DNA of 64,000 bases from positions 68,995-132,994 of the forward strand of contig DASW01000009.1 in the NCBI GenBank assembly GCA_002503985.1, read 5' to 3'. The stretch's first letter is position 1. Every line of letters begins with the position of its first letter. Under the pieces are notes generated by a model. It searched no databases, had not been told where the DNA came from, and worked only from the letters and a program-made list of their open reading frames with translations. This stretch comes from Thermoplasmata archaeon UBA61 (lineage in GTDB: Archaea > Thermoplasmatota > Thermoplasmata > Lutacidiplasmatales > UBA184). The position numbers were made by a program, and so were the translations under genes. Below, one piece after another: positions 1-64,000 of this stretch.

Positions 1-551
1 CAGCGGATGTACGCGAACGGAGCGGTCACCTCGAGCGAGACCGGTAGGTGCGGACCGTCCACGGTGACGTAGGCGAGAGCGAACTCCCGCAAGAGGTCGA
101 TCGATTCCGGTGCGAGCCAGGAGCGCTCGCGGAACTCGACCGCGACCGGCAGGTCCCGGGGGAGCGTTTCGTAGAAGTGGCGTACGGTCGTCGGTTCGAA
201 CGGGAGGGACGGCGGGAGCTGGAGGAGCGCCGCGGCGAACTTCCCTCCCTCGCGGATCGGTTTCAGGACCGCGAGGAAGCGGGCGAGCTCCTCGTCCGTG
301 CGCACAAGGCGCAGGTCGTGGGTGATCGTCTGCGGGAACTTCGCCGCGAACCGGAACCCCGCGGGGGTCCGCTTGACCCACGAGGCCGTAACGGAGGGAG
401 GAGGGAGGCGATAGAACGTCGAATTCACCTCCACGATCGGGAATAGACCCGCGTAGTAGCGGAGCTTGTCGCTCGCCCCGCGGCGTGGGTAGACGCGCCC
501 CGACCACTCCGGGTAATCCCAGCCGCTCGTCCCCAGCAGGATGTCGCTCAT
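1..551 (-). CDS. DUF72 (UPF0759) family protein; C-terminal part cut by window edge
   Basis: Not in the ORF track because it runs off the window. My reverse-strand translation from the ATG at 549-551 is MSDILLGTSGWDYPEWSGRVYPRRGASDKLRYYAGLFPIVEVNSTFYRLPP... This matches the N-terminal DUF72 signature (GTSGW.Y..W...FYP, YY...F..VE.N.TFY). Confidence 0.75.
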   Translation of the reverse strand, partial: MSDILLGTSGWDYPEWSGRVYPRRGASDKLRYYAGLFPIVEVNSTFYRLPPPSVTASWVKRTPAGFRFAAKFPQTITHDLRLVRTDEELARFLAVLKPIREGGKFAAALLQLPPSLPFEPTTVRHFYETLPRDLPVAVEFRERSWLAPESIDLLREFALAYVTVDGPHLPVSLEVTAPFAYIR

Positions 552-649
552 CCGCGCTCTTCTCGGACCGAACGCCCTTCCTACCGGTAAAGATTGCGCT
601 TGAGGCGAACCGCCGGTCCGAGGGCAAGGTGGGCCGTACGCGAAGGGTT

Positions 650-2044
650 ATGGCACGGGCCCGGGTTCTGCCCCGGGCCGTGTATCCCATCAGCTACGTG
701 CGAGAATCGGCGGACGCCCTCAAGGCGGGGCTCGTGGCGCGAGGACGCGACCCGACCGAGGTCGACCGCCTCGTCGCGCTCGACCGCGAACGACGGGCGG
801 TCGGAGAGGAGACGAACCGCCTGCGGGCCGAACGCAACCGGGGCGCGCACCGAGTGGCCGAGGCCGCGAAGACCTCCGCGCCCGCGGACGACCGTGACCG
901 AACCCAGCTCGGCGAGCTCCGGGACCGGATCCGGGACCTCGAGACGCGGGCGGACACGCTCGACATCGAGATCCGCGAGCGTCTGCTCCTGCTCCCCCAG
1001 AACCCCCATTCGAGCGTCCCCCTCGGGAAAGACGCGAGCGGCAACGTCGAGGTGGCGCGCTTCGAACCCCACCGGACGGCGCCGTCCGCCCCCCGACCCC
1101 ACTTCGAGGTCGGCCACGACCTCAACCTGCTCGACGAGGAGCGCGGGGTGAAGGTCGCGGGCGAGGGGTTCTACGTGCTCTGGGGCGACCTGGCCCGGCT
1201 CGAGTACGCGCTGATCCGGTTCATGCGGGAGCTTCACCGCTCCCGGGGGTACATCGAGGTCGCGCCGCCGATCCTCGTTCGGGGCGAATCGATGGTCGGT
1301 ACCGGCCAGCTCCCGAAGTTCGCGGAGGACTCCTACCAGGTGAAACCCGACGACCTGTGGCTCGTGCCGACCGCGGAGGTTCCCGTCACGAACCTCTTCC
1401 GCGACGAGGTGCTCCTAGCCGAGGACCTGCCGGTCAAGTTATTCGCGTACACCCCGTGCTTCCGTCGGGAGGCGGGCGGACACGGCGTGGAGACGCGGGG
1501 GATTGCGCGGGTCCACCAGTTCGACAAGGTCGAGCTCGTCCAGTTCACGACCCCCGAGTCCTCGTATGACGCGCTCGAGGAGCTTCGGACCGAGGCCGAA
1601 GAGGTCCTCCGACGCCTCGACCTCCCGTTCCGCACGGTAAGCTTGTGCACGGGCGACCTCGGCGAGAAGGCGTCGAAGTGCTACGACCTCGAATTGTGGG
1701 CACCGGGGGGGAAGCGGTGGCTCGAGGTGAGCTCCATCTCCAACTTCGAGGCGTACCAGGCGGTCCGCGCGAACGTGCGGTGGCGCCGTCATCAGTCTTC
1801 CCGGCCCGAGCCGGTGCACACCCTCAACGCGTCGGGAGTGGCGCTCCCCCGGCTCGTGATCGCGATCCTCGAGAACTACCAGACCGACGACGGACGCATC
1901 GAGATCCCCGAGGTGGTCCGGGAAGAGATGGGAGGGGCTCGGTATCTCGAGCCGAACCCGTTCGTGGGCGAGCGGGAGCTCGCGCGGGGGCGGCATCCCC
2001 GCCGTTCCTCGAAGGGGACCGAACCCCCACCGGCGAAATCCTAA
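650..2044 (+). CDS. serS: seryl-tRNA synthetase (type 1)
   Basis: ORF 485..2044. It has an N-terminal coiled-coil arm and a class II aaRS core (FYVLWGDLARLEYALIRF, TAEVPVTNL, CFRREAG, RVHQFDKVE, TLNASGVALPRLVIAILENYQ). Start taken at ATG 650; in-frame GTG 680 (MYPISYVRES...) is an alternative. Confidence 0.9.
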   Translation: MARARVLPRAVYPISYVRESADALKAGLVARGRDPTEVDRLVALDRERRAVGEETNRLRAERNRGAHRVAEAAKTSAPADDRDRTQLGELRDRIRDLETRADTLDIEIRERLLLLPQNPHSSVPLGKDASGNVEVARFEPHRTAPSAPRPHFEVGHDLNLLDEERGVKVAGEGFYVLWGDLARLEYALIRFMRELHRSRGYIEVAPPILVRGESMVGTGQLPKFAEDSYQVKPDDLWLVPTAEVPVTNLFRDEVLLAEDLPVKLFAYTPCFRREAGGHGVETRGIARVHQFDKVELVQFTTPESSYDALEELRTEAEEVLRRLDLPFRTVSLCTGDLGEKASKCYDLELWAPGGKRWLEVSSISNFEAYQAVRANVRWRRHQSSRPEPVHTLNASGVALPRLVIAILENYQTDDGRIEIPEVVREEMGGARYLEPNPFVGERELARGRHPRRSSKGTEPPPAKS

Positions 2045-2080
2045 TAGGCCGCTTCGCTCGAACGGGCGAAGGGGCCGGCG

Positions 2081-2359
2081 ATGATCCAGGTCGACATTGA
2101 CATTGCCAAGTGCACCGGCTGCTCCCATTGCAAGGACGTTTGCCCGGTCAACGTCTTCGACCTGCGTCCCCGTGACCAGGTCCCGGACGTGGTCGACGAC
2201 CCGGCGGTCGGGGCGAAGTTCCAGTTCCGGGGAGAGAAGTCCCTCGCCGTCAACGGTCCGGAGTGCATCGTCTGCGAGGCGTGCCTGTTCGAGTGCGAGG
2301 GCGAGTGCATCCTCATCACGGACGACGAGAACCACGTGCACTTCTCGGTCTACAAGTAG
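2081..2359 (+). CDS. 2x[4Fe-4S] ferredoxin-domain protein
   Basis: 92 aa with two cluster motifs, CTGCSHCKDVCP and CIVCEACLFEC. Confidence 0.8.
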   Translation: MIQVDIDIAKCTGCSHCKDVCPVNVFDLRPRDQVPDVVDDPAVGAKFQFRGEKSLAVNGPECIVCEACLFECEGECILITDDENHVHFSVYK

Positions 2360-2370
2360 CCGCGCTGACG

Positions 2371-3045
2371 ATGATCGTCCCCGCTCGTTTCTTTCGGTCG
2401 AGGCGTGAGCTCCGGGACTGGTTCGAGGCCCACCACGCGGACACCGCGGAGCTCTGGGTCGGCTTCCATAAGGCCCACACCGGGAGGGTGGGGGTGGTCT
2501 ATCCCGAGGCGGTGGAGGAGGCCCTCTGCTTCGGATGGATCGACACGACCGTGCGTCGGATCGACGACGACCGCTATGCGAACCGCTTCACGCCGCGACG
2601 GCGGGATAGTCAATGGAGCACCGTCAACCGCCGACTCTTCGCGGAGCTGGAGAAGGCCGGACGGGTCCACGAATCGGGCCGTCGTGCGTTCGACCGGCGA
2701 CCGAAGAAGGAGACGATGCAGTTCGGGAGCGAGCGGACCTTCCGCCTGGCTCCGACGTTCGCCGCACGCCTGCGGAAGCGACCCGACGCGGAGCGATTCT
2801 TCCGCTCCCGCCCTCGCGGGTACCGGCGCAGAGCGACCTTCTGGGTGATGAGCGCGGTGCGTCCGGAGACGAGAGAGCGACGGTTCGAGACCTTGCTCAG
2901 CGCGTCGGCCGCGGGGACGGTTCCGACGGCGCTCCTCCTTCCCGGCGAGGTGGCGCCCCGACCGTCCCGCCGCTCGGCCCCTCCGGTTCGGGTCGTCCGG
3001 GCGGGGGCCGCGCGTCACCGTCACTCGCGTCTCGAAAGCCCTTAA
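2371..3045 (+). CDS. YdeI/OmpD-associated (bacteriocin-protection-like) family protein
   Basis: Frame of ORF 2263..3045, internal ATG at 2371. MIVPARFFRSRRELRDWFEAHHADTAELWVGFHK...EEALCFGWIDTTVRRIDDDRYANRFTPRR.S.WS..N is typical of the YdeI family. Confidence 0.7.
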   Translation: MIVPARFFRSRRELRDWFEAHHADTAELWVGFHKAHTGRVGVVYPEAVEEALCFGWIDTTVRRIDDDRYANRFTPRRRDSQWSTVNRRLFAELEKAGRVHESGRRAFDRRPKKETMQFGSERTFRLAPTFAARLRKRPDAERFFRSRPRGYRRRATFWVMSAVRPETRERRFETLLSASAAGTVPTALLLPGEVAPRPSRRSAPPVRVVRAGAARHRHSRLESP

Positions 3046-3048
3046 ATA
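3042..3048 (+). promoter_or_regulatory. candidate archaeal TATA box (TTAAATA) for a leaderless atpF-led transcript
   Basis: It is the only AT-rich heptamer in the 28-nt gap. It lies about 26 nt upstream of the atpF start at 3074, the usual TATA-to-TSS spacing in archaea. Confidence 0.4.
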
Positions 3049-3073
3049 GCCCAGAACCCCCGCCGACGCAACC

Positions 3074-3409
3074 GTGCCCGAGACGTCCAAAGAGGCGGGG
3101 CGCACCGTCGTGGTCGGGGAGCGGGAGCTCGCGATCGGGTTCCGCTTGATCGGCCTCAAGGACGTCATCGAGGTCACGCCGGAGAATTCGGTCGCGGAGT
3201 TCCAACGCGCGATGACCGGTGGCTACACCCTCATCATCGCGACCCAGTCGATCCGCGCTCGACTCTCGGACGCCCAGCGATCGGTCGCGGACGGCTCGCT
3301 CGACCCCCTGGTCGTCTTCGTTCCGACGCCGACCGGCGAATACGATGTCGAGAGCATCGAGGCGCTCGCGAAGCGCGTCCTGGGAGTCACGCTCTCGGTC
3401 GCTACCTAA
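3074..3409 (+). CDS. atpF: A-type ATP synthase subunit F
   Basis: 111 aa: VVVGERELAIGFRLIGLKDV...TLIIATQSI. Size, sequence pattern and position directly upstream of atpA fit subunit F. Confidence 0.85.
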   Translation: MPETSKEAGRTVVVGERELAIGFRLIGLKDVIEVTPENSVAEFQRAMTGGYTLIIATQSIRARLSDAQRSVADGSLDPLVVFVPTPTGEYDVESIEALAKRVLGVTLSVAT

Positions 3410-3422
3410 CGGAGGGAAGGAG

Positions 3423-5186
3423 ATGGTAGGTTCCGTCGCGCGAGTGTCCGGTCCGGTCGTCATCGCCGAGGGGCTGGTCGACGCGAAGATGTACGACGTC
3501 GTCCACGTCGGGGCCCTCGGCCTCGTCGGGGAGATCATCCGCCTCGTCGGAGGGACCGCGACGGTCCAGGTCTACGAGGACACGACCGGCATCCGCCCGG
3601 GAGACCCGGTCGAGACCACCGGGCAGGCCCTCACCGTGGAGCTCGGTCCCGGGCTCCTGAAGTCCATCTACGACGGAGTTCAGCGCCCGCTCGATGTCAT
3701 TCAGAAGCGTGTCGGGGATTTCATCACCCGCGGAACGTCGGCTCCCCCGCTCGACGAGAAGGCCGTCTGGGAGTTCACCGCGACCGCGAAGGTCGGGAGC
3801 GTCGTGACGCCCGGGACCATCCTCGGCACGGTCCCGGAGACCGCCCTCATCCTGCACAAGATCCTCGTCCCGCCCGGGCTTCGAGGGACCCTTACCGACC
3901 TATCGAGCGGGAAGTACACCGTCCGAGACCGCATCGGAACGCTCGAGACCGACTCGGGTCCCGTTCCCCTCACGCTGACCCACAAGTGGGTGGTGCGGAT
4001 CCCCCGCCCCGTCACCCAGAAGCTCCCGCCGGACATCCCGCTCGTGACGGGTCAGCGGACCATCGACACCTTCTTCCCGGTCGCGAAGGGCGGGACCGCG
4101 TGCATCCCCGGGCCGTTCGGGTCCGGAAAGACCGTTACTCAGCAGCAGCTCGCGAAATGGGCGGACTCGGACATCGTCGTCTACGTCGGGTGTGGAGAGC
4201 GCGGCAACGAGATGGCCGAGGTGCTCGCCACGTTCCCGAAGCTCTTGGACCCGAAATCGGGACGGCCGCTCATGGAGCGGACCGTGCTGATCGCGAACAC
4301 CTCCAACATGCCGGTCGCCGCCCGAGAGGCGAGCGTCTACACCGGGATCACGATCGCGGAGTACTACCGGGACATGGGCTACGACGTCGCCCTCATGGCC
4401 GACTCGACCAGCCGGTGGGCCGAGGCGATGCGTGAGATCTCGGGTCGTCTCGAGGAGATGCCCGGCGAGGAAGGCTACCCGGCCTACCTCGGTCGCCGCA
4501 TCGCCGAGTTCTACGAGCGCGCCGGTCGAGTGGTCACCCTCTCTCCCGACGCGCGGACCGGTTCGATTACCGTCGTGGGGGCCGTCTCCCCCCCCGGTGG
4601 GGACACCTCGGAACCCGTTAGCCAGAACACGCTGCGCATCGCTCGCGTCTTCTGGGCGCTCGATGCCTCGCTCGCCTCCCGCCGCCACTTCCCGTCCATC
4701 AACTGGCTCCAGAGCTACTCGCTCTACACAGGCGACCTCGAGCCCTGGTACACCGCGTCGCTGTCGAAGGACTTCATTGCCCTCCGCCAGAAGGCGCTCG
4801 AGACGCTCCAGAAGGAGTCCGAGCTCCAGGAGATCGTCCAGCTGGTAGGCGTGGACGCGCTCCCCGAGCGGGAGAAGGCCGTCCTGGATGTCGCCCGGAT
4901 GCTGCGGGAGGACTACCTTCAGCAGAGCGCCTACGACGAGGTCGATACCTACACTTCGATCCAGAAGCAGGCCCGCATGCTGCGGGCGATCCTTCGGTTC
5001 GGGGACCTCGAACAGGAAGCGATCGGCAAAGGCGCCACCGTCGCCACCCTGCAGAAACTCCCGGTCCGGACGAAGCTCTCGCGCATGAAGTGGATCCCGG
5101 AAGCCGAGACCCAGACCGCGTTCGACGAGCTCGAGCGTGAGACCGACCTCGCCGTCGGCGCCCTCACCGCGTCGGGAGGGACGTAA
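3423..5186 (+). CDS. atpA: A-type ATP synthase catalytic subunit A
   Basis: Frame of ORF 3219..5186, ATG at 3423 ([17 protein letters not shown]). Walker A is GPFGSGKTV. The conserved core includes CGERGNEM...[14 protein letters not shown]...[10 protein letters not shown]. At 587 aa there is no intein-sized insertion. Confidence 0.95.
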
Positions 5187-6616
5187 TGGCCACGAAGGAA
5201 TCGACCTCCAGCCGCGCGTCGCCCGCTGTCCCGGTCGACTACCGGACGATCGACCGGGTCGCGGGACCGCTCCTGTTCGTGCGGGACGTCGCGAACGCGG
5301 CGTATGGGGAGATCGTCGAGATCCAGCTCCCGACCGGCGAGCGTCGCCAGGGCCAGGTCCTCGACTCGCGCAAGGGCCTCGCGATCGTCCAGGTCTTCGG
5401 CCCAACGATGGGCATCAACCTCGAGCGGACGAGCGTGAAGTTCCTCGGGGAGGTCGCGACCCTGCCCGTCTCGGACGAGATGCTCGGGCGGGTCTTCACC
5501 GGCCTCGGCGAGCCGCGCGACGGCGGCCCGCGGATCGTGAGCGAGACCCGGCTCGAGATCGTCGGGAACGCCATGAACCCGTACTCGCGCGAGGAGCCGA
5601 GCGAGTTCATCCAGACGGGGATCTCCACGATCGACGTCAACAACACCCTGGTCCGCGGGCAGAAGCTCCCGATCTTCTCGGGGGCAGGCCTTCCGCACAA
5701 CCAGATCGCCGCTCAGATCGTCCGCCAGGCGAAGCTCCGCGATTCCTCGGAAGGGTTCGCGGTCGTATTCGCGGCGATGGGGATCACGAGTGAAGAGGCG
5801 AACTACTTCCTACGGGAGTTCGAATCGACCGGGGCGCTCGAGCGCGCCGTCGTCTTCCTGAACCTCTCGTCAGACCCGTCCATGGAACGGGTCGTGACGC
5901 CCCGCATGGCGCTCACCGCCGCCGAGTTCCTCGCCTACGAGCGGGACCTCCACATCCTGGTCGTGCTCACCGACATGACGAACTACTGCGAGGCGCTCCG
6001 CGAGGTCTCCGCCGCGCGGGAGGAGGTCCCGGGACGACGCGGCTATCCGGGGTACCTCTACACCGACCTTGCGACCCTCTACGAACGGGCGGGGAAGATC
6101 CACGGTCGCAAGGGGTCGATCACGCAAATCCCCATCCTCACGATGCCCGCGGACGACGTCACCCACCCGATCCCGGACCTTACGGGCTACATCACCGAAG
6201 GTCAGGTGTACATCAGCCGGGACCTCCAGCGCCGCGGGATCTACCCGCCGATCGACATCCTGCCGTCGCTCTCGCGCCTCATGGGTCAGGGGATCGGCAA
6301 GGGACGGACGCGGGAAGACCACCGCGGGGTCTCGGACCAGCTCTTCGCGACCTACGCGACGGGTAAGGACCAACGGGCGCTCTCCGCCATCGTCGGCGAG
6401 GAGGCGCTCACCGCCACCGACCGGCTGTACCTCAAGGCGGCCGACCGCTTCGAGTCCGAGTTCGTGAACCAGCGACCGGACGAGGACCGGACGATCGACG
6501 AGAGCCTCGCCCTCGCCTGGGACATCCTCGCGGACTTCCCCGAGTCGGAGCTGAAGCGCATCCGTCCGGAGTTCATCGAGAAGTACCGGCCGAAGCGGGC
6601 GGCTCCCCCTTCGTAG
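5186..6616 (+). CDS. atpB: A-type ATP synthase subunit B
   Basis: 476 aa with a TAATG overlap onto atpA. Typical non-catalytic B-subunit core: [52 protein letters not shown]. Confidence 0.95.
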
Positions 6617-6633
6617 GCGGCGACGAACCGACG

Positions 6634-7278
6634 ATGCCGGCCGAAACCGTCCGACCGACCCGCCTCGAGCTTCTGCGGACCCGCCGGCGGATCGTGGTCG
6701 CGACGAAAGGGCTCAACCTCCTTAAGCTGAAGCGCTCCGCGCTGATCGTCGAGTTCTTCGCCCTCTCCCGCGAGGCGATGAAGTTGCGCGGCGACCTTCG
6801 GTCGCGCATCGACCGGGGCTACGAATCGATCCGGATGGCCGAGATGCTGGAAGGACCGACCCGACTCGAGAATATCTCGAGCCTCCTCCCCGACATCGCA
6901 CCGGTCGCCGTCACGACCAAGAACGTCATGGGGGTCCGCACTCCCCGGGTCGACCGCGGCGGCTACGCGCCGACCCCGACCCCCGACCTCCTCGACCTCC
7001 CGGTGTCGATCCAAGAGGCGATCCGCCGCTTCCAGCGGATCTACGAGGTCGTCCTCGACATCGCCGAGAAGGAGAACGCCCTACGGCGCCTCCTCAAGGA
7101 GATCGAGAAGACGAAGCGTCGGGCGAGCGCGATCGAGAACGTCCTCATCCCACGCCTTCAGGGCGTGGTCCGCTACATCAAGTTCCGATTCGACGAGCTC
7201 GAGCGCGACTCGTTCAGCATGCTCAAGACCGTCAAGCGGAAGATGGAGCAGGAGGGCAGCAGTGCGAGCGCAGCCTAA
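6634..7278 (+). CDS. atpD: A-type ATP synthase subunit D (central stalk)
   Basis: 214 aa: VRPTRLELLRTRRRIVVATKGLNLLKLKRSALIVEF...EKTKRRASAIENVLIPRL is the subunit D pattern. Confidence 0.9.
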   Translation: MPAETVRPTRLELLRTRRRIVVATKGLNLLKLKRSALIVEFFALSREAMKLRGDLRSRIDRGYESIRMAEMLEGPTRLENISSLLPDIAPVAVTTKNVMGVRTPRVDRGGYAPTPTPDLLDLPVSIQEAIRRFQRIYEVVLDIAEKENALRRLLKEIEKTKRRASAIENVLIPRLQGVVRYIKFRFDELERDSFSMLKTVKRKMEQEGSSASAA

Positions 7279-7389
7279 CGCCGCGGTCCGGCGGTTCACC
7301 GCCGTATGGGGGGTTAGCATCGCGGTCCGTGCCGCCGCGCTCGCCGTCCTCCTCCTGGTCGTGCTCAAACTCCTGGGAGGATACTAACG

Positions 7390-7749
7390 ATGGTCACTAC
7401 CACCGCCGGAGCGGCCGCGCCGGGCTCGCTCGAGGCCCTGAAACGCGTGAAAGCGACCGAGACCGAGTGGGACGCGCGCCTGAACGCCGCCCGCCAGGAA
7501 GCCGAGGCCACGCTCCGACGGCTCCGGGAGGACCGGGACGCCGCGGTGAAGGCCGCGGAGGCGGAAGCGGACCGACGGCGGACCGTCCGGCTCGACCGCG
7601 CCCGGGTCGAGACCGCCGCTGAGGCGGAGGCCATCGTCGCCGACGGCCGCTTGGCCGCGGAACGGGCTGCGCGCAGCGAAGGCCGTCGACCGGCGGACAA
7701 GAAGGACGCGCTCCTCGACGTCGTTCTCGGGTCGTTCGGGAAGGAATAG
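7390..7749 (+). CDS. atpH: A-type ATP synthase subunit H (peripheral stalk), tentative
   Basis: 119-aa Ala/Glu/Arg-rich predicted coiled coil immediately upstream of atpI. A GGAGGA sits 8 nt before the ATG. Assignment rests on size, composition and position only. Confidence 0.55.
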   Translation: MVTTTAGAAAPGSLEALKRVKATETEWDARLNAARQEAEATLRRLREDRDAAVKAAEAEADRRRTVRLDRARVETAAEAEAIVADGRLAAERAARSEGRRPADKKDALLDVVLGSFGKE

Positions 7750-7758
7750 GAGCCGCGA

Positions 7759-9753
7759 GTGGCGCTGCGCCCGGTCCGTATGGCAAAGGTCGGCCTCCTC
7801 GGTCTCAAGGAGGATGAGGAACGGATCCTCACCGTCCTTCACGACCTCCGGGTGGCCCAGGTCGAGCCGCTCTCGCCCGACGCGATGGCCGAGCTCGGAC
7901 CCGAGCGGGGGCCCGAGACGCTGCGCCAAGTGGGAGACGAGACGCTCCGGTTCCGCGGCCTTCTGAGCGCCCTCCCGGCCGGGCACGCCGGCCCGCCCCG
8001 ACGTTTCGATTCGATCGCGGAGATCCTCGCGGCCGCGAAGACCGTCCCGATCGACTCCGAGGTCGGGGAGTTGAAACGGGAGGACGACCGGCTCGCCACC
8101 GACGAGAAGGCGACGGCCGGGCAGGCCCAGCTGCTCGAGCGCCTCTCGTTCTATCCCGACCGGCTCGAGTTCCTGGATGCCCGCAGCTTCCACGCTTTCT
8201 ACGGAGAATCGACGCCCGAGGACTACACGACGTTCGCATCCGCCCTCTCGGCCGAGCACGACGTCCAACTCTTGGTCGGGCCGCCCGGCGAGAGCGTCCG
8301 CTTCCTGGTCCTTCTCCCCCCGGGGGGCGTGGACACGCTGTCCCGCCTATCGCAGACCCGTGGGGTCCACCTGTCGGCGGTACCTCGGCTATCGGGGACG
8401 GTCGCCGAAGAGCTCGCGGCGCTCCGCACTCGAGCGGCCGAGGTCGCCCAGCGGCGGGGCGAGATCGCGGCTCGGCTGATCGCGATCTCCCAGGAATGGT
8501 ACCCGCTGGTCAGCGCGGTCGCCGAAGCGCTCGAGATCGAGAACCGGAAGGCGGAGGTCGTCACGAAGCTGGGCGCGAGCCGCGCCGCCTTCGCCCTCGA
8601 GGCCTGGGTCCCCGAGCGGGACATCGCACGGCTCGAGGCGGTCGTAGAGCGGGAGAGCGGGAACCGAACGTTCTTCTACCGGGTCCCGACCTCGGAGGAG
8701 CCCCCCACCCTCATGTCGAACCCGCGCGGGGTTCGTCGGTTCGAGTTCTTCGTGCGTTTCTATTCGCTCCCGCAGTCGACCGAGTGGGACCCCACCCTCG
8801 TCTTCGCGATCGCCTTCCCCATCTTCTTCGGGTTCATGCTCAGCGACTGGGGCTACGGTCTCGTCATCCTGCTGATCTCGCTCTGGATGATCGCCGGATT
8901 CCCGGCGGCCCGGTACCTGCCGAAGTTCGGCCGGAACTTCGTCAAGATGATCATGGGGCCGAAAGGGATGCAGCAGCTCGCCTACGCGCTCCTTCCCGGG
9001 TGCGCGATCGCGATCGGCCTCGGCCTCTACTCGAACGAGTTCTTCGGCTACCCGCTCCTGACCGTCCTCTTTCACTACGCGGGGCCGTCGCTGGACAAGT
9101 CCGTGCCGACCTACCTGCTCTTTGCCGGGTTCGTCGGCCTCGGGATGGTCGTCCTCGGTTTCGTCATGGGAGCCCTGAAGGAGTACTTCCATCACCACCC
9201 GAGGGGCGTGGTCGCGAAGAGCGGCGGGGTGCTCTTTGCCTTCGGGGTCGCGTTCTTCGGCCTCGCGGTCATCCATCGGGCGACCTCGGTCTCCGCCGAC
9301 CCGCTCATCGTCGTCTGGTATGCCTGCCTCGCAGTCGGCCTCGCGATGCTCCTCTTCGGCGAGGGCCTTCAGATGGGGCTGATGGGGCTCATCGAGGTTG
9401 TGAGTCACATCCTCTCCTACACGCGTCTGGTCGGGATCCTGCTCGCGAGCGCCATCCTCGCGCTCGTCATCAACACCATCGGGGGCGGCCTCGTCCTCGG
9501 CGGGACGGTGGTCGGGATCGTCGCGGGCCTCGTCATCATCGTCATCGGCCAGTCGTTCAACGTCATCATCGGCGTCTTCGAGCCGGGGATCCAAGGGGCG
9601 CGGCTGATCTTCGTCGAGTACTTCTCGAAGTTCTACACCGGCAACGGGAAGGTCTTCCGGCCGTTCGGGTCCCCTCGGACCCACACGGTCTCGCCCCTCG
9701 AAGCCCCCGGAGCGCTCCCCGCCGGACCGATCGTCCGGACCCCGGGGGAGTGA
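7759..9753 (+). CDS. atpI: A-type ATP synthase subunit I (membrane a-subunit)
   Basis: 664 aa. It has an N-terminal soluble half and a C-terminal multi-TM half with the conserved SHILSYTRLVGILLAS arginine helix. Confidence 0.9.
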   Translation: MALRPVRMAKVGLLGLKEDEERILTVLHDLRVAQVEPLSPDAMAELGPERGPETLRQVGDETLRFRGLLSALPAGHAGPPRRFDSIAEILAAAKTVPIDSEVGELKREDDRLATDEKATAGQAQLLERLSFYPDRLEFLDARSFHAFYGESTPEDYTTFASALSAEHDVQLLVGPPGESVRFLVLLPPGGVDTLSRLSQTRGVHLSAVPRLSGTVAEELAALRTRAAEVAQRRGEIAARLIAISQEWYPLVSAVAEALEIENRKAEVVTKLGASRAAFALEAWVPERDIARLEAVVERESGNRTFFYRVPTSEEPPTLMSNPRGVRRFEFFVRFYSLPQSTEWDPTLVFAIAFPIFFGFMLSDWGYGLVILLISLWMIAGFPAARYLPKFGRNFVKMIMGPKGMQQLAYALLPGCAIAIGLGLYSNEFFGYPLLTVLFHYAGPSLDKSVPTYLLFAGFVGLGMVVLGFVMGALKEYFHHHPRGVVAKSGGVLFAFGVAFFGLAVIHRATSVSADPLIVVWYACLAVGLAMLLFGEGLQMGLMGLIEVVSHILSYTRLVGILLASAILALVINTIGGGLVLGGTVVGIVAGLVIIVIGQSFNVIIGVFEPGIQGARLIFVEYFSKFYTGNGKVFRPFGSPRTHTVSPLEAPGALPAGPIVRTPGE

Positions 9754-9773
9754 GCCCGCCCGGGCGGAGCGCG

Positions 9774-10850
9774 CTAAAGGCGGGGCGACACGAGCAGCGG
9801 GGTCAGCCGGTCCGCAGGCACCCCGTACAGGCGGCCGAACACCGCTCGGCGCAGGTCGCTGCGCTCGAGCTCGTTCCGGATCAGGAAGGCGAAGATGACG
9901 CTCAGCGAGAGCGGATAGGTCCTCAGCCGCTTCAGCTCGGACGTAGCTCGCTCGCGTTCGAGAGCCACCTCGTACCCCGTCAGGCTGCCGGCGGACTCGA
10001 ACTCCGTCACGCCTTCCCCGATGGAGGGGAACCGGGACGCGAGGCGCTCGGCGAGGTCGGGGACGGTCCGCGCCGAGAAGAGGTCCGAGGCGAGCGTCGC
10101 GGTCAACGTGCCCCCGTCCGTCCACCGGGCGACGACGTCGTCGACCGGGAGGTGGTGGGCCTTTCCCTTGAGGAGGAGGAGGGCGTTCCGCGCATCGATC
10201 TCGCTCTGAACGAGGGCGCGCACCACCCACTCGTCGCCTTGGAAGAACCGCGCCTGGGCGAGCACGTTGCGGTAGTACTCCTTGTCGAGCGCGCGCAGGA
10301 TGGGGAAGATGTTGTGGGTCCGCTCGAACGCCTCGAGGAACGGCAGGATCGTCGCCCCGTAGCCGTACCTCACGAGCGAGGTGACCATCGCTTCGACGGT
10401 CGTCTGGCCGAGGAGAATCCGAAAATCGTCCAGGTTCATCGCGCCCGCGTAGAGACCCGCGGGGATCTCGCGGCTCGAGATCAGGTGGTCCTCGGTCTCG
10501 GTGACCCCCAACCCCTTCGCCTTCGCCGTGAGGATCATCTCGATGTTCTGGATGTCCCAGCGGCCCAGGTACGCCCCGACGACCGAGCGCCCCGCGAACG
10601 GGGTCGCCTCGAACGCGTGTCGGTTCCTCCGCACGAACGTGCGATTGATCGCGAGCTCGACCAGGGAGGCACCGGAATGGGTCGCTCGGACGCGGGCGAT
10701 GTCCTCGGCGTACGGGGTCGTTTCAAGGACCTTCGCGAACTCGTTCGGGTCCTTGGTGGCCAAGAGCAGCGGGTACGTCTCCTTCGGAAGGAAGGCGGGG
10801 AACTCCGGGTTCAGCCGACCGAGCGCGCTGGCGTAGGGGGAGGCGGCCAT
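9774..10850 (-). CDS. atpC: A-type ATP synthase subunit C (V-type d homologue)
   Basis: 358 aa, an all-helical protein of the expected size next to atpE/atpK (YASALGRL...KDPNEFAKVLETTPY...). Confidence 0.85.
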   Translation of the reverse strand: MAASPYASALGRLNPEFPAFLPKETYPLLLATKDPNEFAKVLETTPYAEDIARVRATHSGASLVELAINRTFVRRNRHAFEATPFAGRSVVGAYLGRWDIQNIEMILTAKAKGLGVTETEDHLISSREIPAGLYAGAMNLDDFRILLGQTTVEAMVTSLVRYGYGATILPFLEAFERTHNIFPILRALDKEYYRNVLAQARFFQGDEWVVRALVQSEIDARNALLLLKGKAHHLPVDDVVARWTDGGTLTATLASDLFSARTVPDLAERLASRFPSIGEGVTEFESAGSLTGYEVALERERATSELKRLRTYPLSLSVIFAFLIRNELERSDLRRAVFGRLYGVPADRLTPLLVSPRL

Positions 10851-10859
10851 GATGCCGGC

Positions 10860-11411
10860 CTAGGCAAGAAGCCCGCGGACCCGGTCCTCGCGCAACCGGA
10901 GGAGCTCGTCGAACGAGAGGTTCAGTCGGCGGCTCCCGTCCGGGGTCTCCGCGACGAGGCCCCCGAGGATCGGCTGGGGCGTCGGGTCGAAGCTCTTTCC
11001 CGCCACCTTCGCGAGGAGGGGGGCGTCCTCGCCCCGGCCCGATATCCGTACGGGTTTTCCGAGCGATTCGTTGGCGGCGACGACCATCCGCTTCAGCACG
11101 GCCGGGTACTGCGCCGACCGAGTGTACTCCTGGAGGAGGGTCCGAGTTTCCTCGATCGCGCTCACGAGCCTTCGTTCTCGGGCTTCGTGGAGGAGCTTGC
11201 GGGACTGCAGCTTCGCGGCGGCGAGGCGCTGAGCGTGCTCGTGGGCAACCTCGGTGTCGGTCGCGCGGGCGCTCTCCGAATGGACCTCCTCGAGCCGTCG
11301 GTCGGTTTCCGCGAGGATCTTCGCGCTCTCGGCCTCGCGGGTCGCGGTGATGGCGGCGAGGTCGGCCTCGCCGCGACGGCGGATCTCGTCGACGAGGCTT
11401 TCGAGGCTCAT
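10860..11411 (-). CDS. atpE: A-type ATP synthase subunit E
   Basis: Frame of ORF 10860..11696, internal ATG at 11411 (MSLESLVDEIRRRGEADLAAITATREAESAKILAE...). The upstream part of the ORF overlaps atpK and is Arg/Gly/His junk. Confidence 0.85.
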   Translation of the reverse strand: MSLESLVDEIRRRGEADLAAITATREAESAKILAETDRRLEEVHSESARATDTEVAHEHAQRLAAAKLQSRKLLHEARERRLVSAIEETRTLLQEYTRSAQYPAVLKRMVVAANESLGKPVRISGRGEDAPLLAKVAGKSFDPTPQPILGGLVAETPDGSRRLNLSFDELLRLREDRVRGLLA

Positions 11412-11428
11412 AGGTGCGAGCGAGGGGC

Positions 11429-11647
11429 CTACGAGATGACCCCGAGCAGGAGGATGATCCCCAGCACGAATCCGATGATCCAGAGCGTCTCGGGGATGAC
11501 GAAGAAGAACAGCACTTGGCCGAACTTCTCCGGCTTCTCGGCGATGATCCCCATGCCGGCCGCCCCAATTCCCGATTGGGCCATACCGGTTCCAATCAGT
11601 CCTCCGGCGATGGCGATCCCGGCCGCGAGCGTCGCGTACTGATCCAT
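11429..11647 (-). CDS. atpK: A-type ATP synthase proteolipid subunit K (c)
   Basis: 72-aa two-helix hairpin with a Gly-rich helix 1 (GGLIGTGMAQSGIGAAGMG) and an ion-binding Glu in helix 2 (VIPETLWI). Confidence 0.9.
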   Translation of the reverse strand: MDQYATLAAGIAIAGGLIGTGMAQSGIGAAGMGIIAEKPEKFGQVLFFFVIPETLWIIGFVLGIILLLGVIS

Positions 11648-11726
11648 GGCTGACCCGGGCGGGCGAACAAGGTTGGGTATATAACCCGGGACCCACGGGA
11701 AGGGGCCCAGTCTACCGCCGAGAAAC

Positions 11727-12215
11727 CTAGTCCGGCGGGGAGGGGGTCGCGGTCGGGTTTTCTAGCGCTCGGGACCGGGCCCTGGCACGCGCCTTGCGAA
11801 CGAGTGCGATCGTTGCCCCCCACGCGACCCATCCGAGAACCCAGGCGGCGAGGCAGACCGGGCAGAGGGCGTGGATCTCGAACAGCTCCTCGTAGAGGAA
11901 GTAGAGGGAGACGGCCACTCCACCCGTCGTGAGGAGGAGCAGAAGGTAGGGCCAGAGGAGCTCCTTGCGTCGGGACTCCGCGATTCCGGCCACGAGCAGA
12001 ATGAGGACGAAACCCCCGATGCCGATGAACGAATCCGGGATCCCGAAGAGGGTCGTCCTCCCACTGTTCGCGACGGCGCCGCACGAGACGTACGCGTTGA
12101 GGGTACAGTACTTCTGCAGCGACGCCTCGACCGTCTCGAAGTACGTGTAGATCGCGACGATGAGGCCGAACCCTCCGGCGAGGTAGATGACCGACCGGAT
12201 GTCCCGCGTGCGCAT
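11727..12215 (-). CDS. vitamin K epoxide reductase (VKOR) family membrane protein
   Basis: 162 aa, about 4 TM. It has a loop Cys pair (KYCTLNAYVSCGAV) and a CxxC in a TM helix (ALCPVCLAAW), the VKOR arrangement. Confidence 0.75.
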   Translation of the reverse strand: MRTRDIRSVIYLAGGFGLIVAIYTYFETVEASLQKYCTLNAYVSCGAVANSGRTTLFGIPDSFIGIGGFVLILLVAGIAESRRKELLWPYLLLLLTTGGVAVSLYFLYEELFEIHALCPVCLAAWVLGWVAWGATIALVRKARARARSRALENPTATPSPPD

Positions 12216-12224
12216 CTCGAAGCT

Positions 12225-13397
12225 CTACGTGACCTGGGTAAGGTCCGCCGCCACGGAACTCTGCGTGTTGCTGCCCCAGATGGCGGCGTTGCCCCATCCC
12301 GCGTAGTACGGTTGCGTGGCCAGGTTGGCAGGAGTGGCGCCGTTCGATTTGGCAATGTAGGCCATCATCCACCAGGTCTGTCCCTGGACGACCGACCATG
12401 GCGTCCCGGTCGCCGTACTGACGTCCGTTTGCATGGTTCCGGTGGTGTACGAGGAAACGTCGTTCGGCTGGATCAGCGTCGCGCCCCCATGGACGTACTG
12501 ACCGTTGATGACCACGAACGGGATCGAGCTGCCGGAGTAGGCGCTGACGTACGCCTGCTCGATGCAGTTGGAGGTGCTCGGGAAGGTCCCCGTGACCTGC
12601 GAGGTGTCCTCGCTCACGACGAACGAAACGTAGGAGGAGGAGACCTGCGCGTTGGCGAGGACGACCTCGGGAATGCCATCCTCGGCGGAATTCGTGAACG
12701 TGACGCTGCTTAACGGCACGCTCCCGAACCCGGTGAGCGCTTTCCAGATTGCCCAGCTGCTCGCGGAGCAGTACGGGCACCACGTCGCGCCGTAGTAGTA
12801 GACGGTCGGGAGGCCGTTCTCATGCCACGGCGAGACGCTGACCGACATCCAGCCGGCGGGTTCCGATGCTCCCGAGGACGGGAGGACCGGGCAGCCGAAG
12901 AAGAGGACGCCCGTGAGCGCGATCAATCCCGAGACCACGAGGCCGACCACGATGCCGGTCACCAGCGTCAATCGGTAGACCTTCGACCAGCGCGCCTTGG
13001 TCGATCGGAGTAGCCCGAAGAGCAGGAGGAATGCCACGATGACGAGCACGAGCGCCAGGTACGGGATCGCCGGTAGCACCAAGCCGACCGGCGAGGGAAC
13101 GATGTAGGCGAGGACGAACCAGATACCGAAGATCGGTACCAAGAGGTAGCCGATGCGGGGGAGCGTCCACTTCCGCTCGGCCTTCTCCCGGTCCTCCTTC
13201 GAGGGGGCCGCCGGGGTCGAGGGGGCCTCGCCCTGCCGCCGCTGACGCGAGCGCTGGCGATGGTACAGTCCCCGGAGGGCGCGACCGGATTCCTGAACGG
13301 ACGTGTCGGGGTGAAAACCAACCTTCGGGTCCTCCGCGATCTTGTCCCAGTCCCAGCCTTTCGACCGGAGCTCTTCTACCCGGTCCCAGTCGACCAT
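12225..13397 (-). CDS. membrane-anchored DUF929 thioredoxin-like protein (CPYC motif)
   Basis: 390 aa: a basic cytoplasmic N-terminus, several TM helices, then an extracytoplasmic domain with YYYGATWCPYCSASSWAIWKALTGFG. This matches the DUF929 G-A-.-.-C-P-Y-C signature. Confidence 0.7.
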   Translation of the reverse strand: MVDWDRVEELRSKGWDWDKIAEDPKVGFHPDTSVQESGRALRGLYHRQRSRQRRQGEAPSTPAAPSKEDREKAERKWTLPRIGYLLVPIFGIWFVLAYIVPSPVGLVLPAIPYLALVLVIVAFLLLFGLLRSTKARWSKVYRLTLVTGIVVGLVVSGLIALTGVLFFGCPVLPSSGASEPAGWMSVSVSPWHENGLPTVYYYGATWCPYCSASSWAIWKALTGFGSVPLSSVTFTNSAEDGIPEVVLANAQVSSSYVSFVVSEDTSQVTGTFPSTSNCIEQAYVSAYSGSSIPFVVINGQYVHGGATLIQPNDVSSYTTGTMQTDVSTATGTPWSVVQGQTWWMMAYIAKSNGATPANLATQPYYAGWGNAAIWGSNTQSSVAADLTQVT

Positions 13398-13508
13398 CCA
13401 CCGACCCAGTTGTACGCTCCTTTTCCTCTTTTGCCCCGAAAGGGAACCGAACCCCCGAGAGGGTCGTCCCCCAACGGCCTTTTACCCGAAACAAGGTGCG
13501 GCTGTCCG

Positions 13509-14411
13509 ATGCGCCTCACCTTCCTCGGCACCGCCGGCTCGTGGCCGACCAAGGAACGGTCGGCGAGCGCGATCGCGTTGGACGCGGAGAAGGAGCTCAT
13601 CCTCCTCGATTGCGGAGAGGGCACGCAGCGCCAATTCTTCCAGTCGTCCGCATCGTTCATGCGGGTCCGGCGGGTCTTCCTGACCCACTTCCACGGGGAC
13701 CACTTCCTCGGCCTCCCCGGTCTCATCCAGAGCATGTGCCTCAACAACCGGACCGAGCCGCTCGACATCTACGGACCCCCCGATGCCGAGGAGATGGTCG
13801 GGAGGGCGCTTCGGATGGGATACTTCACCCTCCGATTCCCGGTCACGGTCCACGCGCTCTCGCCCGGTGCCACGGTAGAGCTCGACGGCTACTCGGTGCG
13901 GACCGCGGCCGCCATCCACCCCGTTCCCTCCCTGGCCTACCGTGTCGAGGAGGGCCCCAAGCGCGGCCGGTTCGACGGCGAAAAGGCCCGCTCCCTGGGG
14001 ATCCACGGGCGGGACTTTGCGAAGCTCGAGGCGGGTGAAGCAGTTCGGGTCGGCTCGACCGTCGTGAACCCCTCGGACGTTATGGGACCGCCGCGCTCCG
14101 GCCGGTCGGTGGTCTATTCGGGGGACACGGCGCCGTCGGAGGAGGTACGACGCCTCTCGCACCGCGCGACCGTCCTCATCCACGAGGCGACGGTCTCCCA
14201 GGAGCTCGAGGCCCAGGCGAACGAATGGGGCCACTCCTCGGCCCGCCAGGCGGCCGAGATCGCGAACGCCGCCGAGGTCGCCACGCTCTTCCTCACGCAC
14301 TTCTCGGCCCGCTACAAGGAGCTCGAAGGGCTCGAGTCCGAGGCGCGGATCCTCTTTCCGGGTTCCCAGGTCGCGCGGGACCTCCTCGACCATCCCATCC
14401 TCCAACCATGA
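13509..14411 (+). CDS. rnz: ribonuclease Z (tRNA 3' endonuclease)
   Basis: Frame of ORF 13260..14411, ATG at 13509. MRLTFLGTAGSWPTKERSASAI..LLDCGEGTQRQ...FLTHFHGDHFLGLPGL is the metallo-beta-lactamase HxHxDH motif of short RNase Z. Confidence 0.9.
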   Translation: MRLTFLGTAGSWPTKERSASAIALDAEKELILLDCGEGTQRQFFQSSASFMRVRRVFLTHFHGDHFLGLPGLIQSMCLNNRTEPLDIYGPPDAEEMVGRALRMGYFTLRFPVTVHALSPGATVELDGYSVRTAAAIHPVPSLAYRVEEGPKRGRFDGEKARSLGIHGRDFAKLEAGEAVRVGSTVVNPSDVMGPPRSGRSVVYSGDTAPSEEVRRLSHRATVLIHEATVSQELEAQANEWGHSSARQAAEIANAAEVATLFLTHFSARYKELEGLESEARILFPGSQVARDLLDHPILQP

Positions 14412-15679
14412 TTCGAGCGGACACCATCGTCACGGACATCGGCGAGCTCGCGACCCTGGCCCGGGGGCCCGTGCCGCGCATCGGGAAGGCGGCCGACGAC
14501 CTCGGGGTCCTCACCGACGCGGCGCTCGCGGTCGCCGAGGGCCGTTTCGCCTGGGTAGGACGCGAACGCACCCTCTCCACGGCCGTCCGTCTACGCCCGG
14601 GCGGCCGGCGCCTCTCGGCCGGGGGCGGGGTCGTGGTCCCCGGGTTCGTGGACGCTCATACCCACGTCCTCTTCGCGGGGGACCGAGCGTTCGAGCTCCC
14701 GCTCAAGGTGCGAGGGATGGGGTATGCCGAGATCGCCCGGGCCGGCGGAGGCCTCTTCGCGACCGTTCGGGCGACCCGAAAGGCCACCGACGAGGCGCTG
14801 CTCGCGGCGACCGCCGCCCGACTCCTCCGCATGGGGAGTTGGGGGACCGCCTCGGTCGAGGTGAAGTCGGGCTACGCCCTCACGGTCGAGGGAGAGCTGC
14901 GGCTCCTCCGCCTCATCCCCCGGCTCGCCCGGCGCACCGGGCTACGGCTCGTCCCGACCTTCCTCGGCGCGCACGCGGTCGCGCCCGAGTACCGCACCCG
15001 GCCGGACGCGTACGTCGATCTCCTCGTCAAGGACGCGCTCCCGAGGGTCGCGAAGCAGGGGCTCGCCCGCTTCTGTGACGTCTTCTGCGAACCGGGGTTC
15101 TTCTCCGTCCGTCAGTCCGAGCGGCTCCTCCGAGCCGCCCTCGCGCTCGGGCTCGGCGTCAAGATCCACGCCGAGGAGTTCATCCTCTCGGGCGGAGCCC
15201 GCCTGGCCTCGCGCCTCCATGCGGTGTCGGCCGACCACTTACTAGCGGCACGGGCCGAGGACCGAGAGCTCCTCGCGAAGAGCGGCGTCACGGCCGTGCT
15301 CCTCCCCATCACCGCGCTCACCGCCTCCCCCGGCGTTCGGAGCCCGGGTCGGGAGATGGTGGACGCCGGGGTCCCGGTCGCCCTCGGCACGGACTGCTCA
15401 CCGAACTCCTGGGTCGAGGCGATGCCCCTCGTCCTCGCGCACGCCGTCCACGCCGCGCGGCTCACGCCCGCCGAGGCGCTGACGGCGGCTACCGTGAACG
15501 CGGCGCATGCGGTCGGCCTCGAGGACGCGGGCATGGTCGCTGCGGGCCGGCCCGCCGATTTCACGGTCTTCCCGGTCCGCTCCGTCGACCAGCTCGGATA
15601 CCGTTTCGACGTGATTCCGGCTCTGGTTTTCCGTCAGGGAAACCCGATTTCTCCGCCGACACTCCGTCAGTACTTCTAA
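14408..15679 (+). CDS. hutI: imidazolonepropionase-family amidohydrolase
   Basis: Frame of ORF 14225..15679, with an ATGA overlap onto the rnz stop. PGFVDAHTHVLFAGDRAFE...YAEIARAGGGLFATVRATR...VEVKSGYAL...TFLGAHAVAPE...KIHAEEF...SADHL follows the HutI motifs. No hutH or hutU is in the window. Confidence 0.8.
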   Translation: MIRADTIVTDIGELATLARGPVPRIGKAADDLGVLTDAALAVAEGRFAWVGRERTLSTAVRLRPGGRRLSAGGGVVVPGFVDAHTHVLFAGDRAFELPLKVRGMGYAEIARAGGGLFATVRATRKATDEALLAATAARLLRMGSWGTASVEVKSGYALTVEGELRLLRLIPRLARRTGLRLVPTFLGAHAVAPEYRTRPDAYVDLLVKDALPRVAKQGLARFCDVFCEPGFFSVRQSERLLRAALALGLGVKIHAEEFILSGGARLASRLHAVSADHLLAARAEDRELLAKSGVTAVLLPITALTASPGVRSPGREMVDAGVPVALGTDCSPNSWVEAMPLVLAHAVHAARLTPAEALTAATVNAAHAVGLEDAGMVAAGRPADFTVFPVRSVDQLGYRFDVIPALVFRQGNPISPPTLRQYF

Positions 15680-15717
15680 ATAGGGGGGCTCCACTCCTCG
15701 CCCTCGAGGTCGCCAAA

Positions 15718-15933
15718 ATGGCGGAGCGTGTAGGCAAAGAGCAGATCAAGCGAGAGAAGGGTTACCTGTACTATCTCGGCAAGGACGGGTATCTCTGGAA
15801 AACCCCAACGAAGCTGAACAAGTCCGGCAAGAAGGGACGCGTCGGCACGGAGAAGATCACCCGTCAAGACGGCTACATGTACTTCCTTGACAAGAAGGGG
15901 TTCATCTCTCGCGCCAAGATGAAGAACGCCTGA
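15718..15933 (+). CDS. small lysine-rich protein with two GY.Y.L.K.G repeats, function unknown
   Basis: 71 aa: ...KGYLYYLGKDGYLWKTP...DGYMYFLDKKGFISRAK... It is a clean ORF in a 250-nt gap and is followed by a strong hairpin plus T-run. Confidence 0.6.
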   Translation: MAERVGKEQIKREKGYLYYLGKDGYLWKTPTKLNKSGKKGRVGTEKITRQDGYMYFLDKKGFISRAKMKNA

Positions 15934-15949
15934 ACGGCGTCACCCTTTC

Positions 15950-15991
15950 TTGGGGACCTTCCTTCGGGAAGGTTCCCAACCCTCTTTTTTT
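15950..15991 (+). terminator. hairpin plus T7 tract downstream of the small basic protein gene
   Basis: TTGGGGACCTTCC-TTCG-GGAAGGTTCCCAA forms a 13-bp stem with one G-U and a TTCG loop. It is followed by CCCTC and TTTTTTT (15985-15991). It lies between two convergent genes. Confidence 0.5.
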
Positions 15992-16069
15992 CGTTCGTAC
16001 GGTGCGGCCTGCTCCTACCGTGACCGAGGCACCTTCGCTCGGGCGCGGGCGCTCTTCGCCCACCGCGTC

Positions 16070-17092
16070 CTAGGTCGAACGGACCGTGGGAACGGTCGGC
16101 CCGGGTCGATAGCGCTTCCAGAGCGCGTAGAAGAACAGCCCGAAGAGAACGTCGGGCACGAGCACCACCGGCAGGAAGAGCTGGGAGACCAATCCGATGG
16201 CGACGATCGGAAGCAGGGCGCCGAGGGCCAGCATCGTGAGCGCCGCCTCGTTCCCGCTACGGCCGACCTCCCGACGCACGAACAGGAAGAGGGCGCCGCT
16301 GAAGAGAAGGTCGACCGCGATCGTGAGCGGCGGCCAGAGGGAGACCGCGCCCCCGAGACCGGGCACGAGGAGCAGAATCGGGTAGAACGCGAGACCGAGC
16401 CCGAAGAACCAACCCGGAGCGATCCGGGGACCGGGGTACGGGGGGTCGAGCGTGCCGTGCGGGAGCCGGCAGGTGACCGCATAGAGGAGCCCGGCGAGGA
16501 GCGCGGCGGACACGAGCAGCCACGGCGCGGTCCGCCAGTAGCCGGTGGCCAGGACCAACACCCCGATGTCGAGGGCGTAGACAGCGAGGGCGATAGGGAT
16601 CTCGCGGCTCGAGAGGAGCGAGCGGCCGCGCGTCTCGGGAAGGGCGAGGCCGAGGAGGAGGATCGGAAGACCGACGCTGAGGACGATATGCACACCGAGC
16701 ACACCGACCGTCCAGACCCAGTTCACCCCGGCGAACCGGCCGTAGGAGCCGAGGGCGCCCACGACGGACGCGTGGGGGTTGAACAGCGTACTGAGGGCAG
16801 TTCCCTCCTCGAGAAGCCCGTAGGCCGCGCCGAGGAGAACCACGCCCGCCCACCCCGGCCGCCACCGGACGAACGCCTCTCGGGCGAGAAGGACCCCGGG
16901 CCCGTAGAGACCCAGGTTCAGGGCGAGGAATAGCAGGAAGCCCCCGGGCGCGTAGACGAGCGCCGCGACCGGTGTTGACCCCGAGAGATACTCGGGGATC
17001 CCCGGCGTGAAGCAGAGCAAGAGAAGTACCGGATGTCGCCGGAAGAACGCGACCGCTCGAGGGAAGAGACGAGGCCGAGCTTCCTCGGTCAT
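16070..17092 (-). CDS. polytopic membrane protein, function unknown
   Basis: ORF 16070..17149 has about 9-10 hydrophobic helices throughout. Start taken at ATG 17092 (MTEEARPRLF...). Confidence 0.6.
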   Translation of the reverse strand: MTEEARPRLFPRAVAFFRRHPVLLLLCFTPGIPEYLSGSTPVAALVYAPGGFLLFLALNLGLYGPGVLLAREAFVRWRPGWAGVVLLGAAYGLLEEGTALSTLFNPHASVVGALGSYGRFAGVNWVWTVGVLGVHIVLSVGLPILLLGLALPETRGRSLLSSREIPIALAVYALDIGVLVLATGYWRTAPWLLVSAALLAGLLYAVTCRLPHGTLDPPYPGPRIAPGWFFGLGLAFYPILLLVPGLGGAVSLWPPLTIAVDLLFSGALFLFVRREVGRSGNEAALTMLALGALLPIVAIGLVSQLFLPVVLVPDVLFGLFFYALWKRYRPGPTVPTVRST

Positions 17093-17434
17093 CGGAGGAG
17101 ACGGGTCGTTCCCCGTACTTAGAACCGGGGAGCGTTCGGAAATTCGCAACCCCTCTTACCAAGGAACGGCGTGTGCGCTTCGGGCGACGCGATTTTCGAC
17201 GCTGTCGTCGTCGCGACGACCAAGTAGACTTATACCGGATGACACTTGGCTCGCACCCGGAGGGTTTTCACGGTGTCCCGAGCGACACCATCCGCGTACC
17301 CGACCGTCGGCGACCGGTGCGAAACAGCCCCTCGACAGGGCCGTTTCAGCGACCGGCCGATGGGTTAGGTCCTCGCGTGGTGTTATTACTCATCGGTCGG
17401 GACGTCCCATCGATCCTTCAGGAGTAAAGCCGTC

Positions 17435-20230
17435 ATGGCAGTGGCCAAGAAGCGCACCGCGCCCGCATCGGACGAGTCGGTCGGACGACCCGCTCCTCGC
17501 ATCGGGCGTGAACCGATTCCCGTCCCTCGCCTCGTTCCTCGCGGAAAGACCGCATTCGACACGGTCCAGTGGAGAACGCACGACGCGATGATCAAGAACG
17601 CCGAAGGGAAGGCCATCTTCGAGCAGAAGGGAATTCGCGCCCCGACGTCCTGGTCCGAGACGAGCGTCAACATCGCCGCGTCGAAGTACTTCCGCGTCCT
17701 GCAGGGCCGTCGGGAGAACTCGATCGACGGGATGATCCGCCGCGTCTGCCATTTCATGGCGGAGCGGGGCCTCGACCTGGGCTACCTCGACACTCCGGAC
17801 GAGGCGACGACGTTCGAGGAGAGCCTTTCGTACCTCATGGTCCAGCAGATGGCGGCGTTCAACAGCCCCGTCTGGTTCAACGTCGGCGTACGCGAGCCTC
17901 CGCAGTGCTCGGCGTGCTTCATCCAGTCGATCAGCGACGACATGGACTCGATCCTGGCGCTCGCGACGAGCGAGGGACGCCTGTTCAAGGGCGGCAGCGG
18001 GACCGGCACCAACCTCTCACCGCTCCGCGGCAGTCATGAGCGGCTCGCGGGGGGCGGGATCGCGTCGGGCCCCGTTTCGTTCATGCGCGCGTTCGACGCC
18101 CTCGCGGGCGTCATCAAGTCCGGCGGGACGACCCGCCGTGCGGCGAAGATGGTCATCCTCAACATGGACCACCCGGACATCGTCGACTTCATCGACTGCA
18201 AGGTCCGCGAGGAGGACAAGGCGGCGGCCCTCATCCGAGAGGGCTATTCGGTCAACTTCGACGGCACCGACCCCGATTCCGCGTACGCGTCCATCGCCTA
18301 CCAGAACGCGAACCACTCCGTCCGCGTCCCGGACGCGTTCATGGAAGCGGTCGTCCGCGACAAGGACTGGAAGACGATCCACCGGACCGACCATTCGGTC
18401 GCCGAGACGTATCCGGCGCGCGAACTGTGGCGGAAGCTCGCGTACGCGGCCTGGCGCTGCGGGGACCCGGGGGTCCAGTTCGATGACGTGACGAACGACT
18501 GGCATACGTGCCCTAACTCCGGCCGGATCAACGCCTCTAACCCGTGCAGTGAGTACCTGTTCCTGGACGACTCGGCGTGCAACCTCGCGTCGATCAACCT
18601 GATGCGCTTCCTGGACGCGAAGGGGCAGTTCGACATCGAGCTGTTCCGCCAGACCGTCCGGACGATGGTCCTCGCGATGGAGATCATCGTCGACGCTTCG
18701 AGCTACCCGACCGCGCCGATCGCCCAGAATTCGCACGACTACCGGCCGCTGGGCCTCGGGTACGCGAACCTCGGCGCCCTGCTCATGCACTACGGCCTCG
18801 CCTACGACTCGGACGCGGGACGCACGCTCGCGGCCTCCGTCTCGGCGTTCCTATCGGCCGAGGGCTACCACATGTCGAGCGAGATCGCGAAGCGGGTCGG
18901 CCCGTTCCCCGGCTTCGAGCGGAACCGGGCCCCGATGCTGCGGGTCATGGGGAAGCACGCGAAGGCCGCCGAGGAGATCCCCTACAACGACCCCCGCCTG
19001 ACGGCGTTCGCCCAGGCCGCGGCCGACCGCTGGCACGACACCGTGAAGGCCGGCGAGCTCTGGGGGTATCGGAACGCCCAGATCTCCGTCATCGCGCCGA
19101 CCGGTACCATCGGGCTCCTCATGGGATGCGACACCCTCGGCCTCGAACCCGAGCTCTCCCTGGTCAAGGTGAAGAACCTCGTGGGCGGCGGGGTCCTGCG
19201 CATGGTCAACCGGACCGTGCCGAACGGCCTCCTTGCCCTCGGCTACTCCCCGGACGAGATCCGGGCCGTCACGGAGTACGTCGAGAAGACCGGGACGATC
19301 GAGGGAGCCCCGGGCCTCGCCCCGGAGGACATCAACGTCTTCGACTGCGCGCTCGCTCCGGCCGGCAGCGTTCGGACGATCCCACCGATGGGGCATCTCA
19401 AGATGCTCGGCGCCGTCCAGCCGTTCCTCTCGGGTGGGGCGTCCAAGACGATCAACCTCCCGAACGAGGCGACTGTCGAGGACATCGAGAAGATCTACCT
19501 CGAGGCGTGGAAGTTCGGCATCAAGTCGGTCGCGCTCTACCGCGACGGCTGCAAGGCGTCCCAACCGTTCGAAACGGGAAAGGGGAGGGCCGGAGCCGCC
19601 GTCGGACCCCGCGGGCCGGCCCGCGAGCGCCTTCCGAACGAGCGCCAGGCGATCACGCACCACTTCGAAGTGGGGGGCCACGACGGCTACGTCACGGTCG
19701 GCCTCTACCCCGACGGCCGCCCCGGTGAGATCTTCTTCCGGGTGACGAAGGAGGGCTCGACGGTGAACGGGCTCATGGACTCGCTCGGGCTCGCAATGTC
19801 GATGGCGCTCCAGCACGGGGTGCCGCTCAAGGACCTCGTCCGCAAGCTCGCCCACCTCCGATTCGAACCCGCCGGAGCGACCAACAACCCGAAGATCCGC
19901 TTCGCGAAGTCGATCCCCGACTACGTCGCTCGGTGGCTCGCTCTGGAGTTCCTCACCGAGGACGAGCGACGCGCGATCGGTCTCGAGGGACCCCCGGAGG
20001 GCAACGGCAACGGCCACGGGGCCGCCGTCCCGACCGGGACGCGACCGTCGGCCTCCCGCCCCTCGACCGTGAAGTTCGAGACCCGCGCCCTCGACGCGTT
20101 CTCCCCCGAGTTCTCGAGCGGAGGCGTCAGCGACGACGCGCCGGCCTGCGCGCTCTGCGGTGGGATCATGGTGCGGTCGGGCACGTGCTACGCGTGCACG
20201 GTCTGCGGCTCCACGAGCGGCTGCTCGTAG
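17435..20230 (+). CDS. nrdJ: adenosylcobalamin-dependent (class II) ribonucleotide reductase
   Basis: 931 aa: SPVWFNVG, SACFIQ, FKGGSGTGTNLSPLR, active-site NPCSEYLFLDDSACNLASINL, and the C-terminal Cys tail CALCGG...CYACTVCGSTSGCS. No intein-sized insertion. Confidence 0.9.
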   Translation: MAVAKKRTAPASDESVGRPAPRIGREPIPVPRLVPRGKTAFDTVQWRTHDAMIKNAEGKAIFEQKGIRAPTSWSETSVNIAASKYFRVLQGRRENSIDGMIRRVCHFMAERGLDLGYLDTPDEATTFEESLSYLMVQQMAAFNSPVWFNVGVREPPQCSACFIQSISDDMDSILALATSEGRLFKGGSGTGTNLSPLRGSHERLAGGGIASGPVSFMRAFDALAGVIKSGGTTRRAAKMVILNMDHPDIVDFIDCKVREEDKAAALIREGYSVNFDGTDPDSAYASIAYQNANHSVRVPDAFMEAVVRDKDWKTIHRTDHSVAETYPARELWRKLAYAAWRCGDPGVQFDDVTNDWHTCPNSGRINASNPCSEYLFLDDSACNLASINLMRFLDAKGQFDIELFRQTVRTMVLAMEIIVDASSYPTAPIAQNSHDYRPLGLGYANLGALLMHYGLAYDSDAGRTLAASVSAFLSAEGYHMSSEIAKRVGPFPGFERNRAPMLRVMGKHAKAAEEIPYNDPRLTAFAQAAADRWHDTVKAGELWGYRNAQISVIAPTGTIGLLMGCDTLGLEPELSLVKVKNLVGGGVLRMVNRTVPNGLLALGYSPDEIRAVTEYVEKTGTIEGAPGLAPEDINVFDCALAPAGSVRTIPPMGHLKMLGAVQPFLSGGASKTINLPNEATVEDIEKIYLEAWKFGIKSVALYRDGCKASQPFETGKGRAGAAVGPRGPARERLPNERQAITHHFEVGGHDGYVTVGLYPDGRPGEIFFRVTKEGSTVNGLMDSLGLAMSMALQHGVPLKDLVRKLAHLRFEPAGATNNPKIRFAKSIPDYVARWLALEFLTEDERRAIGLEGPPEGNGNGHGAAVPTGTRPSASRPSTVKFETRALDAFSPEFSSGGVSDDAPACALCGGIMVRSGTCYACTVCGSTSGCS

Positions 20231-20254
20231 GATCTCGACGCGAAGCGGCCCGAC

Positions 20255-21868
20255 CTACGACGAGGGACCCGCCGAAACGGCGGGCGCGGGCTCACCGACG
20301 AGCGGGGTGGGTGTGCCTTCCGCCGTGGACGGAGCCCCGAGCCGGGTCCCGTCGACGTGGAAGCGGAAGTTCCGTAGGCCGAGCGACAGGACGAGCCCGA
20401 CTAGGGCGATCACCGCGGTGATCGCGAAAAGCAGGACGAAGCCCGTGATGGACGGGACGCTCGCGGTGACGGGTCCGCGGGGGGTCACGGCGACGACGGC
20501 GGCGGCCGTGAAGGTCGCGGTGACCGCGGCCGCGAGAACGGGTCCGACCGCACTCCCGAGGTTCCGGAACGTCTGGTTCATCCCGGTCTGGATCCCGAGC
20601 TCCTTCGGGGATACGGAGAGCACGATGATGTTGGACATCGCGATGAGCACCGCGACGTTCCCGACGAGCGCCGGGATGGCGAATACCATCAGCTCGAGGA
20701 TCGAGGAGTGGAAGAGGGTCAGCCCGAGGGCGCCGAGGCCCATGACCGAGAAGCCGGCGATCATCACGGGCTTCGGTCCTTTCGCGGCGACCCAGCGTCC
20801 CCAGAGCGGAGCGAACGCCAGCATCCCGAGCGCCGAGGGGAGCGCGACCAACCCGAACTGGAACTCGGTGTATCCGAAGCCGGGCGAGATCGGGTCCTCG
20901 ACGAGGATCGTGAGGGTGACGAAGATGAGGAACATCCCCACGCCCACGATGACCCCGTTCACGTTCGAGATCCAGATGTTCCGCTCCTTGAGGGCCTGGA
21001 ACGAGACGACCGGCGTCGGGGCCCGCGGCTCCCAATAGAGGAAGAACGCGGTAGCGGCGAGGGCGAGGAGGAAGAACTCGGGAACCCCCCACGGAATGCC
21101 GGCGAACGTGACGGCCGAGAAGCTCGTCCAGCCCCAGTAGACACCCTCCGTAAGCCCGAACATCACCATCGCGAGCGCGATGCCGAGACTGCCGATGCCG
21201 GGGAGGTCGATCGGTTTCGGGGAGAGGTGCGGCGACTCATGGAGGTAGAAATACGCGAGGATCACGAGCAGAATCGCGATTGGGGTGACGGTGTGATAGG
21301 TGAGCTCCCAGCCGAATTGATACGCGATATAACCGCCGCCCACGAGCCCGAGCGCCGCGCCCGCGGCGAACATCCCCGAGACGATTCCCTGGGCCTGGCC
21401 GACCCGCGCGGCGGGGAAGACCTCGGGCAGCATCGCGAAGGCGAGCGGGAACATGCCCATCCCGAGTCCCTGGACCGCACGGACGCCGATCAGGAGGTAG
21501 ATCTGGTTCGCTCGGTCGACCCCGAACGCCGCCCCGATGTTGGGTGTGAACCCGGCGATGCTGACCACGACCGCATAGAGCGCCATCACGATGAGGAGCA
21601 TCCGCTTCTTGCCGTACTTGTCCCCGAGCTTGCCGAAGACCGGGGTCGCGACCGTCCCGACGAGCAGGTAGGCCGAAATGATCCAGACGACCGTTGTGGT
21701 CGGCGCGTTGTCAAAGAACGTTCGGAACGCCGAGAACGCGGGCAGGACCATCGTCTCGACGTACGTGACCATGAGCGCCATCACCGCGAGGACGATGATG
21801 GCCCCCCGCGCCGCGTGCGGGTTGTAGGGCGTGCCGGCCGCCGTCAGGTCCCGCTCGGAAGCGTTCAC
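20255..21868 (-). CDS. MFS transporter (14-TMS drug:H+ antiporter-like)
   Basis: 537 aa, hydrophobic throughout. It carries the MFS motif FGKLGDKYGKKRML after TM2. It overlaps the upstream MarR gene by 4 nt. Confidence 0.8.
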   Translation of the reverse strand: MNASERDLTAAGTPYNPHAARGAIIVLAVMALMVTYVETMVLPAFSAFRTFFDNAPTTTVVWIISAYLLVGTVATPVFGKLGDKYGKKRMLLIVMALYAVVVSIAGFTPNIGAAFGVDRANQIYLLIGVRAVQGLGMGMFPLAFAMLPEVFPAARVGQAQGIVSGMFAAGAALGLVGGGYIAYQFGWELTYHTVTPIAILLVILAYFYLHESPHLSPKPIDLPGIGSLGIALAMVMFGLTEGVYWGWTSFSAVTFAGIPWGVPEFFLLALAATAFFLYWEPRAPTPVVSFQALKERNIWISNVNGVIVGVGMFLIFVTLTILVEDPISPGFGYTEFQFGLVALPSALGMLAFAPLWGRWVAAKGPKPVMIAGFSVMGLGALGLTLFHSSILELMVFAIPALVGNVAVLIAMSNIIVLSVSPKELGIQTGMNQTFRNLGSAVGPVLAAAVTATFTAAAVVAVTPRGPVTASVPSITGFVLLFAITAVIALVGLVLSLGLRNFRFHVDGTRLGAPSTAEGTPTPLVGEPAPAVSAGPSS

Positions 21869-22353
21869 GTGCCCTCCGGTCGGAGGGTGCCGCTTCGGCT
21901 GAGACGGTGAGTGACCGCGGTGAAGACACGCACGGAGGCCGCGACGTCGGTTTCGGGTAACCCGCGGGCGGCCTCGGCCATGACCCCCGCGATCTCGCTC
22001 CAGATGCGGGCCTCGACCTTCCGCCCCCGTGGCGTGAGTGAGAGCTCGACCGCGCGCCGGTCACGTTCGGAGCGGTGGCGTCGCACGAGGCCCGCATCCT
22101 CGAGCTGGTCGATGTTCCCGCAGACCGTCGGAGCGGACACCCCGAGGTATCGGGCGACCGTGCTGACCGACGCGCCCTGGAGGCTCGAGACGGTGTGAAT
22201 GGCCCAGAACTGCCCCATCGTGATCCCCTCCTTCGTAAGGGTCGGGTGAAGTTCTCGCAAAGACGCGCGCAAAACCTCGTGGAAGAGGTCGATGAGCCGA
22301 ACGACGTCGTTCGATTCGGATCGGCGCTCGAGGGGCGGGGTCACTACCACCAT
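21865..22353 (-). CDS. MarR-family transcriptional regulator
   Basis: 162 aa: GQFWAIHTVSSLQGASVSTVARYLGVSAPTVCGNIDQLEDAGLVRRHRSERDRRAVELSLTPRGRK is the MarR winged-helix core. Confidence 0.85.
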   Translation of the reverse strand: MVVVTPPLERRSESNDVVRLIDLFHEVLRASLRELHPTLTKEGITMGQFWAIHTVSSLQGASVSTVARYLGVSAPTVCGNIDQLEDAGLVRRHRSERDRRAVELSLTPRGRKVEARIWSEIAGVMAEAARGLPETDVAASVRVFTAVTHRLSRSGTLRPEGT

Positions 22354-22357
22354 GAGG

Positions 22358-22392
22358 TTTCCTAACTATTCGATATCCGAATAATTAGGAAA
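22358..22392. promoter_or_regulatory. 15-bp-arm inverted repeat, candidate MarR operator, next to a TATA-like element
   Basis: TTTCCTAACTATTCG-ATATC-CGAATAATTAGGAAA has one mismatch in 15. It begins 5 nt upstream of the marR ATG. ATATAA (22393-22398; TTATAT on the minus strand) follows on the distal side. Confidence 0.55.
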
Positions 22393-22409
22393 TATAAGCA
22401 TTTCGCGGC

Positions 22410-22817
22410 CTATGCGAGAGCGTAGCGCGCGAGCTCGACAAGGTCGTCGAGCCCCGGGCGCGAGTCCTCCGGGACCCTCGCGCCTCCCCACGCCGCGACG
22501 ATCGCCCCCGAGGGAAAGGCAGGGCTCCGACCGGCTTCCTGCGCGCCGAGCGCGGTCGGCGACCCACGCCGGTCGATCTCGAGGAGGAGCACGAGGGCCC
22601 CCAGGGGCCCGGAGTCGACCGTTATGCGGACGGCCGTTCCCTGGCCCCACTCCTCGACCCGCGCCTCCTCGTCGTGGAGGTGGGCGATGCGGGCTCGGGG
22701 CCTCGCGGGTCTCTTCGCTCCCGACGGCGCGCCTCGCCAGGCGATCTTCTGTCCGGCCGCGCGGTACCGCATTAGGAGGCCGGGGTCGATGGGGAGGGGG
22801 ACGTTCCGTTCGCTCAC
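22410..22817 (-). CDS. hypothetical protein
   Basis: Frame of ORF 22410..22904. Start taken at GTG 22815-22817, which forms a GTGA overlap with the stop of the upstream TIGR02757-like gene. I recognise no family. Confidence 0.45.
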   Translation of the reverse strand: MSERNVPLPIDPGLLMRYRAAGQKIAWRGAPSGAKRPARPRARIAHLHDEEARVEEWGQGTAVRITVDSGPLGALVLLLEIDRRGSPTALGAQEAGRSPAFPSGAIVAAWGGARVPEDSRPGLDDLVELARYALA

Positions 22818-23788
22818 GTCGTCACCGTCCGACCTCGCCACAGGCGGCAATCGGGTCGCACCGAGCAGGGGCCGCAGACCGCAATGTCCCGTTCCTTCGG
22901 ACAATCCCCGGAGATCCCGGTGTGACAGAGAACGAAATCGTACTTGACCGGGTCCAGAGGGTCGACCCGGCGCAAGGCTTCACTGACCTCCTCCACGGCC
23001 GCCCAGGAACGCGTGCGTCGGCCCGTGAGGCCGAGGTGGTAGGCGATCCAGTGCACGTGCTGGTCGAGCGGTATCCGAAGCTCCCCGGTCGGCACACGAC
23101 GCCAGACGCCCAGGTCCGGATAGCGGTCGCGGACCATCCAGCGAACGAACAGCGTGAGCCTCTTGCACGGACTTGCCGCCGTGTCGCGAGGGCTTGGGAA
23201 GAGCGCTCGGTACCCCCGAGGGGGAGGACCCAGGCGTCCCCGCAACGCATCGGCCCGAAGAACGCGGGAGAGCTCGTCCAGCCCGCCCGCGAAGCCGCCG
23301 TCCGTGAATCCTTCGACGAAGGCCGACTCGAGGGACGGACGGTGACGGTAGTAGGTCTCGAGGACCCGCGCCAGGTAGTCGAGCTGGTCCCCCCGGATCC
23401 ACCGATGGCGGAAGGAGGCCAAGCGTCGGGCCCGCTCCCGCGCGTGGCCCGGGGAGACGAGCCACGCAACGTCCCCGTCGGCGAGACCGGCGAGGCGGGC
23501 GACCGCGCCTCGGATCGCGGTCGTGTTGCCGATGGCGAGGGTGGATGCGAAGACCCCCGCCACCTCCGCGTGTCGAAGGTCCACTGCCAGCGGTCGGACC
23601 AGGGAGATCGGGTCGTCCGCGAGCGACCGGTCGAACGGGAACCGGGCGTAGAGCTCCTCGAGATGGCGGGGGAACTCCGCGCTCGGACGATAGGCTCGCA
23701 CAGGCTGGCGGGACCCGCGCCCGGCATTTACCGTTCGCGTCCGAGAGGAGGGAACCACACCCCTAACTAGTCCGAACGGATAGGGCAC
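22814..23788 (-). CDS. TIGR02757/DUF2400-family protein (HhH-GPD-like with an Fe-S cluster loop)
   Basis: 324 aa: FVRWMVRDRYPDLGVW...IPLDQHVHWIAYHLGLT...DPVKYDFVLCHTGISGDCPKERDIAVCGPCSVRPDC. The last four Cys are spaced C-X8-C-X2-C-X5-C, as in EndoIII-type cluster loops. Confidence 0.65.
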   Translation of the reverse strand: MPYPFGLVRGVVPSSRTRTVNAGRGSRQPVRAYRPSAEFPRHLEELYARFPFDRSLADDPISLVRPLAVDLRHAEVAGVFASTLAIGNTTAIRGAVARLAGLADGDVAWLVSPGHARERARRLASFRHRWIRGDQLDYLARVLETYYRHRPSLESAFVEGFTDGGFAGGLDELSRVLRADALRGRLGPPPRGYRALFPSPRDTAASPCKRLTLFVRWMVRDRYPDLGVWRRVPTGELRIPLDQHVHWIAYHLGLTGRRTRSWAAVEEVSEALRRVDPLDPVKYDFVLCHTGISGDCPKERDIAVCGPCSVRPDCRLWRGRTVTT

Positions 23789-23801
23789 CGGGAGCTGTCC
23801 G

Positions 23802-24593
23802 ATGGAGCTCCGACCGACGATCGACCGGGAGTGGCTCGAACGCGCAGCCCTCCGGGACCCCTTTAACCACGCTTACGGCCGATGGGACCTCGACCACACG
23901 CCGAACCGGGTCCGCTTCGTCTCCGCGCTCGACGGGGACCAAACGGTCGGCTACTTGCTCATCTGGCTAGGGCATCCCACCCGTACCGTCGTTCACTGGG
24001 TCGGGGCCGACCCCCGCGCCCAGGGCCTCGTCGATGCCCTCCCTTCGCGACCCCTCGTGGCGATCGTCCCCGAGATGTTCCAGAACGTGGTGGTCGCCGC
24101 CCGGGGCCCCGCGCGGCCGTACACTCTCCTGCTGCTCGCGAACGAACCGGCCGAGAAGCCGAGGGTGAACTCAAACCCTCCCCCCTCGGCCGAGGTCCGC
24201 CGCCTCGAGCGCTCGGACCTTTCGGAACTGGTCGCGTTCGCGGGGCGACAGTCCGACCCCGTGGCCGCCGAGTACCCCACCCTCGACCCCGGAGAGGAGT
24301 GGATCTGGGGAGCGTTCGACCATGGGAAGATTCTCGGCGCGGTCCGTGCCGCCGTTCGCCTGAAGGACGTATGGCTCGTCGGCGGTGTGTTCGTCGACCC
24401 GGGCGTCCGGGGTCGTGGGGTCGGACGGGTGCTAGTCGAGGCGGCTCTCGCGAGCGCGCGCGAGGCTCGGGCGAGGGTCGGCCTCTACGTTCGAGAGGAC
24501 CGTCTCGAGGCCCGTCGCCTCTACGAGCAATTGGGGTTCCGCCCCGTCGGGCGGCGCACATGGCTCGACCTCGGGGCCGATTTCTCCCCGTGA
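23802..24593 (+). CDS. GNAT-family N-acetyltransferase
   Basis: The C-terminal half has the acetyl-CoA motif VFVDPGVRGRGVGRVLVEAALASAR...RLYEQLGFRP. Confidence 0.7.
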   Translation: MELRPTIDREWLERAALRDPFNHAYGRWDLDHTPNRVRFVSALDGDQTVGYLLIWLGHPTRTVVHWVGADPRAQGLVDALPSRPLVAIVPEMFQNVVVAARGPARPYTLLLLANEPAEKPRVNSNPPPSAEVRRLERSDLSELVAFAGRQSDPVAAEYPTLDPGEEWIWGAFDHGKILGAVRAAVRLKDVWLVGGVFVDPGVRGRGVGRVLVEAALASAREARARVGLYVREDRLEARRLYEQLGFRPVGRRTWLDLGADFSP

Positions 24594-24648
24594 AGAGCCC
24601 GAAGCCGGTGCCGAACGGTCGAGCGGAAGCGTGCCCCCCGGAGCGGCG

Positions 24649-26370
24649 ATGACCTCCAATGCGGACGCGGCGGAGGTCTTTCGGACGGTCGCCGACCTCC
24701 TCGACCTTCTCGGCGAGAAGTTCAAGCCCGAGGCGTATCGACGCGCCGCACGGTCGATCGAAAGCCTGACCGAGGACCTGGGCGCGGTCGCCGCCCGCCA
24801 CGAGCTCCGTTCCATCCCCGGTGTCGGGGAAGCGATCGCGGAGAAGATCGAGGAGTACCTTCGAACCGGGTCCATTTCCTACTACGAGCGGTTGAAACGC
24901 GAGATCCCGCCCGGACTGGTCGAGCTGATGCGACTCCCCGGGCTCGGCCCGAAGACCGCACGCCGCTTCTGGGTCGAGCTCGGCGTCGAAGGGCCGAACG
25001 AGCTCCGGGACGCGATCGCCGCGGGACGGCTCGTCGGAGTGAAGGGCTTCGGGGAGAAGAAGATCGAGCAACTCCGGTCGGCCCTTCGGGCCGCGGTGGC
25101 CGGGCCTGTACTCGCCCGACGCGCCATCGAGGAGGTCTACCCGGTCGCTTCCGCTCTCGTGCACGCGCTCCGGGAGGGCGCCACCGCGGACCGGGTCGAG
25201 GTCGCCGGCAGCTTCCGTCGGGCCCGCGACACGGTCGGCGACCTGGACATCCTGGTCACGTCGAAGGACCCGGGGAAGGTGTTCGAGGCGTTCACGGCGC
25301 ACCCCCTCGTCGCCGAGGTGAAGATGCGGGGCGAGACGAAGGAGACAGTATTGCTCACGGGGGGGCTCCAGGTGGACCTGCGCGTCGTGAAGCCCGAGGA
25401 GTTCGGGGCCGCGTTGCAGTATTTCACGGGCTCGAAGGACCACAACGTCCGCCTCCGTTCGCTCGCGCGGGACCGGGGGCTCAAGGTCAACGAGTACGGG
25501 GTCTTCCGGGGCGAGGAACGCATCGCCGGGGCCACCGAGGAGGAGGTCTACGCGTCCCTCGGCCTCGCCTGGATCCCGCCCGAGCTACGGGAGGACCGAG
25601 GCGAGATCGAGGTGGCGGCGCGGGGGAAGGTGCCGCGGCTCGTCTCCGAGAGCGACCTCCGGGGGGACCTGCACACGCACCTTGCACCCGACGCGAACGC
25701 CGACGCGGTGGACCGGATCGTTGCCGACGCCCATGCCCATCACTTCGACTACGTCGGGGTCGTGGTGGGCGGGGTCCGGGCGGACGGCACCGTCTGGCTT
25801 CTTCCGGACGCGACGCGCGCTCGGCTCACGGAACTCCGACCGGTCGGCTTACGGGTCGCGTGCGCGGTCGAAACCGGGGTCGGCCCGATGCCGAAGGAGC
25901 TCGAGTCGACCCCGTTCGACTATCGTATCGTGCGACCGACCTCGACACCCTCCGAGGAAATCGGGCCCCGGGGAAGCGCCCGCTCGCCAACCCTCGTCGC
26001 CCACGTGGGCTCCTCCGTCGTGTCGGACGCGGCGGCTCTCGCGCGGTGGGTCGGGGAGGCACGGCGGGCCGCGGCCGCGATCGAGGTCGGCCCGGGTCCT
26101 GAGCGTCTCGACTCGACCGCCGGACGGCAGGCCCGCGAGGCGGGGGTCGCGGTTCACGTGCCGACCGGTCTGGGAGCGGCCGCGGACGACCCGACACGGC
26201 TCGTCGCCCTCGGGTTCGCCCGGCGTGCCGGCGCGGCTCCGGACGCGGTGGTCAACGCCGGCCCGCTCGGAACGGTCAGTGCCACAGGGTCCGGGTCGAC
26301 CCCGGAGCGGAGAGGGATGTCGAGCGGCCCCCCGAGATCGCGGTCCGGGAGGAGGCGCCCGTCATCATGA
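24649..26370 (+). CDS. polX: family X DNA polymerase with C-terminal PHP domain
   Basis: ORF 24631..26370. AEVFRTVADLLDLLGEKFKPEAYRRAARSIESL, HhH motifs (IPGVGEAIAEKI, LPGLGPKTARRF), the catalytic region GSFRRARDTVGDLDILV, KVNEYGVF, then DLHTHL starting the PHP domain. Confidence 0.85.
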   Translation: MTSNADAAEVFRTVADLLDLLGEKFKPEAYRRAARSIESLTEDLGAVAARHELRSIPGVGEAIAEKIEEYLRTGSISYYERLKREIPPGLVELMRLPGLGPKTARRFWVELGVEGPNELRDAIAAGRLVGVKGFGEKKIEQLRSALRAAVAGPVLARRAIEEVYPVASALVHALREGATADRVEVAGSFRRARDTVGDLDILVTSKDPGKVFEAFTAHPLVAEVKMRGETKETVLLTGGLQVDLRVVKPEEFGAALQYFTGSKDHNVRLRSLARDRGLKVNEYGVFRGEERIAGATEEEVYASLGLAWIPPELREDRGEIEVAARGKVPRLVSESDLRGDLHTHLAPDANADAVDRIVADAHAHHFDYVGVVVGGVRADGTVWLLPDATRARLTELRPVGLRVACAVETGVGPMPKELESTPFDYRIVRPTSTPSEEIGPRGSARSPTLVAHVGSSVVSDAAALARWVGEARRAAAAIEVGPGPERLDSTAGRQAREAGVAVHVPTGLGAAADDPTRLVALGFARRAGAAPDAVVNAGPLGTVSATGSGSTPERRGMSSGPPRSRSGRRRPSS

Positions 26371-26518
26371 GGCAGCTTGTGCACCGATGCGCCGTGGGCG
26401 TCAGCCCGTGCCGCCAGTAGCAATCGGTGCAAAGGGGACGGCCGCACCCCCAGCAACGGGGAGGGACGGACGACGCCCCGATCGGAGCGGCACAGCTCGA
26501 GCAGGCCCGAGCTCCCAC
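26276..26518 (-). CDS. possible small Cys-rich (4x CxxC) zinc-finger protein; weakly supported
   Basis: Part of ORF 26276..26716, GTG at 26516-26518. VGARACSSCAAPIGASSVPPRCWGCGRPLCTDCYWRHGLTPTAHRCTSC... gives CxxC-X13-CxxC-X4-CxxC-X13-CxxC. GC3 over about 54 codons counted by hand is about 80 %. It overlaps the polX 3' end by 95 nt. Confidence 0.3.
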   Translation of the reverse strand: MGARACSSCAAPIGASSVPPRCWGCGRPLCTDCYWRHGLTPTAHRCTSCLMMTGASSRTAISGGRSTSLSAPGSTRTLWH

Positions 26519-26706
26519 GAGAGGATTCGTTCGGAGCGCCGGTGGCTCGGGCCAGCGACGCGAGGGTGAGGCCGGCGCCGGTGGCGGGGGCCGGGCGAGG
26601 TTCGACGGGGCGGTACGCCGGGGGGAATGCTCGTTCACCGACCCCAGGGAGGAGGTGTCCCCCTTTTTATGCCTAGGTCCAACGGGAAAAGGGTTCCGTT
26701 GGAGGG

Positions 26707-27108
26707 TTGGGTTCATCTAGGACCGACCGACCCCTCGATAACGTGTCCGGCGCCCGGGCCTATCGATCCGCCTACCGCCGCCCCACCAACCCTCCGCCGA
26801 ACCGGGCCGCAGAGGCCGAGACGAAGCGCTCCCACGCCGCGATCCCGGTCGCGATCGTGCTCGTCGTGCTGGGCCTCTACCTGAGCCGATTCACCGTCCT
26901 GCTCACCGCCCTGTTGGGCCTCGTCCTGCTCTTCTCGGGGACGTCGTTCCTATCGACCCGGCTGAACCCGCTCAGTCCGCACTTCTACCTCACGCGCAAG
27001 CCGTCCTGGCTTGCGATCGCGGTCGTCTTCCTTTCGGCCCTTGGACTCTTCGCGGCGGCCTTCGAGCTCTACGTGCACGGGTTCGCGCCGATCGTCCCGC
27101 GGTTCTAA
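26707..27108 (+). CDS. small membrane protein (3 predicted TM), unknown function
   Basis: 133 aa, TTG start in the track. There are three clear hydrophobic helices after a basic N-terminus. Confidence 0.45.
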   Translation: MGSSRTDRPLDNVSGARAYRSAYRRPTNPPPNRAAEAETKRSHAAIPVAIVLVVLGLYLSRFTVLLTALLGLVLLFSGTSFLSTRLNPLSPHFYLTRKPSWLAIAVVFLSALGLFAAAFELYVHGFAPIVPRF

Positions 27109-27117
27109 AGCGAGCGT

Positions 27118-28023
27118 TCAGGCCGCGACCATCCGCTCGAGAGCGATGCGGGCCTTCGCCGCCGTCTCGCTCGGGACCTCGATACGGTATCGGTCGAGAG
27201 CGAGGGAGTCGCGGACGTCCTCGAGCGAGATCTCCTTCATGTAGGGGCAGATCGCGCCCGCGTCGATCGGGGTGAACCGGGTCGTCGCGTTCAGCTTCGA
27301 CATGCGGTGAAGGATCCCCACCTCCGTCGCTACGAGCACTTCGGGCGCGTGCGTCTCTTCCGCGAACCGCACCATCCCGTCCGTCGAGAGGATCTGGTCG
27401 ACGTGCCCCATCGCCTGGGTCGCGCACCCGCACTCCGGGTGGGCGATCACCGGCGCGTTCGGGTGGTCGGCCCGGGCGCGGGCCAGGTCCTCGGGACGAA
27501 GCTTCGCGTGGACGGGGCAATCCCCGACCCACAGGTGCATCGCCCGGCCGGTCCGCCGACGCACGTAATCCCCGAGGAACATGTCGGGCAGGAAGAGTAT
27601 CTCCCGGCCCGGAGGGACCTGCTGGACGACCTTCACCGCGTTCGAGCTCGTGCAGCAGATGTCGGCCTCGGCTTTGACGTCGGCCGAGGTGTTGATGTAC
27701 GCCACCACCACCGCGCCCGGGTGGGCCTGCTTCCACGTCCGAAGCTGCTCCGCGGTGATCGAGTCCGCGAGACCGCAGCCGGCCTTCAGGTCGGGGAGCA
27801 GCACGGTTCGGCTCGGGTTCAGGATCTTGGCGGTCTCGGCCATGAACCGTACCCCGGCGAACACGATGACCGAGCGGTCGGACTCCATCGCCTTCCGGGA
27901 TAGGTAGAGCGAGTCGCCGACGAAGTCCGCGATGTCCTGGACCTCCGGACGCTGGTAGTTGTGCGCGAGCAACACCGCGTTCCGCGCCTCCTTGAGGCGG
28001 AGAATCTCTTCGGCAAGACTCAT
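27118..28023 (-). CDS. nadA: quinolinate synthase
   Basis: 301 aa: ILRLKEARNAVLLAHNYQRPEVQDIADFVGDSL...FMAETAKILNP...CCTSSNA... is the NadA pattern. Confidence 0.9.
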   Translation of the reverse strand: MSLAEEILRLKEARNAVLLAHNYQRPEVQDIADFVGDSLYLSRKAMESDRSVIVFAGVRFMAETAKILNPSRTVLLPDLKAGCGLADSITAEQLRTWKQAHPGAVVVAYINTSADVKAEADICCTSSNAVKVVQQVPPGREILFLPDMFLGDYVRRRTGRAMHLWVGDCPVHAKLRPEDLARARADHPNAPVIAHPECGCATQAMGHVDQILSTDGMVRFAEETHAPEVLVATEVGILHRMSKLNATTRFTPIDAGAICPYMKEISLEDVRDSLALDRYRIEVPSETAAKARIALERMVAA

Positions 28024-28038
28024 CGACGTTCGCGATTT

Positions 28039-28983
28039 CTAGGCCGCGCGGTGTCTTAAGCGAGGGGTGGGGCGCAGGATGAGATGGAACGGGAGGGCCG
28101 GCGCCGAGTGGGTGAGCCCGCCCAGGCTCACCGCGTCCGCACCCACCGACCGGTAGAGGGGGACCCGCTCGGGTGTGATCCCGCCCGAGAGCTCGACCCA
28201 GCGCCCGCGTCGCAGGTCCTCGCGCTCGAGCCTCTGGACGATCCCGCGGGCCCGCTGGGGGGAGACGTTGTCGATGAGGAGCGCGTCCGCGCCCGCGCGC
28301 GCCGCCGTCACCGCCTGGGCGGCGGTCCGTACCTCCACCTCGACCGGTTCGTCGCTCCGCGCCCGGGCGCGCGCCCGAGCCACCGCGTTCGGGAGCGAAA
28401 GGAGGGCGAGATGGTTGTTCTTAATGAGCACGGCGTCCGAGAGGTCCCGCCGGTGCGGGTGTCCGCCCCCGTGCACGACCGCCGCCTTCTCGAGGTCGCG
28501 AAGGCCGGGCAACGTCTTCCGTGTAGCCCACACCTCGAGGGGACGTCGGGCCCCGCGTGCCCCCAGTACGGCTCGGTGGGTCTCGGTCGCGACCCCGCTC
28601 GCGTGCATGAGGAAGTTGAGGATCGTGCGCTCGGCCGCCAGGATCCGTCGCGCGTCCCCTCGGAGTCGCAGGACGACGGTGCCCGGACGGACCGCCGAAC
28701 CGTCCCTCCGGGCCGTGACGACCGTTAGGCCTTGCGCCCGCGCGGTCGCCCGCGCGGCCGCCATCCCGGATAGGACACCATAGCCTTGCGCGACCACGCG
28801 GGCCTCCGCCGGAATCGAACGGACGAGGAGCAGTCGGGTCGTGCGGTCCCGGGACGCACGGTCCTCCCGAAGGGCGCTACGGGCTAGCCCCTCGAGATGG
28901 GCCGCGGAGATCTCACGGGACGTCGGCGTCGCCCTCCCTAGCGACGAGCGCGTTCCGCAGGCGGTCGAAGTCCTCGGTGACAT
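28039..28983 (-). CDS. nadC: nicotinate-nucleotide pyrophosphorylase (quinolinate phosphoribosyltransferase)
   Basis: Frame of ORF 28039..29061: ALREDRASRDRTT, GVLSGM, RTILNFLMHASGVAT, TRKTLPGLRDLEKAAVVHGGGHPHR, IKNNH, VEVEV, LLIDN. The only in-frame start after 29061 and upstream of the conserved N-terminus is ATG 28983. That start gives a 71-nt overlap with the upstream gene. Confidence 0.85.
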   Translation of the reverse strand: MSPRTSTACGTRSSLGRATPTSREISAAHLEGLARSALREDRASRDRTTRLLLVRSIPAEARVVAQGYGVLSGMAAARATARAQGLTVVTARRDGSAVRPGTVVLRLRGDARRILAAERTILNFLMHASGVATETHRAVLGARGARRPLEVWATRKTLPGLRDLEKAAVVHGGGHPHRRDLSDAVLIKNNHLALLSLPNAVARARARARSDEPVEVEVRTAAQAVTAARAGADALLIDNVSPQRARGIVQRLEREDLRRGRWVELSGGITPERVPLYRSVGADAVSLGGLTHSAPALPFHLILRPTPRLRHRAA

Positions 28984-31294
28984 CGGGCCGGAGGGCGGGA
29001 AGGTTCCGGCGCTCGAGCTCGGCGACCCTGCGCCGGGCGCTCGAGAGGTCGCCGCGCGCATAGGAAAGTTGCGCGAGCCGAAGGACCACGTCGACCTCGT
29101 CCGCCGGCGCGTTCAGGTCCCGGACCAGACGGTACGCTTCGAGCAGGTTGGACTCTGCGAGGTCGAACTCGCCCCGGTCGATCGCGATCTTCCCGAGGAC
29201 GATGATCGACTGGATGAGGCCGAACCGGTCGCCGATCCGCTCGAGGATCTCCCGGGCCCGCTCGGCGCTCTCGACCGCTTCCTCGAACTGGCCCGCGTCG
29301 CGCATGATGTCCGCGGTGTTGAACAGGGCCCAGCCCATCCGGCGAGGGTCCTGCGCCTTCTCGGCGAGTCGGGTCGCTTCCGCGAACTCCGCGATCGCCT
29401 CCTCGTGGCGCGGGGTCGCGGACGGGATGCTCGTGATGAGGACCCCTAGGAACAGGTGCGCCTGGGCCGATTCCCGAGCGGGTCCGACCCGTTCGAGGGT
29501 GGCGGCGGCCTCGCGCGCCTCGGTGAGCGCTTGCTCGGACTGGGCCATCATCATGAGCACGCCGGCGTGCCGGGCCTGACCGAGCGCGGTCGCGCGGTCG
29601 TTGCCAGCCTCGCGCGCGAGGCGGATCTCCTCGGCGTGCTGGGCGAGAGCCTCCGGGTAGCGGGCCTCATAGAAGAACGCCTCGCCGAGCAGTCGGTGAG
29701 CCCCGAGCCGGACGAGCAGCTGGCCTTCGAGCCCCGAGGAGGAGAGCACCTTCTCCGCGACCTCCGCCGCGGCACGCCAGTCCCCCCGGTCGCTCAGGAC
29801 ACGGGCGAGGTAGATCTCGAGGGTCGCGCGGGTGCGCGGGGAAAGTCGAAGGTCATCCTTTCCCCGGTCGAGGAAGTCCCGCAGGATCCCTTCGGCCTCC
29901 TGCAGACGACCGAGCTCGTTGGTCGTTCGCGCGAGCTCGAGCACGAGCTCCGACTCGGCGTCGCGGTCGTCCGGGTCCAGGTCGCGCTGGCTCTCGAGAG
30001 CGCGGGCGAGGTGGTCGCGGGCCACGTCGGGCGCGAACGCGCGGTCGGCGATCTCGGCCGCGATGCGGTTGTACTGGACCGATTTCTCGTCCACGCGGCC
30101 CAAGTAGAAGTGGCGCGCGAGCGCGTAGATCGTCGTCAGGTCCGCGCTCCCCATCGCCTCGAGGGCATCCCCGGCCCGTCGATGGAGGAGGCGACGTCGG
30201 CTCTCGGTGAGGCGGCTGTACGCCTCCTCTCGCAGCCGGTCCTCGGGGAACGCGAGGAGCTCTCCCGGTCGCTCGTAGAGGAGCCCCTGGCCGACCAAAC
30301 GGTCGACGGCTTCCGCGAGACGCTCCTCGTCCTCGCCGCTCGCGCGCAGGAGGATGCCGAACGCGAACTCGGGCCCCAGCACGGCGGCGACATCCAGGGT
30401 GCGATGGGCCTCCTCGTCGAGGGGCGGGAGGGCAGCCTCCGTCCGGCCCGGGGCCTCGGAGACCGAGATGCGACGATCGAACTGCTGGAGGAGAAGCGGG
30501 TTCCCGCCGGTCTCGGAGTAGCGGCGCGCGATCTCCTCGGGAGTGTACTCGCGGGAGGGGTCGTTCATCCGGAGGTAGTCGGCGACCTCTCCCGACGTCA
30601 TCGGGCGGAGGACGATCCGTCGGGCGTGGGTAGCGCTCTCGAAACCCTCGAGCCGCGCACGCCCAGATTCCGATAGGGACGCGTACGGACGGCTGGTCGC
30701 CAGGATCCAAAGGGGTCGGTTCCTAAGCTGGTTCGCCAGAAATTCGATCGCAGCGAGCGACGACTCGTCCGCGCGATGGAGGTCCTCGAAGATCAGGACC
30801 ATGGGACCGTGGCGGGTGAACTCGAGGAACTGCTCGGCGATCCCGGTCCATACCCGCTCGCGGGAGGATTCCCCGCGCTCGTCGGTCTCGCCGAGGACCT
30901 CGAGCAGCCGCTCTTCCATGCCGGTGGGTGCCGGGTAGGCCGGCTCGCCGAGCCGGGGAGCGAAGCCGATCAGGAACTGGTCCGCGCCGAGCGGCGGCGC
31001 GTCGGCCGGCTGGAACGTCGGGTCGTCGTGCGCGCTCTGGATAACGGAGCGGATCAGCGAGAACGGAGGCGGGTCATCGAGCGCGAGGGCCCGACCGAGG
31101 AGCACGCGGACCCCGCGGGCCCGGATGTCCTGGACGAGCTCGGCGACGAGGGCCGACTTCCCGACCCCCGTCCCACCCACGAGGAGCGTCACTCCTCCTG
31201 TGCCCGCGCGCGCGTCCTCGAACCGACGGTGAAGGGCTTCGACCGTCTCCACCCGGCCGACGAACGGGCGAGCGGACCCGGCTTCGGCCGCCAT
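28913..31294 (-). CDS. STAND-type P-loop NTPase (AAA_16-like) with C-terminal TPR repeats
   Basis: 793 aa. FVGRVETVEALHRRFEDARAGTGGVTLLVGGTGVGKSALV (Walker A) and MVLIFEDLHRADESS (Walker B), then about 450 aa of TPR-like helical repeats. I recognise no DNA-binding or effector domain. Confidence 0.7.
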   Translation of the reverse strand: MAAEAGSARPFVGRVETVEALHRRFEDARAGTGGVTLLVGGTGVGKSALVAELVQDIRARGVRVLLGRALALDDPPPFSLIRSVIQSAHDDPTFQPADAPPLGADQFLIGFAPRLGEPAYPAPTGMEERLLEVLGETDERGESSRERVWTGIAEQFLEFTRHGPMVLIFEDLHRADESSLAAIEFLANQLRNRPLWILATSRPYASLSESGRARLEGFESATHARRIVLRPMTSGEVADYLRMNDPSREYTPEEIARRYSETGGNPLLLQQFDRRISVSEAPGRTEAALPPLDEEAHRTLDVAAVLGPEFAFGILLRASGEDEERLAEAVDRLVGQGLLYERPGELLAFPEDRLREEAYSRLTESRRRLLHRRAGDALEAMGSADLTTIYALARHFYLGRVDEKSVQYNRIAAEIADRAFAPDVARDHLARALESQRDLDPDDRDAESELVLELARTTNELGRLQEAEGILRDFLDRGKDDLRLSPRTRATLEIYLARVLSDRGDWRAAAEVAEKVLSSSGLEGQLLVRLGAHRLLGEAFFYEARYPEALAQHAEEIRLAREAGNDRATALGQARHAGVLMMMAQSEQALTEAREAAATLERVGPARESAQAHLFLGVLITSIPSATPRHEEAIAEFAEATRLAEKAQDPRRMGWALFNTADIMRDAGQFEEAVESAERAREILERIGDRFGLIQSIIVLGKIAIDRGEFDLAESNLLEAYRLVRDLNAPADEVDVVLRLAQLSYARGDLSSARRRVAELERRNLPALRPDVTEDFDRLRNALVAREGDADVP

Positions 31295-31328
31295 CGTTCC
31301 GTCCGAGTAGATGGGGTGGACTGAGTAT

Positions 31329-32507
31329 TTACGTACGCGGCCGAGCGGCCTTGAGGAACGGAAGCGCCACGACCCGGCCGGCGACCTCGCGGCCTCGGAT
31401 TTCGAGGGTCAGCGCCGTTCCGGGCGGGGCGAGCTCGGGCGGGAGGTACGCGAGGGCGATCCCCTTTCCCAGCGTCGGAGAGAGGCCGCCGCTCGTCGCC
31501 TCGGTCACGGGCTTGCCGGCCGCCGTGATCGGGGTGCCGTGGCGCGGGATCGCGTCCGCCTCGGCGACCTCGATCCCGACGAGCCGACGCTTCGGGCCCT
31601 CGGCGCGTTCCTTCTCGAGCGTTGGGCTCCCGACGAACACATGGTCGAAGTCGACGAACCGTTCCTGACCGGCCTCGAGCGGGGTATGGTCCCGGTGGAA
31701 CTCCTGCCCCGAGAGGAGGTACCCTTTCTCGAGGCGAAGGGTGTCCCGCGCCCCCAGGCCGCATGGCACGACACCGGCAGCGAAGAGACGCTCGGCGAGC
31801 GCGTCCGCCTCTTTCGCGGGAACGAAGACCTCGTAGCCAAGTTCCCCGGTGTAGCCGGTCCGGCTCACGAGTAGCCACTCCTCGAGCGCGCCCGGTACGT
31901 GAAGCCCAAGACGGCCGGAGCGGGGCTTGGTGCCGTCCTTCTTTGGGAAGAAACGCACATGGTAGAACGGAAGTCCCGAGAGGTCCCAGGGGAACAGCGA
32001 CTCGAGGACCGCGCGCGACTTGGGCCCCTGGACCGCGAGCAGGGCCACCGGTCCGTTCCACCGGCCGATCGTCGTGTCGGGACCGCGGTGCTGGCGCAGG
32101 ATCTCCTCGATCTCGTCGGCGCGGCTCGCGTTCGGAACGACCATGAACGAGCGGGTCAACTCATCGCCGGAGTCGAGGCGGCTGACGAGCAGGTCGTCGA
32201 CGATATAGCCCGTCGCCTCGAGCAGGAACGTGTAGCGAACCTGCTCGGGAGTCAAGGACGGGACATTCGCGGTTGTACGTCGACCGAGCAGGTCCGCGGC
32301 GTGCGCTCCCTCGACCGTGAGGAGGCCCATGTGGGAGACGTCGAAGACCCCGACCCCCTCCCGGACCGCGCGGTGCTCGGCGAGGATGCTGGTGTAGTAG
32401 AGCGGCATCTCCCAGCCCGCGAACGGGACGATGTGGCCCCCGTGCCGTAGGTGGAAATCGTAGAGAGCCGTGCGACGGAGCGGGGTTTCGGACTTCGGGT
32501 CGGTCAT
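31329..32507 (-). CDS. gcvT: glycine cleavage system aminomethyltransferase (T protein)
   Basis: 392 aa: LRRTALYDFHLRHGGHIVPFAGWEMPLYYTSILAEHRAVREGVGVFDVSHMG... Confidence 0.9.
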   Translation of the reverse strand: MTDPKSETPLRRTALYDFHLRHGGHIVPFAGWEMPLYYTSILAEHRAVREGVGVFDVSHMGLLTVEGAHAADLLGRRTTANVPSLTPEQVRYTFLLEATGYIVDDLLVSRLDSGDELTRSFMVVPNASRADEIEEILRQHRGPDTTIGRWNGPVALLAVQGPKSRAVLESLFPWDLSGLPFYHVRFFPKKDGTKPRSGRLGLHVPGALEEWLLVSRTGYTGELGYEVFVPAKEADALAERLFAAGVVPCGLGARDTLRLEKGYLLSGQEFHRDHTPLEAGQERFVDFDHVFVGSPTLEKERAEGPKRRLVGIEVAEADAIPRHGTPITAAGKPVTEATSGGLSPTLGKGIALAYLPPELAPPGTALTLEIRGREVAGRVVALPFLKAARPRT

Positions 32508-33661
32508 GTAACGATCTCCGCGAGCCGCCCTTGCTCGGAGGCGTTCCGGATCTCAAGGGCGACCCGACGGCCGCTGCTCATCGCGGTCCGGTACAGCGCG
32601 TTCCCGTACGGATGTCCGAGCGCAAGGTGGACATTGGTCCCGCCGCCGATCCGGGCCGCGACGTCGAAGACCGTCGGCCGCCCGTTGCGGTCGATGCAGG
32701 TCTGAAGGCAGAACGGTCCGATGATACCCGGGGGGTACTGGGCGCGCGCCGCATCGACGAACTTCTCGCCCATGCGGAACACGTCCTCGAGGATCGATTC
32801 CCGAACCGTCAGCGTCCCGTGGCCCACGACCGTGTACTCGGGGATCCGGTCGGAGTCGTTGAGCTCGAGCTGCTGCGCGGCCGGAAGGCGGACGAGCCCG
32901 TCGAGGTTGCTTTCCCGTCGTTCGTCCACTCCGAGCAGCTCGAGCCCCTCCTCGCGCGGGACGAGCGGAGAGAAGAAGTAATTGAAGTTGAACACCGGAC
33001 CGAGGACGTATTCCTCGATGCGCGCGGTCGCGAGGTCGTCCGGGGCAATCGTGCCTCGCGCCACCAACCGTTCGACCTTCGCGCGGTACGCCTCCGGGCT
33101 CGCGACAGTGAAGAACCCGCGCTCGAGCCGGCGGGTCGCATGGGGCAGTTTCACGATCGCGAGGCGGTCGATCGCGTCGGGACCCGGGATGCGGCGGGGG
33201 GTGGATATCCCGGCTCGCTCGAGGAGCGTGTAGTAGTTCTCGCGTTCGCTCCGTTCCTCGATCCTCAACATCATGCGCGACCCCACGATCGGGACCCGGA
33301 GGTCGTCCTCGATCGCGGAGAGGGGAACGTAGGAGCTGAGCGCCCGATTCGGGACGAGCACGACGCCCGCCGCGCGGAGACGCTCCTGGGCCGCGGGAGA
33401 CACGATGTCGGCGAACTTCGAGAACGTCCAGACGTCGTCCACGCACCCCCGCGTCCGCGTGCCGTCCGGGGCCCGCACCGACCGGAAGTAGCGGGTGTAC
33501 GTCGCGTCCCGACCGGCTTGCGCGAGGATCAGGCTCGAAAGACCTTCGGTGACCGCTCCGTCGGCGACGTCGAGCGCCGAGTGAGAACCGACCGTCCCGA
33601 CCACCGGCGGGGAGGGGTACTGGGCGACGAGCGCCCGGACTTCCGTGAGGGAGAGCGGCAT
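32504..33661 (-). CDS. purP: formate-dependent FAICAR synthetase (ATP-grasp)
   Basis: 385 aa: VGTVGSHSALDVADGA...EGL.SLIL......Y.RYF plus ATP-grasp C-terminal blocks. It overlaps gcvT by 4 nt. Confidence 0.85.
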   Translation of the reverse strand: MPLSLTEVRALVAQYPSPPVVGTVGSHSALDVADGAVTEGLSSLILAQAGRDATYTRYFRSVRAPDGTRTRGCVDDVWTFSKFADIVSPAAQERLRAAGVVLVPNRALSSYVPLSAIEDDLRVPIVGSRMMLRIEERSERENYYTLLERAGISTPRRIPGPDAIDRLAIVKLPHATRRLERGFFTVASPEAYRAKVERLVARGTIAPDDLATARIEEYVLGPVFNFNYFFSPLVPREEGLELLGVDERRESNLDGLVRLPAAQQLELNDSDRIPEYTVVGHGTLTVRESILEDVFRMGEKFVDAARAQYPPGIIGPFCLQTCIDRNGRPTVFDVAARIGGGTNVHLALGHPYGNALYRTAMSSGRRVALEIRNASEQGRLAEIVT

Positions 33662-33888
33662 GTCGGAGGGGACGGCCTGAGAGGCTTAAGCGCTCGCGCC
33701 ACCCGCTCCGGCGCGTACGGAGGCCCGGGGTCGTTGGGTCCTGTCGCGTCGGACGGGAACGGAGCGCCGACGGGGAACGACGGAGTCCTCGCGGAGGAGC
33801 CGAACGCGGAGTCCGTGGTTTCACACCGCGGGCGGGGCAACTCACGCCTTCTTTTTTATCTGATGAGCGGTTTTGGCAACCGGACCGC

Positions 33889-34410
33889 ATGCCATTCGAA
33901 CTCGCGTTGCGTTACAGCACTCCCCTCACCCCGATCGTCGATCTGGACGAGGTGCTGCGGGAGTTCCTTCGACTCGTCGGCTACCTACCCGAAGGGGAGG
34001 AGGGACGCGGGTCCGAGGGACCGGTCGCGCAGAGCCTCGCCTACCGGCTCGTCCGCGACTGCCTCCTCAAGGACCCGGCGAGAGCGTGGTACGTCGACGA
34101 GCTGACGGCGGTGCTCAAGACGTCCAAGCCCACGGTCTACCGGCATGTCAACAAGCTCAAGGCACTCGACCTGCTGGAGGAAGTGGGAGGGGCCACCGAC
34201 GGGAAGGGCCGAAAAGGGTACCGGCTCCGCTACGGCAACCTGGCCCGCGCCTGGGACTTCACGGAGGCCAACGCGCAGAACGCCCTCCGTCGATATCGGG
34301 AGACCGTGAATCACTTGCAGACCTTGGTCGAGAAAAGAGCGCTCGAGATCCCGCCGAAGGCCGCCCCCTTGTCCCGGAGCCCGGGTCGGGAACGCGGAGG
34401 GAGCCGATGA
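33889..34410 (+). CDS. winged-helix (ArsR/TrmB-like) transcriptional regulator
   Basis: 173 aa: YVDELTAVLKTSKPTVYRHVNKLKALDLLEEV...GYRLRY is an HTH plus wing. Confidence 0.6.
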   Translation: MPFELALRYSTPLTPIVDLDEVLREFLRLVGYLPEGEEGRGSEGPVAQSLAYRLVRDCLLKDPARAWYVDELTAVLKTSKPTVYRHVNKLKALDLLEEVGGATDGKGRKGYRLRYGNLARAWDFTEANAQNALRRYRETVNHLQTLVEKRALEIPPKAAPLSRSPGRERGGSR

Positions 34411-34712
34411 GCGAGCCGACCAGCGCGGCGAAGCGACCGACGATCGCCCTCACGTCGGGTTCGAAGGTCACGGTCCGGTCCGCCGGCACCGAGAACGAAG
34501 CTATCGTCTCGACCGGCACGTTCCGAGGGCTCGTGTCGATCGGCGGCGACAACGCCCTCGCGATCGAGCTTGACGGGTCGGGCGGGGCCGAGAAGGGGCG
34601 GGTCCGCCTCGTGCCGATCCCGGCGATCCTCGCGGTCGACATCCTCGAGGCCGTCAAGGCCGACGAGGAGAAGCGGAGCGAGCCTCCGCAATCCCCGGCG
34701 TACTTCGGCTAG
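34407..34712 (+). CDS. hypothetical protein (101 aa)
   Basis: Frame of ORF 33873..34712. The ATG at 34407 forms an ATGA overlap with the upstream regulator. No family recognised. Confidence 0.45.
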   Translation: MSEPTSAAKRPTIALTSGSKVTVRSAGTENEAIVSTGTFRGLVSIGGDNALAIELDGSGGAEKGRVRLVPIPAILAVDILEAVKADEEKRSEPPQSPAYFG

Positions 34713-34732
34713 TCCGCACCGGAAGCGGGGGA

Positions 34733-34833
34733 CGGGCTTGCTGGGAGTTCCGTCGCGGCACTGCTCCGCGATTTCGAACCCAGGTCGCTGGCTTCGAAGG
34801 CCAGCAGGATAGTCCAGGCTACCCCACAAGCCC
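34733..34833 (-). tRNA. tRNA-Arg (anticodon UCG, 34795-34797) with a 26-nt insertion/intron in the T-loop (about 34747-34772)
   Basis: Reverse strand: GGGCTTG TG GGGT AGCCTGGACT ATCC TG CTGGC CTTCGAA GCCAG CGAC CTGGG TTCGAA [ATCGCGGAGCAGTGCCGCGACGGAAC] T CCCAG CAAGCCC G. The acceptor (7/7), anticodon (5/5) and T (5/5) stems are perfect once the bracketed 26 nt are removed. Confidence 0.75.
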
Positions 34834-34856
34834 GCCGTCCTTCCACGGGACGTCGG

Positions 34857-37800
34857 CTATTTGGACGTTCCGGACTCCCCGTCCCCGGCGCTTGCGGGGG
34901 CCGGCGAACCGAGAACCGACGGGCCGTCCTCGCCGGCGGACGGGGCCGCGGGCTCCGGGCGGAATCGGTCGAGCGTCGTCTGGGCGATGGCCCCGGGGAA
35001 GAGCGTCGCGACCGAGTCGGCGATGAGTTGGATGCGCTGCCGAACGTACGGGGTGATCCCCTCCATGGCTCCGAGACGCTGCGCGAGAGGGAGGTACTTG
35101 CGCACCGACGCTTCGTAAACGGTCGAGAGGAGCTCTCCGTCGCACCGACTCCCGGCGCGCTCCGCGACGCAGCGGCCCGAGAGCGGGGGCCGCCGGTAGG
35201 AGGTGTCGCACGCCTTGCACCGGAACTTCTGCGTCCCGAAGCTCCGCAGGTTCCCCATCACATCGGGAAGAAAGTGGGCATTGAGCACGAGCGTGACGGC
35301 CTCGGCTAGGTCGACGGCCCGGATCTGCGACGCCAGCACGATCGACCGCTCGACCAGCTCGGCCATCGGCCGACCTTCGCGATACGCGGAACGAGGCGGT
35401 CCGCCCGCGATGCGGTGGGTGTCGTGGCTGAACCCGTACCCCGATAGCGAACGGTCGGAGCCGAGGCGATGACCGACGAGGTCGAGGAGCGCCTCGACCT
35501 CCTTGGGGTCCCGTCGCTCCGCCGCCGCTCGGTAGAACGCGAGCGGGTAGTGGCTCGAGACGTCGACGTTGTGGGCTTCCTTGTCGACCTCCGTGGCCTC
35601 GAGGCGGGTCGTCAGAACGAGCGGCTTGTCCATGAGCGCGCCCCGACTATCGGGTAGGTAGGACCTCGAGAAGTTGAGGAGCGCATCGAGGAGGAGCGTC
35701 ACCGAGTCCTCGTCGCCGTCACAGTTCCGACGCTTGGCGGCGTGGAAGACGGGATGCGCGAAGCACGCCTCCGCGTTCGTGAAGCCGAGCAGCCGGCCCG
35801 CGACCCCGCCCGAGGTGTGGGGCGCGAGTGCGACGACGACGTGCCCGATGAGCTGCTCCGGCCGCTCGGCCCGGTAGTACGGTTCGACGTCGTAGAGACG
35901 GACCAGCTCGTCGTCCACGAACTGGGCGAGACGGGTGAGGTACACCCCGCACGAACGAGAGACGATGAGGTCCTGGGGAAGGAGCTCCACCAACTGCTCG
36001 TCGTCGGTGAGCGGCGCGCCGGACCAGTCCCAGGTGTACCCCAGTCGTTGGAGGGTGGCGATGTCGGTGCCAATCTCGACCGGCCGGAAGTGCGTGAGCG
36101 GGAGGTCGGTGAGGTCGAAGCGGGCGGTCCCGTCCTGGTAGACGGAGATGGCGTGGGAGGCGCGAAGGATCCCCTTCTCGATCGCCTCGGGCACCTTTCC
36201 CGGGGACGTGAGCCCCTTGACCCCCTTCACCACCGGGGGTTTGCCCAGATGAAGACGCTCGAGCGCATCGCTCCAGAGGCGGGCGACCGGCAGGGGCTCC
36301 GAGATCGTCTTACCGGTGGGCTCGGTATGGGCCCCGCACGGGCACCGGGTCCATACGGTCGAGCGGCCGCACGCCGGGCAGCTGCGGACCCCGAGGTCGA
36401 CCTTCACGCCTTCGCGCATCGTTCGGCGCGCCGCATCGGGGATCGAGCGGGTAGGGCCTCCCGCGGCGCCCACGGGGAAGAGCCCGTGGACGTTCGGCTG
36501 CATGCTCCGGTGGTAGGCTTTCTCCGGACGGCCGACGCGCCCGCCGACCCTAGACGGCCCACGCGCCCGGACCGGGACGCCCGCGAGATGGCTCACGTAC
36601 GTGAGCGTGTCCTCGTCGACCGGGTCGAGCGGCGTGCGACGGGCCAATAGCTCCCCTTCGGGTGCGAGACCGAGACCCCCGACGAGCGCGGCGGACGCGT
36701 CCGGTTCCCCGCGCAGGTCGTCCCCTCCCACGGGGGAGAAGAGGAACCCGAGCCGTACGAGGGCCTCCCGCCACAAGGGGTCGGCGGGTATCACGAGCGT
36801 CCCATCGACCCAATGTCCGCTGCGCTCGACGAACTCCCCGAGCGCCCGCACTTCGGCCGGCGTGAGGTCGTGCCAGAAGAGGAGCCAGCGAGGGTGGAGC
36901 GGGACCCGGTACGTCTGGGAGACCCGAACGGCGTCCTCGTACGTGGTGACGCCCAACCCTTCGGCGTCCGTGGCTCCCACCGCACGGAGCTCTTCGAGGT
37001 GCCAATCGAGCGAGTAGCCCGCCGGGACGAGCGGCCGGTTGTTCTCGAGGAACTCTCCGAACGAGACGAGGATCTCACCGAGGTCGATGATACGCCGGAC
37101 CCTCGACCGCAGCTCCTCCGCCCGCGCGAGGTCGTGGACGGCGGTGACGGTGCCATCGTCCAGCTCTACGATGGGACCCTCGATGGTGTCACAGACCGCC
37201 ATCGCCGTCGCCTTTCCGGGGTACTCGAGCTTGACCTGGGTCCCGATCGCGATGAAGTTCTGGAGGATCGACATCGTCGCCGGGTTGATCGCGCAGGAGG
37301 CGAGCCCCGTCGTGCGGGCCCGGCCGTAGACGAGGCGGAAGCCCCCGGGATGGTTCGGGTGCGCGAGGACGGGTCGGCCCCCAACCGAGTCCTGGAGGTA
37401 TTTCGGTGTCCGCGCCTCCTCCTCATCGCTCGTGTTGTGACCGACGTCCGCGAGGAACTCCCAACCGTCGAGCCCGAGCTTCTCCACGATCTTCCGGAGC
37501 TTCGCCGCCTTCTGACAGAGGCCTTCGGCGATGACCAGGCACGCCCCGCCGCGGATCCCGTTCGTGGGGACGCGGGGCAAGTTCCGGAACGCGCTGACCT
37601 CCGCGTCCCCTTCGGTCGCCTCCCCCGAGATCGCCACGGGAACATGGCGGACCACGAGGTCGATCTCCTCCGGGGTGGGAACGTACTGGAGGTGCTGGTG
37701 GTACTTGTACAGCGGAATCTCCTCCTTGTATCGCCCCACCTCGTCGGGCTCCGGATGGAAGGCAGCTAATCCCAGGTCCCGCCGGACGACGTCGGCGAGG

Positions 37801-38261
37801 AGCACGCTCAACGCTTGGGCGGTACCGCCCGCGGCTCGGATCGGGCCGGCGTAGTAGAGCTCGATGTACGGACCATGCTCGTTGTCCTCATGGATGTGGA
37901 CTTCGGCCAGCCCCTCGAGCGGAGCGACGAGGATCCCTTCGGTCAGGATCGCGAGACCCACCCGGAGAGCGGCGTCCACGCGGGCCGCCATCGATTCCCC
38001 CCGCGACGGGTCGCGCGCGATGCGACGGGCGATGGTCAGGGCGACCTCCTCGCGGGGCATGGTCGCCGAGAGCGCGCGGATCTCGGTCGAGATTCCTTCG
38101 ATCCCGAGATGGGAGAGGAGCTTCTCGACCCGCATCGCCATGTCCTGGGCGCGCGGGATCTCGGGAACGACTTCGGGGTCGTAGCCGGAGTGGCGGGCCT
38201 TCTCGGCGACCGCGTACGCGCGGTCGACCTCGGCCTCGACCGACAGAAAATACGACTCCAC
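34857..38261 (-). CDS. polC: DNA polymerase II (PolD) large subunit DP2
   Basis: 1134 aa. N-terminal MESYFLSVEAEVDRAYAVAEKAR...DPEVVPEIP, several zinc-binding Cys clusters (CPACGRSTVWTRCPCG; CKACDTSYRRPPLSGRC) and colinear DP2 blocks. No intein-sized insertion. Confidence 0.95.
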   Translation of the reverse strand: MESYFLSVEAEVDRAYAVAEKARHSGYDPEVVPEIPRAQDMAMRVEKLLSHLGIEGISTEIRALSATMPREEVALTIARRIARDPSRGESMAARVDAALRVGLAILTEGILVAPLEGLAEVHIHEDNEHGPYIELYYAGPIRAAGGTAQALSVLLADVVRRDLGLAAFHPEPDEVGRYKEEIPLYKYHQHLQYVPTPEEIDLVVRHVPVAISGEATEGDAEVSAFRNLPRVPTNGIRGGACLVIAEGLCQKAAKLRKIVEKLGLDGWEFLADVGHNTSDEEEARTPKYLQDSVGGRPVLAHPNHPGGFRLVYGRARTTGLASCAINPATMSILQNFIAIGTQVKLEYPGKATAMAVCDTIEGPIVELDDGTVTAVHDLARAEELRSRVRRIIDLGEILVSFGEFLENNRPLVPAGYSLDWHLEELRAVGATDAEGLGVTTYEDAVRVSQTYRVPLHPRWLLFWHDLTPAEVRALGEFVERSGHWVDGTLVIPADPLWREALVRLGFLFSPVGGDDLRGEPDASAALVGGLGLAPEGELLARRTPLDPVDEDTLTYVSHLAGVPVRARGPSRVGGRVGRPEKAYHRSMQPNVHGLFPVGAAGGPTRSIPDAARRTMREGVKVDLGVRSCPACGRSTVWTRCPCGAHTEPTGKTISEPLPVARLWSDALERLHLGKPPVVKGVKGLTSPGKVPEAIEKGILRASHAISVYQDGTARFDLTDLPLTHFRPVEIGTDIATLQRLGYTWDWSGAPLTDDEQLVELLPQDLIVSRSCGVYLTRLAQFVDDELVRLYDVEPYYRAERPEQLIGHVVVALAPHTSGGVAGRLLGFTNAEACFAHPVFHAAKRRNCDGDEDSVTLLLDALLNFSRSYLPDSRGALMDKPLVLTTRLEATEVDKEAHNVDVSSHYPLAFYRAAAERRDPKEVEALLDLVGHRLGSDRSLSGYGFSHDTHRIAGGPPRSAYREGRPMAELVERSIVLASQIRAVDLAEAVTLVLNAHFLPDVMGNLRSFGTQKFRCKACDTSYRRPPLSGRCVAERAGSRCDGELLSTVYEASVRKYLPLAQRLGAMEGITPYVRQRIQLIADSVATLFPGAIAQTTLDRFRPEPAAPSAGEDGPSVLGSPAPASAGDGESGTSK

Positions 38262-38369
38262 GAGCGTGCGAGAGAGTGCGCGGACATAAACCCGCGTGCT
38301 CCCGTCGCTCTTCCCCCTCGCGAGAAACGACGAAATGCGAGCGGTCGCGCGTCGGGTCCTAGGGGCCGC

Positions 38370-39173
38370 TCATTCCTTGCGCAGCTTCCAGATTGTCTCG
38401 AGCGGCCAGGACCGGCCCCATTTCGCATCGGGGCGAGAGAGGTACCTCGACTGCCGTCCAGGGGTCGGACGAGTTTCCATCAAGCGCTCGACGGTGAGGC
38501 CATTCTTCCGGAACAGGTCGATCCAAGTACCGTACGGAAGTTGGAACTCGACCGCCGCGTCGCTTCCGAGGTCGATGCGATAGCTCCCGAAGTACGGGCG
38601 GAGTAGACGGCGAGATTGTCGGTCCTTCGCGCGGTCGAACGTCACGTAGCGAAAGGGGCTCGCGGTCGCGAACACGAACTTCCCTCCGGGGCGGAGCACA
38701 CGGGCGCACTCGGGTACCGTCCGCATCGGGTCGGCGAACGTCATCGCTCCCCAATCGCAGAAGACGAGGTCGAACACGCCATCCCGCAACGGAAGCTGTT
38801 CTGCGCTGGCGCGTACCAGGGGGAAGCGGACCTTGGACTCCCGCTGGAGCTCTCGGGCCCTCGCGAGCTGGACCGACGAAAGGTCGATGCCCGTCGACCG
38901 GGCCCCTCCGCGAGCCAGCGCAATCGACCAGCGGGCCGCGCCGCAACCGAGTTCCAGGATGGCTTTCCCGCGCGTATTCCCAAGAAGACCCAATTTACTC
39001 TCCGGTACCCGGAACAACCCCCACGCGGTGGCGGATGTTCCCCCCAATACACAGGCGTGACGACAGTCGTACCACCCGCTTATCCGGTCCCAGACAGCGC
39101 GGTTGTAGCGAATGTGCCCGGCCGAACCCGCCGTCCGACTCCGCGAGCGCTTACGTTTGCGTTGGCGATCCAT
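38370..39173 (-). CDS. class I SAM-dependent methyltransferase
   Basis: Frame of ORF 38370..39566, ATG at 39173. Motif I is ILELGCGAARWSIALARGGARSTGIDLS, followed by FDLVFCDWG and LRPGGKFVF. The 131 codons upstream look non-coding. Confidence 0.75.
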   Translation of the reverse strand: MDRQRKRKRSRSRTAGSAGHIRYNRAVWDRISGWYDCRHACVLGGTSATAWGLFRVPESKLGLLGNTRGKAILELGCGAARWSIALARGGARSTGIDLSSVQLARARELQRESKVRFPLVRASAEQLPLRDGVFDLVFCDWGAMTFADPMRTVPECARVLRPGGKFVFATASPFRYVTFDRAKDRQSRRLLRPYFGSYRIDLGSDAAVEFQLPYGTWIDLFRKNGLTVERLMETRPTPGRQSRYLSRPDAKWGRSWPLETIWKLRKE

Positions 39174-39269
39174 CCGGAACACACGACTCGGACGTTTCGG
39201 ATAACGCTCGCGGCGGTGGTGCCGTGCCTCCCCACGCCGGGCGGTCGACGAGGACCAGAGTTCCTTGCG

Positions 39270-39447
39270 AACCCAACGCATCGGAATTCCTGAAGGCGCG
39301 AACGTCGGTGTCATGCCCCGTCCCGACCCGGTCGAGCCGGGCGAACTCACCGTCGGAACCGACGCTCGGTTCGGCTCTGCGTGGGTGAGTGTGGGTCGTC
39401 GCGCGTTTCTCACCGGGGAGAATTCACCGAGAGCTTCCGCTCTACGC
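39270..39447 (+). mobile_element. possible decayed remnant of the 3' end of an IS related to the one at 45.3-46.9 kb
   Basis: Colinear matches to the intact IS end: CACCGG (39411-16 / 46808-13), GGAGAATTCA (39417-26 / 46818-27), TTCCGCTCTACGC (39435-47 / 46849-61). There is also weak peptide similarity (RIGIPEG.. vs AAGIPTG..; AWVSVGRRA vs RWMTVLREA). It sits at the compositional boundary. Confidence 0.3.
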
Positions 39448-39503
39448 GGTTCTGTTACTATCCGGGGCTTTCTGACTGTCGGACCGAGGGTGTTACAATT
39501 CGA

Positions 39504-39531
39504 GTCTTTTCGGCCGTCAAGATTCAGGCTG
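39504..39531 (+). repeat. copy 1 of a ~28-nt motif shared by two upstream regions in the island
   Basis: GTCTTTTCGGCCGTCAAGATTCAGGCTG, 72 nt upstream of ATG 39603. It has 23 of 28 aligned positions identical to copy 2, including a 13-nt exact core GGCCGTCAAGATT. Confidence 0.4.
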
Positions 39532-39602
39532 CCCCTGCCCGCGCAAGAGTTTAAGGGTCCATGCACTGCAGTTGTACATCCGTCGCGGTGGGGGGCGCCG
39601 GA

Positions 39603-39782
39603 ATGTCGGATTCGGGCTCAGGCGCGGGGGCGATTATCGCAATCGCGGCAGTCGCCATCGGTGCTACCGTTGCCGCCGGTCTTCTGGCCAATCGAAAGGT
39701 CCCGTGCCCTCGGTGCAAGAACCCTATTCGGCGAGGCATAGCCCAATGTCCCTATTGCTACAGCTCGATCACATGGTCGTGA
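39603..39782 (+). CDS. small membrane-anchored zinc-ribbon protein
   Basis: Frame of ORF 39561..39782, ATG at 39603. MSDSGSGAGAIIAIAAVAIGATVAAGLLANRK is the TM helix and VPCPRCKNPIRRGIAQCPYCYSSITWS is a CPxC...CPxC ribbon. Confidence 0.55.
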   Translation: MSDSGSGAGAIIAIAAVAIGATVAAGLLANRKVPCPRCKNPIRRGIAQCPYCYSSITWS

Positions 39783-39795
39783 ACGGCGGAAAGGA

Positions 39796-40725
39796 ATGGA
39801 CTGGATAGAGAATCTGGCTGTTGTTGCCTACATTTTTGTCATAGTTTTTGGCGTCATTTACACCATCGCTCTAATCGCTCTGCTTTTCAAGATGATGGCC
39901 AAAGAACGAGGCTCATCGAAGAAGACGCCCAAGACAGAGTTGTCCCTCGGCGAACAGATTTCCGAAGGAAAAGTACGGCCGTACTGTTATGTGAATGGCC
40001 CGGAGGTCAAGGCAGTGTACGCTCGATGCATCGGCCCGGTTCCCGAGGAGCGGCATGTCAAGACGGCTTCGACCACTCAATCGAAGCTCGAAGTGGGAGG
40101 CCCAGTGGCGAAGGGCAGCGGACAGAAGGAGGATTCAGAGAAGAACGCGTTGGACTTCTCGGCTCCTTTGGACGATGTGCTGGCCCAGGAGCTGATGGAA
40201 GAACTGGTCAGGCAGGACCACGTTGCCTTCGACTTGGAAGCTAGCCGACCCGACCAGGACCGATTGAACGCACTCATGGAAGCAACCGGCCGACTGGCCG
40301 GGATTGGAGCTTCGGAGATACTCGACGGCGCGAAGGTAGAGAAGCTCAAGGCCAAACTCACGGCCGGCCAAGCAACATCAAAAGATGAGAAAATCAAGGA
40401 AGTGGAACGTGCGTGCCAGAAGGCGTTCGTCGGGTTGAGGGGAGAGTTCGTGGTCGGAATGGAGGTGGGCCCGATTCCCACGGGCGGTGGGACGCCATCT
40501 ATCGAAGCAAGAGCGAACGTCCTCCGTTTGGAGCTGCCAAGCAGCGTGGTAATCTCGGCCCCGTTCGATATGACAATGATGAAACCTCACATGATCTCTT
40601 TGCTGACACCATCGCGGAAGGTTTCCAACGTGATGGTGTTCGGATCGATTCTAGATTGGAACAAAGACCAAGCGATTCTTACCGTGACGCCATTGGTGAT
40701 TGCGCCGAACTGGCCACTGACCTAA
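39796..40725 (+). CDS. N-terminally membrane-anchored protein, unknown family (309 aa)
   Basis: GGAAAGG lies 5 nt before the ATG. The TM helix is ENLAVVAYIFVIVFGVIYTIALIALLF. A charged helical middle region and a beta-rich C-terminal part follow. It lies in the AT-richest part of the window. Confidence 0.6.
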   Translation: MDWIENLAVVAYIFVIVFGVIYTIALIALLFKMMAKERGSSKKTPKTELSLGEQISEGKVRPYCYVNGPEVKAVYARCIGPVPEERHVKTASTTQSKLEVGGPVAKGSGQKEDSEKNALDFSAPLDDVLAQELMEELVRQDHVAFDLEASRPDQDRLNALMEATGRLAGIGASEILDGAKVEKLKAKLTAGQATSKDEKIKEVERACQKAFVGLRGEFVVGMEVGPIPTGGGTPSIEARANVLRLELPSSVVISAPFDMTMMKPHMISLLTPSRKVSNVMVFGSILDWNKDQAILTVTPLVIAPNWPLT

Positions 40726-40777
40726 CTGTACTCGACTGAACTCAGCGCCCTAGCGGTGGAGACTCCGTACTCCTCTG

Positions 40778-40804
40778 GTCTTCCTGGCCGTCAAGATTAG
40801 GTTG
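40778..40804 (+). repeat. copy 2 of the shared ~28-nt upstream motif
   Basis: GTCTTCCTGGCCGTCAAGATTAGGTTG, 56 nt upstream of ATG 40860. Confidence 0.4.
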
Positions 40805-40859
40805 TAACGGGTCGGGACCTACTCTATTTCGGCCGGCGGGTATTGGGGGCGACGAATCG

Positions 40860-41534
40860 ATGACCGACACGCCCAAGCTCTTTGTGCTGACAGGTGTGCC
40901 CGGGTCCGGAAAGACCTCGGCTGCAAATCGAATTGCCTTCGCTCCCGCAGAAGACTGGAACCTATTGCACGCGGACGATTTCATCGGACCCACTTTCGCA
41001 AAATATCCCCCACTACAAGACGCTCGGTCGGGATTTGTGACTACAATGCCGACGAACTCATTCTCCACGGTCTCTGGCTCAAGCTACGTGACGGAGACGG
41101 GGGCCACCACGACGGTGGCAACTCACTGGGCCAGTATTCGCCAGTTTCACACGATTTTCGTTGGTGAATCGGCCGGCTGGTATATGTCTCAGGGCCGGAA
41201 TATTTTCGTGGAAGGCCACATCAAGGATCAGGTGGAACTGGACAATCTGTTGGAAGCAATCCCGAACCGCTACGACGGCCCTTTCGACCAAAAGGTCGTC
41301 AGGCTTGAAGGAGATGTGGATAAAATCGTCCGGTACCTTGTAGACTCCCAGCACCGTAGGCATCAATGTCCAGGGCCGAACCGAGAGGCTTGTCTGCGTC
41401 GCTGGATTACCGAGTGGGGGATTGAAACCTGTATCGCAGATCAGACGGTCAATATCAATGGGAAGACCCCCCAGAAAGTCGCCCAAGACGTCGCGGCCGC
41501 GTTCGGGTTCCTATCAGTCGATTCCCGGGTGTAA
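40860..41534 (+). CDS. P-loop NTPase/kinase-fold protein (AAA_33/zeta-toxin-like architecture)
   Basis: 224 aa. Walker A is LFVLTGVPGSGKTSAANRIA, followed by LLHADDFIG (Asp-containing motif) and NIFVEGHIKD. There is a Ser/Thr-rich insertion. It is followed by the hairpin CCCCCTC-GG-GAGGGGG (41551-41566) and a T-rich tract. Confidence 0.6.
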   Translation: MTDTPKLFVLTGVPGSGKTSAANRIAFAPAEDWNLLHADDFIGPTFAKYPPLQDARSGFVTTMPTNSFSTVSGSSYVTETGATTTVATHWASIRQFHTIFVGESAGWYMSQGRNIFVEGHIKDQVELDNLLEAIPNRYDGPFDQKVVRLEGDVDKIVRYLVDSQHRRHQCPGPNREACLRRWITEWGIETCIADQTVNINGKTPQKVAQDVAAAFGFLSVDSRV

Positions 41535-41701
41535 CGGGTCGAGGCTTCGGCCCCCTCGGGAGGGGGGTGTTTCATTTCTCGCAGGGATACCCCTCCCCCC
41601 TCTCCCCTTATATCGGATGAAACCCTCCTTTCATTGCACGACAGTGGAGGAACGGCACCCATGAGCGCTCGGCCTAAGCACCCGAGTCTCGACCATTCTT
41701 C

Positions 41702-42268
41702 ATGGGAATGAGTGAAACCCGTCAGACCACGGCTGAATCGAGCCCCAACCTGCTAAGGGACATCGTAGTGTACATTGGCCGTCGGGTGAGCCTGAACGGA
41801 ACCAGGGTTCAGAAACTCCTCTATCTGGTCGAGGCCGAGTACGCCGATCGGAACGGAGCTCGCCTGATGGACTATGAGTTCTACCACAATCGGTTCGGAA
41901 TGAACTCCAAGACCTTGGAGGATCGGGTCCTCGCCATGAAGGAAGAGAAAGGCGGACCCCTCTTCATTACCTTCCAGAAGACCGATGTGGGCATGGGCCT
42001 CCGAATTAAGGTTAAGGACGACGTACCCCAGCCCACTCTACCTGCCGAAGTCAAGGCGGCCTGTGATTTCGTTATCCGCGAATACGGGTCGATGCCCTTG
42101 ACTTCGCTAATGCATGCCGCCAAGCGAACCCTTCCGTTTTACGGAACGGAGGATGGCGACAAGGTCGATTGGTCGAGCGTGAAAAAGGTCGACCAGTGTA
42201 ACCACAAGCTTTCGGAGAATGGTCGACGTATTCTGCAGAGGGCTTTATCGGCCGGAGAGGGTTCGTAG
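41702..42268 (+). CDS. Panacea-domain (DUF4065, SocA/GepA-like) putative antitoxin
   Basis: 188 aa: RVQKLLYLVEAEYADRNGARLMDYEFYHNRFGMNSKTLEDRVL matches the DUF4065 core (.LQKLLY......la..g.pl....F.aw.yGP....l). Confidence 0.65.
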   Translation: MGMSETRQTTAESSPNLLRDIVVYIGRRVSLNGTRVQKLLYLVEAEYADRNGARLMDYEFYHNRFGMNSKTLEDRVLAMKEEKGGPLFITFQKTDVGMGLRIKVKDDVPQPTLPAEVKAACDFVIREYGSMPLTSLMHAAKRTLPFYGTEDGDKVDWSSVKKVDQCNHKLSENGRRILQRALSAGEGS

Positions 42269-42291
42269 TCCTGAACACTCCGGTAGCCCCC

Positions 42292-42573
42292 GTGCGCGTC
42301 ATCAGCTTGAGCGACCCTCCATACAAACGACGGCCCAACAAGGAGTTCGACGCCCAACTACTGCCAGATGGGTCCCCGGCTGAGCGGTTACTGAAGAACT
42401 GTATGGATAGGATTCTGAGGGCACCCAAATCCTTCGGGAATGTCTCGGTGGAACCGAAAGGTACGCGGCATTGCCACCTGGGAAAGAGTGGGATTCTGTG
42501 GTGGAAAGTCCACGAGGCGACTAAAGAGGTCGAGTTTTTGTCCTGGGGTGATTGGGACGATTACTTCGGTTAA
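42292..42573 (+). CDS. RelE/YafQ-like toxin (ParE/RelE superfamily)
   Basis: 93 aa. The C-terminal PKGTRHCHLGKSGILWWKVHEATKEVEFLSWGDWDDYF resembles the RelE/YafQ pattern (..eCHi..d.lLiY.v.....l.l.r.GsHsdLF). It starts 23 nt after the Panacea gene. Confidence 0.55.
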   Translation: MRVISLSDPPYKRRPNKEFDAQLLPDGSPAERLLKNCMDRILRAPKSFGNVSVEPKGTRHCHLGKSGILWWKVHEATKEVEFLSWGDWDDYFG

Positions 42574-42624
42574 GGTGCCAGAACCTATCGATCTTGACTG
42601 GCGGCCTTATCGTCACGTTGCTCC

Positions 42625-43500
42625 GTGGTGCACCCCGTGAGTGGCTCCGTCAGGCGCCGACCAGGAGTTCGCGCGACGGCTGTATTGGGCTCGGCCTGGG
42701 TCGATGAGGTCCGCGAGACAATACCCACCGTTTCCGAACAGATTGAGGCGGGGCTGGCCGAGATACGTCGGCAGGGGTTCAACGAAGAACTGGCCCGATC
42801 CGAGTTCGGAAGGTGGTTAGTCGCCTCCCATCACGAGGTCGAGCGAATATACCGGGCCGCAGAGGATGCGGCCTTGAGCATGCTCGTCGATAAGTGGGTC
42901 GCGAGTGCGACTCCACCCACCCCCACGGAGAACTTCCAAGAATGGCTTCGGTCGTTTCTGTCCCGAGCGGCGCGGGATTTTACCGCCTTCGAGTTTCGAG
43001 CGGGTCAGGCGAGAAAGTCTCGCGCTGGGTCGGTCTGGGAGAGGCTGGGGGGCTTCTTTCTTGAATGGAATGGCATTCACTCCGAGAAGCCCACAGGAAA
43101 GGCCGCACGGAAGCTACGCCAGATTGACAAAGTGGTCCCATCGGTGCTCGTCGCACTCACTACCCCCGACCGGGCCATTCGACTTAGCTTCAAGACAGAA
43201 GCCAGGGAAAAGTGGCGGGTCCTAATCGATGAGGGCAGGCGCGGATACGTGTACTTGGTTACTCTCGGCGACGACATCACGCCCGACCGGCTGGAAGAAA
43301 TGGCTGATACCCGTCTGGTCGCCTTCGTTCCCAAGAGCGTCAAAGAGGGAAGATCGGAATTCAGAGACAACCCGTCTATCCGTGTGCTTGACGAGCTGGT
43401 CGCCGAAGTGCGGCGATACGATTCTGCCGGGCCTCCTCCGACACCACCGCAGCAAATCCCCACCGGGGTCCGCCCCGCTCGGGTTCGAAAGCTCGATTAG
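42625..43500 (+). CDS. putative type II restriction endonuclease
   Basis: 291 aa, start uncertain (several GTG/TTG). FRAGQARKSRAGSVWERLGGFFL followed by QIDKVVP...SFKTEAREKW resembles the R.G...E helper plus PD-(D/E)xK blocks of several type II enzymes. It is convergent with, and overlaps by 4 nt, a DNA methyltransferase gene. Confidence 0.5.
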   Translation: MVHPVSGSVRRRPGVRATAVLGSAWVDEVRETIPTVSEQIEAGLAEIRRQGFNEELARSEFGRWLVASHHEVERIYRAAEDAALSMLVDKWVASATPPTPTENFQEWLRSFLSRAARDFTAFEFRAGQARKSRAGSVWERLGGFFLEWNGIHSEKPTGKAARKLRQIDKVVPSVLVALTTPDRAIRLSFKTEAREKWRVLIDEGRRGYVYLVTLGDDITPDRLEEMADTRLVAFVPKSVKEGRSEFRDNPSIRVLDELVAEVRRYDSAGPPPTPPQQIPTGVRPARVRKLD

Positions 43501-44795
43501 TTTCTGGGCCGATTGAATATCAGAACGTACTCGTTCGCCATCGTCTCCCCAAGCTGCCCCGGAATGTTGCTCGGGGAGTTTCGGAGCGGCATGACCTTGT
43601 TAGGAATGCCTCGGACGATCGTCTCCTCGTGGACCAAGCCGCATTCATGCTCGAACAATTCAGACAGGATCACGTCGGTTTCGAGGCGGACCCCCTTGAC
43701 GGTTCGATTGCCCACAACGACGCATGCCCTCCCGCCCGGAGCGAGTTTGCCAGCGACCCATCGAAAAGCCCCGCAGAGGTCCACATAGAACGATAGGACG
43801 TCTCGCGCACGCGCCGGGTCCTTCGCCCGAATATCGGTAAGGTGACGGTCCAAGGTTGGAGAGTCGGGTCGGGGGGTCAGCTCTGCTGCGGGTCGGCCTC
43901 CCAAGGATTCCCGGTCGGTTCGGTTCACGGTGGCCCTGTCGTAGCCAAGCCAACTGAGGGAGAGGCTGGAGTACTGGCCGTACGCGACTGTTGTCCGGCT
44001 GTCTCCATAAGGGGGAGAGGTAACGATTAGGTCGTAGGTCCCGTTCGGGAGAGCCGCCGGGTCGCGCGTGTCGCCCAGTACGACGTTTGCCGTTGGGACT
44101 CCTTTCGGAAGACGGGACACAAAGTCACCCATCTTCTCCCGGTTGTGAACGACAACACTTGCGAATGAGCCGAGCACGGACGGACGCCAATCCTTGCGCT
44201 TTTCCTCCGGCATCCGATAGGTCTTGTACTCGTCCTTCCGAGTCCACGACACGAACCGAGCGGTTTCGGCAAAGCATGCCTCAAAGAACCGGCGCAGTTC
44301 CTCGGATTCGGTGGCGAGAATCGCCGCGCGCAGACGTGAGAGTTCGGCGACAGATCGGGCGGAGTACCAGAAACTGAGGTTCTGGATATCCACGTTCGCA
44401 GGTGCGGATGTGATCTCGTCGTACCGTCTCAATATGGCCTGATGCTCGACCCGGATGGCGCGGTCGGTCAGCGGCGTAGTTTTGGCTCGGGCGAGGAGCA
44501 CCGCCAGCGGATTCAGATCAACGCCGACGGCGGTCATGCCGTGAAGCATTCCCTCTACGAGTGCCGAGCCGGACCCGCAGAACGGGTCCAAGAGTCGCCC
44601 TCCGTTCTTAATGGGGGAGTACTCGTCTATCAGCCTTCTGACGACAGGGGCAACCATCATCGCCGGATAGCGATAGATTCCGTGAGTGGCGTACTTGGTG
44701 TCCTCACCCCGGAAGTCCCACGAAGGGTCGGCCCGACGAAGCCGACGAGGGTCGGATTCAAGCGAGGCCGGGGCACGCGCGAGCGACTGTGCCAC
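43497..44795 (-). CDS. N6-adenine/N4-cytosine DNA methyltransferase
   Basis: 432 aa. The AdoMet motif is LLDPFCGSGSALVEG and the catalytic motif is LIVTSPPYGDS about 180 aa later. GTG start. Confidence 0.75.
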   Translation of the reverse strand: MAQSLARAPASLESDPRRLRRADPSWDFRGEDTKYATHGIYRYPAMMVAPVVRRLIDEYSPIKNGGRLLDPFCGSGSALVEGMLHGMTAVGVDLNPLAVLLARAKTTPLTDRAIRVEHQAILRRYDEITSAPANVDIQNLSFWYSARSVAELSRLRAAILATESEELRRFFEACFAETARFVSWTRKDEYKTYRMPEEKRKDWRPSVLGSFASVVVHNREKMGDFVSRLPKGVPTANVVLGDTRDPAALPNGTYDLIVTSPPYGDSRTTVAYGQYSSLSLSWLGYDRATVNRTDRESLGGRPAAELTPRPDSPTLDRHLTDIRAKDPARARDVLSFYVDLCGAFRWVAGKLAPGGRACVVVGNRTVKGVRLETDVILSELFEHECGLVHEETIVRGIPNKVMPLRNSPSNIPGQLGETMANEYVLIFNRPRN

Positions 44796-45079
44796 TATCC
44801 TACCCCCACCCCTCCATTTCGAGTGGAGACTGGAGCAACCTTCTTGCGAGGGGTATCGGGCGGGATAGGGTAGACCCGTTTCATCTGACCCTCTATCGCG
44901 ATTCGGACCTTTCCGTCGGCTTCGAGTTGGCCGATGTACCGGCCGACAGTCTGTCGGCTGTGATTCAGTTCTCTTGCGATCTTCTCGGACCAGGTTCCTT
45001 CGGGATGTAGTTGGACGTAGTCGAGGATTTCCTTCTCCATCGTGCGGTTTCCCATCCGTCTCGGTTCGTCCGTAGCCAT
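44795..45079 (-). CDS. small winged-helix DNA-binding protein (possible R-M controller)
   Basis: 94 aa: EKEILDYVQLHPEGTWSEKIARELNHSRQTVGRYIGQLEADGKV. Its stop overlaps the methyltransferase GTG by 1 nt. Confidence 0.6.
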   Translation of the reverse strand: MATDEPRRMGNRTMEKEILDYVQLHPEGTWSEKIARELNHSRQTVGRYIGQLEADGKVRIAIEGQMKRVYPIPPDTPRKKVAPVSTRNGGVGVG

Positions 45080-45145
45080 TCGTGGAATGGTTCGGGCGCC
45101 CCGATTGGATTATCCTATCGGCGCAACTGAAGCGAATGACCGTTA

Positions 45146-45179
45146 TAACGATATGCCTGTCGGATTAACGGATATGCCT
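45146..45179. promoter_or_regulatory. direct repeat TAACG(G)ATATGCCT x2, candidate operator upstream of the wHTH-methylase operon
   Basis: TAACGATATGCCT (45146-45158) and TAACGGATATGCCT (45166-45179) start 20 nt apart. They lie 67-100 nt upstream of the wHTH ATG (45077-45079). A TATA-like GATAGGATAAT (minus strand, about 45108-45118) lies between them and the gene. Confidence 0.35.
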
Positions 45180-45213
45180 AAAGGGGTAGGGGCATGGAAG
45201 TGGGCAGAGGACT

Positions 45214-46845
45214 GTGATGAACTCCGAACGTCGGGGTCGTACTCAGCCGCGCTTGGAAGATTTTGACAGCCGTCCCTTCGACGTTTCAGAGCGGACGGAG
45301 ACCTTCCCCGTTCGCGGCTCCACCGACCATATGAGAGAGGTTCCTTCCCTCGCACCTAGGATCGCCGCCACCACTTGCGGGATCGTGGCGTGTACCGACG
45401 AGGACCCGGGCTGCGTCCGTATCACCCGGGACGAATACTCACCGACCGAGGACTCCGGTTTCTCCGACATGCCTACTACGGCAGTAGGTGGCCGCCTATA
45501 TCAACTTGCTCTAAACGTTGGGGTGCAGATTGGCCAAAGTCTTAAGTATGGGAGGGCCTCTACTATTAGACAAGGCATTAGACAACGCCTGAGGAGAAAG
45601 AGGATGACGGAAGCGGCAGAACGAATGAGCGAGGCCGACTGGTGGCGCTCGCACTCTTGGACAGACCAGAGAACGCCGGCGCTCGCCATCGTCGCGAGGG
45701 GAGACCAAATCCGGACGCTCGACCCAGCGACCTACTCCGTGCGATCACAGAGCCATCCCGAGGAGGCGCACACCGTCTCGCAGGAAGGTGGCCGGTGGTC
45801 GTGTGACTGTGCCTTCTTCTCGTCGGCCCGGATGACGTGCATTCACATTCTCGCGGTGCGATTCAGGAATGGACTCCAGGAGAACGCGCCGACCCATAGC
45901 GTGCCTGCGGTGGTCTGCGAGTCCTGTCGGTCAACGGATGTAATCCGCAAGGGTGTGCGCCGAAACAAGAGCGGCGATGTGATGCTCTACCTCTGTTCGA
46001 CGTGCGGTCGCCGGTTCGCCGGGCGCGAGGGCTTCCACAACCGCCGGGCCGACCCGGAGAAGATTGCCCTGGCCCTCGACCTCTACTTCCGCGGCATGAG
46101 CGTGCGAAAGATTCAGGAGCATTTCCGGCAGGTCCACCAACTCAAGGTTAGCCACGTCACCGTCTACCGCTGGGTCGCGCACTTCGGGAAGATCGCAGCC
46201 GAATGGATGGACGCTCAGGGGGCCCGGACCTCGGACCGCTGGCACGTCGACGAGACGGTGGTCGGAGTGAATGGAATTAACAAGTATCTCTGGAATGTTT
46301 TGGATCATGAAACGCGGTTCCTCCTGGCCACCCATGTCAGCCGGGGCCGGAACCTCAAGGATACCCGCGCCCCGCTTCACAAGGCCAAGGAGGCGACTCC
46401 CGACCGCCCGGTGGATGTCCTGACCGATGGGATGCAGACCTACCCCGAGGCCGTCAGTAAGGAACTCGGCCGGAGGGCCACTCCGTTCGACGACCCGAGG
46501 CTCGTCCGCAGAGGGTGGTTCAGCCCGCACCGGAGGGTTCCGAGCATCCGGGCCAAAGAGTCAAACAACCGCATCGAGCGGTTCCACGGCACGGAGAAGG
46601 AGCGGGTCAAGGTCATGCGAGGGTTCGACAACGACGGAGGAACGTCGGCGCTCATGGAGGGTTTCCGGGCGCACTACAATTTGGTCAAGGATCACCAAAC
46701 GCTGGGAATGACGCCCGGCGAAGCGGCAGGAATTCCGACGGGCGATGGGTTCCGTTGGATGACGGTTCTCAGGGAAGCGACGAAGACCGGAAAGACGCGA
46801 AATGTAACACCGGTCGAGGAGAATTCAGAAGACCCGAAATCGTAA
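45214..46845 (+). CDS. IS6-family (IS240-type DDE) transposase with N-terminal SWIM zinc finger and zinc ribbon
   Basis: SWIM is CDCAFFSSARMTCIHILAV. The ribbon is CESCRS...CSTCGRRF. The DDE core is WHVDETVVGVNGINKYLWNVLDHETRF...DVLTDGMQTYPEA...SNNRIERFHGTEKERVKVMRGF (compare IS26 VDETY..V.G...YL.RAID...NN.IE..HR.IK). The true start is probably internal (ATG 45331 or 45604) if the left IS end is at 45281. Confidence 0.8.
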   Translation: MMNSERRGRTQPRLEDFDSRPFDVSERTETFPVRGSTDHMREVPSLAPRIAATTCGIVACTDEDPGCVRITRDEYSPTEDSGFSDMPTTAVGGRLYQLALNVGVQIGQSLKYGRASTIRQGIRQRLRRKRMTEAAERMSEADWWRSHSWTDQRTPALAIVARGDQIRTLDPATYSVRSQSHPEEAHTVSQEGGRWSCDCAFFSSARMTCIHILAVRFRNGLQENAPTHSVPAVVCESCRSTDVIRKGVRRNKSGDVMLYLCSTCGRRFAGREGFHNRRADPEKIALALDLYFRGMSVRKIQEHFRQVHQLKVSHVTVYRWVAHFGKIAAEWMDAQGARTSDRWHVDETVVGVNGINKYLWNVLDHETRFLLATHVSRGRNLKDTRAPLHKAKEATPDRPVDVLTDGMQTYPEAVSKELGRRATPFDDPRLVRRGWFSPHRRVPSIRAKESNNRIERFHGTEKERVKVMRGFDNDGGTSALMEGFRAHYNLVKDHQTLGMTPGEAAGIPTGDGFRWMTVLREATKTGKTRNVTPVEENSEDPKS

Positions 46846-46867
46846 CAGTTCCGCTCTACGCAAACGT
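45281..46867 (+). mobile_element. IS6-like insertion sequence; ends tentative
   Basis: It contains the transposase gene. The candidate imperfect terminal inverted repeats are ACGTTT-C-AGAGCGGA (45281-45295) and the reverse complement of TCCGCTCT-ACGC-AAACGT (46850-46867). I could not identify target-site duplications. Confidence 0.45.
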
Positions 46868-46940
46868 TTATGTACGATTCTCCAAACTGCTTGTCCAGAG
46901 CGTATGACGCTCGTCCGACAAACGTAGCGGAGATAGAACG

Positions 46941-48074
46941 ATGAAGTCCATTATCCAGGAAGCGATCGCGAAACACCAGGAAAACCAGGCCCTGGTCGAA
47001 GAGAAGAAGCCGACCGCGCCCGCCTATGCCAGCCAGGACGACGCTGAGCTGACGAAGCTGGCGGAGACCCTCAAGGTCAACATCCGGATCGTCGGATGCG
47101 GTGGTGGCGGCTCGAACACGATCAACCGCTGCGTCGAGGAAGGCATCCAGGGCGCCGAGATGTGCGCCATCAACACGGATGCGAAACACCTGCTCAGCAT
47201 CCACTCGGGACGCAAGATCCTCATCGGCCGCCGGACCACGAAGGGCCTCGGTGCCGGCGCTCGACCCGAGATCGGGGAAGAGGCGGCGCGCGAGAACGAG
47301 GAAGAGCTGCGCGCGTTCGTGACCGGCGCGCACATCGTCTTCATCACCGCGGGCATGGGCGGCGGGACCGGGACCGGTTCCGCGCACCTGGTCGCTCGGC
47401 TCGCGAAAGAAGCGGGCGCGCTCACGATGGGCGTCATCACCCTCCCGTTCGCCGGCGAGGGAGCCGCGCGCATGGAGCAGGCCCGCGACGGGCTGGAGCG
47501 CCTGCGCCGCGTCTGCGACACCACCATCGTCATCCAGAACGACAAGCTCCTCGAGCTCGTCCCTCGGATGCCCCTCGACTCCGCGTTCAAGCTCGCGGAT
47601 GCGGTCCTGATGACCGCAATCAAGGGCATCACCGAGATCGTGACGAAGCCCGGCCTCGTGAACCTCGACTACGCCGACATCCTGACGGTCATGAAGGACG
47701 GCGGCGTCGCGCTCATCGGGCTCGGCGAGAGCGAGAGCGCGACCGACCGGGTCACCGAAGCGGTCACCGAGGCGCTCACCTCTCCCCTGCTCGGCTCGGT
47801 GGAGCTCAAGGACGCGACCGGCGCCCTCGTGCGCGTGATCGGCGGTCCGACCATGACGGTCAGCGAGGCCGAGAAGGCCGCGGCGCTGGTCGGCGGGAAG
47901 ATCTCGAAGCGCGCTCGGATCATCTGGGGCTGCTCGGTCGAGAACTCCCCCGAGATGGAGAACACCATCAAGGTGCTCCTCATCATCACGGGCGTCCGCG
48001 CGCAGAGCCTCCTCGGTCAGAAGGGAGGCTACGCGGCCGGTGAGGCCGAGGAAGTCATCGACCTCGTCCGGTAA
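46941..48074 (+). CDS. ftsZ: cell division GTPase FtsZ
   Basis: 377 aa: IRIVGCGGGGSNTINR, NTDAKHL, GLGAGARPEIG, FITAGMGGGTGTGSA, VITLPFAGEG. Confidence 0.95.
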   Translation: MKSIIQEAIAKHQENQALVEEKKPTAPAYASQDDAELTKLAETLKVNIRIVGCGGGGSNTINRCVEEGIQGAEMCAINTDAKHLLSIHSGRKILIGRRTTKGLGAGARPEIGEEAARENEEELRAFVTGAHIVFITAGMGGGTGTGSAHLVARLAKEAGALTMGVITLPFAGEGAARMEQARDGLERLRRVCDTTIVIQNDKLLELVPRMPLDSAFKLADAVLMTAIKGITEIVTKPGLVNLDYADILTVMKDGGVALIGLGESESATDRVTEAVTEALTSPLLGSVELKDATGALVRVIGGPTMTVSEAEKAAALVGGKISKRARIIWGCSVENSPEMENTIKVLLIITGVRAQSLLGQKGGYAAGEAEEVIDLVR

Positions 48075-48399
48075 GCCCCCCGGGCTCCGGCCCCGCTACC
48101 TCGGACTCGAGGTGGCGGGGGAACACTTTCCGTCCCTCTCCCCCCGAGCGTGGGAGAGCCTGCTCGCGGAGCGCCTCGCTTCGGCCGGCGTCCCCGTACG
48201 ACGGTTCCGTCTCATCCGGGCAGAAGGTCGACGCGCGATCGTCGAGGTCGACCACCTCGCCGCCCCCCGGGCGCGGGCGGCCTGGAGCGCGGGACCCGCC
48301 GGACCGAACGAGGTCGGGCTCGTGCCGCGACGGACGTGGGGCACCCTCGTGGGAGCCAAGGCGTGGCTCCGCGAGCGACGACCCCAGAGCCCGCGGTAG
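48040..48399 (+). CDS. rnp2: RNase P protein component 2 (Pop5/Rpp14 homologue)
   Basis: 119 aa, GTG start overlapping the ftsZ end by 35 nt. LRPRYLGLEV... near the N-terminus and ...RRTWGTLVGAK near the C-terminus match the Pop5 pattern (R.RYi.fEi ... sGTi..a). Confidence 0.6.
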   Translation: MRPRKSSTSSGKPPGLRPRYLGLEVAGEHFPSLSPRAWESLLAERLASAGVPVRRFRLIRAEGRRAIVEVDHLAAPRARAAWSAGPAGPNEVGLVPRRTWGTLVGAKAWLRERRPQSPR

Positions 48400-48455
48400 G
48401 GTCGGCCCGTTCGACCGAACCACCCACCCGCCTCCGGGTCCGGTCGACCCGGTGG

Positions 48456-49454
48456 TCACGACATGGCGAAGGAATAGACCCCGACGAGGAAGTCGAGCGT
48501 CGTGATCGCCGAAATCGGCACTTTGAGCGTGACCGTGCCGAGCGGGCCGCCGGTAACGTAGTTCGCGGTGCAGGGGCTGCTGGCCCCCGTGGGCGTGCAC
48601 GTCACGTCCGGCGCGAGCGCCGTCAGGGAGTGGTAGTAGGCGTACCAGGCCGCCGCGTACGCGCTTTGAATCGTGGCCGTGACGAACGTGCCGCTGGGGA
48701 ACGAGAACCCGTTCCCCGGGACGACGACCGGGGCTGCCGAGAGGAGGCGTAGGTTCAGGTCCGCGGTGCCGACGCCCGATTCCGTGTTGACCGTGTTGTT
48801 GGAGAAGCGAGGCAGGAAGATGGAGAGTATCCCGTTCGTGAACGTGATCGGGGGCGTCGAGACGAAGATCGGGATCCCTCCCGACTGCGCATAGACCACC
48901 GCGCCTTGCTCGTAGGCGACCTCACCGCTCGTGGCGTACGTGTTCCGGAGGTGCACCACGAAACCGGCCCCCGCGCAGAACGACGTGCCGCACGACGTGC
49001 TTCGGGTCGAGTACGAAACGCCGAACGAGGACGCCGAAGGACCCGTGAGGGTGAAGCTGACGGTATAGAGAGACCGGTTGGCGAGCGGGGTAATCGTGGA
49101 CGGGTCCTGACCGGCGAACGGTGGCGCTCCCGCCGAACCGAGGCTGATCGGTCCCGAGATCTGTGCTCCAATCGCTCCCTGCTGAGCGGCGATCAGCATA
49201 ACCCCGCCCAGTTGGGCGACCTGGTCCTGGACCTGTGCCTCGTGCGTCAGGTCGTTCTGCCCCATCGTGTTCGGCAACGTCGTCGTGAGGTAGTTCGCGA
49301 TGAACGTGACGACGAGGAGGAGTCCGAGGATCACGGCCACCGCCGACACCTGGGCCCGGCGCGACCGAAGACGCCACGCCCTTCGACCGGTTCGAGCGTT
49401 CCGTCGGGGCGGTCGAACGACGTGCGGCCGCGCCCGTCGATGATCGTGCAACAT
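48456..49454 (-). CDS. archaeal type IV pilin-like surface protein (class III signal peptide)
   Basis: Frame of ORF 48456..49568, ATG at 49454. A basic leader is followed by RRAQVSAVAVILGLLLVVTFIANYL, a pilin_N-like hydrophobic segment. The rest is a Ser/Thr/Gly/Ala-rich beta-type domain. Confidence 0.5.
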   Translation of the reverse strand: MLHDHRRARPHVVRPPRRNARTGRRAWRLRSRRAQVSAVAVILGLLLVVTFIANYLTTTLPNTMGQNDLTHEAQVQDQVAQLGGVMLIAAQQGAIGAQISGPISLGSAGAPPFAGQDPSTITPLANRSLYTVSFTLTGPSASSFGVSYSTRSTSCGTSFCAGAGFVVHLRNTYATSGEVAYEQGAVVYAQSGGIPIFVSTPPITFTNGILSIFLPRFSNNTVNTESGVGTADLNLRLLSAAPVVVPGNGFSFPSGTFVTATIQSAYAAAWYAYYHSLTALAPDVTCTPTGASSPCTANYVTGGPLGTVTLKVPISAITTLDFLVGVYSFAMS

Positions 49455-49624
49455 TGGAATCGTGGACCCCCGTCCTCGCCTGGGTAACGATGATTTTAGC
49501 CGGGAGAGGCGTATTAATACTTGCGATGGGCCGGTCTTCGTCCACCGAGGGGTGGGACCCGTAGCCAAGGCCCGCCTCCGAGAATCTTATCTCTTAGCCT
49601 CCCTCCCCGTTCCGGGTACGGCGG

Positions 49625-51193
49625 GTGGCGGCTGAACCGACGTCTCGGACTCGCGTCGAGCGCGCTCTTCTCTCCGTCGATGACAAGTCAGGCCTCAGCG
49701 CGTTCGCGCGCGGGCTCGCCGACCTCGGGGTCGAGCTGTGGGCGACCGGCGGGACCCGCCGGACGCTCGCCGAGGACCACATCCCCGTGCGTCCGGCCGA
49801 GGAGCTCACCGGCATCGCGGCGTGGTTCGGGGGACGGGTCAAGACCCTGCATCCGGGCCTCCTGGGGGGGATCCTCGCCCCTCGGACCGAGGCCGGCCGA
49901 AAGGAGCTCGCCGAGCGGGGCCTCCTCCCGTTTGACCTCGTGACGGTCAACTTCTACCCGTTCGAACGGCACCTGGCCGACCACCCGGGCGCCGATGACC
50001 TCGAGGAGTTCGTCGACATTGGGGGGGTGACGCTCGCGCGGGCCGCCGCAAAGAACCATGCCTGGGTGACGGTCGTCTCCGACCCATCGGAATACGACGC
50101 GCTGCTCGCGGAACTGCGGGCCCACGAGGGGACGGTCGGTGCCGAGACACGACGACAGCTGGCCGTGCGGGCCTTCGAGCGATGCACGAGCTACGACGCC
50201 GCGATCGCCCGAGGCCTCGGGACCACGGCCTTGCCGCCGGACCTCTTCCCCGATGAGGTGGTCTTCCGCCGCATCCCCGTCCGCCTTCGGTACGGCGAGA
50301 ACCCGCACCAGAAGGCCGCGACCTACGGCATCGTCTCCCCGCCGGGCGCCGGCCTCGCCCCGAGGCCGTTCACCGTCCTCAAGGGAGAAGGGCTCTCGTT
50401 CACCAACCTCCTCGATGTCGACACCGCCCTATCGACCGTCGCCGAGTTTGCCGCCCCGAGCGCGGCCGTCGTGAAGCACGCCACCCCCTGCGGGGTCGCC
50501 TCCGGGGCGACTCTCGCGGAAGCGCTCGAGAAGGCGGTCGCGACCGACCCGGTCGCTCGCTACGGGTGCGCGGTCGCCGTCAACCGACCGTTCGGGCCGG
50601 ACGACCCGGCCCGGCTCAAAGGGGTGTTCGTCGACCTGCTGGCCGCCCCCGACTTCCACCCGACGGCGCTTGAAGCGCTCGGGCGCCGAGCGAAGGTCAA
50701 ACTGGTCCGGACCAATCCTCCGACCCTCGACCCCGGTCGTTGGGAGGCGAAGAGCTCCCTCGGTCGCCTCCTGCTCCAAGAGGTGGACGTCCGGCAGCTG
50801 CTCCCCACCGACCTAAAGCACGTCACCGGGCCCGAGGCGACCGCCGAACAGCTGCGGACGTTCGATTTCGCCTGGCGCGTCGTCCGCCACGCCAAGTCGA
50901 ACGCGATCGTCCTCGCGCAGGGGTCGTCGACCGTGGGTATCGGCTCGGGCCAACCGACACGCGTCAAGGCAGCCGAGCTCGCGTGCGAGGTCGCCGGCGA
51001 CCGGGCGAAGGGCTCGGTCCTCGCTTCGGACGCGTTCTTCCCGTTCTCGGACGGTGTCGAGGTCGCGGGACGCGCCGGCGTCGCCGCCATCCTTCAGCCG
51101 GGCGGGAGCCTTCGGGACCCGGAGGTCGTGGCGACCGCGGAGCGGTACGGGATCTCGATGTACTTCACGGGCTGGCGCGTGTTCCGCCACTAA
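49625..51193 (+). CDS. purH: bifunctional AICAR transformylase / IMP cyclohydrolase
   Basis: 522 aa: RALLSVDDKSGL..FARGL..LGVELWATGGT, GGRVKTLHPGLLGGILA, VTVNFYPF, LRYGENPHQKA, and the C-terminal PGGSLRD...MYFTGWRVFRH. Confidence 0.9.
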   Translation: MAAEPTSRTRVERALLSVDDKSGLSAFARGLADLGVELWATGGTRRTLAEDHIPVRPAEELTGIAAWFGGRVKTLHPGLLGGILAPRTEAGRKELAERGLLPFDLVTVNFYPFERHLADHPGADDLEEFVDIGGVTLARAAAKNHAWVTVVSDPSEYDALLAELRAHEGTVGAETRRQLAVRAFERCTSYDAAIARGLGTTALPPDLFPDEVVFRRIPVRLRYGENPHQKAATYGIVSPPGAGLAPRPFTVLKGEGLSFTNLLDVDTALSTVAEFAAPSAAVVKHATPCGVASGATLAEALEKAVATDPVARYGCAVAVNRPFGPDDPARLKGVFVDLLAAPDFHPTALEALGRRAKVKLVRTNPPTLDPGRWEAKSSLGRLLLQEVDVRQLLPTDLKHVTGPEATAEQLRTFDFAWRVVRHAKSNAIVLAQGSSTVGIGSGQPTRVKAAELACEVAGDRAKGSVLASDAFFPFSDGVEVAGRAGVAAILQPGGSLRDPEVVATAERYGISMYFTGWRVFRH

Positions 51194-51536
51194 GGCGCGC
51201 CTTCGAGAAGTACCTGCGAACGCTCTGGCGGAACGCGACGAGGTCCACCGAACCGACCTCCCGGCCCTTCTCCTGTCCGGACTCCACGAAGACGTACGTC
51301 GGGATCATGTGGATCCCGTACGAGCGAGTGACGAGCGCCGCCTCGTCGACGTTCACCTTCGCGATCTTGACGCGGCCGGCGAGCTGCGCGCTCAGGTCCC
51401 GGAGCAGCGGCTCCGCGACCCGGCACGGGGCGCACCAATCCGCGTAGAAGTCGACGACGACGGGAAGCGGCGAACGAATGACCTCGCGCTCGAACGTCGC
51501 GTCCGTGACCCGTACCGGTTCCGACCGCTCGCTCAC
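51165..51536 (-). CDS. trxA: thioredoxin
   Basis: 123 aa: VTDATFEREV...PVVVDFYADWCAPCRVAEPLL...AKVNVDE...YGIHMIPT. Confidence 0.85.
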   Translation of the reverse strand: MSERSEPVRVTDATFEREVIRSPLPVVVDFYADWCAPCRVAEPLLRDLSAQLAGRVKIAKVNVDEAALVTRSYGIHMIPTYVFVESGQEKGREVGSVDLVAFRQSVRRYFSKARLSGGTRASP

Positions 51537-51596
51537 GATGGGCCTTCGAACGACCGGCGCGCTTTAAGTCTCCGCTCCGTCCGGCGTGCGAGGGCC

Positions 51597-52826
51597 GTGC
51601 GTTCCGCTCCGACGACCGCGGCTTTGCTCCCGCCCTCCCTCGCGACCGCCCTTCTCGAGTGGTACCGTGTCCACCGTCGAGCACTTCCGTGGCGCCGCGA
51701 CCGGGACCCGTATCGGGTCTGGGTCGCGGAGGTCCTGCTCCAGCAGACGCGCGTCGCGCAAGCCGCCCCGTACTTCGAGCGGTTCGTCCGCGCGTTCCCC
51801 ACGGTCGACGCGCTCGCGCGCGCGCCCCTCGGTCGGGTCCTGAAGGTCTGGCAGGGCGCCGGCTACTATGCCCGGGCGCACCACCTGCACGCGGCCGCCC
51901 GCCGGATCGTGAGAGAGCCGGGAGGCCGGTTCCCCTCGACCGTTCCCGAGCTCGAGGCCCTTCCGGGCGTCGGCCCCTACACCGCCCGGGCCGTGGCCGC
52001 GATCGCGTTCGGTCGCCCCGTGGTTGCCCTCGAAGCGAACGGCCGGCGGGTCGCGGCCCGTTGGACCCGCGAGGAAGGCGACGTGCGGGACCCGCTCGTG
52101 CGTGCTCGGCTCGAGGAGGCCCTCGCCTCGGTCCTGCCCCCGACGAAGGCCGGCGCGTTCAACGAAGCGGTCATGGAGCTCGGGGAAACGGTCTGCCGAC
52201 CGACCCGGCCGGACTGCCCGTCCTGCCCGGCCGCGTTCGCGTGCCGTGCTCATCGCGAGCTCGCCGACCCGGGGACGCTACCCAGGCGCCCCGACCGGGG
52301 CCGTCGACCGCATCACCGGGCCGCGGTCGTCGTGCTCACCGACCGAGGCCGGTGGCTCGTCCAGCGCCGACCGCCGTCCGGCCTCCTACCGGGTCTCTGG
52401 GAGTTTCCGGGCAGCCACATCGAACCGGGCGAACGGCCGGAGGCCGCCGCTCGACGGGAGCTTCGGGAGGAGACGGGCCTGTTCGTCCGCCATCTCGTCC
52501 CGCTGGGGACCGTCCGGCACGCCTACAGCCACTTCACGGTCGAGCTGCACGCCTTCGCCGGCCACCCCCGGGGGGGCTCCGGAGCGGGAACGGGGACCGA
52601 CCGGCGTTGGGTGACCCCGTCCGAACTCGGCCGCCTTCCCATCCCAAAGGCGACCGAGAAGGTCGTCGCGTTGGCCGAGCAAGGGTCGGATAGAGCTTCC
52701 CGGGGTTCAGGATCCCGTCCGGGTCGCACGCCCGCTTCACGGCCCACAGGAGCTCGACCGCGCTCACGCCGAGCTCTTCGGTCAGGAACGACCGCTTCAC
52801 CCGACCGACCCCGTGCTCCGCGCTGA
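51597..52826 (+). CDS. mutY: A/G-specific adenine DNA glycosylase (MutY-type, with NUDIX-like C-terminal domain)
   Basis: Frame of ORF 51054..52826, GTG 51597 (TTG 51621 is an alternative). LLEWYRVHRRALPWRRDRDPYRVWVAEVLLQQTRV, LPGVGPYTARAVAAIAFG, the Fe-S loop CRPTRPDCPSCPAAFAC (C-X6-C-X2-C-X5-C), then GLWEFPG...E...RELREETG. The last ~45 codons are an Arg/Pro/Ser tail antisense to the next gene. Confidence 0.8.
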   Translation: MRSAPTTAALLPPSLATALLEWYRVHRRALPWRRDRDPYRVWVAEVLLQQTRVAQAAPYFERFVRAFPTVDALARAPLGRVLKVWQGAGYYARAHHLHAAARRIVREPGGRFPSTVPELEALPGVGPYTARAVAAIAFGRPVVALEANGRRVAARWTREEGDVRDPLVRARLEEALASVLPPTKAGAFNEAVMELGETVCRPTRPDCPSCPAAFACRAHRELADPGTLPRRPDRGRRPHHRAAVVVLTDRGRWLVQRRPPSGLLPGLWEFPGSHIEPGERPEAAARRELREETGLFVRHLVPLGTVRHAYSHFTVELHAFAGHPRGGSGAGTGTDRRWVTPSELGRLPIPKATEKVVALAEQGSDRASRGSGSRPGRTPASRPTGARPRSRRALRSGTTASPDRPRAPR

Positions 52827-54060
52827 TCGTCCCGCCGAGGGAACGGGCGGCGTGCAGGGTGGCAGCTCGGATCCGATTCGCGGCCGACGTGGCCGGGTCG
52901 ACCGCGTAGTTCGGGTGGAGGCTTCCCTCCCCGAGGTGGGCGAACAGGAAGAACGGGACCCTCTCCTTCCGGGCGATCCGCTCCAGCTCGGCGACGAGGG
53001 CGTCCACCCGGGCCAAGGGGACCGCCACGTCCTCCCGGACGTGCTGGCCGTAGCGTTCGATGAGGACGTCGCCGCACGCCCCGCGGAGCGTCCACAGCTC
53101 GTCCGCGTCCTCGAAGACCGCGAACCCGTCAGCCGCTCCCATCTTCGCGAGCGCCCCGCGCAGCCGGGAGATCCTCCGCTCGGCCTCGTCGGGACCCCCC
53201 GCCTCCACTTCGAGCAGCAGCAGCGAAGAGTCTCGGGGCCACCGGGCCTTCCGCCCTTCCGCGAGGGCGGCCGCAGAACCCCGGTCGAGGTACTCCACGG
53301 CGGAAAGCCCGCTATCGGGGACCCGGGTGAGGCCGACGACCAGGGGACCGAGGGAGGCGTTCCGCGGGACCGGGACGATTACGCCGTGCCGCACGGCCGG
53401 CACGGGCGCCAGGCGGACCGTAACCTCGGTCGCGATCCCGAGGGTGCCCTCGCTGCCGACGAACAGCTGGAGGAGGTCCGGTCCGACCGAGCGCTTGGCG
53501 ACCCGGGAGCCGAGATGGACCCGAGACCCCGTACCGAGTACCGCTTCGACCTCTCGTACCCAGGCCCGCGTCGGGCCGTATCGGAACGACCGCATGCCCG
53601 AGGCGTTCGTCCCGACGTTCCCGCCCACCGTCGAAGCCGTCCACGACCCAGGGTTGGGGGGAAAGAACAGTCGGTGAGGAAGGAGCGCCCGCTGGAGGTC
53701 CCGGTTCACGATCCCCGGTTCGACCCGGGCCCAAAGACCGTCGGGGTCCACCTCGAGCAGGTGGGACCATCCGGAGAAGTCGACGACGACGCTCCCGTCG
53801 GCGGGGACCGATTCCCCATCGAGCGAGGTACCCCCGCCCCGGGCCACGAGCGGGACGTGGGTGCGGCGCGCCCATCGGACCAGTTCCACCACGTCGTCCG
53901 GGTCGGTCGGCGCCACGACAGCGACCGGGCGACCGGTAACGTGGGACGCATCGTGCCCGAACGGGGCGATGGCGACCGCGTCGGTCGTGATTCGACCCCG
54001 TATCGTCCTCTCGAGCGACCGGGTCGTGTCCGGAGGTACCGCCGGACGAGGCCGCGACAC
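52534..54060 (-). CDS. FAD-binding oxidoreductase (GlcD / D-lactate dehydrogenase family)
   Basis: 508 aa: VVAPTDPDDVVELVRWARRTHVPLVARGGGTSLDGESV...AEHGVGRVKRSF...DPDGILNPGKL. About 50 low-complexity residues follow the usual family C-terminus. Confidence 0.8.
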   Translation of the reverse strand: MSRPRPAVPPDTTRSLERTIRGRITTDAVAIAPFGHDASHVTGRPVAVVAPTDPDDVVELVRWARRTHVPLVARGGGTSLDGESVPADGSVVVDFSGWSHLLEVDPDGLWARVEPGIVNRDLQRALLPHRLFFPPNPGSWTASTVGGNVGTNASGMRSFRYGPTRAWVREVEAVLGTGSRVHLGSRVAKRSVGPDLLQLFVGSEGTLGIATEVTVRLAPVPAVRHGVIVPVPRNASLGPLVVGLTRVPDSGLSAVEYLDRGSAAALAEGRKARWPRDSSLLLLEVEAGGPDEAERRISRLRGALAKMGAADGFAVFEDADELWTLRGACGDVLIERYGQHVREDVAVPLARVDALVAELERIARKERVPFFLFAHLGEGSLHPNYAVDPATSAANRIRAATLHAARSLGGTISAEHGVGRVKRSFLTEELGVSAVELLWAVKRACDPDGILNPGKLYPTLARPTRRPSRSPLGWEGGRVRTGSPNAGRSPFPLRSPPGGGRRRRAARP

Positions 54061-54083
54061 GGCTCACCCCCGCGAACTCGCGG

Positions 54084-54575
54084 TTAGGCCGACGGGGATG
54101 GGGTCCCGATGCTGTCCACGGCTTGGACGAAATCGTGGATGCCGAACGGGCGAACGAGGACCGCTTGCGCGCCCGCCTGCCGGGCGCGGGTCTCGAGCGC
54201 CGGGTCGGCGCGAGGGAGGATCACGAGCGCGTGCAGGTCCGAGCGATTTCGAAGGACGGCCGAGAGGTCATCGGCCCACCGTTCGCCATTGTCAGTCCCG
54301 GCGTCCAGGATTAGGATCTTGGTCTCGGAGGATGGAGGTAGGCGCTCGATCCCCTCCCGCGTGGGGGCCTCCAGGAGGACTCGGTGACGATGAAGGCGCA
54401 GAAGGCCCCGCAGGAGCAGCCGTGTGTCCTCGCTGCCCCCGAGAAGGACCGCGGGAGTGGTGTTGGGAGGGGATGTCGCTGGCGGGCCCGTGGGCCCCCT
54501 GGCGCCCTTGTCGGACTCGCTGTAGACGGCGTGAATGGTCGTCACCCCATGGGGGGTCCCGGAGTTTCCTAACAA
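54084..54575 (-). CDS. CheY-like receiver-domain protein
   Basis: The C-terminal ~120 aa read VLLGGSEDTRLLLRGLL...KILILDAGTDNGERW...ALVILPRADP...GAQAVLVRPFGIHDFVQAV, a receiver fold with a candidate phospho-acceptor Asp in ILILD. Confidence 0.55.
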   Translation of the reverse strand: MLGNSGTPHGVTTIHAVYSESDKGARGPTGPPATSPPNTTPAVLLGGSEDTRLLLRGLLRLHRHRVLLEAPTREGIERLPPSSETKILILDAGTDNGERWADDLSAVLRNRSDLHALVILPRADPALETRARQAGAQAVLVRPFGIHDFVQAVDSIGTPSPSA

Positions 54576-54838
54576 CCACTAGTCGCACTCCCTAAAAGAG
54601 CTACCCACCACTCCTCGGGTTGGGAGCGGCCATGTGGAAAACGGGCTCATCGCCCATCGTCCGGGCCCCCGGATAACTATATAGTCTCCTGCGGTTGTAC
54701 ATTCTTTGGCCTCGGGCATCGGCGGCAGCGTCTCTTGGTGGCACCGTCCAAGAGGCCAGGGGCCGCCCCGCCGGTGCCTCCCTTTTTCCGTGCGTGTGGA
54801 ACGATAGGTTCTTTGTACGGGACGGTGGAGGGCGTGCG

Positions 54839-55510
54839 ATGGTCGCCCTCTTCGGCCCTTCGCAGCAAGACCTCGAGCGTCTTCGATCTACCGTGCAGTC
54901 CCTCGGGACGACGAGCGTCCCCGGCCTCGCCGCCGCCCTATCGGTGCGCGAGCGCAAGGCCGAGAAGCTCTTGGCGCACGAGCTCGCTCGACCGAACAGC
55001 CCGATCGTCTACGAACCCAGCCGACGGGTGGTACGCTGGGCGATGCCGGCGCCGGTGAGCGAACCCGCCCTGGCCGCGCCCCCTCTGCCCGAGCCGCCGC
55101 GCGCCCCCCGGGCCCCTTCGCCCGTGTTCACCCCGGTCGGTCTCAAGACGCTCTGCCCTCACTGCCACGTCGCCCTTCAGTCGACCGGCACCGAGAGCCT
55201 CGCGGTCTGCCCGCAGTGCGGCCGGCTCTCTTCGACCCGGGAGGGGCGCGAGACCGCCGACCCGACCCCGACGACGACCCCGCCTCCCCTACCGGCCGGG
55301 AACGCCGGCTCGGCCGGGCTGGACGACCGCCGCTCGCAGGAGATGTTCGCCGCGTACGTCAGCGCAAAGCCGATCCCGTGCCCGAAGTGCCGGACCCCCT
55401 TGCGCCATCGCGCCCTGAGCGAGTACGTTTGCCCGAGCTGCGGTCAGAGCGTTCGCTTCCCGAAGGCCGTCGAGCCCCGGGCCCCGCCCGTTCCGGCCCC
55501 TCCGGCGTAA
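54839..55510 (+). CDS. hypothetical protein with two zinc ribbons
   Basis: Frame of ORF 54695..55510, ATG at 54839. It has an N-terminal helical (wHTH-like) part, a Pro-rich linker, and then CPHC..X15..CPQC and CPKC..X13..CPSC. Confidence 0.5.
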   Translation: MVALFGPSQQDLERLRSTVQSLGTTSVPGLAAALSVRERKAEKLLAHELARPNSPIVYEPSRRVVRWAMPAPVSEPALAAPPLPEPPRAPRAPSPVFTPVGLKTLCPHCHVALQSTGTESLAVCPQCGRLSSTREGRETADPTPTTTPPPLPAGNAGSAGLDDRRSQEMFAAYVSAKPIPCPKCRTPLRHRALSEYVCPSCGQSVRFPKAVEPRAPPVPAPPA

Positions 55511-55563
55511 CCGGGAGCGCGACCCCGGGGCGACCCGGAGCTGGGCGTCCGTTCGTTCTCGGA

Positions 55564-56097
55564 CTAAGCGGAGACCGGAACGACGAGCTCGCCGCCGGAC
55601 TTCTGCATCGACGGCTGCCGCTTCGTCTTCGCGCCCTTCGTCTGCCAGAAGACCTCGGCGAACTCCTGGACGAGCTTCAAAAGCTCCTGCGCATCGGCGA
55701 GGTTCGTTCCCTGCCGGGCCTTGGAGGCCTGCTTCAGGATCTTCCAGACGAGTTCGTGGGCCTGCGGGAACTGCTTCGCGTGGTCCGGAGTGAAGTAGTC
55801 GCCCCAGATGACGCGGACCTCCTGCTTCACCTTCTCGGCGTGCTGCTCCTTGACCGCGGTGTAGCGGGCCATCTTGGAGATGAAGGCGGACCGCTCCTCG
55901 GGCTTCGCGTCCATGGCAGGAGGCGCGAGCTCTCCGATCAGCTGGTCCATGCGGATGACGGTGAGCGCCGCGATCTGGGCCTCATGCGGGTCGTAAATAC
56001 CGCAGGGGATGTCGCAGTGCGCGTAGACCGCGCGGGGGGGGTTCACAGCGTCCAGCAGGCGTTCCACTAGTCCGAGAGAGGGGCTTCTCGTGGGCAT
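55564..56097 (-). CDS. sodN: nickel-containing superoxide dismutase precursor
   Basis: 177 aa. A leader ends ...RAVYA and is followed by HCDIPCGIYDPHEAQIAA. This is the Ni-hook His-Cys-Asp-x-Pro-Cys-Gly-x-Tyr of NiSOD (Streptomyces HCDLPCGVYDP). Confidence 0.8.
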   Translation of the reverse strand: MPTRSPSLGLVERLLDAVNPPRAVYAHCDIPCGIYDPHEAQIAALTVIRMDQLIGELAPPAMDAKPEERSAFISKMARYTAVKEQHAEKVKQEVRVIWGDYFTPDHAKQFPQAHELVWKILKQASKARQGTNLADAQELLKLVQEFAEVFWQTKGAKTKRQPSMQKSGGELVVPVSA

Positions 56098-56126
56098 GTC
56101 CTCGCCAATCCCGGAGGAGGATAAGG

Positions 56127-56516
56127 ATGCCGGAGCCCCCGGAGGGTAGTACGGCGCTTTCCAGGCCCCCGCCGTCCCGGTTCCGTCGTTGGTGGAGCCG
56201 AAGGGTCGTGGTGCGGGACGAGAGCATGCTCCCGACGCTGCGACCCGGGGACCGGCTGCTGGTCGACCGGCATGCTTACCGCGACCGGCCCCCTCGGGTC
56301 GGGGACGTCGTGGTCCTGGTAGATCCCACGGACGCGAAGCTCTGGCTCGTCAAGCGCGTGGCGCAGGTCGACCCCTCCCAAGGGTCAGTCGAGGTCCGGG
56401 GGGACGCGGCCGAGATGGCCCGGGACAGCCGTCAGTTCGGGCCCGTGCCGACGCGCTCGGTCGTCGGCCGGGTGTATCGCTGCTATTTCCCGCCCGACCG
56501 ACGTCGGGAGCTCTGA
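56127..56516 (+). CDS. sodX: S26-family signal-peptidase-like NiSOD maturation protease
   Basis: 129 aa. VVRDESMLPTLRPGDRLLV carries the catalytic Ser box, and VKRVAQV carries the Lys box. It is divergently adjacent to sodN. Confidence 0.7.
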   Translation: MPEPPEGSTALSRPPPSRFRRWWSRRVVVRDESMLPTLRPGDRLLVDRHAYRDRPPRVGDVVVLVDPTDAKLWLVKRVAQVDPSQGSVEVRGDAAEMARDSRQFGPVPTRSVVGRVYRCYFPPDRRREL

Positions 56517-56568
56517 TTCCGCGATCCGCGGGTGAAATCCTTAAGCGATAGGGCAATTCCCCACATCG

Positions 56569-57675
56569 ATGGCCGCCGCTACACCGGTGTGGGTTGTGGT
56601 CGTGATTGTGGTCGCCGCCGCCGTCGGCGGGGTCGGGTTCCTCGCGGGCTACGAGTACCGGGGGTCTCCCGCCGCATCCCCCGGGGCGGTCGAGAACTCG
56701 ACGCTGTCGGTGCTGGGGGCCGGAACGCTGGACACCCTCTTCCCTCAGGTCGCGAACGCGCTCGTGAACGAGACGCCGGGGGTCACCGCTCCTTCCGCGG
56801 CCCAGACCTACGAAGGGTCGATCGACATCACGACCGCCATCACGTCGCTCGGCGCCAAGGCCGATGTCGCCGCGGTCGCCGATTACCGGCTCATCCCTCA
56901 GATGCTCGAACCCACGCACGCGGGCTACGAGGTCGTCTTCGGCACGACCCCCGAAGTGCTCGCGTACAACCCGAGCCTCCCGGCCTTCGCGGGGATCACC
57001 TCCACCAACTGGGCCTCGAAGCTGATTGCGGACGTCACCACGTCCGGCAACGCCCCGCTCGGGGTCTGGAACGCGTCGACCGACCCGAACGGCTACAACG
57101 AGATCTTCAGCATGATGCTTCAGGGAATGATCTACGACGGCGGCAACGTCTCCACCGTGTACGGTCACTTCTACAGCGGAGCGCCGGGGAGCCTTGCGGT
57201 ACCGAACCCGGTCACCACCATGATCGAACACGAATCCCAGGCCGCCTCCCTGGTTTCCACGGGTGTCGTCTCGGCCGTGATCACGTACCGCTCGTACGCG
57301 GTCGTGAACCACATGTCGTTCGTCCCGTTCAGCCCGATCGTCGGGCTCGTCGCCAACAACTCCACGGCGCTCGCCGACTACGCACGACTATCCACGCAGG
57401 TCGTGACCGCCACCGGGGGGACGGCGAAGGACGTCCCCGCGCCGGTGCTGTTCGCGGTCACGGTACCGGCGAACGCCCCGAACCCGGCCCTCGGCGCGGC
57501 GTTCCTCCACCTGCTCCTCTCCCCGCAGGGCGCCGCGATCCTCAACGACAGCGCGCAGGGAGGCGCCTTCACACCGATCTTCCCCGGATGGGCGGATAAC
57601 CCGACCGCGGTCCCGTCGGTGCTCGCCCCCGACGTGACGGCCATGCCCTCCTGGGCCACTGCGTTGCTGACATGA
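56569..57675 (+). CDS. wtpA: tungstate/molybdate ABC transporter substrate-binding protein (WtpA-like)
   Basis: 368 aa with an N-terminal membrane anchor. LSVLGAGTLDTLFPQV... resembles the WtpA AGSL block. It is followed by permease and ATPase genes and by modE. Confidence 0.6.
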   Translation: MAAATPVWVVVVIVVAAAVGGVGFLAGYEYRGSPAASPGAVENSTLSVLGAGTLDTLFPQVANALVNETPGVTAPSAAQTYEGSIDITTAITSLGAKADVAAVADYRLIPQMLEPTHAGYEVVFGTTPEVLAYNPSLPAFAGITSTNWASKLIADVTTSGNAPLGVWNASTDPNGYNEIFSMMLQGMIYDGGNVSTVYGHFYSGAPGSLAVPNPVTTMIEHESQAASLVSTGVVSAVITYRSYAVVNHMSFVPFSPIVGLVANNSTALADYARLSTQVVTATGGTAKDVPAPVLFAVTVPANAPNPALGAAFLHLLLSPQGAAILNDSAQGGAFTPIFPGWADNPTAVPSVLAPDVTAMPSWATALLT

Positions 57676-58547
57676 GCCGGGGAGGGGCGGCCTCCGGTCG
57701 ACCGCGGTGGCGGACCGGCCCCTACTGGCTTGCGCTTCAGCTGGTCCTCTCGGGCTCGCTGCTGCTCCTCTTCTTGCTCCCGATCGCCGCGCTGTTCACC
57801 TACGCCCCTCCGCAACGGATCCTGGCCGCGGCGACCAACCCGGCCGTGTCGACGGCGCTTTACCTCACGTTCCTGGCCTCCGGGATCGCGGTGCTTGCTG
57901 CGGTGGTCTTCGCGATCCCCCTCGGGTACCTCCTCGCGCGTCGGGCGTTCCGGGGCCGGAGCGTAGTCGAGTCGGTCGTCGCGTTGCCCGTCGTCGTCCC
58001 CCACCTCCTGGTGGGGGTCGGGCTCTTCTTTCTGATCCTCCCGGGGAGCCCGCTCTACCGGTTCACGACCGCGGTCGGCCTCCCCATCTACGACACGATC
58101 TGGGGCGTCGTTCTCGTGATGGTCTTCGTCAGCGCCCCCTACACGGTCCTCGCTGCGGACCTCTCCTTCCGCGCGGTCGATGGTCGGGTCCTCGAGGCGG
58201 CCCGGTCGCTCGGCGCCGGCCCGGCGACGGCGTTCCTGACCGTGACCTTCCCGCTCGCACTGCGCGGGATCGTTGCGGGTCTCCTCCTCACTTGGGCGCG
58301 GGCGGTGAGCGAGATCGGCGGGATCCTCATCCTCGCCTACGCGGTCTACCCCGGCGGGCCCTACAGCGGCCCCGTCACGTCGACCCTCTCCGTCTACGTC
58401 TACAACCTCTTCCAGACGGGGGACCTCGCCGACGCGGCGGCGGTGAGCTCGCTCTTCCTCCTCATCGCGTTCGTGCTGTTCTTCCTCGTCCGGCTCGGCG
58501 AGCGCACCGGATGGGTGCCGTGGCGCCGGGGGGAGCTCCTTCCGTGA
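57672..58547 (+). CDS. wtpB: ABC transporter permease (ModB/WtpB-like)
   Basis: 291 aa, about 6 TM. The EAA-type loop is LEAARSLGAGPATAFLTVTFPLALRG. It has an ATGA overlap with wtpA. Confidence 0.75.
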   Translation: MSRGGAASGRPRWRTGPYWLALQLVLSGSLLLLFLLPIAALFTYAPPQRILAAATNPAVSTALYLTFLASGIAVLAAVVFAIPLGYLLARRAFRGRSVVESVVALPVVVPHLLVGVGLFFLILPGSPLYRFTTAVGLPIYDTIWGVVLVMVFVSAPYTVLAADLSFRAVDGRVLEAARSLGAGPATAFLTVTFPLALRGIVAGLLLTWARAVSEIGGILILAYAVYPGGPYSGPVTSTLSVYVYNLFQTGDLADAAAVSSLFLLIAFVLFFLVRLGERTGWVPWRRGELLP

Positions 58548-59590
58548 ACGCCTGGTCGGTCGAGGGGGTGGTCTCCCACGTCGACGGCTTCCGCCTCGGA
58601 CCGGTCGACCTAGAACTTGCCCCGGGGCGCGTGGTCGCGGTGCTCGGGAGCTCCGGGGCCGGCAAGACCACGCTCCTCCGCACGCTCGCCGGTTTCCTTC
58701 CGGTCCGCGCGGGCCGCATCGTGCGAGACGGTGTCGACCTCACCGACCGGCCACCCGAGGAGCGCGGCCTCGGTTACGTACCGCAGGGCCTCGGCCTGTT
58801 CCCGCACCGCACCGTCGAGCGCAACGTGAGCTACCCGCTCGAGGTCCGAGGCCGCACGGACGCGATCGCGCGCAGCCGGGAGCTCCTCGAACGGTTCGGC
58901 CTCGCCGAGCTCGCGCACCGCCGCCCCGCACGGTTGAGCGGCGGGGAGCTCGAGCGGGTCGCACTCGCCCGTGCTCTCGCCGGGGAACCCGACCTCGTGC
59001 TGTGGGACGAGCCCTGGCAGGCGCTCGATGTCGAGGCGCGCCACGAGCTCGGTCGGGTGCTCGAGGAGCTGCGGGAGACCGACCGGGTCCCCGTGGTGGT
59101 CGTCACGCACGACCCGTCGCTCGCCTTCTCCGTGGCCGACTCGTTCCTCGTCCTGCGGGCCGGGAAGGTCGCCCTTCGGGGCGACGCTGCGACGATGCTT
59201 GCCCACCCGTCCGATGCGTTCCTGGCGCGGTTCGCCGGCTTCGAGAACGTCTACGACCGGGCCTCGCTCGAACGCGGCCGACCGGGGTCGCTCGCCGCCT
59301 GGCTCTCCGAACGCGCCGGGACCGACGGCGTTGCCTTCGTGCGGCCCACCCCAAAGGCCGTGGGAGATCCTCACGGTGCCTGGGAAGGCGTCGTGCGCAG
59401 TGCCCGCCCGACCCCCGAGGGCCTCGCTGTGACGGTCCGGGTCGACGACCTGTCGGTCGCACTTCGGCTCCCCCCACCGCCCACGGGAGTGGTCCCATTC
59501 GTTGGGGCTCGGGTGCGGTTTGACGTAGAGGAGAAAAGCGTCCTCGCGCTGGGTCCGCCCGCTTCCGCACCACGAGGCACCCTCCAATGA
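58544..59590 (+). CDS. wtpC: ABC transporter ATP-binding protein (ModC/WtpC-like, with C-terminal TOBE-like domain)
   Basis: Frame of ORF 57707..59590. The GTG at 58544 overlaps the permease stop. Walker A is LGSSGAGKTTLL, the signature is LSGGELERVALARAL, and Walker B is LVLWDEP. Confidence 0.8.
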   Translation: MNAWSVEGVVSHVDGFRLGPVDLELAPGRVVAVLGSSGAGKTTLLRTLAGFLPVRAGRIVRDGVDLTDRPPEERGLGYVPQGLGLFPHRTVERNVSYPLEVRGRTDAIARSRELLERFGLAELAHRRPARLSGGELERVALARALAGEPDLVLWDEPWQALDVEARHELGRVLEELRETDRVPVVVVTHDPSLAFSVADSFLVLRAGKVALRGDAATMLAHPSDAFLARFAGFENVYDRASLERGRPGSLAAWLSERAGTDGVAFVRPTPKAVGDPHGAWEGVVRSARPTPEGLAVTVRVDDLSVALRLPPPPTGVVPFVGARVRFDVEEKSVLALGPPASAPRGTLQ

Positions 59591-60270
59591 CGTTCCGAGC
59601 GAACCTCGTTACGAGCACCGACATCGCGCTGTTGCGGGCGCTCGGGCACGAACGCTCTCTCGTCGGCGCGAGCCGTCGGGTCGGCATCTCCCGGGACCGG
59701 GCCGTCTACCGAATCGAGCGGCTCGAGCACGCCTTCGGAGGTCCGGTCGTGCACAGCGTGCGCGGCGGCACGGGTCACGGTCGGACGACCCTGACCGCCC
59801 TCGGCGACCGGATCGTGCGGGGAGGGTTCGAATCGGTCGAGCTCCTCAACGCGCGCCCGGTCACCCCGCTCGCCTCCCCGAACCTCCTGCGAGGGGTCTA
59901 CCAACGGGCGCCGGACCCCGAGGTCCGGGTGTCGAGGTCGCTGCGCCTGCGGGTCGCCTTCGACGCCGAGGACGGCGAGGCGGTGGCCGTCCTCCTAGAC
60001 CCCGAGTCGGTGGTCGTCGCCCGACGTCGCTTCCCTTCGAGCGCCCGGAACGTGTTGCGGGCCACCGTGGAGACGCTCCGGCGCGAGCGGGGAAGCTTCG
60101 GCGTCACGCTGGTCGCGCGCTGCTCGGGCGCCCGGCTACGGGTCGCGGTGACCGAGGAGCCGGTGCGCCAGCTCGGGCTGCGCCCGGGCGTTCCCGTATG
60201 GCTTTACGTGAAGGCGACCGCGCTGCGAAGGGTCGGCGAGCGCGCTAGTCGCGGATCCCCTCGGTCGTGA
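59587..60270 (+). CDS. modE: ModE-like molybdate/tungstate-responsive regulator (HTH + TOBE/Mop domain)
   Basis: 227 aa. [36 protein letters not shown] is a ModE_N HTH. The C-terminal [21 protein letters not shown]...[28 protein letters not shown] is TOBE-like. It has an ATGA overlap with wtpC. Confidence 0.7.
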
Positions 60271-61243
60271 GCGAGAAGACCGCCTCGCCCTCGGGCAGGT
60301 TCGGAGAGTCGATCAGCCGCGCGATCCGCTTCGGGGGCTTCGACTTCCGTAGGTAGACGCGATAGGTCGCCGCGTGGGCGACGATGTTCCCCCCGATCGG
60401 TCGGGTCGGGTCACCGAAGAGGATGTCCGGTCGGGCCGACACCTGGTTCGTGACGAGGATCGCCGCGTTGTACGTGTCCGAGAAGCGGAGGAGCTCGTGG
60501 AGGTGACGGTTCAGGTGCTGCTGCCGGGGCGCGAGCTCGGCCCGCCCGAGGTACTCCGAGCGGAAGTGGGCGGTGAGCGAGTCGACCACGAGCAGACGGA
60601 TCGGCTTCTCGCGGGCAAGCTCCTGCGCCTTCTGGACGAGGAGCATCTGGTGGTTCGAGTTGAACGCACGAGCGACGTGGATGTGGCTGAGCGCCTCCTC
60701 CGGGTCGATGCCAACGCCCTTCGCCATGTCGACGATGCGCTCCGGACGGAACGTGCTCTCGGTGTCGATGTAGACGACCTCGCCCGAGAGGCCCCCCTGA
60801 GCGGGCGGGAGCTGGATGTCGACCGCGACCTGGTGGGCGATCTGGGTCTTCCCGGTCCCGAACTCACCGGAGAACTCGGTAATCGCCTGCGTCTCGACCC
60901 CCCCGCCGAGGAGCTCGTCGAGCGCCTTCGAGTTGGTCGTGACGCGGCCGAGCTTCTTGCGTCGCTCGAGGAGCGTCGTGCCGCTCTCGAACCCTCCGAC
61001 GTCCGCTTTGCGGCGGGCCTCGCCGATGATCCGCTGGGCGATCGCGACGCCGATCTCCGCGGCCTCCGCGACGTCGCCCGGAGAGGCGACGGCGAGCTCC
61101 ATCAGGTCGGTGTAGCCGTTTTCGCGCAGCTTGTCGGCGGTGATCCCCCCGATCCCGGGTAGGTCCTCGAGGGCGACCGCGGGCTTCGGGGCCGGTGGGT
61201 TCTCTTCCGCGCCGGCGGCTTTCGGGCTCGGTTTCGTAGGCAC
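60245..61243 (-). CDS. radA: DNA repair and recombination protein RadA
   Basis: 332 aa: an N-terminal HhH domain ([20 protein letters not shown]), Walker [17 protein letters not shown], and Walker [13 protein letters not shown]. Confidence 0.95.
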
Positions 61244-61310
61244 GTTCGACCGACCGGGACGCGGGGAGATAAGGGTACGGGAGGGGTCGCGAAACGGTGA
61301 ACGCAGCGCC

Positions 61311-62270
61311 CTATCCGGACCGGGCGAGCGGGGCGAACGGCTCGCCGGTGAGGCGCTGGTAGACCGTGGTGTAGAGGCGGCTCACCTCGTCCACGAGGAG
61401 CGGCGGGAGCGCCGGAATCGGCGGCTCGCTCGTGTGGGCCTCCCGGGCCTTCAGGAGCGCGTCGTAGTAGCCGGTCCCGCGGTAGTGCTGGCGGACGAAC
61501 TCCTTCGAGAAGTCGACCTGGCGGCCGCGGTCGTAGGCGGCCTGGTCCCAGAACCGGTCCTCGTCGGCCGTTCCGAACGTGTCGACGACCATGAGGACGC
61601 CGTCCGAATCGACCGCGAACTCTTTCTTCCCGTCCACGTGGATCAGGCCGCGCGGACCGATCTCCTTCTGCATCGCCGCGTCGACCTTGAGGACCGTCTC
61701 CCGGATCCCGTCGAGCTGCTTCGGGTCGAGCGCGGAGAGCGAGAGCGCCTCCGCGGTCGTGAGCAGGCGGTCGACCGGCTCGAGCTTCGTCGTGACCTCG
61801 AAATGGGGCTCGGGGAGCGGAATACCGTACGTGAGCGTCTTCCCCTTCGGGAAGCCGAGCGCCTCCGCCGGGACCTGACCGGACTTCACGCGGTCCCACA
61901 TCGAACCGGCGAGGTAGTACCGAACGATCACCTCGAGAGGCACGAGGTACCCCTTCGGGTGAGGCCCTAGGGTCGCGGGCTTCGGCACCACCTGGACCCG
62001 CTTCACCCGCATGGCAGTAGGGCCGGCGAGGCTCAGGTAGTGGTGCGGGACGCCGAGACGGGAGCAGAGCTCGAACCAGAACGCGGCGGTCCGCGCGAGC
62101 GTCTCACCCTTGTGCGGGATCTCGCTCGGGATGTGCTTGTCGAAGACCGAGATGTCGTTCGTGAACCGGAACTCGAGCTCGGTCGCAGAGATCTCGTAGA
62201 CCTCCTTCACCTTCCCTCGGCGGAGGAAGCGGGGGGCTGAGGACGAGGCGGGGCTCGGGGTCTTCGCCAT
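61311..62270 (-). CDS. purC: SAICAR synthetase
   Basis: 319 aa: [12 protein letters not shown]....[13 protein letters not shown]...P.KGE.L and later DGKKEFAVD. Confidence 0.85.
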
Positions 62271-62340
62271 GGCGACCGAGGAGCTCCGGGCAGTTTAAGG
62301 TCAGCGCCCGAGCCCCGGGCGCTCGTCCGCCGAAGCGCGC

Positions 62341-62877
62341 CTAGAGCGACCGGGCCTGGACCGCGGTGATCGGCCGGAACCCGCGCTTCGAGTAGAAACG
62401 GCTCGCGATCTCGTTCTGGGCCGGGAACTCGGCCGTGACGATCCCCGCCCCCTTGGCCTTGAGCGCGTTCGAGGTCTCGCGCAGGACGTACTCGCCGACC
62501 CCGTGGCGACGGTAGAGCGGCAGGAGGTAGATGTCCAGGATCACGCCCTCGTGCTCGGGCGCGTAGAACGGCCGCTCCCGAACGAGCGCGCGGACGAACC
62601 CGACGACCTTGCCCCGGTCCGCCCCGACGCCGTCGGCGGCGAGGACGACCGACATCGGGTTCGCGAGGTCCGCTTTGAGGACCTGGCGGGCTTGCTGCTC
62701 GGCATCGTCCCGAACCTTGAGGAGCGGGTCGAACTCCTCGTTGAGCCGCTTCAGCCGTAGGAGCAGCGAGACGATCGCCGGAAGGTCCGCGTCGCGGGCC
62801 GGTCGGAGGTGGACCGGGGCCGCCGGTGTTCCGCCCGGGCCGCTCGACCGGCCTCCTCCGTCTGCGCGGTCGCTCAT
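62341..62877 (-). CDS. GNAT-family N-acetyltransferase
   Basis: 178 aa: LLPLYRRHGVGEYVLRETSNALKAKGAGIV...NEIASRFYSKRGFRP. Confidence 0.7.
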   Translation of the reverse strand: MSDRADGGGRSSGPGGTPAAPVHLRPARDADLPAIVSLLLRLKRLNEEFDPLLKVRDDAEQQARQVLKADLANPMSVVLAADGVGADRGKVVGFVRALVRERPFYAPEHEGVILDIYLLPLYRRHGVGEYVLRETSNALKAKGAGIVTAEFPAQNEIASRFYSKRGFRPITAVQARSL

Positions 62878-64000
62878 CGTGTCCCTCTCCGGGGTGGCCG
62901 GCGCCGAGGCATCGGAGGCGTAAGACGAGCGCGGGCGAGCGCTCGTACGAGCCGCGCGGGCCGGCCCATCAGCGTCCGCGCCCGCTCGAGGAACTCGTCG
63001 TGGGAGAGCTTTCGGCGGGCGATGCCGAGGCGGACCGCGGTGTCCCCCACGGCCGCGGCGATGTGCGGGAACACCTCGGGCTCCTCCATCGTGGGCAGAA
63101 GGTGGCGGTCCGAAAGTCCCTTCCGCAGGGCGCCGCGGGCGAGCTCCTTCGCCGCCGCCAGGACCACCTCATCCGGGATCGACCGCGCCCGCGCGTCCAG
63201 GACCCCGCGGAAAACGGCGGGGAAGATCAGCGAGTTGTTGACCTGGTTCGGGAAGTCGCTGCGTCCGGTCGCGACGACCGCGGCGCCGGCCGCTCGGGCC
63301 ACTTCCGGCCAGATCTCGGGCACCGGGTTCGCGAGGGCGAAGACGATCGGGTCCTTCGCCATCGAGCGGACGTGCTCAGGACGGATCGTGCCCGGGTTCG
63401 GCGTGGACGCCGCCAGCAGGACGTCCACGTCCTCGAGCGCCGCGGCTAGGTCCCCTGTGCGGCCGCCACCGTTCGTCGTGAGAGCGATGCGGTACTTCCA
63501 CGGGTTGTGCAGTTCGAGCTCGTCCAGGTCCTCTCGCTCGGCGTGGAGGATCCCCTTCTGGTCGACGAGCGTGAGCTGGCGCGCCGGATGGCCGAGCGCG
63601 AGGAGGAGGCGCGCGGTCACGAGGTTCGCCGCGCCGGCCCCCAGGAGGACCGTCCGCACGGTGCGTACCGACCGGTGCGTGAGCTCGAGGGCGTTCAGGA
63701 GGCCCGCGACCGTCGCGGCCGCGGTCCCGAGCTGGTCGTCGTGCCAGACCGGTATCGGAAGCCGCTTCGAGAGCTCCTCGAGGATGCCGAAGCATTTCGG
63801 GGACGCGATGTCCTCGAGGTTGATCCCCCCGAACGCGGGCGCCATCGCCTCGACGGTTGCGATGAACTGCTCGGGCGACTCCACCTGGATCGGGATCGGG
63901 ATCGCGTCAACGCCCCCGAGGACCTTGAACAGGAGCGCTTTCCCCTCCATGACGGGCAGCGCGGCCTGGGGACCGATGTCGCCGAGCCCGAGAACGCGGG
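62874..64000 (-). CDS. NAD(P)-dependent malic enzyme (N-terminus outside window)
   Basis: ORF 62874..63950 continues upstream to the window edge (my translation: ..RVLGLGDIGPQAALPVMEGKALLFK). FGGINLEDIASPKCF, PVWHDDQLGTAAATVAGLLNAL and LLGAGAAN are malic-enzyme blocks. Confidence 0.85.
   Translation of the reverse strand, partial: RVLGLGDIGPQAALPVMEGKALLFKVLGGVDAIPIPIQVESPEQFIATVEAMAPAFGGINLEDIASPKCFGILEELSKRLPIPVWHDDQLGTAAATVAGLLNALELTHRSVRTVRTVLLGAGAANLVTARLLLALGHPARQLTLVDQKGILHAEREDLDELELHNPWKYRIALTTNGGGRTGDLAAALEDVDVLLAASTPNPGTIRPEHVRSMAKDPIVFALANPVPEIWPEVARAAGAAVVATGRSDFPNQVNNSLIFPAVFRGVLDARARSIPDEVVLAAAKELARGALRKGLSDRHLLPTMEEPEVFPHIAAAVGDTAVRLGIARRKLSHDEFLERARTLMGRPARLVRALARARLTPPMPRRRPPRRGTR

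Follow-up and report, generated by a model that had tools for sequence, protein, structure and literature searches.

A conserved pair of predicted membrane-protein genes on an IS6-family transposon upstream of ftsZ in a soil Thermoplasmata archaeon

Results

Organization of the locus

The window (the whole stretch of DNA analysed, 64 kb) derives from a Thermoplasmata (Lutacidiplasmatales-like) soil archaeon. Its AT-richest part holds three adjacent genes that the first-pass annotation had grouped into one defence-type module, encoding a zinc-ribbon peptide, a 309-aa TM protein and a P-loop protein. The base composition was as claimed (56–61% G+C vs 64–73% elsewhere in the window), and so were the neighbours, namely a SocA/Panacea protein with a weakly RelE/YafQ-like partner, an EcoRII-C nuclease with a type II methylase, an HTH protein and an IS6 transposase. 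The features of the locus are listed below.

39439..39447, unstranded: left target-site duplication, 9 bp, GCTCTACGC; the identical 9-mer lies at 46853-46861, and the empty sites of L022, L026 and L031 each have it once
39448-46852: IS6-family transposon, 7,405 bp, delimited by inverted ends, target duplication and empty sites
39448..39518, plus strand: left inverted repeat (IRL), from a repeat search (pair I1)
39504..39531, plus strand: motif copy 1, inner part of the IRL unit starting at 39489
39551..39556, plus strand: TATA-like box TTTAAG, some 53 nt ahead of the peptide ATG; TTTAAA is equally distant in L001
39603..39782, plus strand: zinc-ribbon peptide, 59 aa, predicted membrane-anchored and N-out/C-in; an ORF that precedes all homologues of the 309-aa gene
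39612..39800, plus strand: 189-bp stretch, 100% identical in a different mobile element beside a tyrosine integrase (L103 and L102 junctions)
39796..40725, plus strand: 309-aa protein, predicted N-terminal TM anchor and cytoplasmic domain, of no known family in database searches
40759..40821, plus strand: IRL', relic of a related transposon's left end, internal to the element and holding motif copy 2 (40778-40805)
40860..41534, plus strand: orphan P-loop kinase-fold protein, 224 aa, with Walker A and HADDF motifs (AF2/Foldseek)
41527..41545, plus strand: third IRL-like fragment, marginal, over the stop codon of the P-loop gene (repeat family D2)
41601..41602, unstranded: breakpoint of a tandem duplication of 39448-41601 (2,154 bp) in one assembly, L005, joined exactly to the IRL tip
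41702..42573, plus strand: Panacea-domain antitoxin (41702-42268) and 93-aa RelE/YafQ-like protein (42292-42573), from Pfam and NCBIfam
42625..45079: type II R-M unit with EcoRII-C nuclease (42625-43500, plus), methylase (43497-44795, minus) and HTH protein (44795-45079, minus)
45604..46845, plus strand: IS6-family DDE transposase, 413 aa, with N-terminal SWIM finger and zinc ribbon, from NCBIfam and Pfam
46782..46852, minus strand: right inverted repeat (IRR), overlapping the end of the transposase gene
46853..46861, unstranded: right target duplication, directly followed by the putative ftsZ BRE/TATA (AAACGTTTATGTA)

The transposon and its target site

The transposase scored 139.6 bits against the NCBIfam IS6 model NF033587 (cut-off 125) and matched the Pfam families DDE_Tnp_IS240 (80.7 bits) and SWIM. 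The transposon ends are inverted, 71 nt long and tipped GG...CTGTT (GGTTCTGTTAC at 39448 and GGAACTGTTAC at 46852). The IRL and the reverse complement of 46782-46852 are identical at 47 of 71 positions, in register; a second TGTTAC unit starts at 39489 within the IRL, and the IRR carries GTCTTTCCGGTCTTC, which is related to motif copy 1. The G+C content is 59% inside the transposon as compared to 64–73% around it.

The element is inserted immediately upstream of the ftsZ promoter. An uninterrupted empty site is present in sister Thermoplasmata species, and the reconstructed empty site aligned ungapped over the junction with three of them (122/131 in L022, 100/107 in L026 and 99/107 in L031). 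At the right end the homology of relatives' flanks resumes at 46845-46849. Related elements were observed at this same ftsZ-upstream site in L063 and L044, each with a perfect 9-bp duplication, and a chance match of the ninth base in the window, L063 and L044 is unlikely. The site is used repeatedly by such elements in many soil Thermoplasmata species.

The element shares with the IS6/IS26 family (long-transposase clades h and i; ISDsp3; PMC7986276) a DDE transposase above the model cut-off, GG-tipped terminal repeats with the CTGTT motif that together form the terminal signature of IS6 (PMC7986276), and a transposase gene that runs into the right end; the N-terminal zinc finger and extension of the transposase are shared with clades h and i. 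IS6 elements normally generate an 8-bp duplication, have 14-bp inverted repeats and measure about 800 bp, with one passenger-carrying member known, ISDsp3 (PMC7986276). The element described here is atypical in these respects. It measures 7.4 kb and carries eight passenger genes, some 6 kb of cargo, as compared to about 0.7–1.8 kb in the family; its ends span 71 nt and contain two TGTTAC units, in place of about 14 bp, and its duplication, read as a perfect 9-bp repeat, is one base longer than the usual 8 bp. The repeated use of one ftsZ-upstream site in many species and the presence of nested or relic left ends are likewise unlike IS6/IS26.

Origin of the 28-nt motif

A 28-nt motif had been noted upstream of both the peptide gene and the P-loop gene and raised as a possible shared promoter or operator. 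The resemblance is real: with one gap, 39504-39531 and 40778-40805 agree in 23 of 28 positions, the 13-mer GGCCGTCAAGATT occurs within the 64 kb only at these two sites, and the similarity of the two flanks of the peptide and 309-aa genes lay above all 200 shuffles (z 4.9). The shared promoter or operator was not borne out, as the motif is absent upstream of every orthologue, even with up to 5 mismatches allowed in 21 positions. By alignment, the motif is the inner part of the transposon left-end repeat unit, with one copy in the working end and another in a relic end. Compared with the IRL of the related element in L063, the stretch 40769-40821 around copy 2 was identical at 42 of 53 positions (score 31 vs a shuffle maximum of 13-14), whereas around copy 1 positions 6-39 of that IRL aligned to 39491-39524 with a score barely above shuffling (16 vs a maximum of 14). 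The third IRL-like fragment scored a weak 15 vs a shuffle maximum of 14.

Part of the motif forms a palindrome, TCTT-N10-AAGA, and both copies lie about 17-20 nt upstream of TATA-like boxes; a secondary regulatory role of the motif is therefore possible. The motif could, in a more specific reading, be an operator for the HTH protein of the transposon, set within the end repeats and coordinating cargo expression from end-borne promoters. The block TCTTTTCGGCCGTCAAGA is self-complementary at 14 of 18 positions, the spacing of both copies to the TATA-like sequences is 17-19 nt, and IS6 elements carry the transposase promoter in their left end (PMC7986276). However, L012 has a 73%-identical HTH protein beside a homologous pair and yet no motif, and in the left end of L063 the same block is found where the adjacent gene points outward. 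This role is accordingly judged improbable, and the motif is better not treated as an operator. The TTTAAG box at 39551..39556 is the likely promoter of the peptide gene; nucleotide homology with L001 begins at 39579.

The P-loop gene stands apart from the conserved unit

The 224-aa ORF was found as described, with its GVPGSGKTS and LLHADDF motifs. Its AF2 model (pLDDT 68.5) matched uridine kinase, TmrD, chloramphenicol phosphotransferase and shikimate kinase in Foldseek at E 6e-6 to 1e-4, with TM-scores of 0.45-0.6 when normalised by target length. The "kinase/zeta-like layout" proposed earlier thus holds for the fold, as the protein shares the small P-loop kinase fold of zeta/AAA_33/PNK proteins, chloramphenicol phosphotransferase and TmrD, but not for the zeta family itself, for which it falls below the Pfam cut-off. 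Scores were 18.3 bits for AAA_33 (cut-off 27) and 14.5 bits for Zeta_toxin (cut-off 22.3). All of its Pfam and NCBIfam matches were below cut-off and covered the P-loop only (residues 4-44 in Pfam), its PADLOC matches were at noise level, and tblastn against the plasmid collection gave no match.

The zeta/PNK layout consists of a Walker A motif GxPGSGKT, an Asp-containing HADDF about 21 residues on, and then hhhEG. By this general layout the P-loop protein would resemble zeta-toxin, AAA_33 and PNK-like kinases in the order of Walker A, HADDF and hhhEG. Apart from the sub-cut-off scores, it is unlike zeta toxins in that no epsilon-type antitoxin gene lies beside it (there is no ORF between 40725 and 40860, and the Panacea gene downstream appears to be partnered with the 93-aa protein) and in its 45-residue S/T-rich stretch (roughly residues 44-88). 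The latter had been called an insertion, which is true relative to two of the three homologues. The host, moreover, has no murein wall.

The first-pass annotation had held that its module would fall if the three genes were never found together elsewhere. The P-loop gene was absent from all seven other loci bearing the peptide and 309-aa genes, and these two genes were absent from all three loci with a P-loop homologue (L009-L011). The three products could still constitute one defence or abortive-infection system co-regulated via the 28-nt motif, since the genes adjoin one another on one strand amid TA, R-M and IS genes, the motif is partly palindromic and upstream of TATA-like boxes, and the duplication in L005 spans exactly these three genes, which is readable as selection on the trio. 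Set against this are the separate distribution of the genes, the relic transposon end between the P-loop gene and the other two, the missing motif upstream of orthologues and the lack of any PADLOC match. Such a three-gene system is highly improbable. The P-loop gene would rather be an independent acquisition, located behind the relic internal left end of a related transposon.

The peptide and 309-aa genes form a conserved operon

The first two genes of the proposed module do form a true conserved unit. In 8 of 8 distinct loci with a homologue of the 309-aa gene, a gene for a 55-60-aa peptide with a TM helix and CPxC..CPxC lies 3-13 nt upstream, and adjacency and order hold at identities as low as 27%. 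The two genes are thus a conserved, tightly coupled operon, referred to as the pair in the following.

The peptide gene at 39603-39782 codes for 59 aa with one hydrophobic helix and CPRC-x10-CPYC within a 25-aa zinc ribbon, as annotated. Its Pfam zinc-ribbon matches are weak, none of them above the curated cut-off, and searches of PDB, PADLOC, NCBIfam and the phage and plasmid collections returned nothing, while IMG/VR gave generic zinc-ribbon matches only, without the partner gene. An alternative start at 39561, giving 73 aa, received no support from homologues. The 309-aa gene at 39796-40725 was likewise present, with one N-terminal TM helix and no family match. Among 1.84 billion representatives its product has 9 full-length clusters, itself included, and 2 partial ones. 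Neither the single sequence nor the 12-sequence family gave anything credible in Pfam, PADLOC, PHROGs, NCBIfam or PDB sequences; tblastn against the plasmid and phage collections gave no match, and a further protein search with the family alignment added nothing. The AF2 model, built from 2 sequences, had a pLDDT of 37.5 and was therefore unusable and left out of the fold search. The description of the proteins as uncharacterised was upheld.

Several matches were discarded. A weak match of the 309-aa family to CAF1/CNOT7 (E 0.04) was dropped, the acidic DEDD residues being missing from the family at the matching spot. The match P0016 of the representative search (18 stretches) turned out to be VERL of abalone, a repeat protein of eukaryotes, and hence spurious; a PADLOC pAgo match (E 0.0052, 1 of 12 family members) was noise.

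Both genes are under purifying selection, with dN/dS of 0.03 for the peptide (vs L001) and 0.14 for the 309-aa protein. The charge bias of all members of both families is that of N-out/C-in proteins, and the invariant residues of the 309-aa family are only hydrophobic or Pro. The pair is a rare "dark-matter" family confined to mobile DNA. Direct repeats flanking the pair were considered as the scar of a cassette insertion and rejected, being significant in the window only and not in 9 other contigs.

Neighbours of the pair and other cargo

Since the 309-aa family is rare, comparison of neighbourhoods rests on about five informative loci. Near the pair in L013 are a Panacea and a ParE-like protein and a transposase with SWIM and DDE_Tnp_1 domains; in L001 a weak PIN match, a Panacea-like protein, a weak MmcB-like match and IS elements; in L014 a type III R-M system and, about 5 kb away, a TrwC/TraI relaxase-helicase; in L012 the HTH protein mentioned above and a methylase-like ORF; and in L020 a DDE_Tnp_1 (IS4-type) transposase. 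The methyltransferase downstream in L018 is not the orthologue of the flanking methyltransferase in the window.

In the window, the Panacea protein barely passes the Pfam SocA_Panacea cut-off (26.4 vs 25.7 bits), and the 93-aa protein is a weak match to TIGR00053 YafQ (E 2.7e-4, 21.5 bits vs a cut-off of 87). Their arrangement, in which a small RelE/YafQ-like protein follows the Panacea protein after 23 nt, resembles that of PanA (Panacea)-toxin pairs (PMC8832971), and a similar pair adjoins the cassette of peptide and 309-aa genes in L013. They are neighbours of the three genes, and nothing ties them to these in function. The related transposon in L063 has a methylase and an HTH gene beside its transposase, plus a 291-aa ORF.

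The 189-bp stretch at 39612..39800 is a possible attachment site of an integrase-bearing element, judging from the identity at the junctions. In L103 this element contains the peptide gene without its 309-aa partner and otherwise consists of unknown ORFs. Both the integrated element and the tandem duplication in L005 may stem from mis-joins in the assembly graph.

Discussion

We are highly confident of the element's boundaries and empty site, that the pair is conserved and not associated with the P-loop gene, and that the motif stems from an IS end. The best overall explanation, which we consider probable, is that the composite "module" is the left-hand cargo of an IS6-family transposon inserted upstream of ftsZ. 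On its left side the element seems to have gained cargo in repeated, end-associated steps. The end-joined duplication in L005 and the nested left ends are only indirect hints of replicative cointegrate formation or targeted conservative transposition.

As for function, the earlier suggestion of a defence-type system stands as far as its TA, R-M and IS neighbourhood is concerned; it is still guilt by association, and PADLOC-DB v2 gave no match for the peptide or for a credible member of the 309-aa family. The peptide and the 309-aa protein would be two single-pass membrane proteins with cytoplasmic C-terminal parts, and the roughly 270-aa domain of the latter has no invariant residues of catalytic type. 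Together they would assemble into a membrane complex that is not enzymatic and that acts for the mobile element in conflicts, be it through defence or exclusion against other elements or through addiction. The conflict function is suggested because the pair travels only on mobile DNA beside TA and R-M genes. Topology, complex formation and conflict function are proposed tentatively, and confidence in the complex as a player in mobile-element conflict is low. By functional analogy only, the pair resembles the small membrane-anchored two-gene defence and exclusion modules of phages and plasmids in being short, fast-diverging, non-enzymatic and located on mobile DNA beside R-M and TA genes; it differs in having no sequence or profile similarity in PADLOC or PHROG and in its soluble parts being predicted as cytoplasmic.

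The pair could alternatively be a toxin-antitoxin or addiction module, in which one membrane protein damages the membrane and its partner neutralises it, thereby stabilising the element. The tight coupling of the operon with gaps of 3-13 nt, the membrane anchoring of both products, which have no catalytic motifs, and the constant location on mobile DNA near other TA genes are consistent with this. Both genes are however strongly conserved, small membrane toxins do not typically have a zinc ribbon, the searches gave no homologue among TA families, and the element in L103 has the peptide gene without a partner, all of which make addiction an unlikely function. A role in the element's own life cycle rather than in host defence, such as anchoring DNA transfer or segregation at the membrane, or entry or superinfection exclusion, is somewhat less doubtful. 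The relaxase-helicase near the pair in L014 and the peptide-gene copy in the integrase-bearing element point in this direction, and membrane-tethered cytoplasmic domains would suit a docking role; yet the carrier in the window and in L013 is a transposon without transfer genes, and no resemblance to known proteins of exclusion or partition was seen.

The fullest form of the conflict reading is speculative and about as doubtful as the life-cycle role. The pair would then be an undescribed two-component, non-enzymatic membrane system used by archaeal mobile elements against competitors or viruses and carried by an IS6 transposon that targets a "safe harbour" directly ahead of the ftsZ promoter and adds cargo at its left end; the peptide gene would serve an integrase-bearing element as attachment site, possibly as a counter-move.

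The unit of interest thereby narrows from a trio to a two-gene pair, and the hypothesis becomes narrower and testable. Being under strong purifying selection and confined to mobile DNA, the pair is a reasonable candidate in the search for new conflict biology among archaea. The IS6 family is known mostly from the spread of antibiotic resistance. Its representative in the window is an unusual carrier on account of its passenger genes (6 kb), its long ends of two units and its 9-bp duplication and, if the proposed history is true, would be an archaeal case of site-targeted, cargo-accumulating IS6-type transposition before an essential cell-division gene.

Setting and gene content

The three genes lie in an unusual, cargo-rich and apparently site-targeted IS6-family transposon that carries a rare, conserved two-gene membrane cassette together with an unrelated orphan kinase. 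Its host, a Thermoplasmata archaeon, belongs to a UBA184/Lutacidiplasmatales-like group; the island is flanked by PolD and by FtsZ, the latter being 93–99% identical to FtsZ of MAGs of that group. The observations of the first-pass annotation were all found again, namely three ORFs at the places listed below in the AT-richest part of the window (G+C 56–61% in the three-ORF region versus 64–73% elsewhere), beside toxin-antitoxin, restriction-modification (R-M) and IS genes. Its interpretation as a three-gene, defence-type module was partly supported.

Features of the island (window coordinates)
39603–39782: gene 1, 59-aa TM zinc-ribbon peptide
39796–40725: gene 2, 309-aa TM protein (the partner)
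40860–41534: gene 3, 224-aa P-loop protein
41702–42268: SocA/Panacea antitoxin
Directly after the antitoxin: 93-aa protein, weakly RelE/YafQ-like
In the island beside the three genes: EcoRII-C nuclease and type II methylase
44795–45079: small HTH protein
Correct start 45604: IS6-family transposase, 413 aa, with N-terminal SWIM and zinc-ribbon domains

A 398-aa maximal ORF on the minus strand (38370–39566) that overlaps the left end of the transposon was rejected as an artefact of high G+C; public assemblies call the methyltransferase gene left of the transposon at 38370–38993 (207 aa).

A transposon at the ftsZ site

The low-GC island is a single 7,405-bp insertion (39448–46852), as follows from its ends, a flanking 9-bp repeat and ungapped empty sites in sister species. 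A repeat search paired 39489–39518 with 46782–46811, and the inverted ends ran in register and ungapped over 71 nt (47 identical) from tips GGTTCTGTTAC at 39448 and GGAACTGTTAC at 46852. Directly outside each tip stands one copy of GCTCTACGC, a direct repeat of 9 bp without a mismatch. The empty site, reconstructed as left flank, one repeat copy and right flank, aligned ungapped across the junction to three sister-species loci, with 122/131 (L022), 100/107 (L026) and 99/107 (L031) identical positions. In L022, the closest empty-site relative, an unrelated sequence of ~2 kb (7832–9860) takes the place of ~130 nt of the window (39258–39390) just to the left of the insertion site.

GG tips with CTGTT and a transposase score of 139.6 bits against the IS6 family model (cut-off 125) place the transposon in the IS6 family. 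Elements of this family measure ~0.8–1.8 kb, with 14-bp ends and 8-bp duplications; one member alone is described as carrying cargo, a single passenger gene (PMC7986276). In contrast, the present element measures 7,405 bp and has eight passenger genes, two-unit ends of 71 nt and a 9-bp duplication.

Related IS6-type elements were found to end at the identical position, ...GTTACAGTTCC / GCTnnACGCAAACGTTTAT, shortly before the putative ftsZ BRE/TATA (46853–46875), in loci L021, L028, L034, L035, L044, L048, L049, L054, L063, L072 and L098. Such ends occur in at least 11 of 80 species representatives, 9 of which encode a 52–89% identical transposase, and the 9-bp duplications in L063 and L044 are perfect. 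Genomes with an 'empty' site also have a tip-like ACAnnTTCC directly before it. The elements appear to target, in a site-specific way, a safe harbour ahead of the essential gene ftsZ, a behaviour of which the IS6 review has no account for the family (PMC7986276).

The shared motif

The 28-nt motif noted upstream of genes 1 and 2 (copy 1, 39504–39531) and of the P-loop gene (copy 2, 40778–40805) is real, as 23 of 28 positions match and its 13-mer occurs at these two sites alone in 64 kb. A role as shared promoter or operator was not supported, since no other locus with the pair or P-loop relatives contains the motif (≤5 mismatches in 21); it is transposon-end sequence instead. L063 carries a related transposon of another species at the identical site with the identical 9-bp duplication. 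Because window 40769–40821 aligns with the left end of L063 at 42 of 53 positions (score 31; shuffle mean 7.8, maximum 13–14), copy 2 is placed by this alignment within a left-end repeat unit. This unit is a relic end, begins at ~40759 and separates the pair from the P-loop gene. The working end has a unit from 39489 onwards, in which copy 1 seems to take the corresponding place, an alignment marginally above shuffles (L063 left-end positions 6–39 with window 39491–39524, score 16, shuffle maximum 14). A third, marginal left-end-like fragment lies at 41527–41545. On the simplest reading, the left end would have gained cargo step by step, and the P-loop gene would once have stood directly behind that end. 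L044, at the ftsZ site of another species, has outer and inner left ends at 2295 and 3101, ~800 bp apart, mirroring the working and relic ends here.

The motif may have a secondary regulatory role, as its core is self-complementary at 14 of 18 positions and lies 17–19 nt upstream of TATA-like sequences; yet in L012 a 73%-identical HTH gene stands beside a homologous pair without the motif. A TTTAAG box at 39551, matched in position in the related locus L001, is the likelier promoter for the pair. Taken jointly, we hold with high confidence that the island is one transposon, that the motif is transposon-end sequence and that genes 1 and 2 form a conserved pair of which gene 3 is no part.

The P-loop gene

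Of the three distant relatives of the P-loop protein (38–43% identity), two lack the Ser/Thr-rich insertion. None of the 7 other pair-bearing loci encodes a P-loop relative and none of the P-loop relatives' loci (L009–L011) encodes the pair. The three-gene unit is therefore refuted by the lack of co-occurrence elsewhere, the measure that the first-pass annotation had set, and a two-gene unit is upheld: genes 1 and 2 stay together in all distinct loci read, with gene 3 outside. An AF2 model (pLDDT 68.5, pTM 0.72) matched small P-loop kinases, best uridine kinase, TmrD, chloramphenicol phosphotransferase, shikimate kinase and adenylate kinase (TM-scores 0.45–0.6 by target length); sequence matches covered the Walker A region alone, below curated cut-offs. 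The order Walker A, HADDF, hhhEG may resemble the zeta/PNK layout, and no epsilon-like partner gene was found at the locus. The protein is a kinase-fold orphan. One relative adjoins a type IIG R-M gene and a resolvase.

The conserved gene pair

An indexed search of 5.8 billion proteins returned a sole relative of the 309-aa protein (71% identity), and a profile search run exhaustively over 1.84 billion representatives added 7 full-length clusters at 22–30% identity, plus fragments. In every distinct readable locus (window, L001, L012, L013, L014/15, L016–18, L019, L020) a 55–60-aa protein is encoded 3–13 nt upstream of the homologue; its N-terminus is short and acidic, and it has a single hydrophobic helix and CPxC-x10-C[PK]xC. 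Against L001, the peptide has a dN/dS of 0.03 and the partner one of 0.14, with synonymous sites near saturation. All members of both families carry net negative charge before the helix and net positive charge after it, so that the positive-inside rule predicts a cytoplasmic C-terminal part for both. At its invariant positions the 309-aa family has hydrophobic residues or proline (F, W, L, P), with no catalytic-looking set among them. Neither protein passed a curated Pfam cut-off, the peptide alone giving sub-threshold zinc-ribbon matches, and neither matched PADLOC, PHROGs, NCBIfam, PDB sequences or annotated phage and plasmid collections. Both proteins and all homologues end in a similar motif, [LP][NST]W[ST..] (39771–39782; 40705–40725), its Trp invariant in both families; peptides end in ITWS, LNWS, LSWS or LTWD and partners in PNWPLT, LNWSET, LSWTET or PNWTAS.

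Neighbours of the pair in other loci
L013: Panacea/ParE-like pair; SWIM + DDE_Tnp_1 transposase
L001: weak PIN match; Panacea-like protein; weak MmcB-like match; IS elements
L014: type III R-M; TrwC relaxase
L012: HTH; methylase-like ORF
L020: DDE_Tnp_1 (IS4-type) transposase

In L012 (1878–3208) a 29%-identical pair homologue is followed, in the same orientation, by an HTH gene 73% identical to window 44795–45079 and the methylase-like ORF, which suggests that cargo blocks are shuffled between elements. The pair is obligate, tightly coupled and under strong purifying selection, with two membrane anchors and no enzymatic signature, and resides exclusively on mobile DNA. The two proteins may form a membrane-tethered cytoplasmic complex that would serve a conflict function of the element (defence, exclusion or addiction); this class is a tentative assignment, within which defence/exclusion and addiction are not ranked.

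Signs of activity

Several features are signs of an active element. In L005 (6435–10742 of one 520-kb JGI contig) window 39448–41601, 2,154 bp with all three genes, is tandemly duplicated, and 41601 is joined to the exact left-end tip without microhomology; either an aberrant product of the transposase or a circle resolved as a repeat could account for this. In other samples, contigs break off at the tip or within the peptide gene. Moreover, 189 bp (39612–39800, nearly the whole peptide gene) are 100% identical in a different element (L103 5001–5189; L102 165–353), with unrelated sequence on both sides. There the peptide ORF has a different, longer N-terminus and an extra CPAC, and the 309-aa partner was not found after it. 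L103 holds ORFs without assigned function and a tyrosine integrase ~400 nt from the stretch, and L102 joins the transposon left arm to the integrase side. L103 and L102 look like the attP and attL sites of an integrative element using the peptide gene as attachment site, or the identity and junction may reflect an assembly-graph mis-join at the 189-bp repeat. In a third context, L104 (1–141; window 39667–39793), AACAGAACAGAACC stands 11 nt after the peptide stop codon, an inverted IS6-type tip followed by host-like high-GC DNA.
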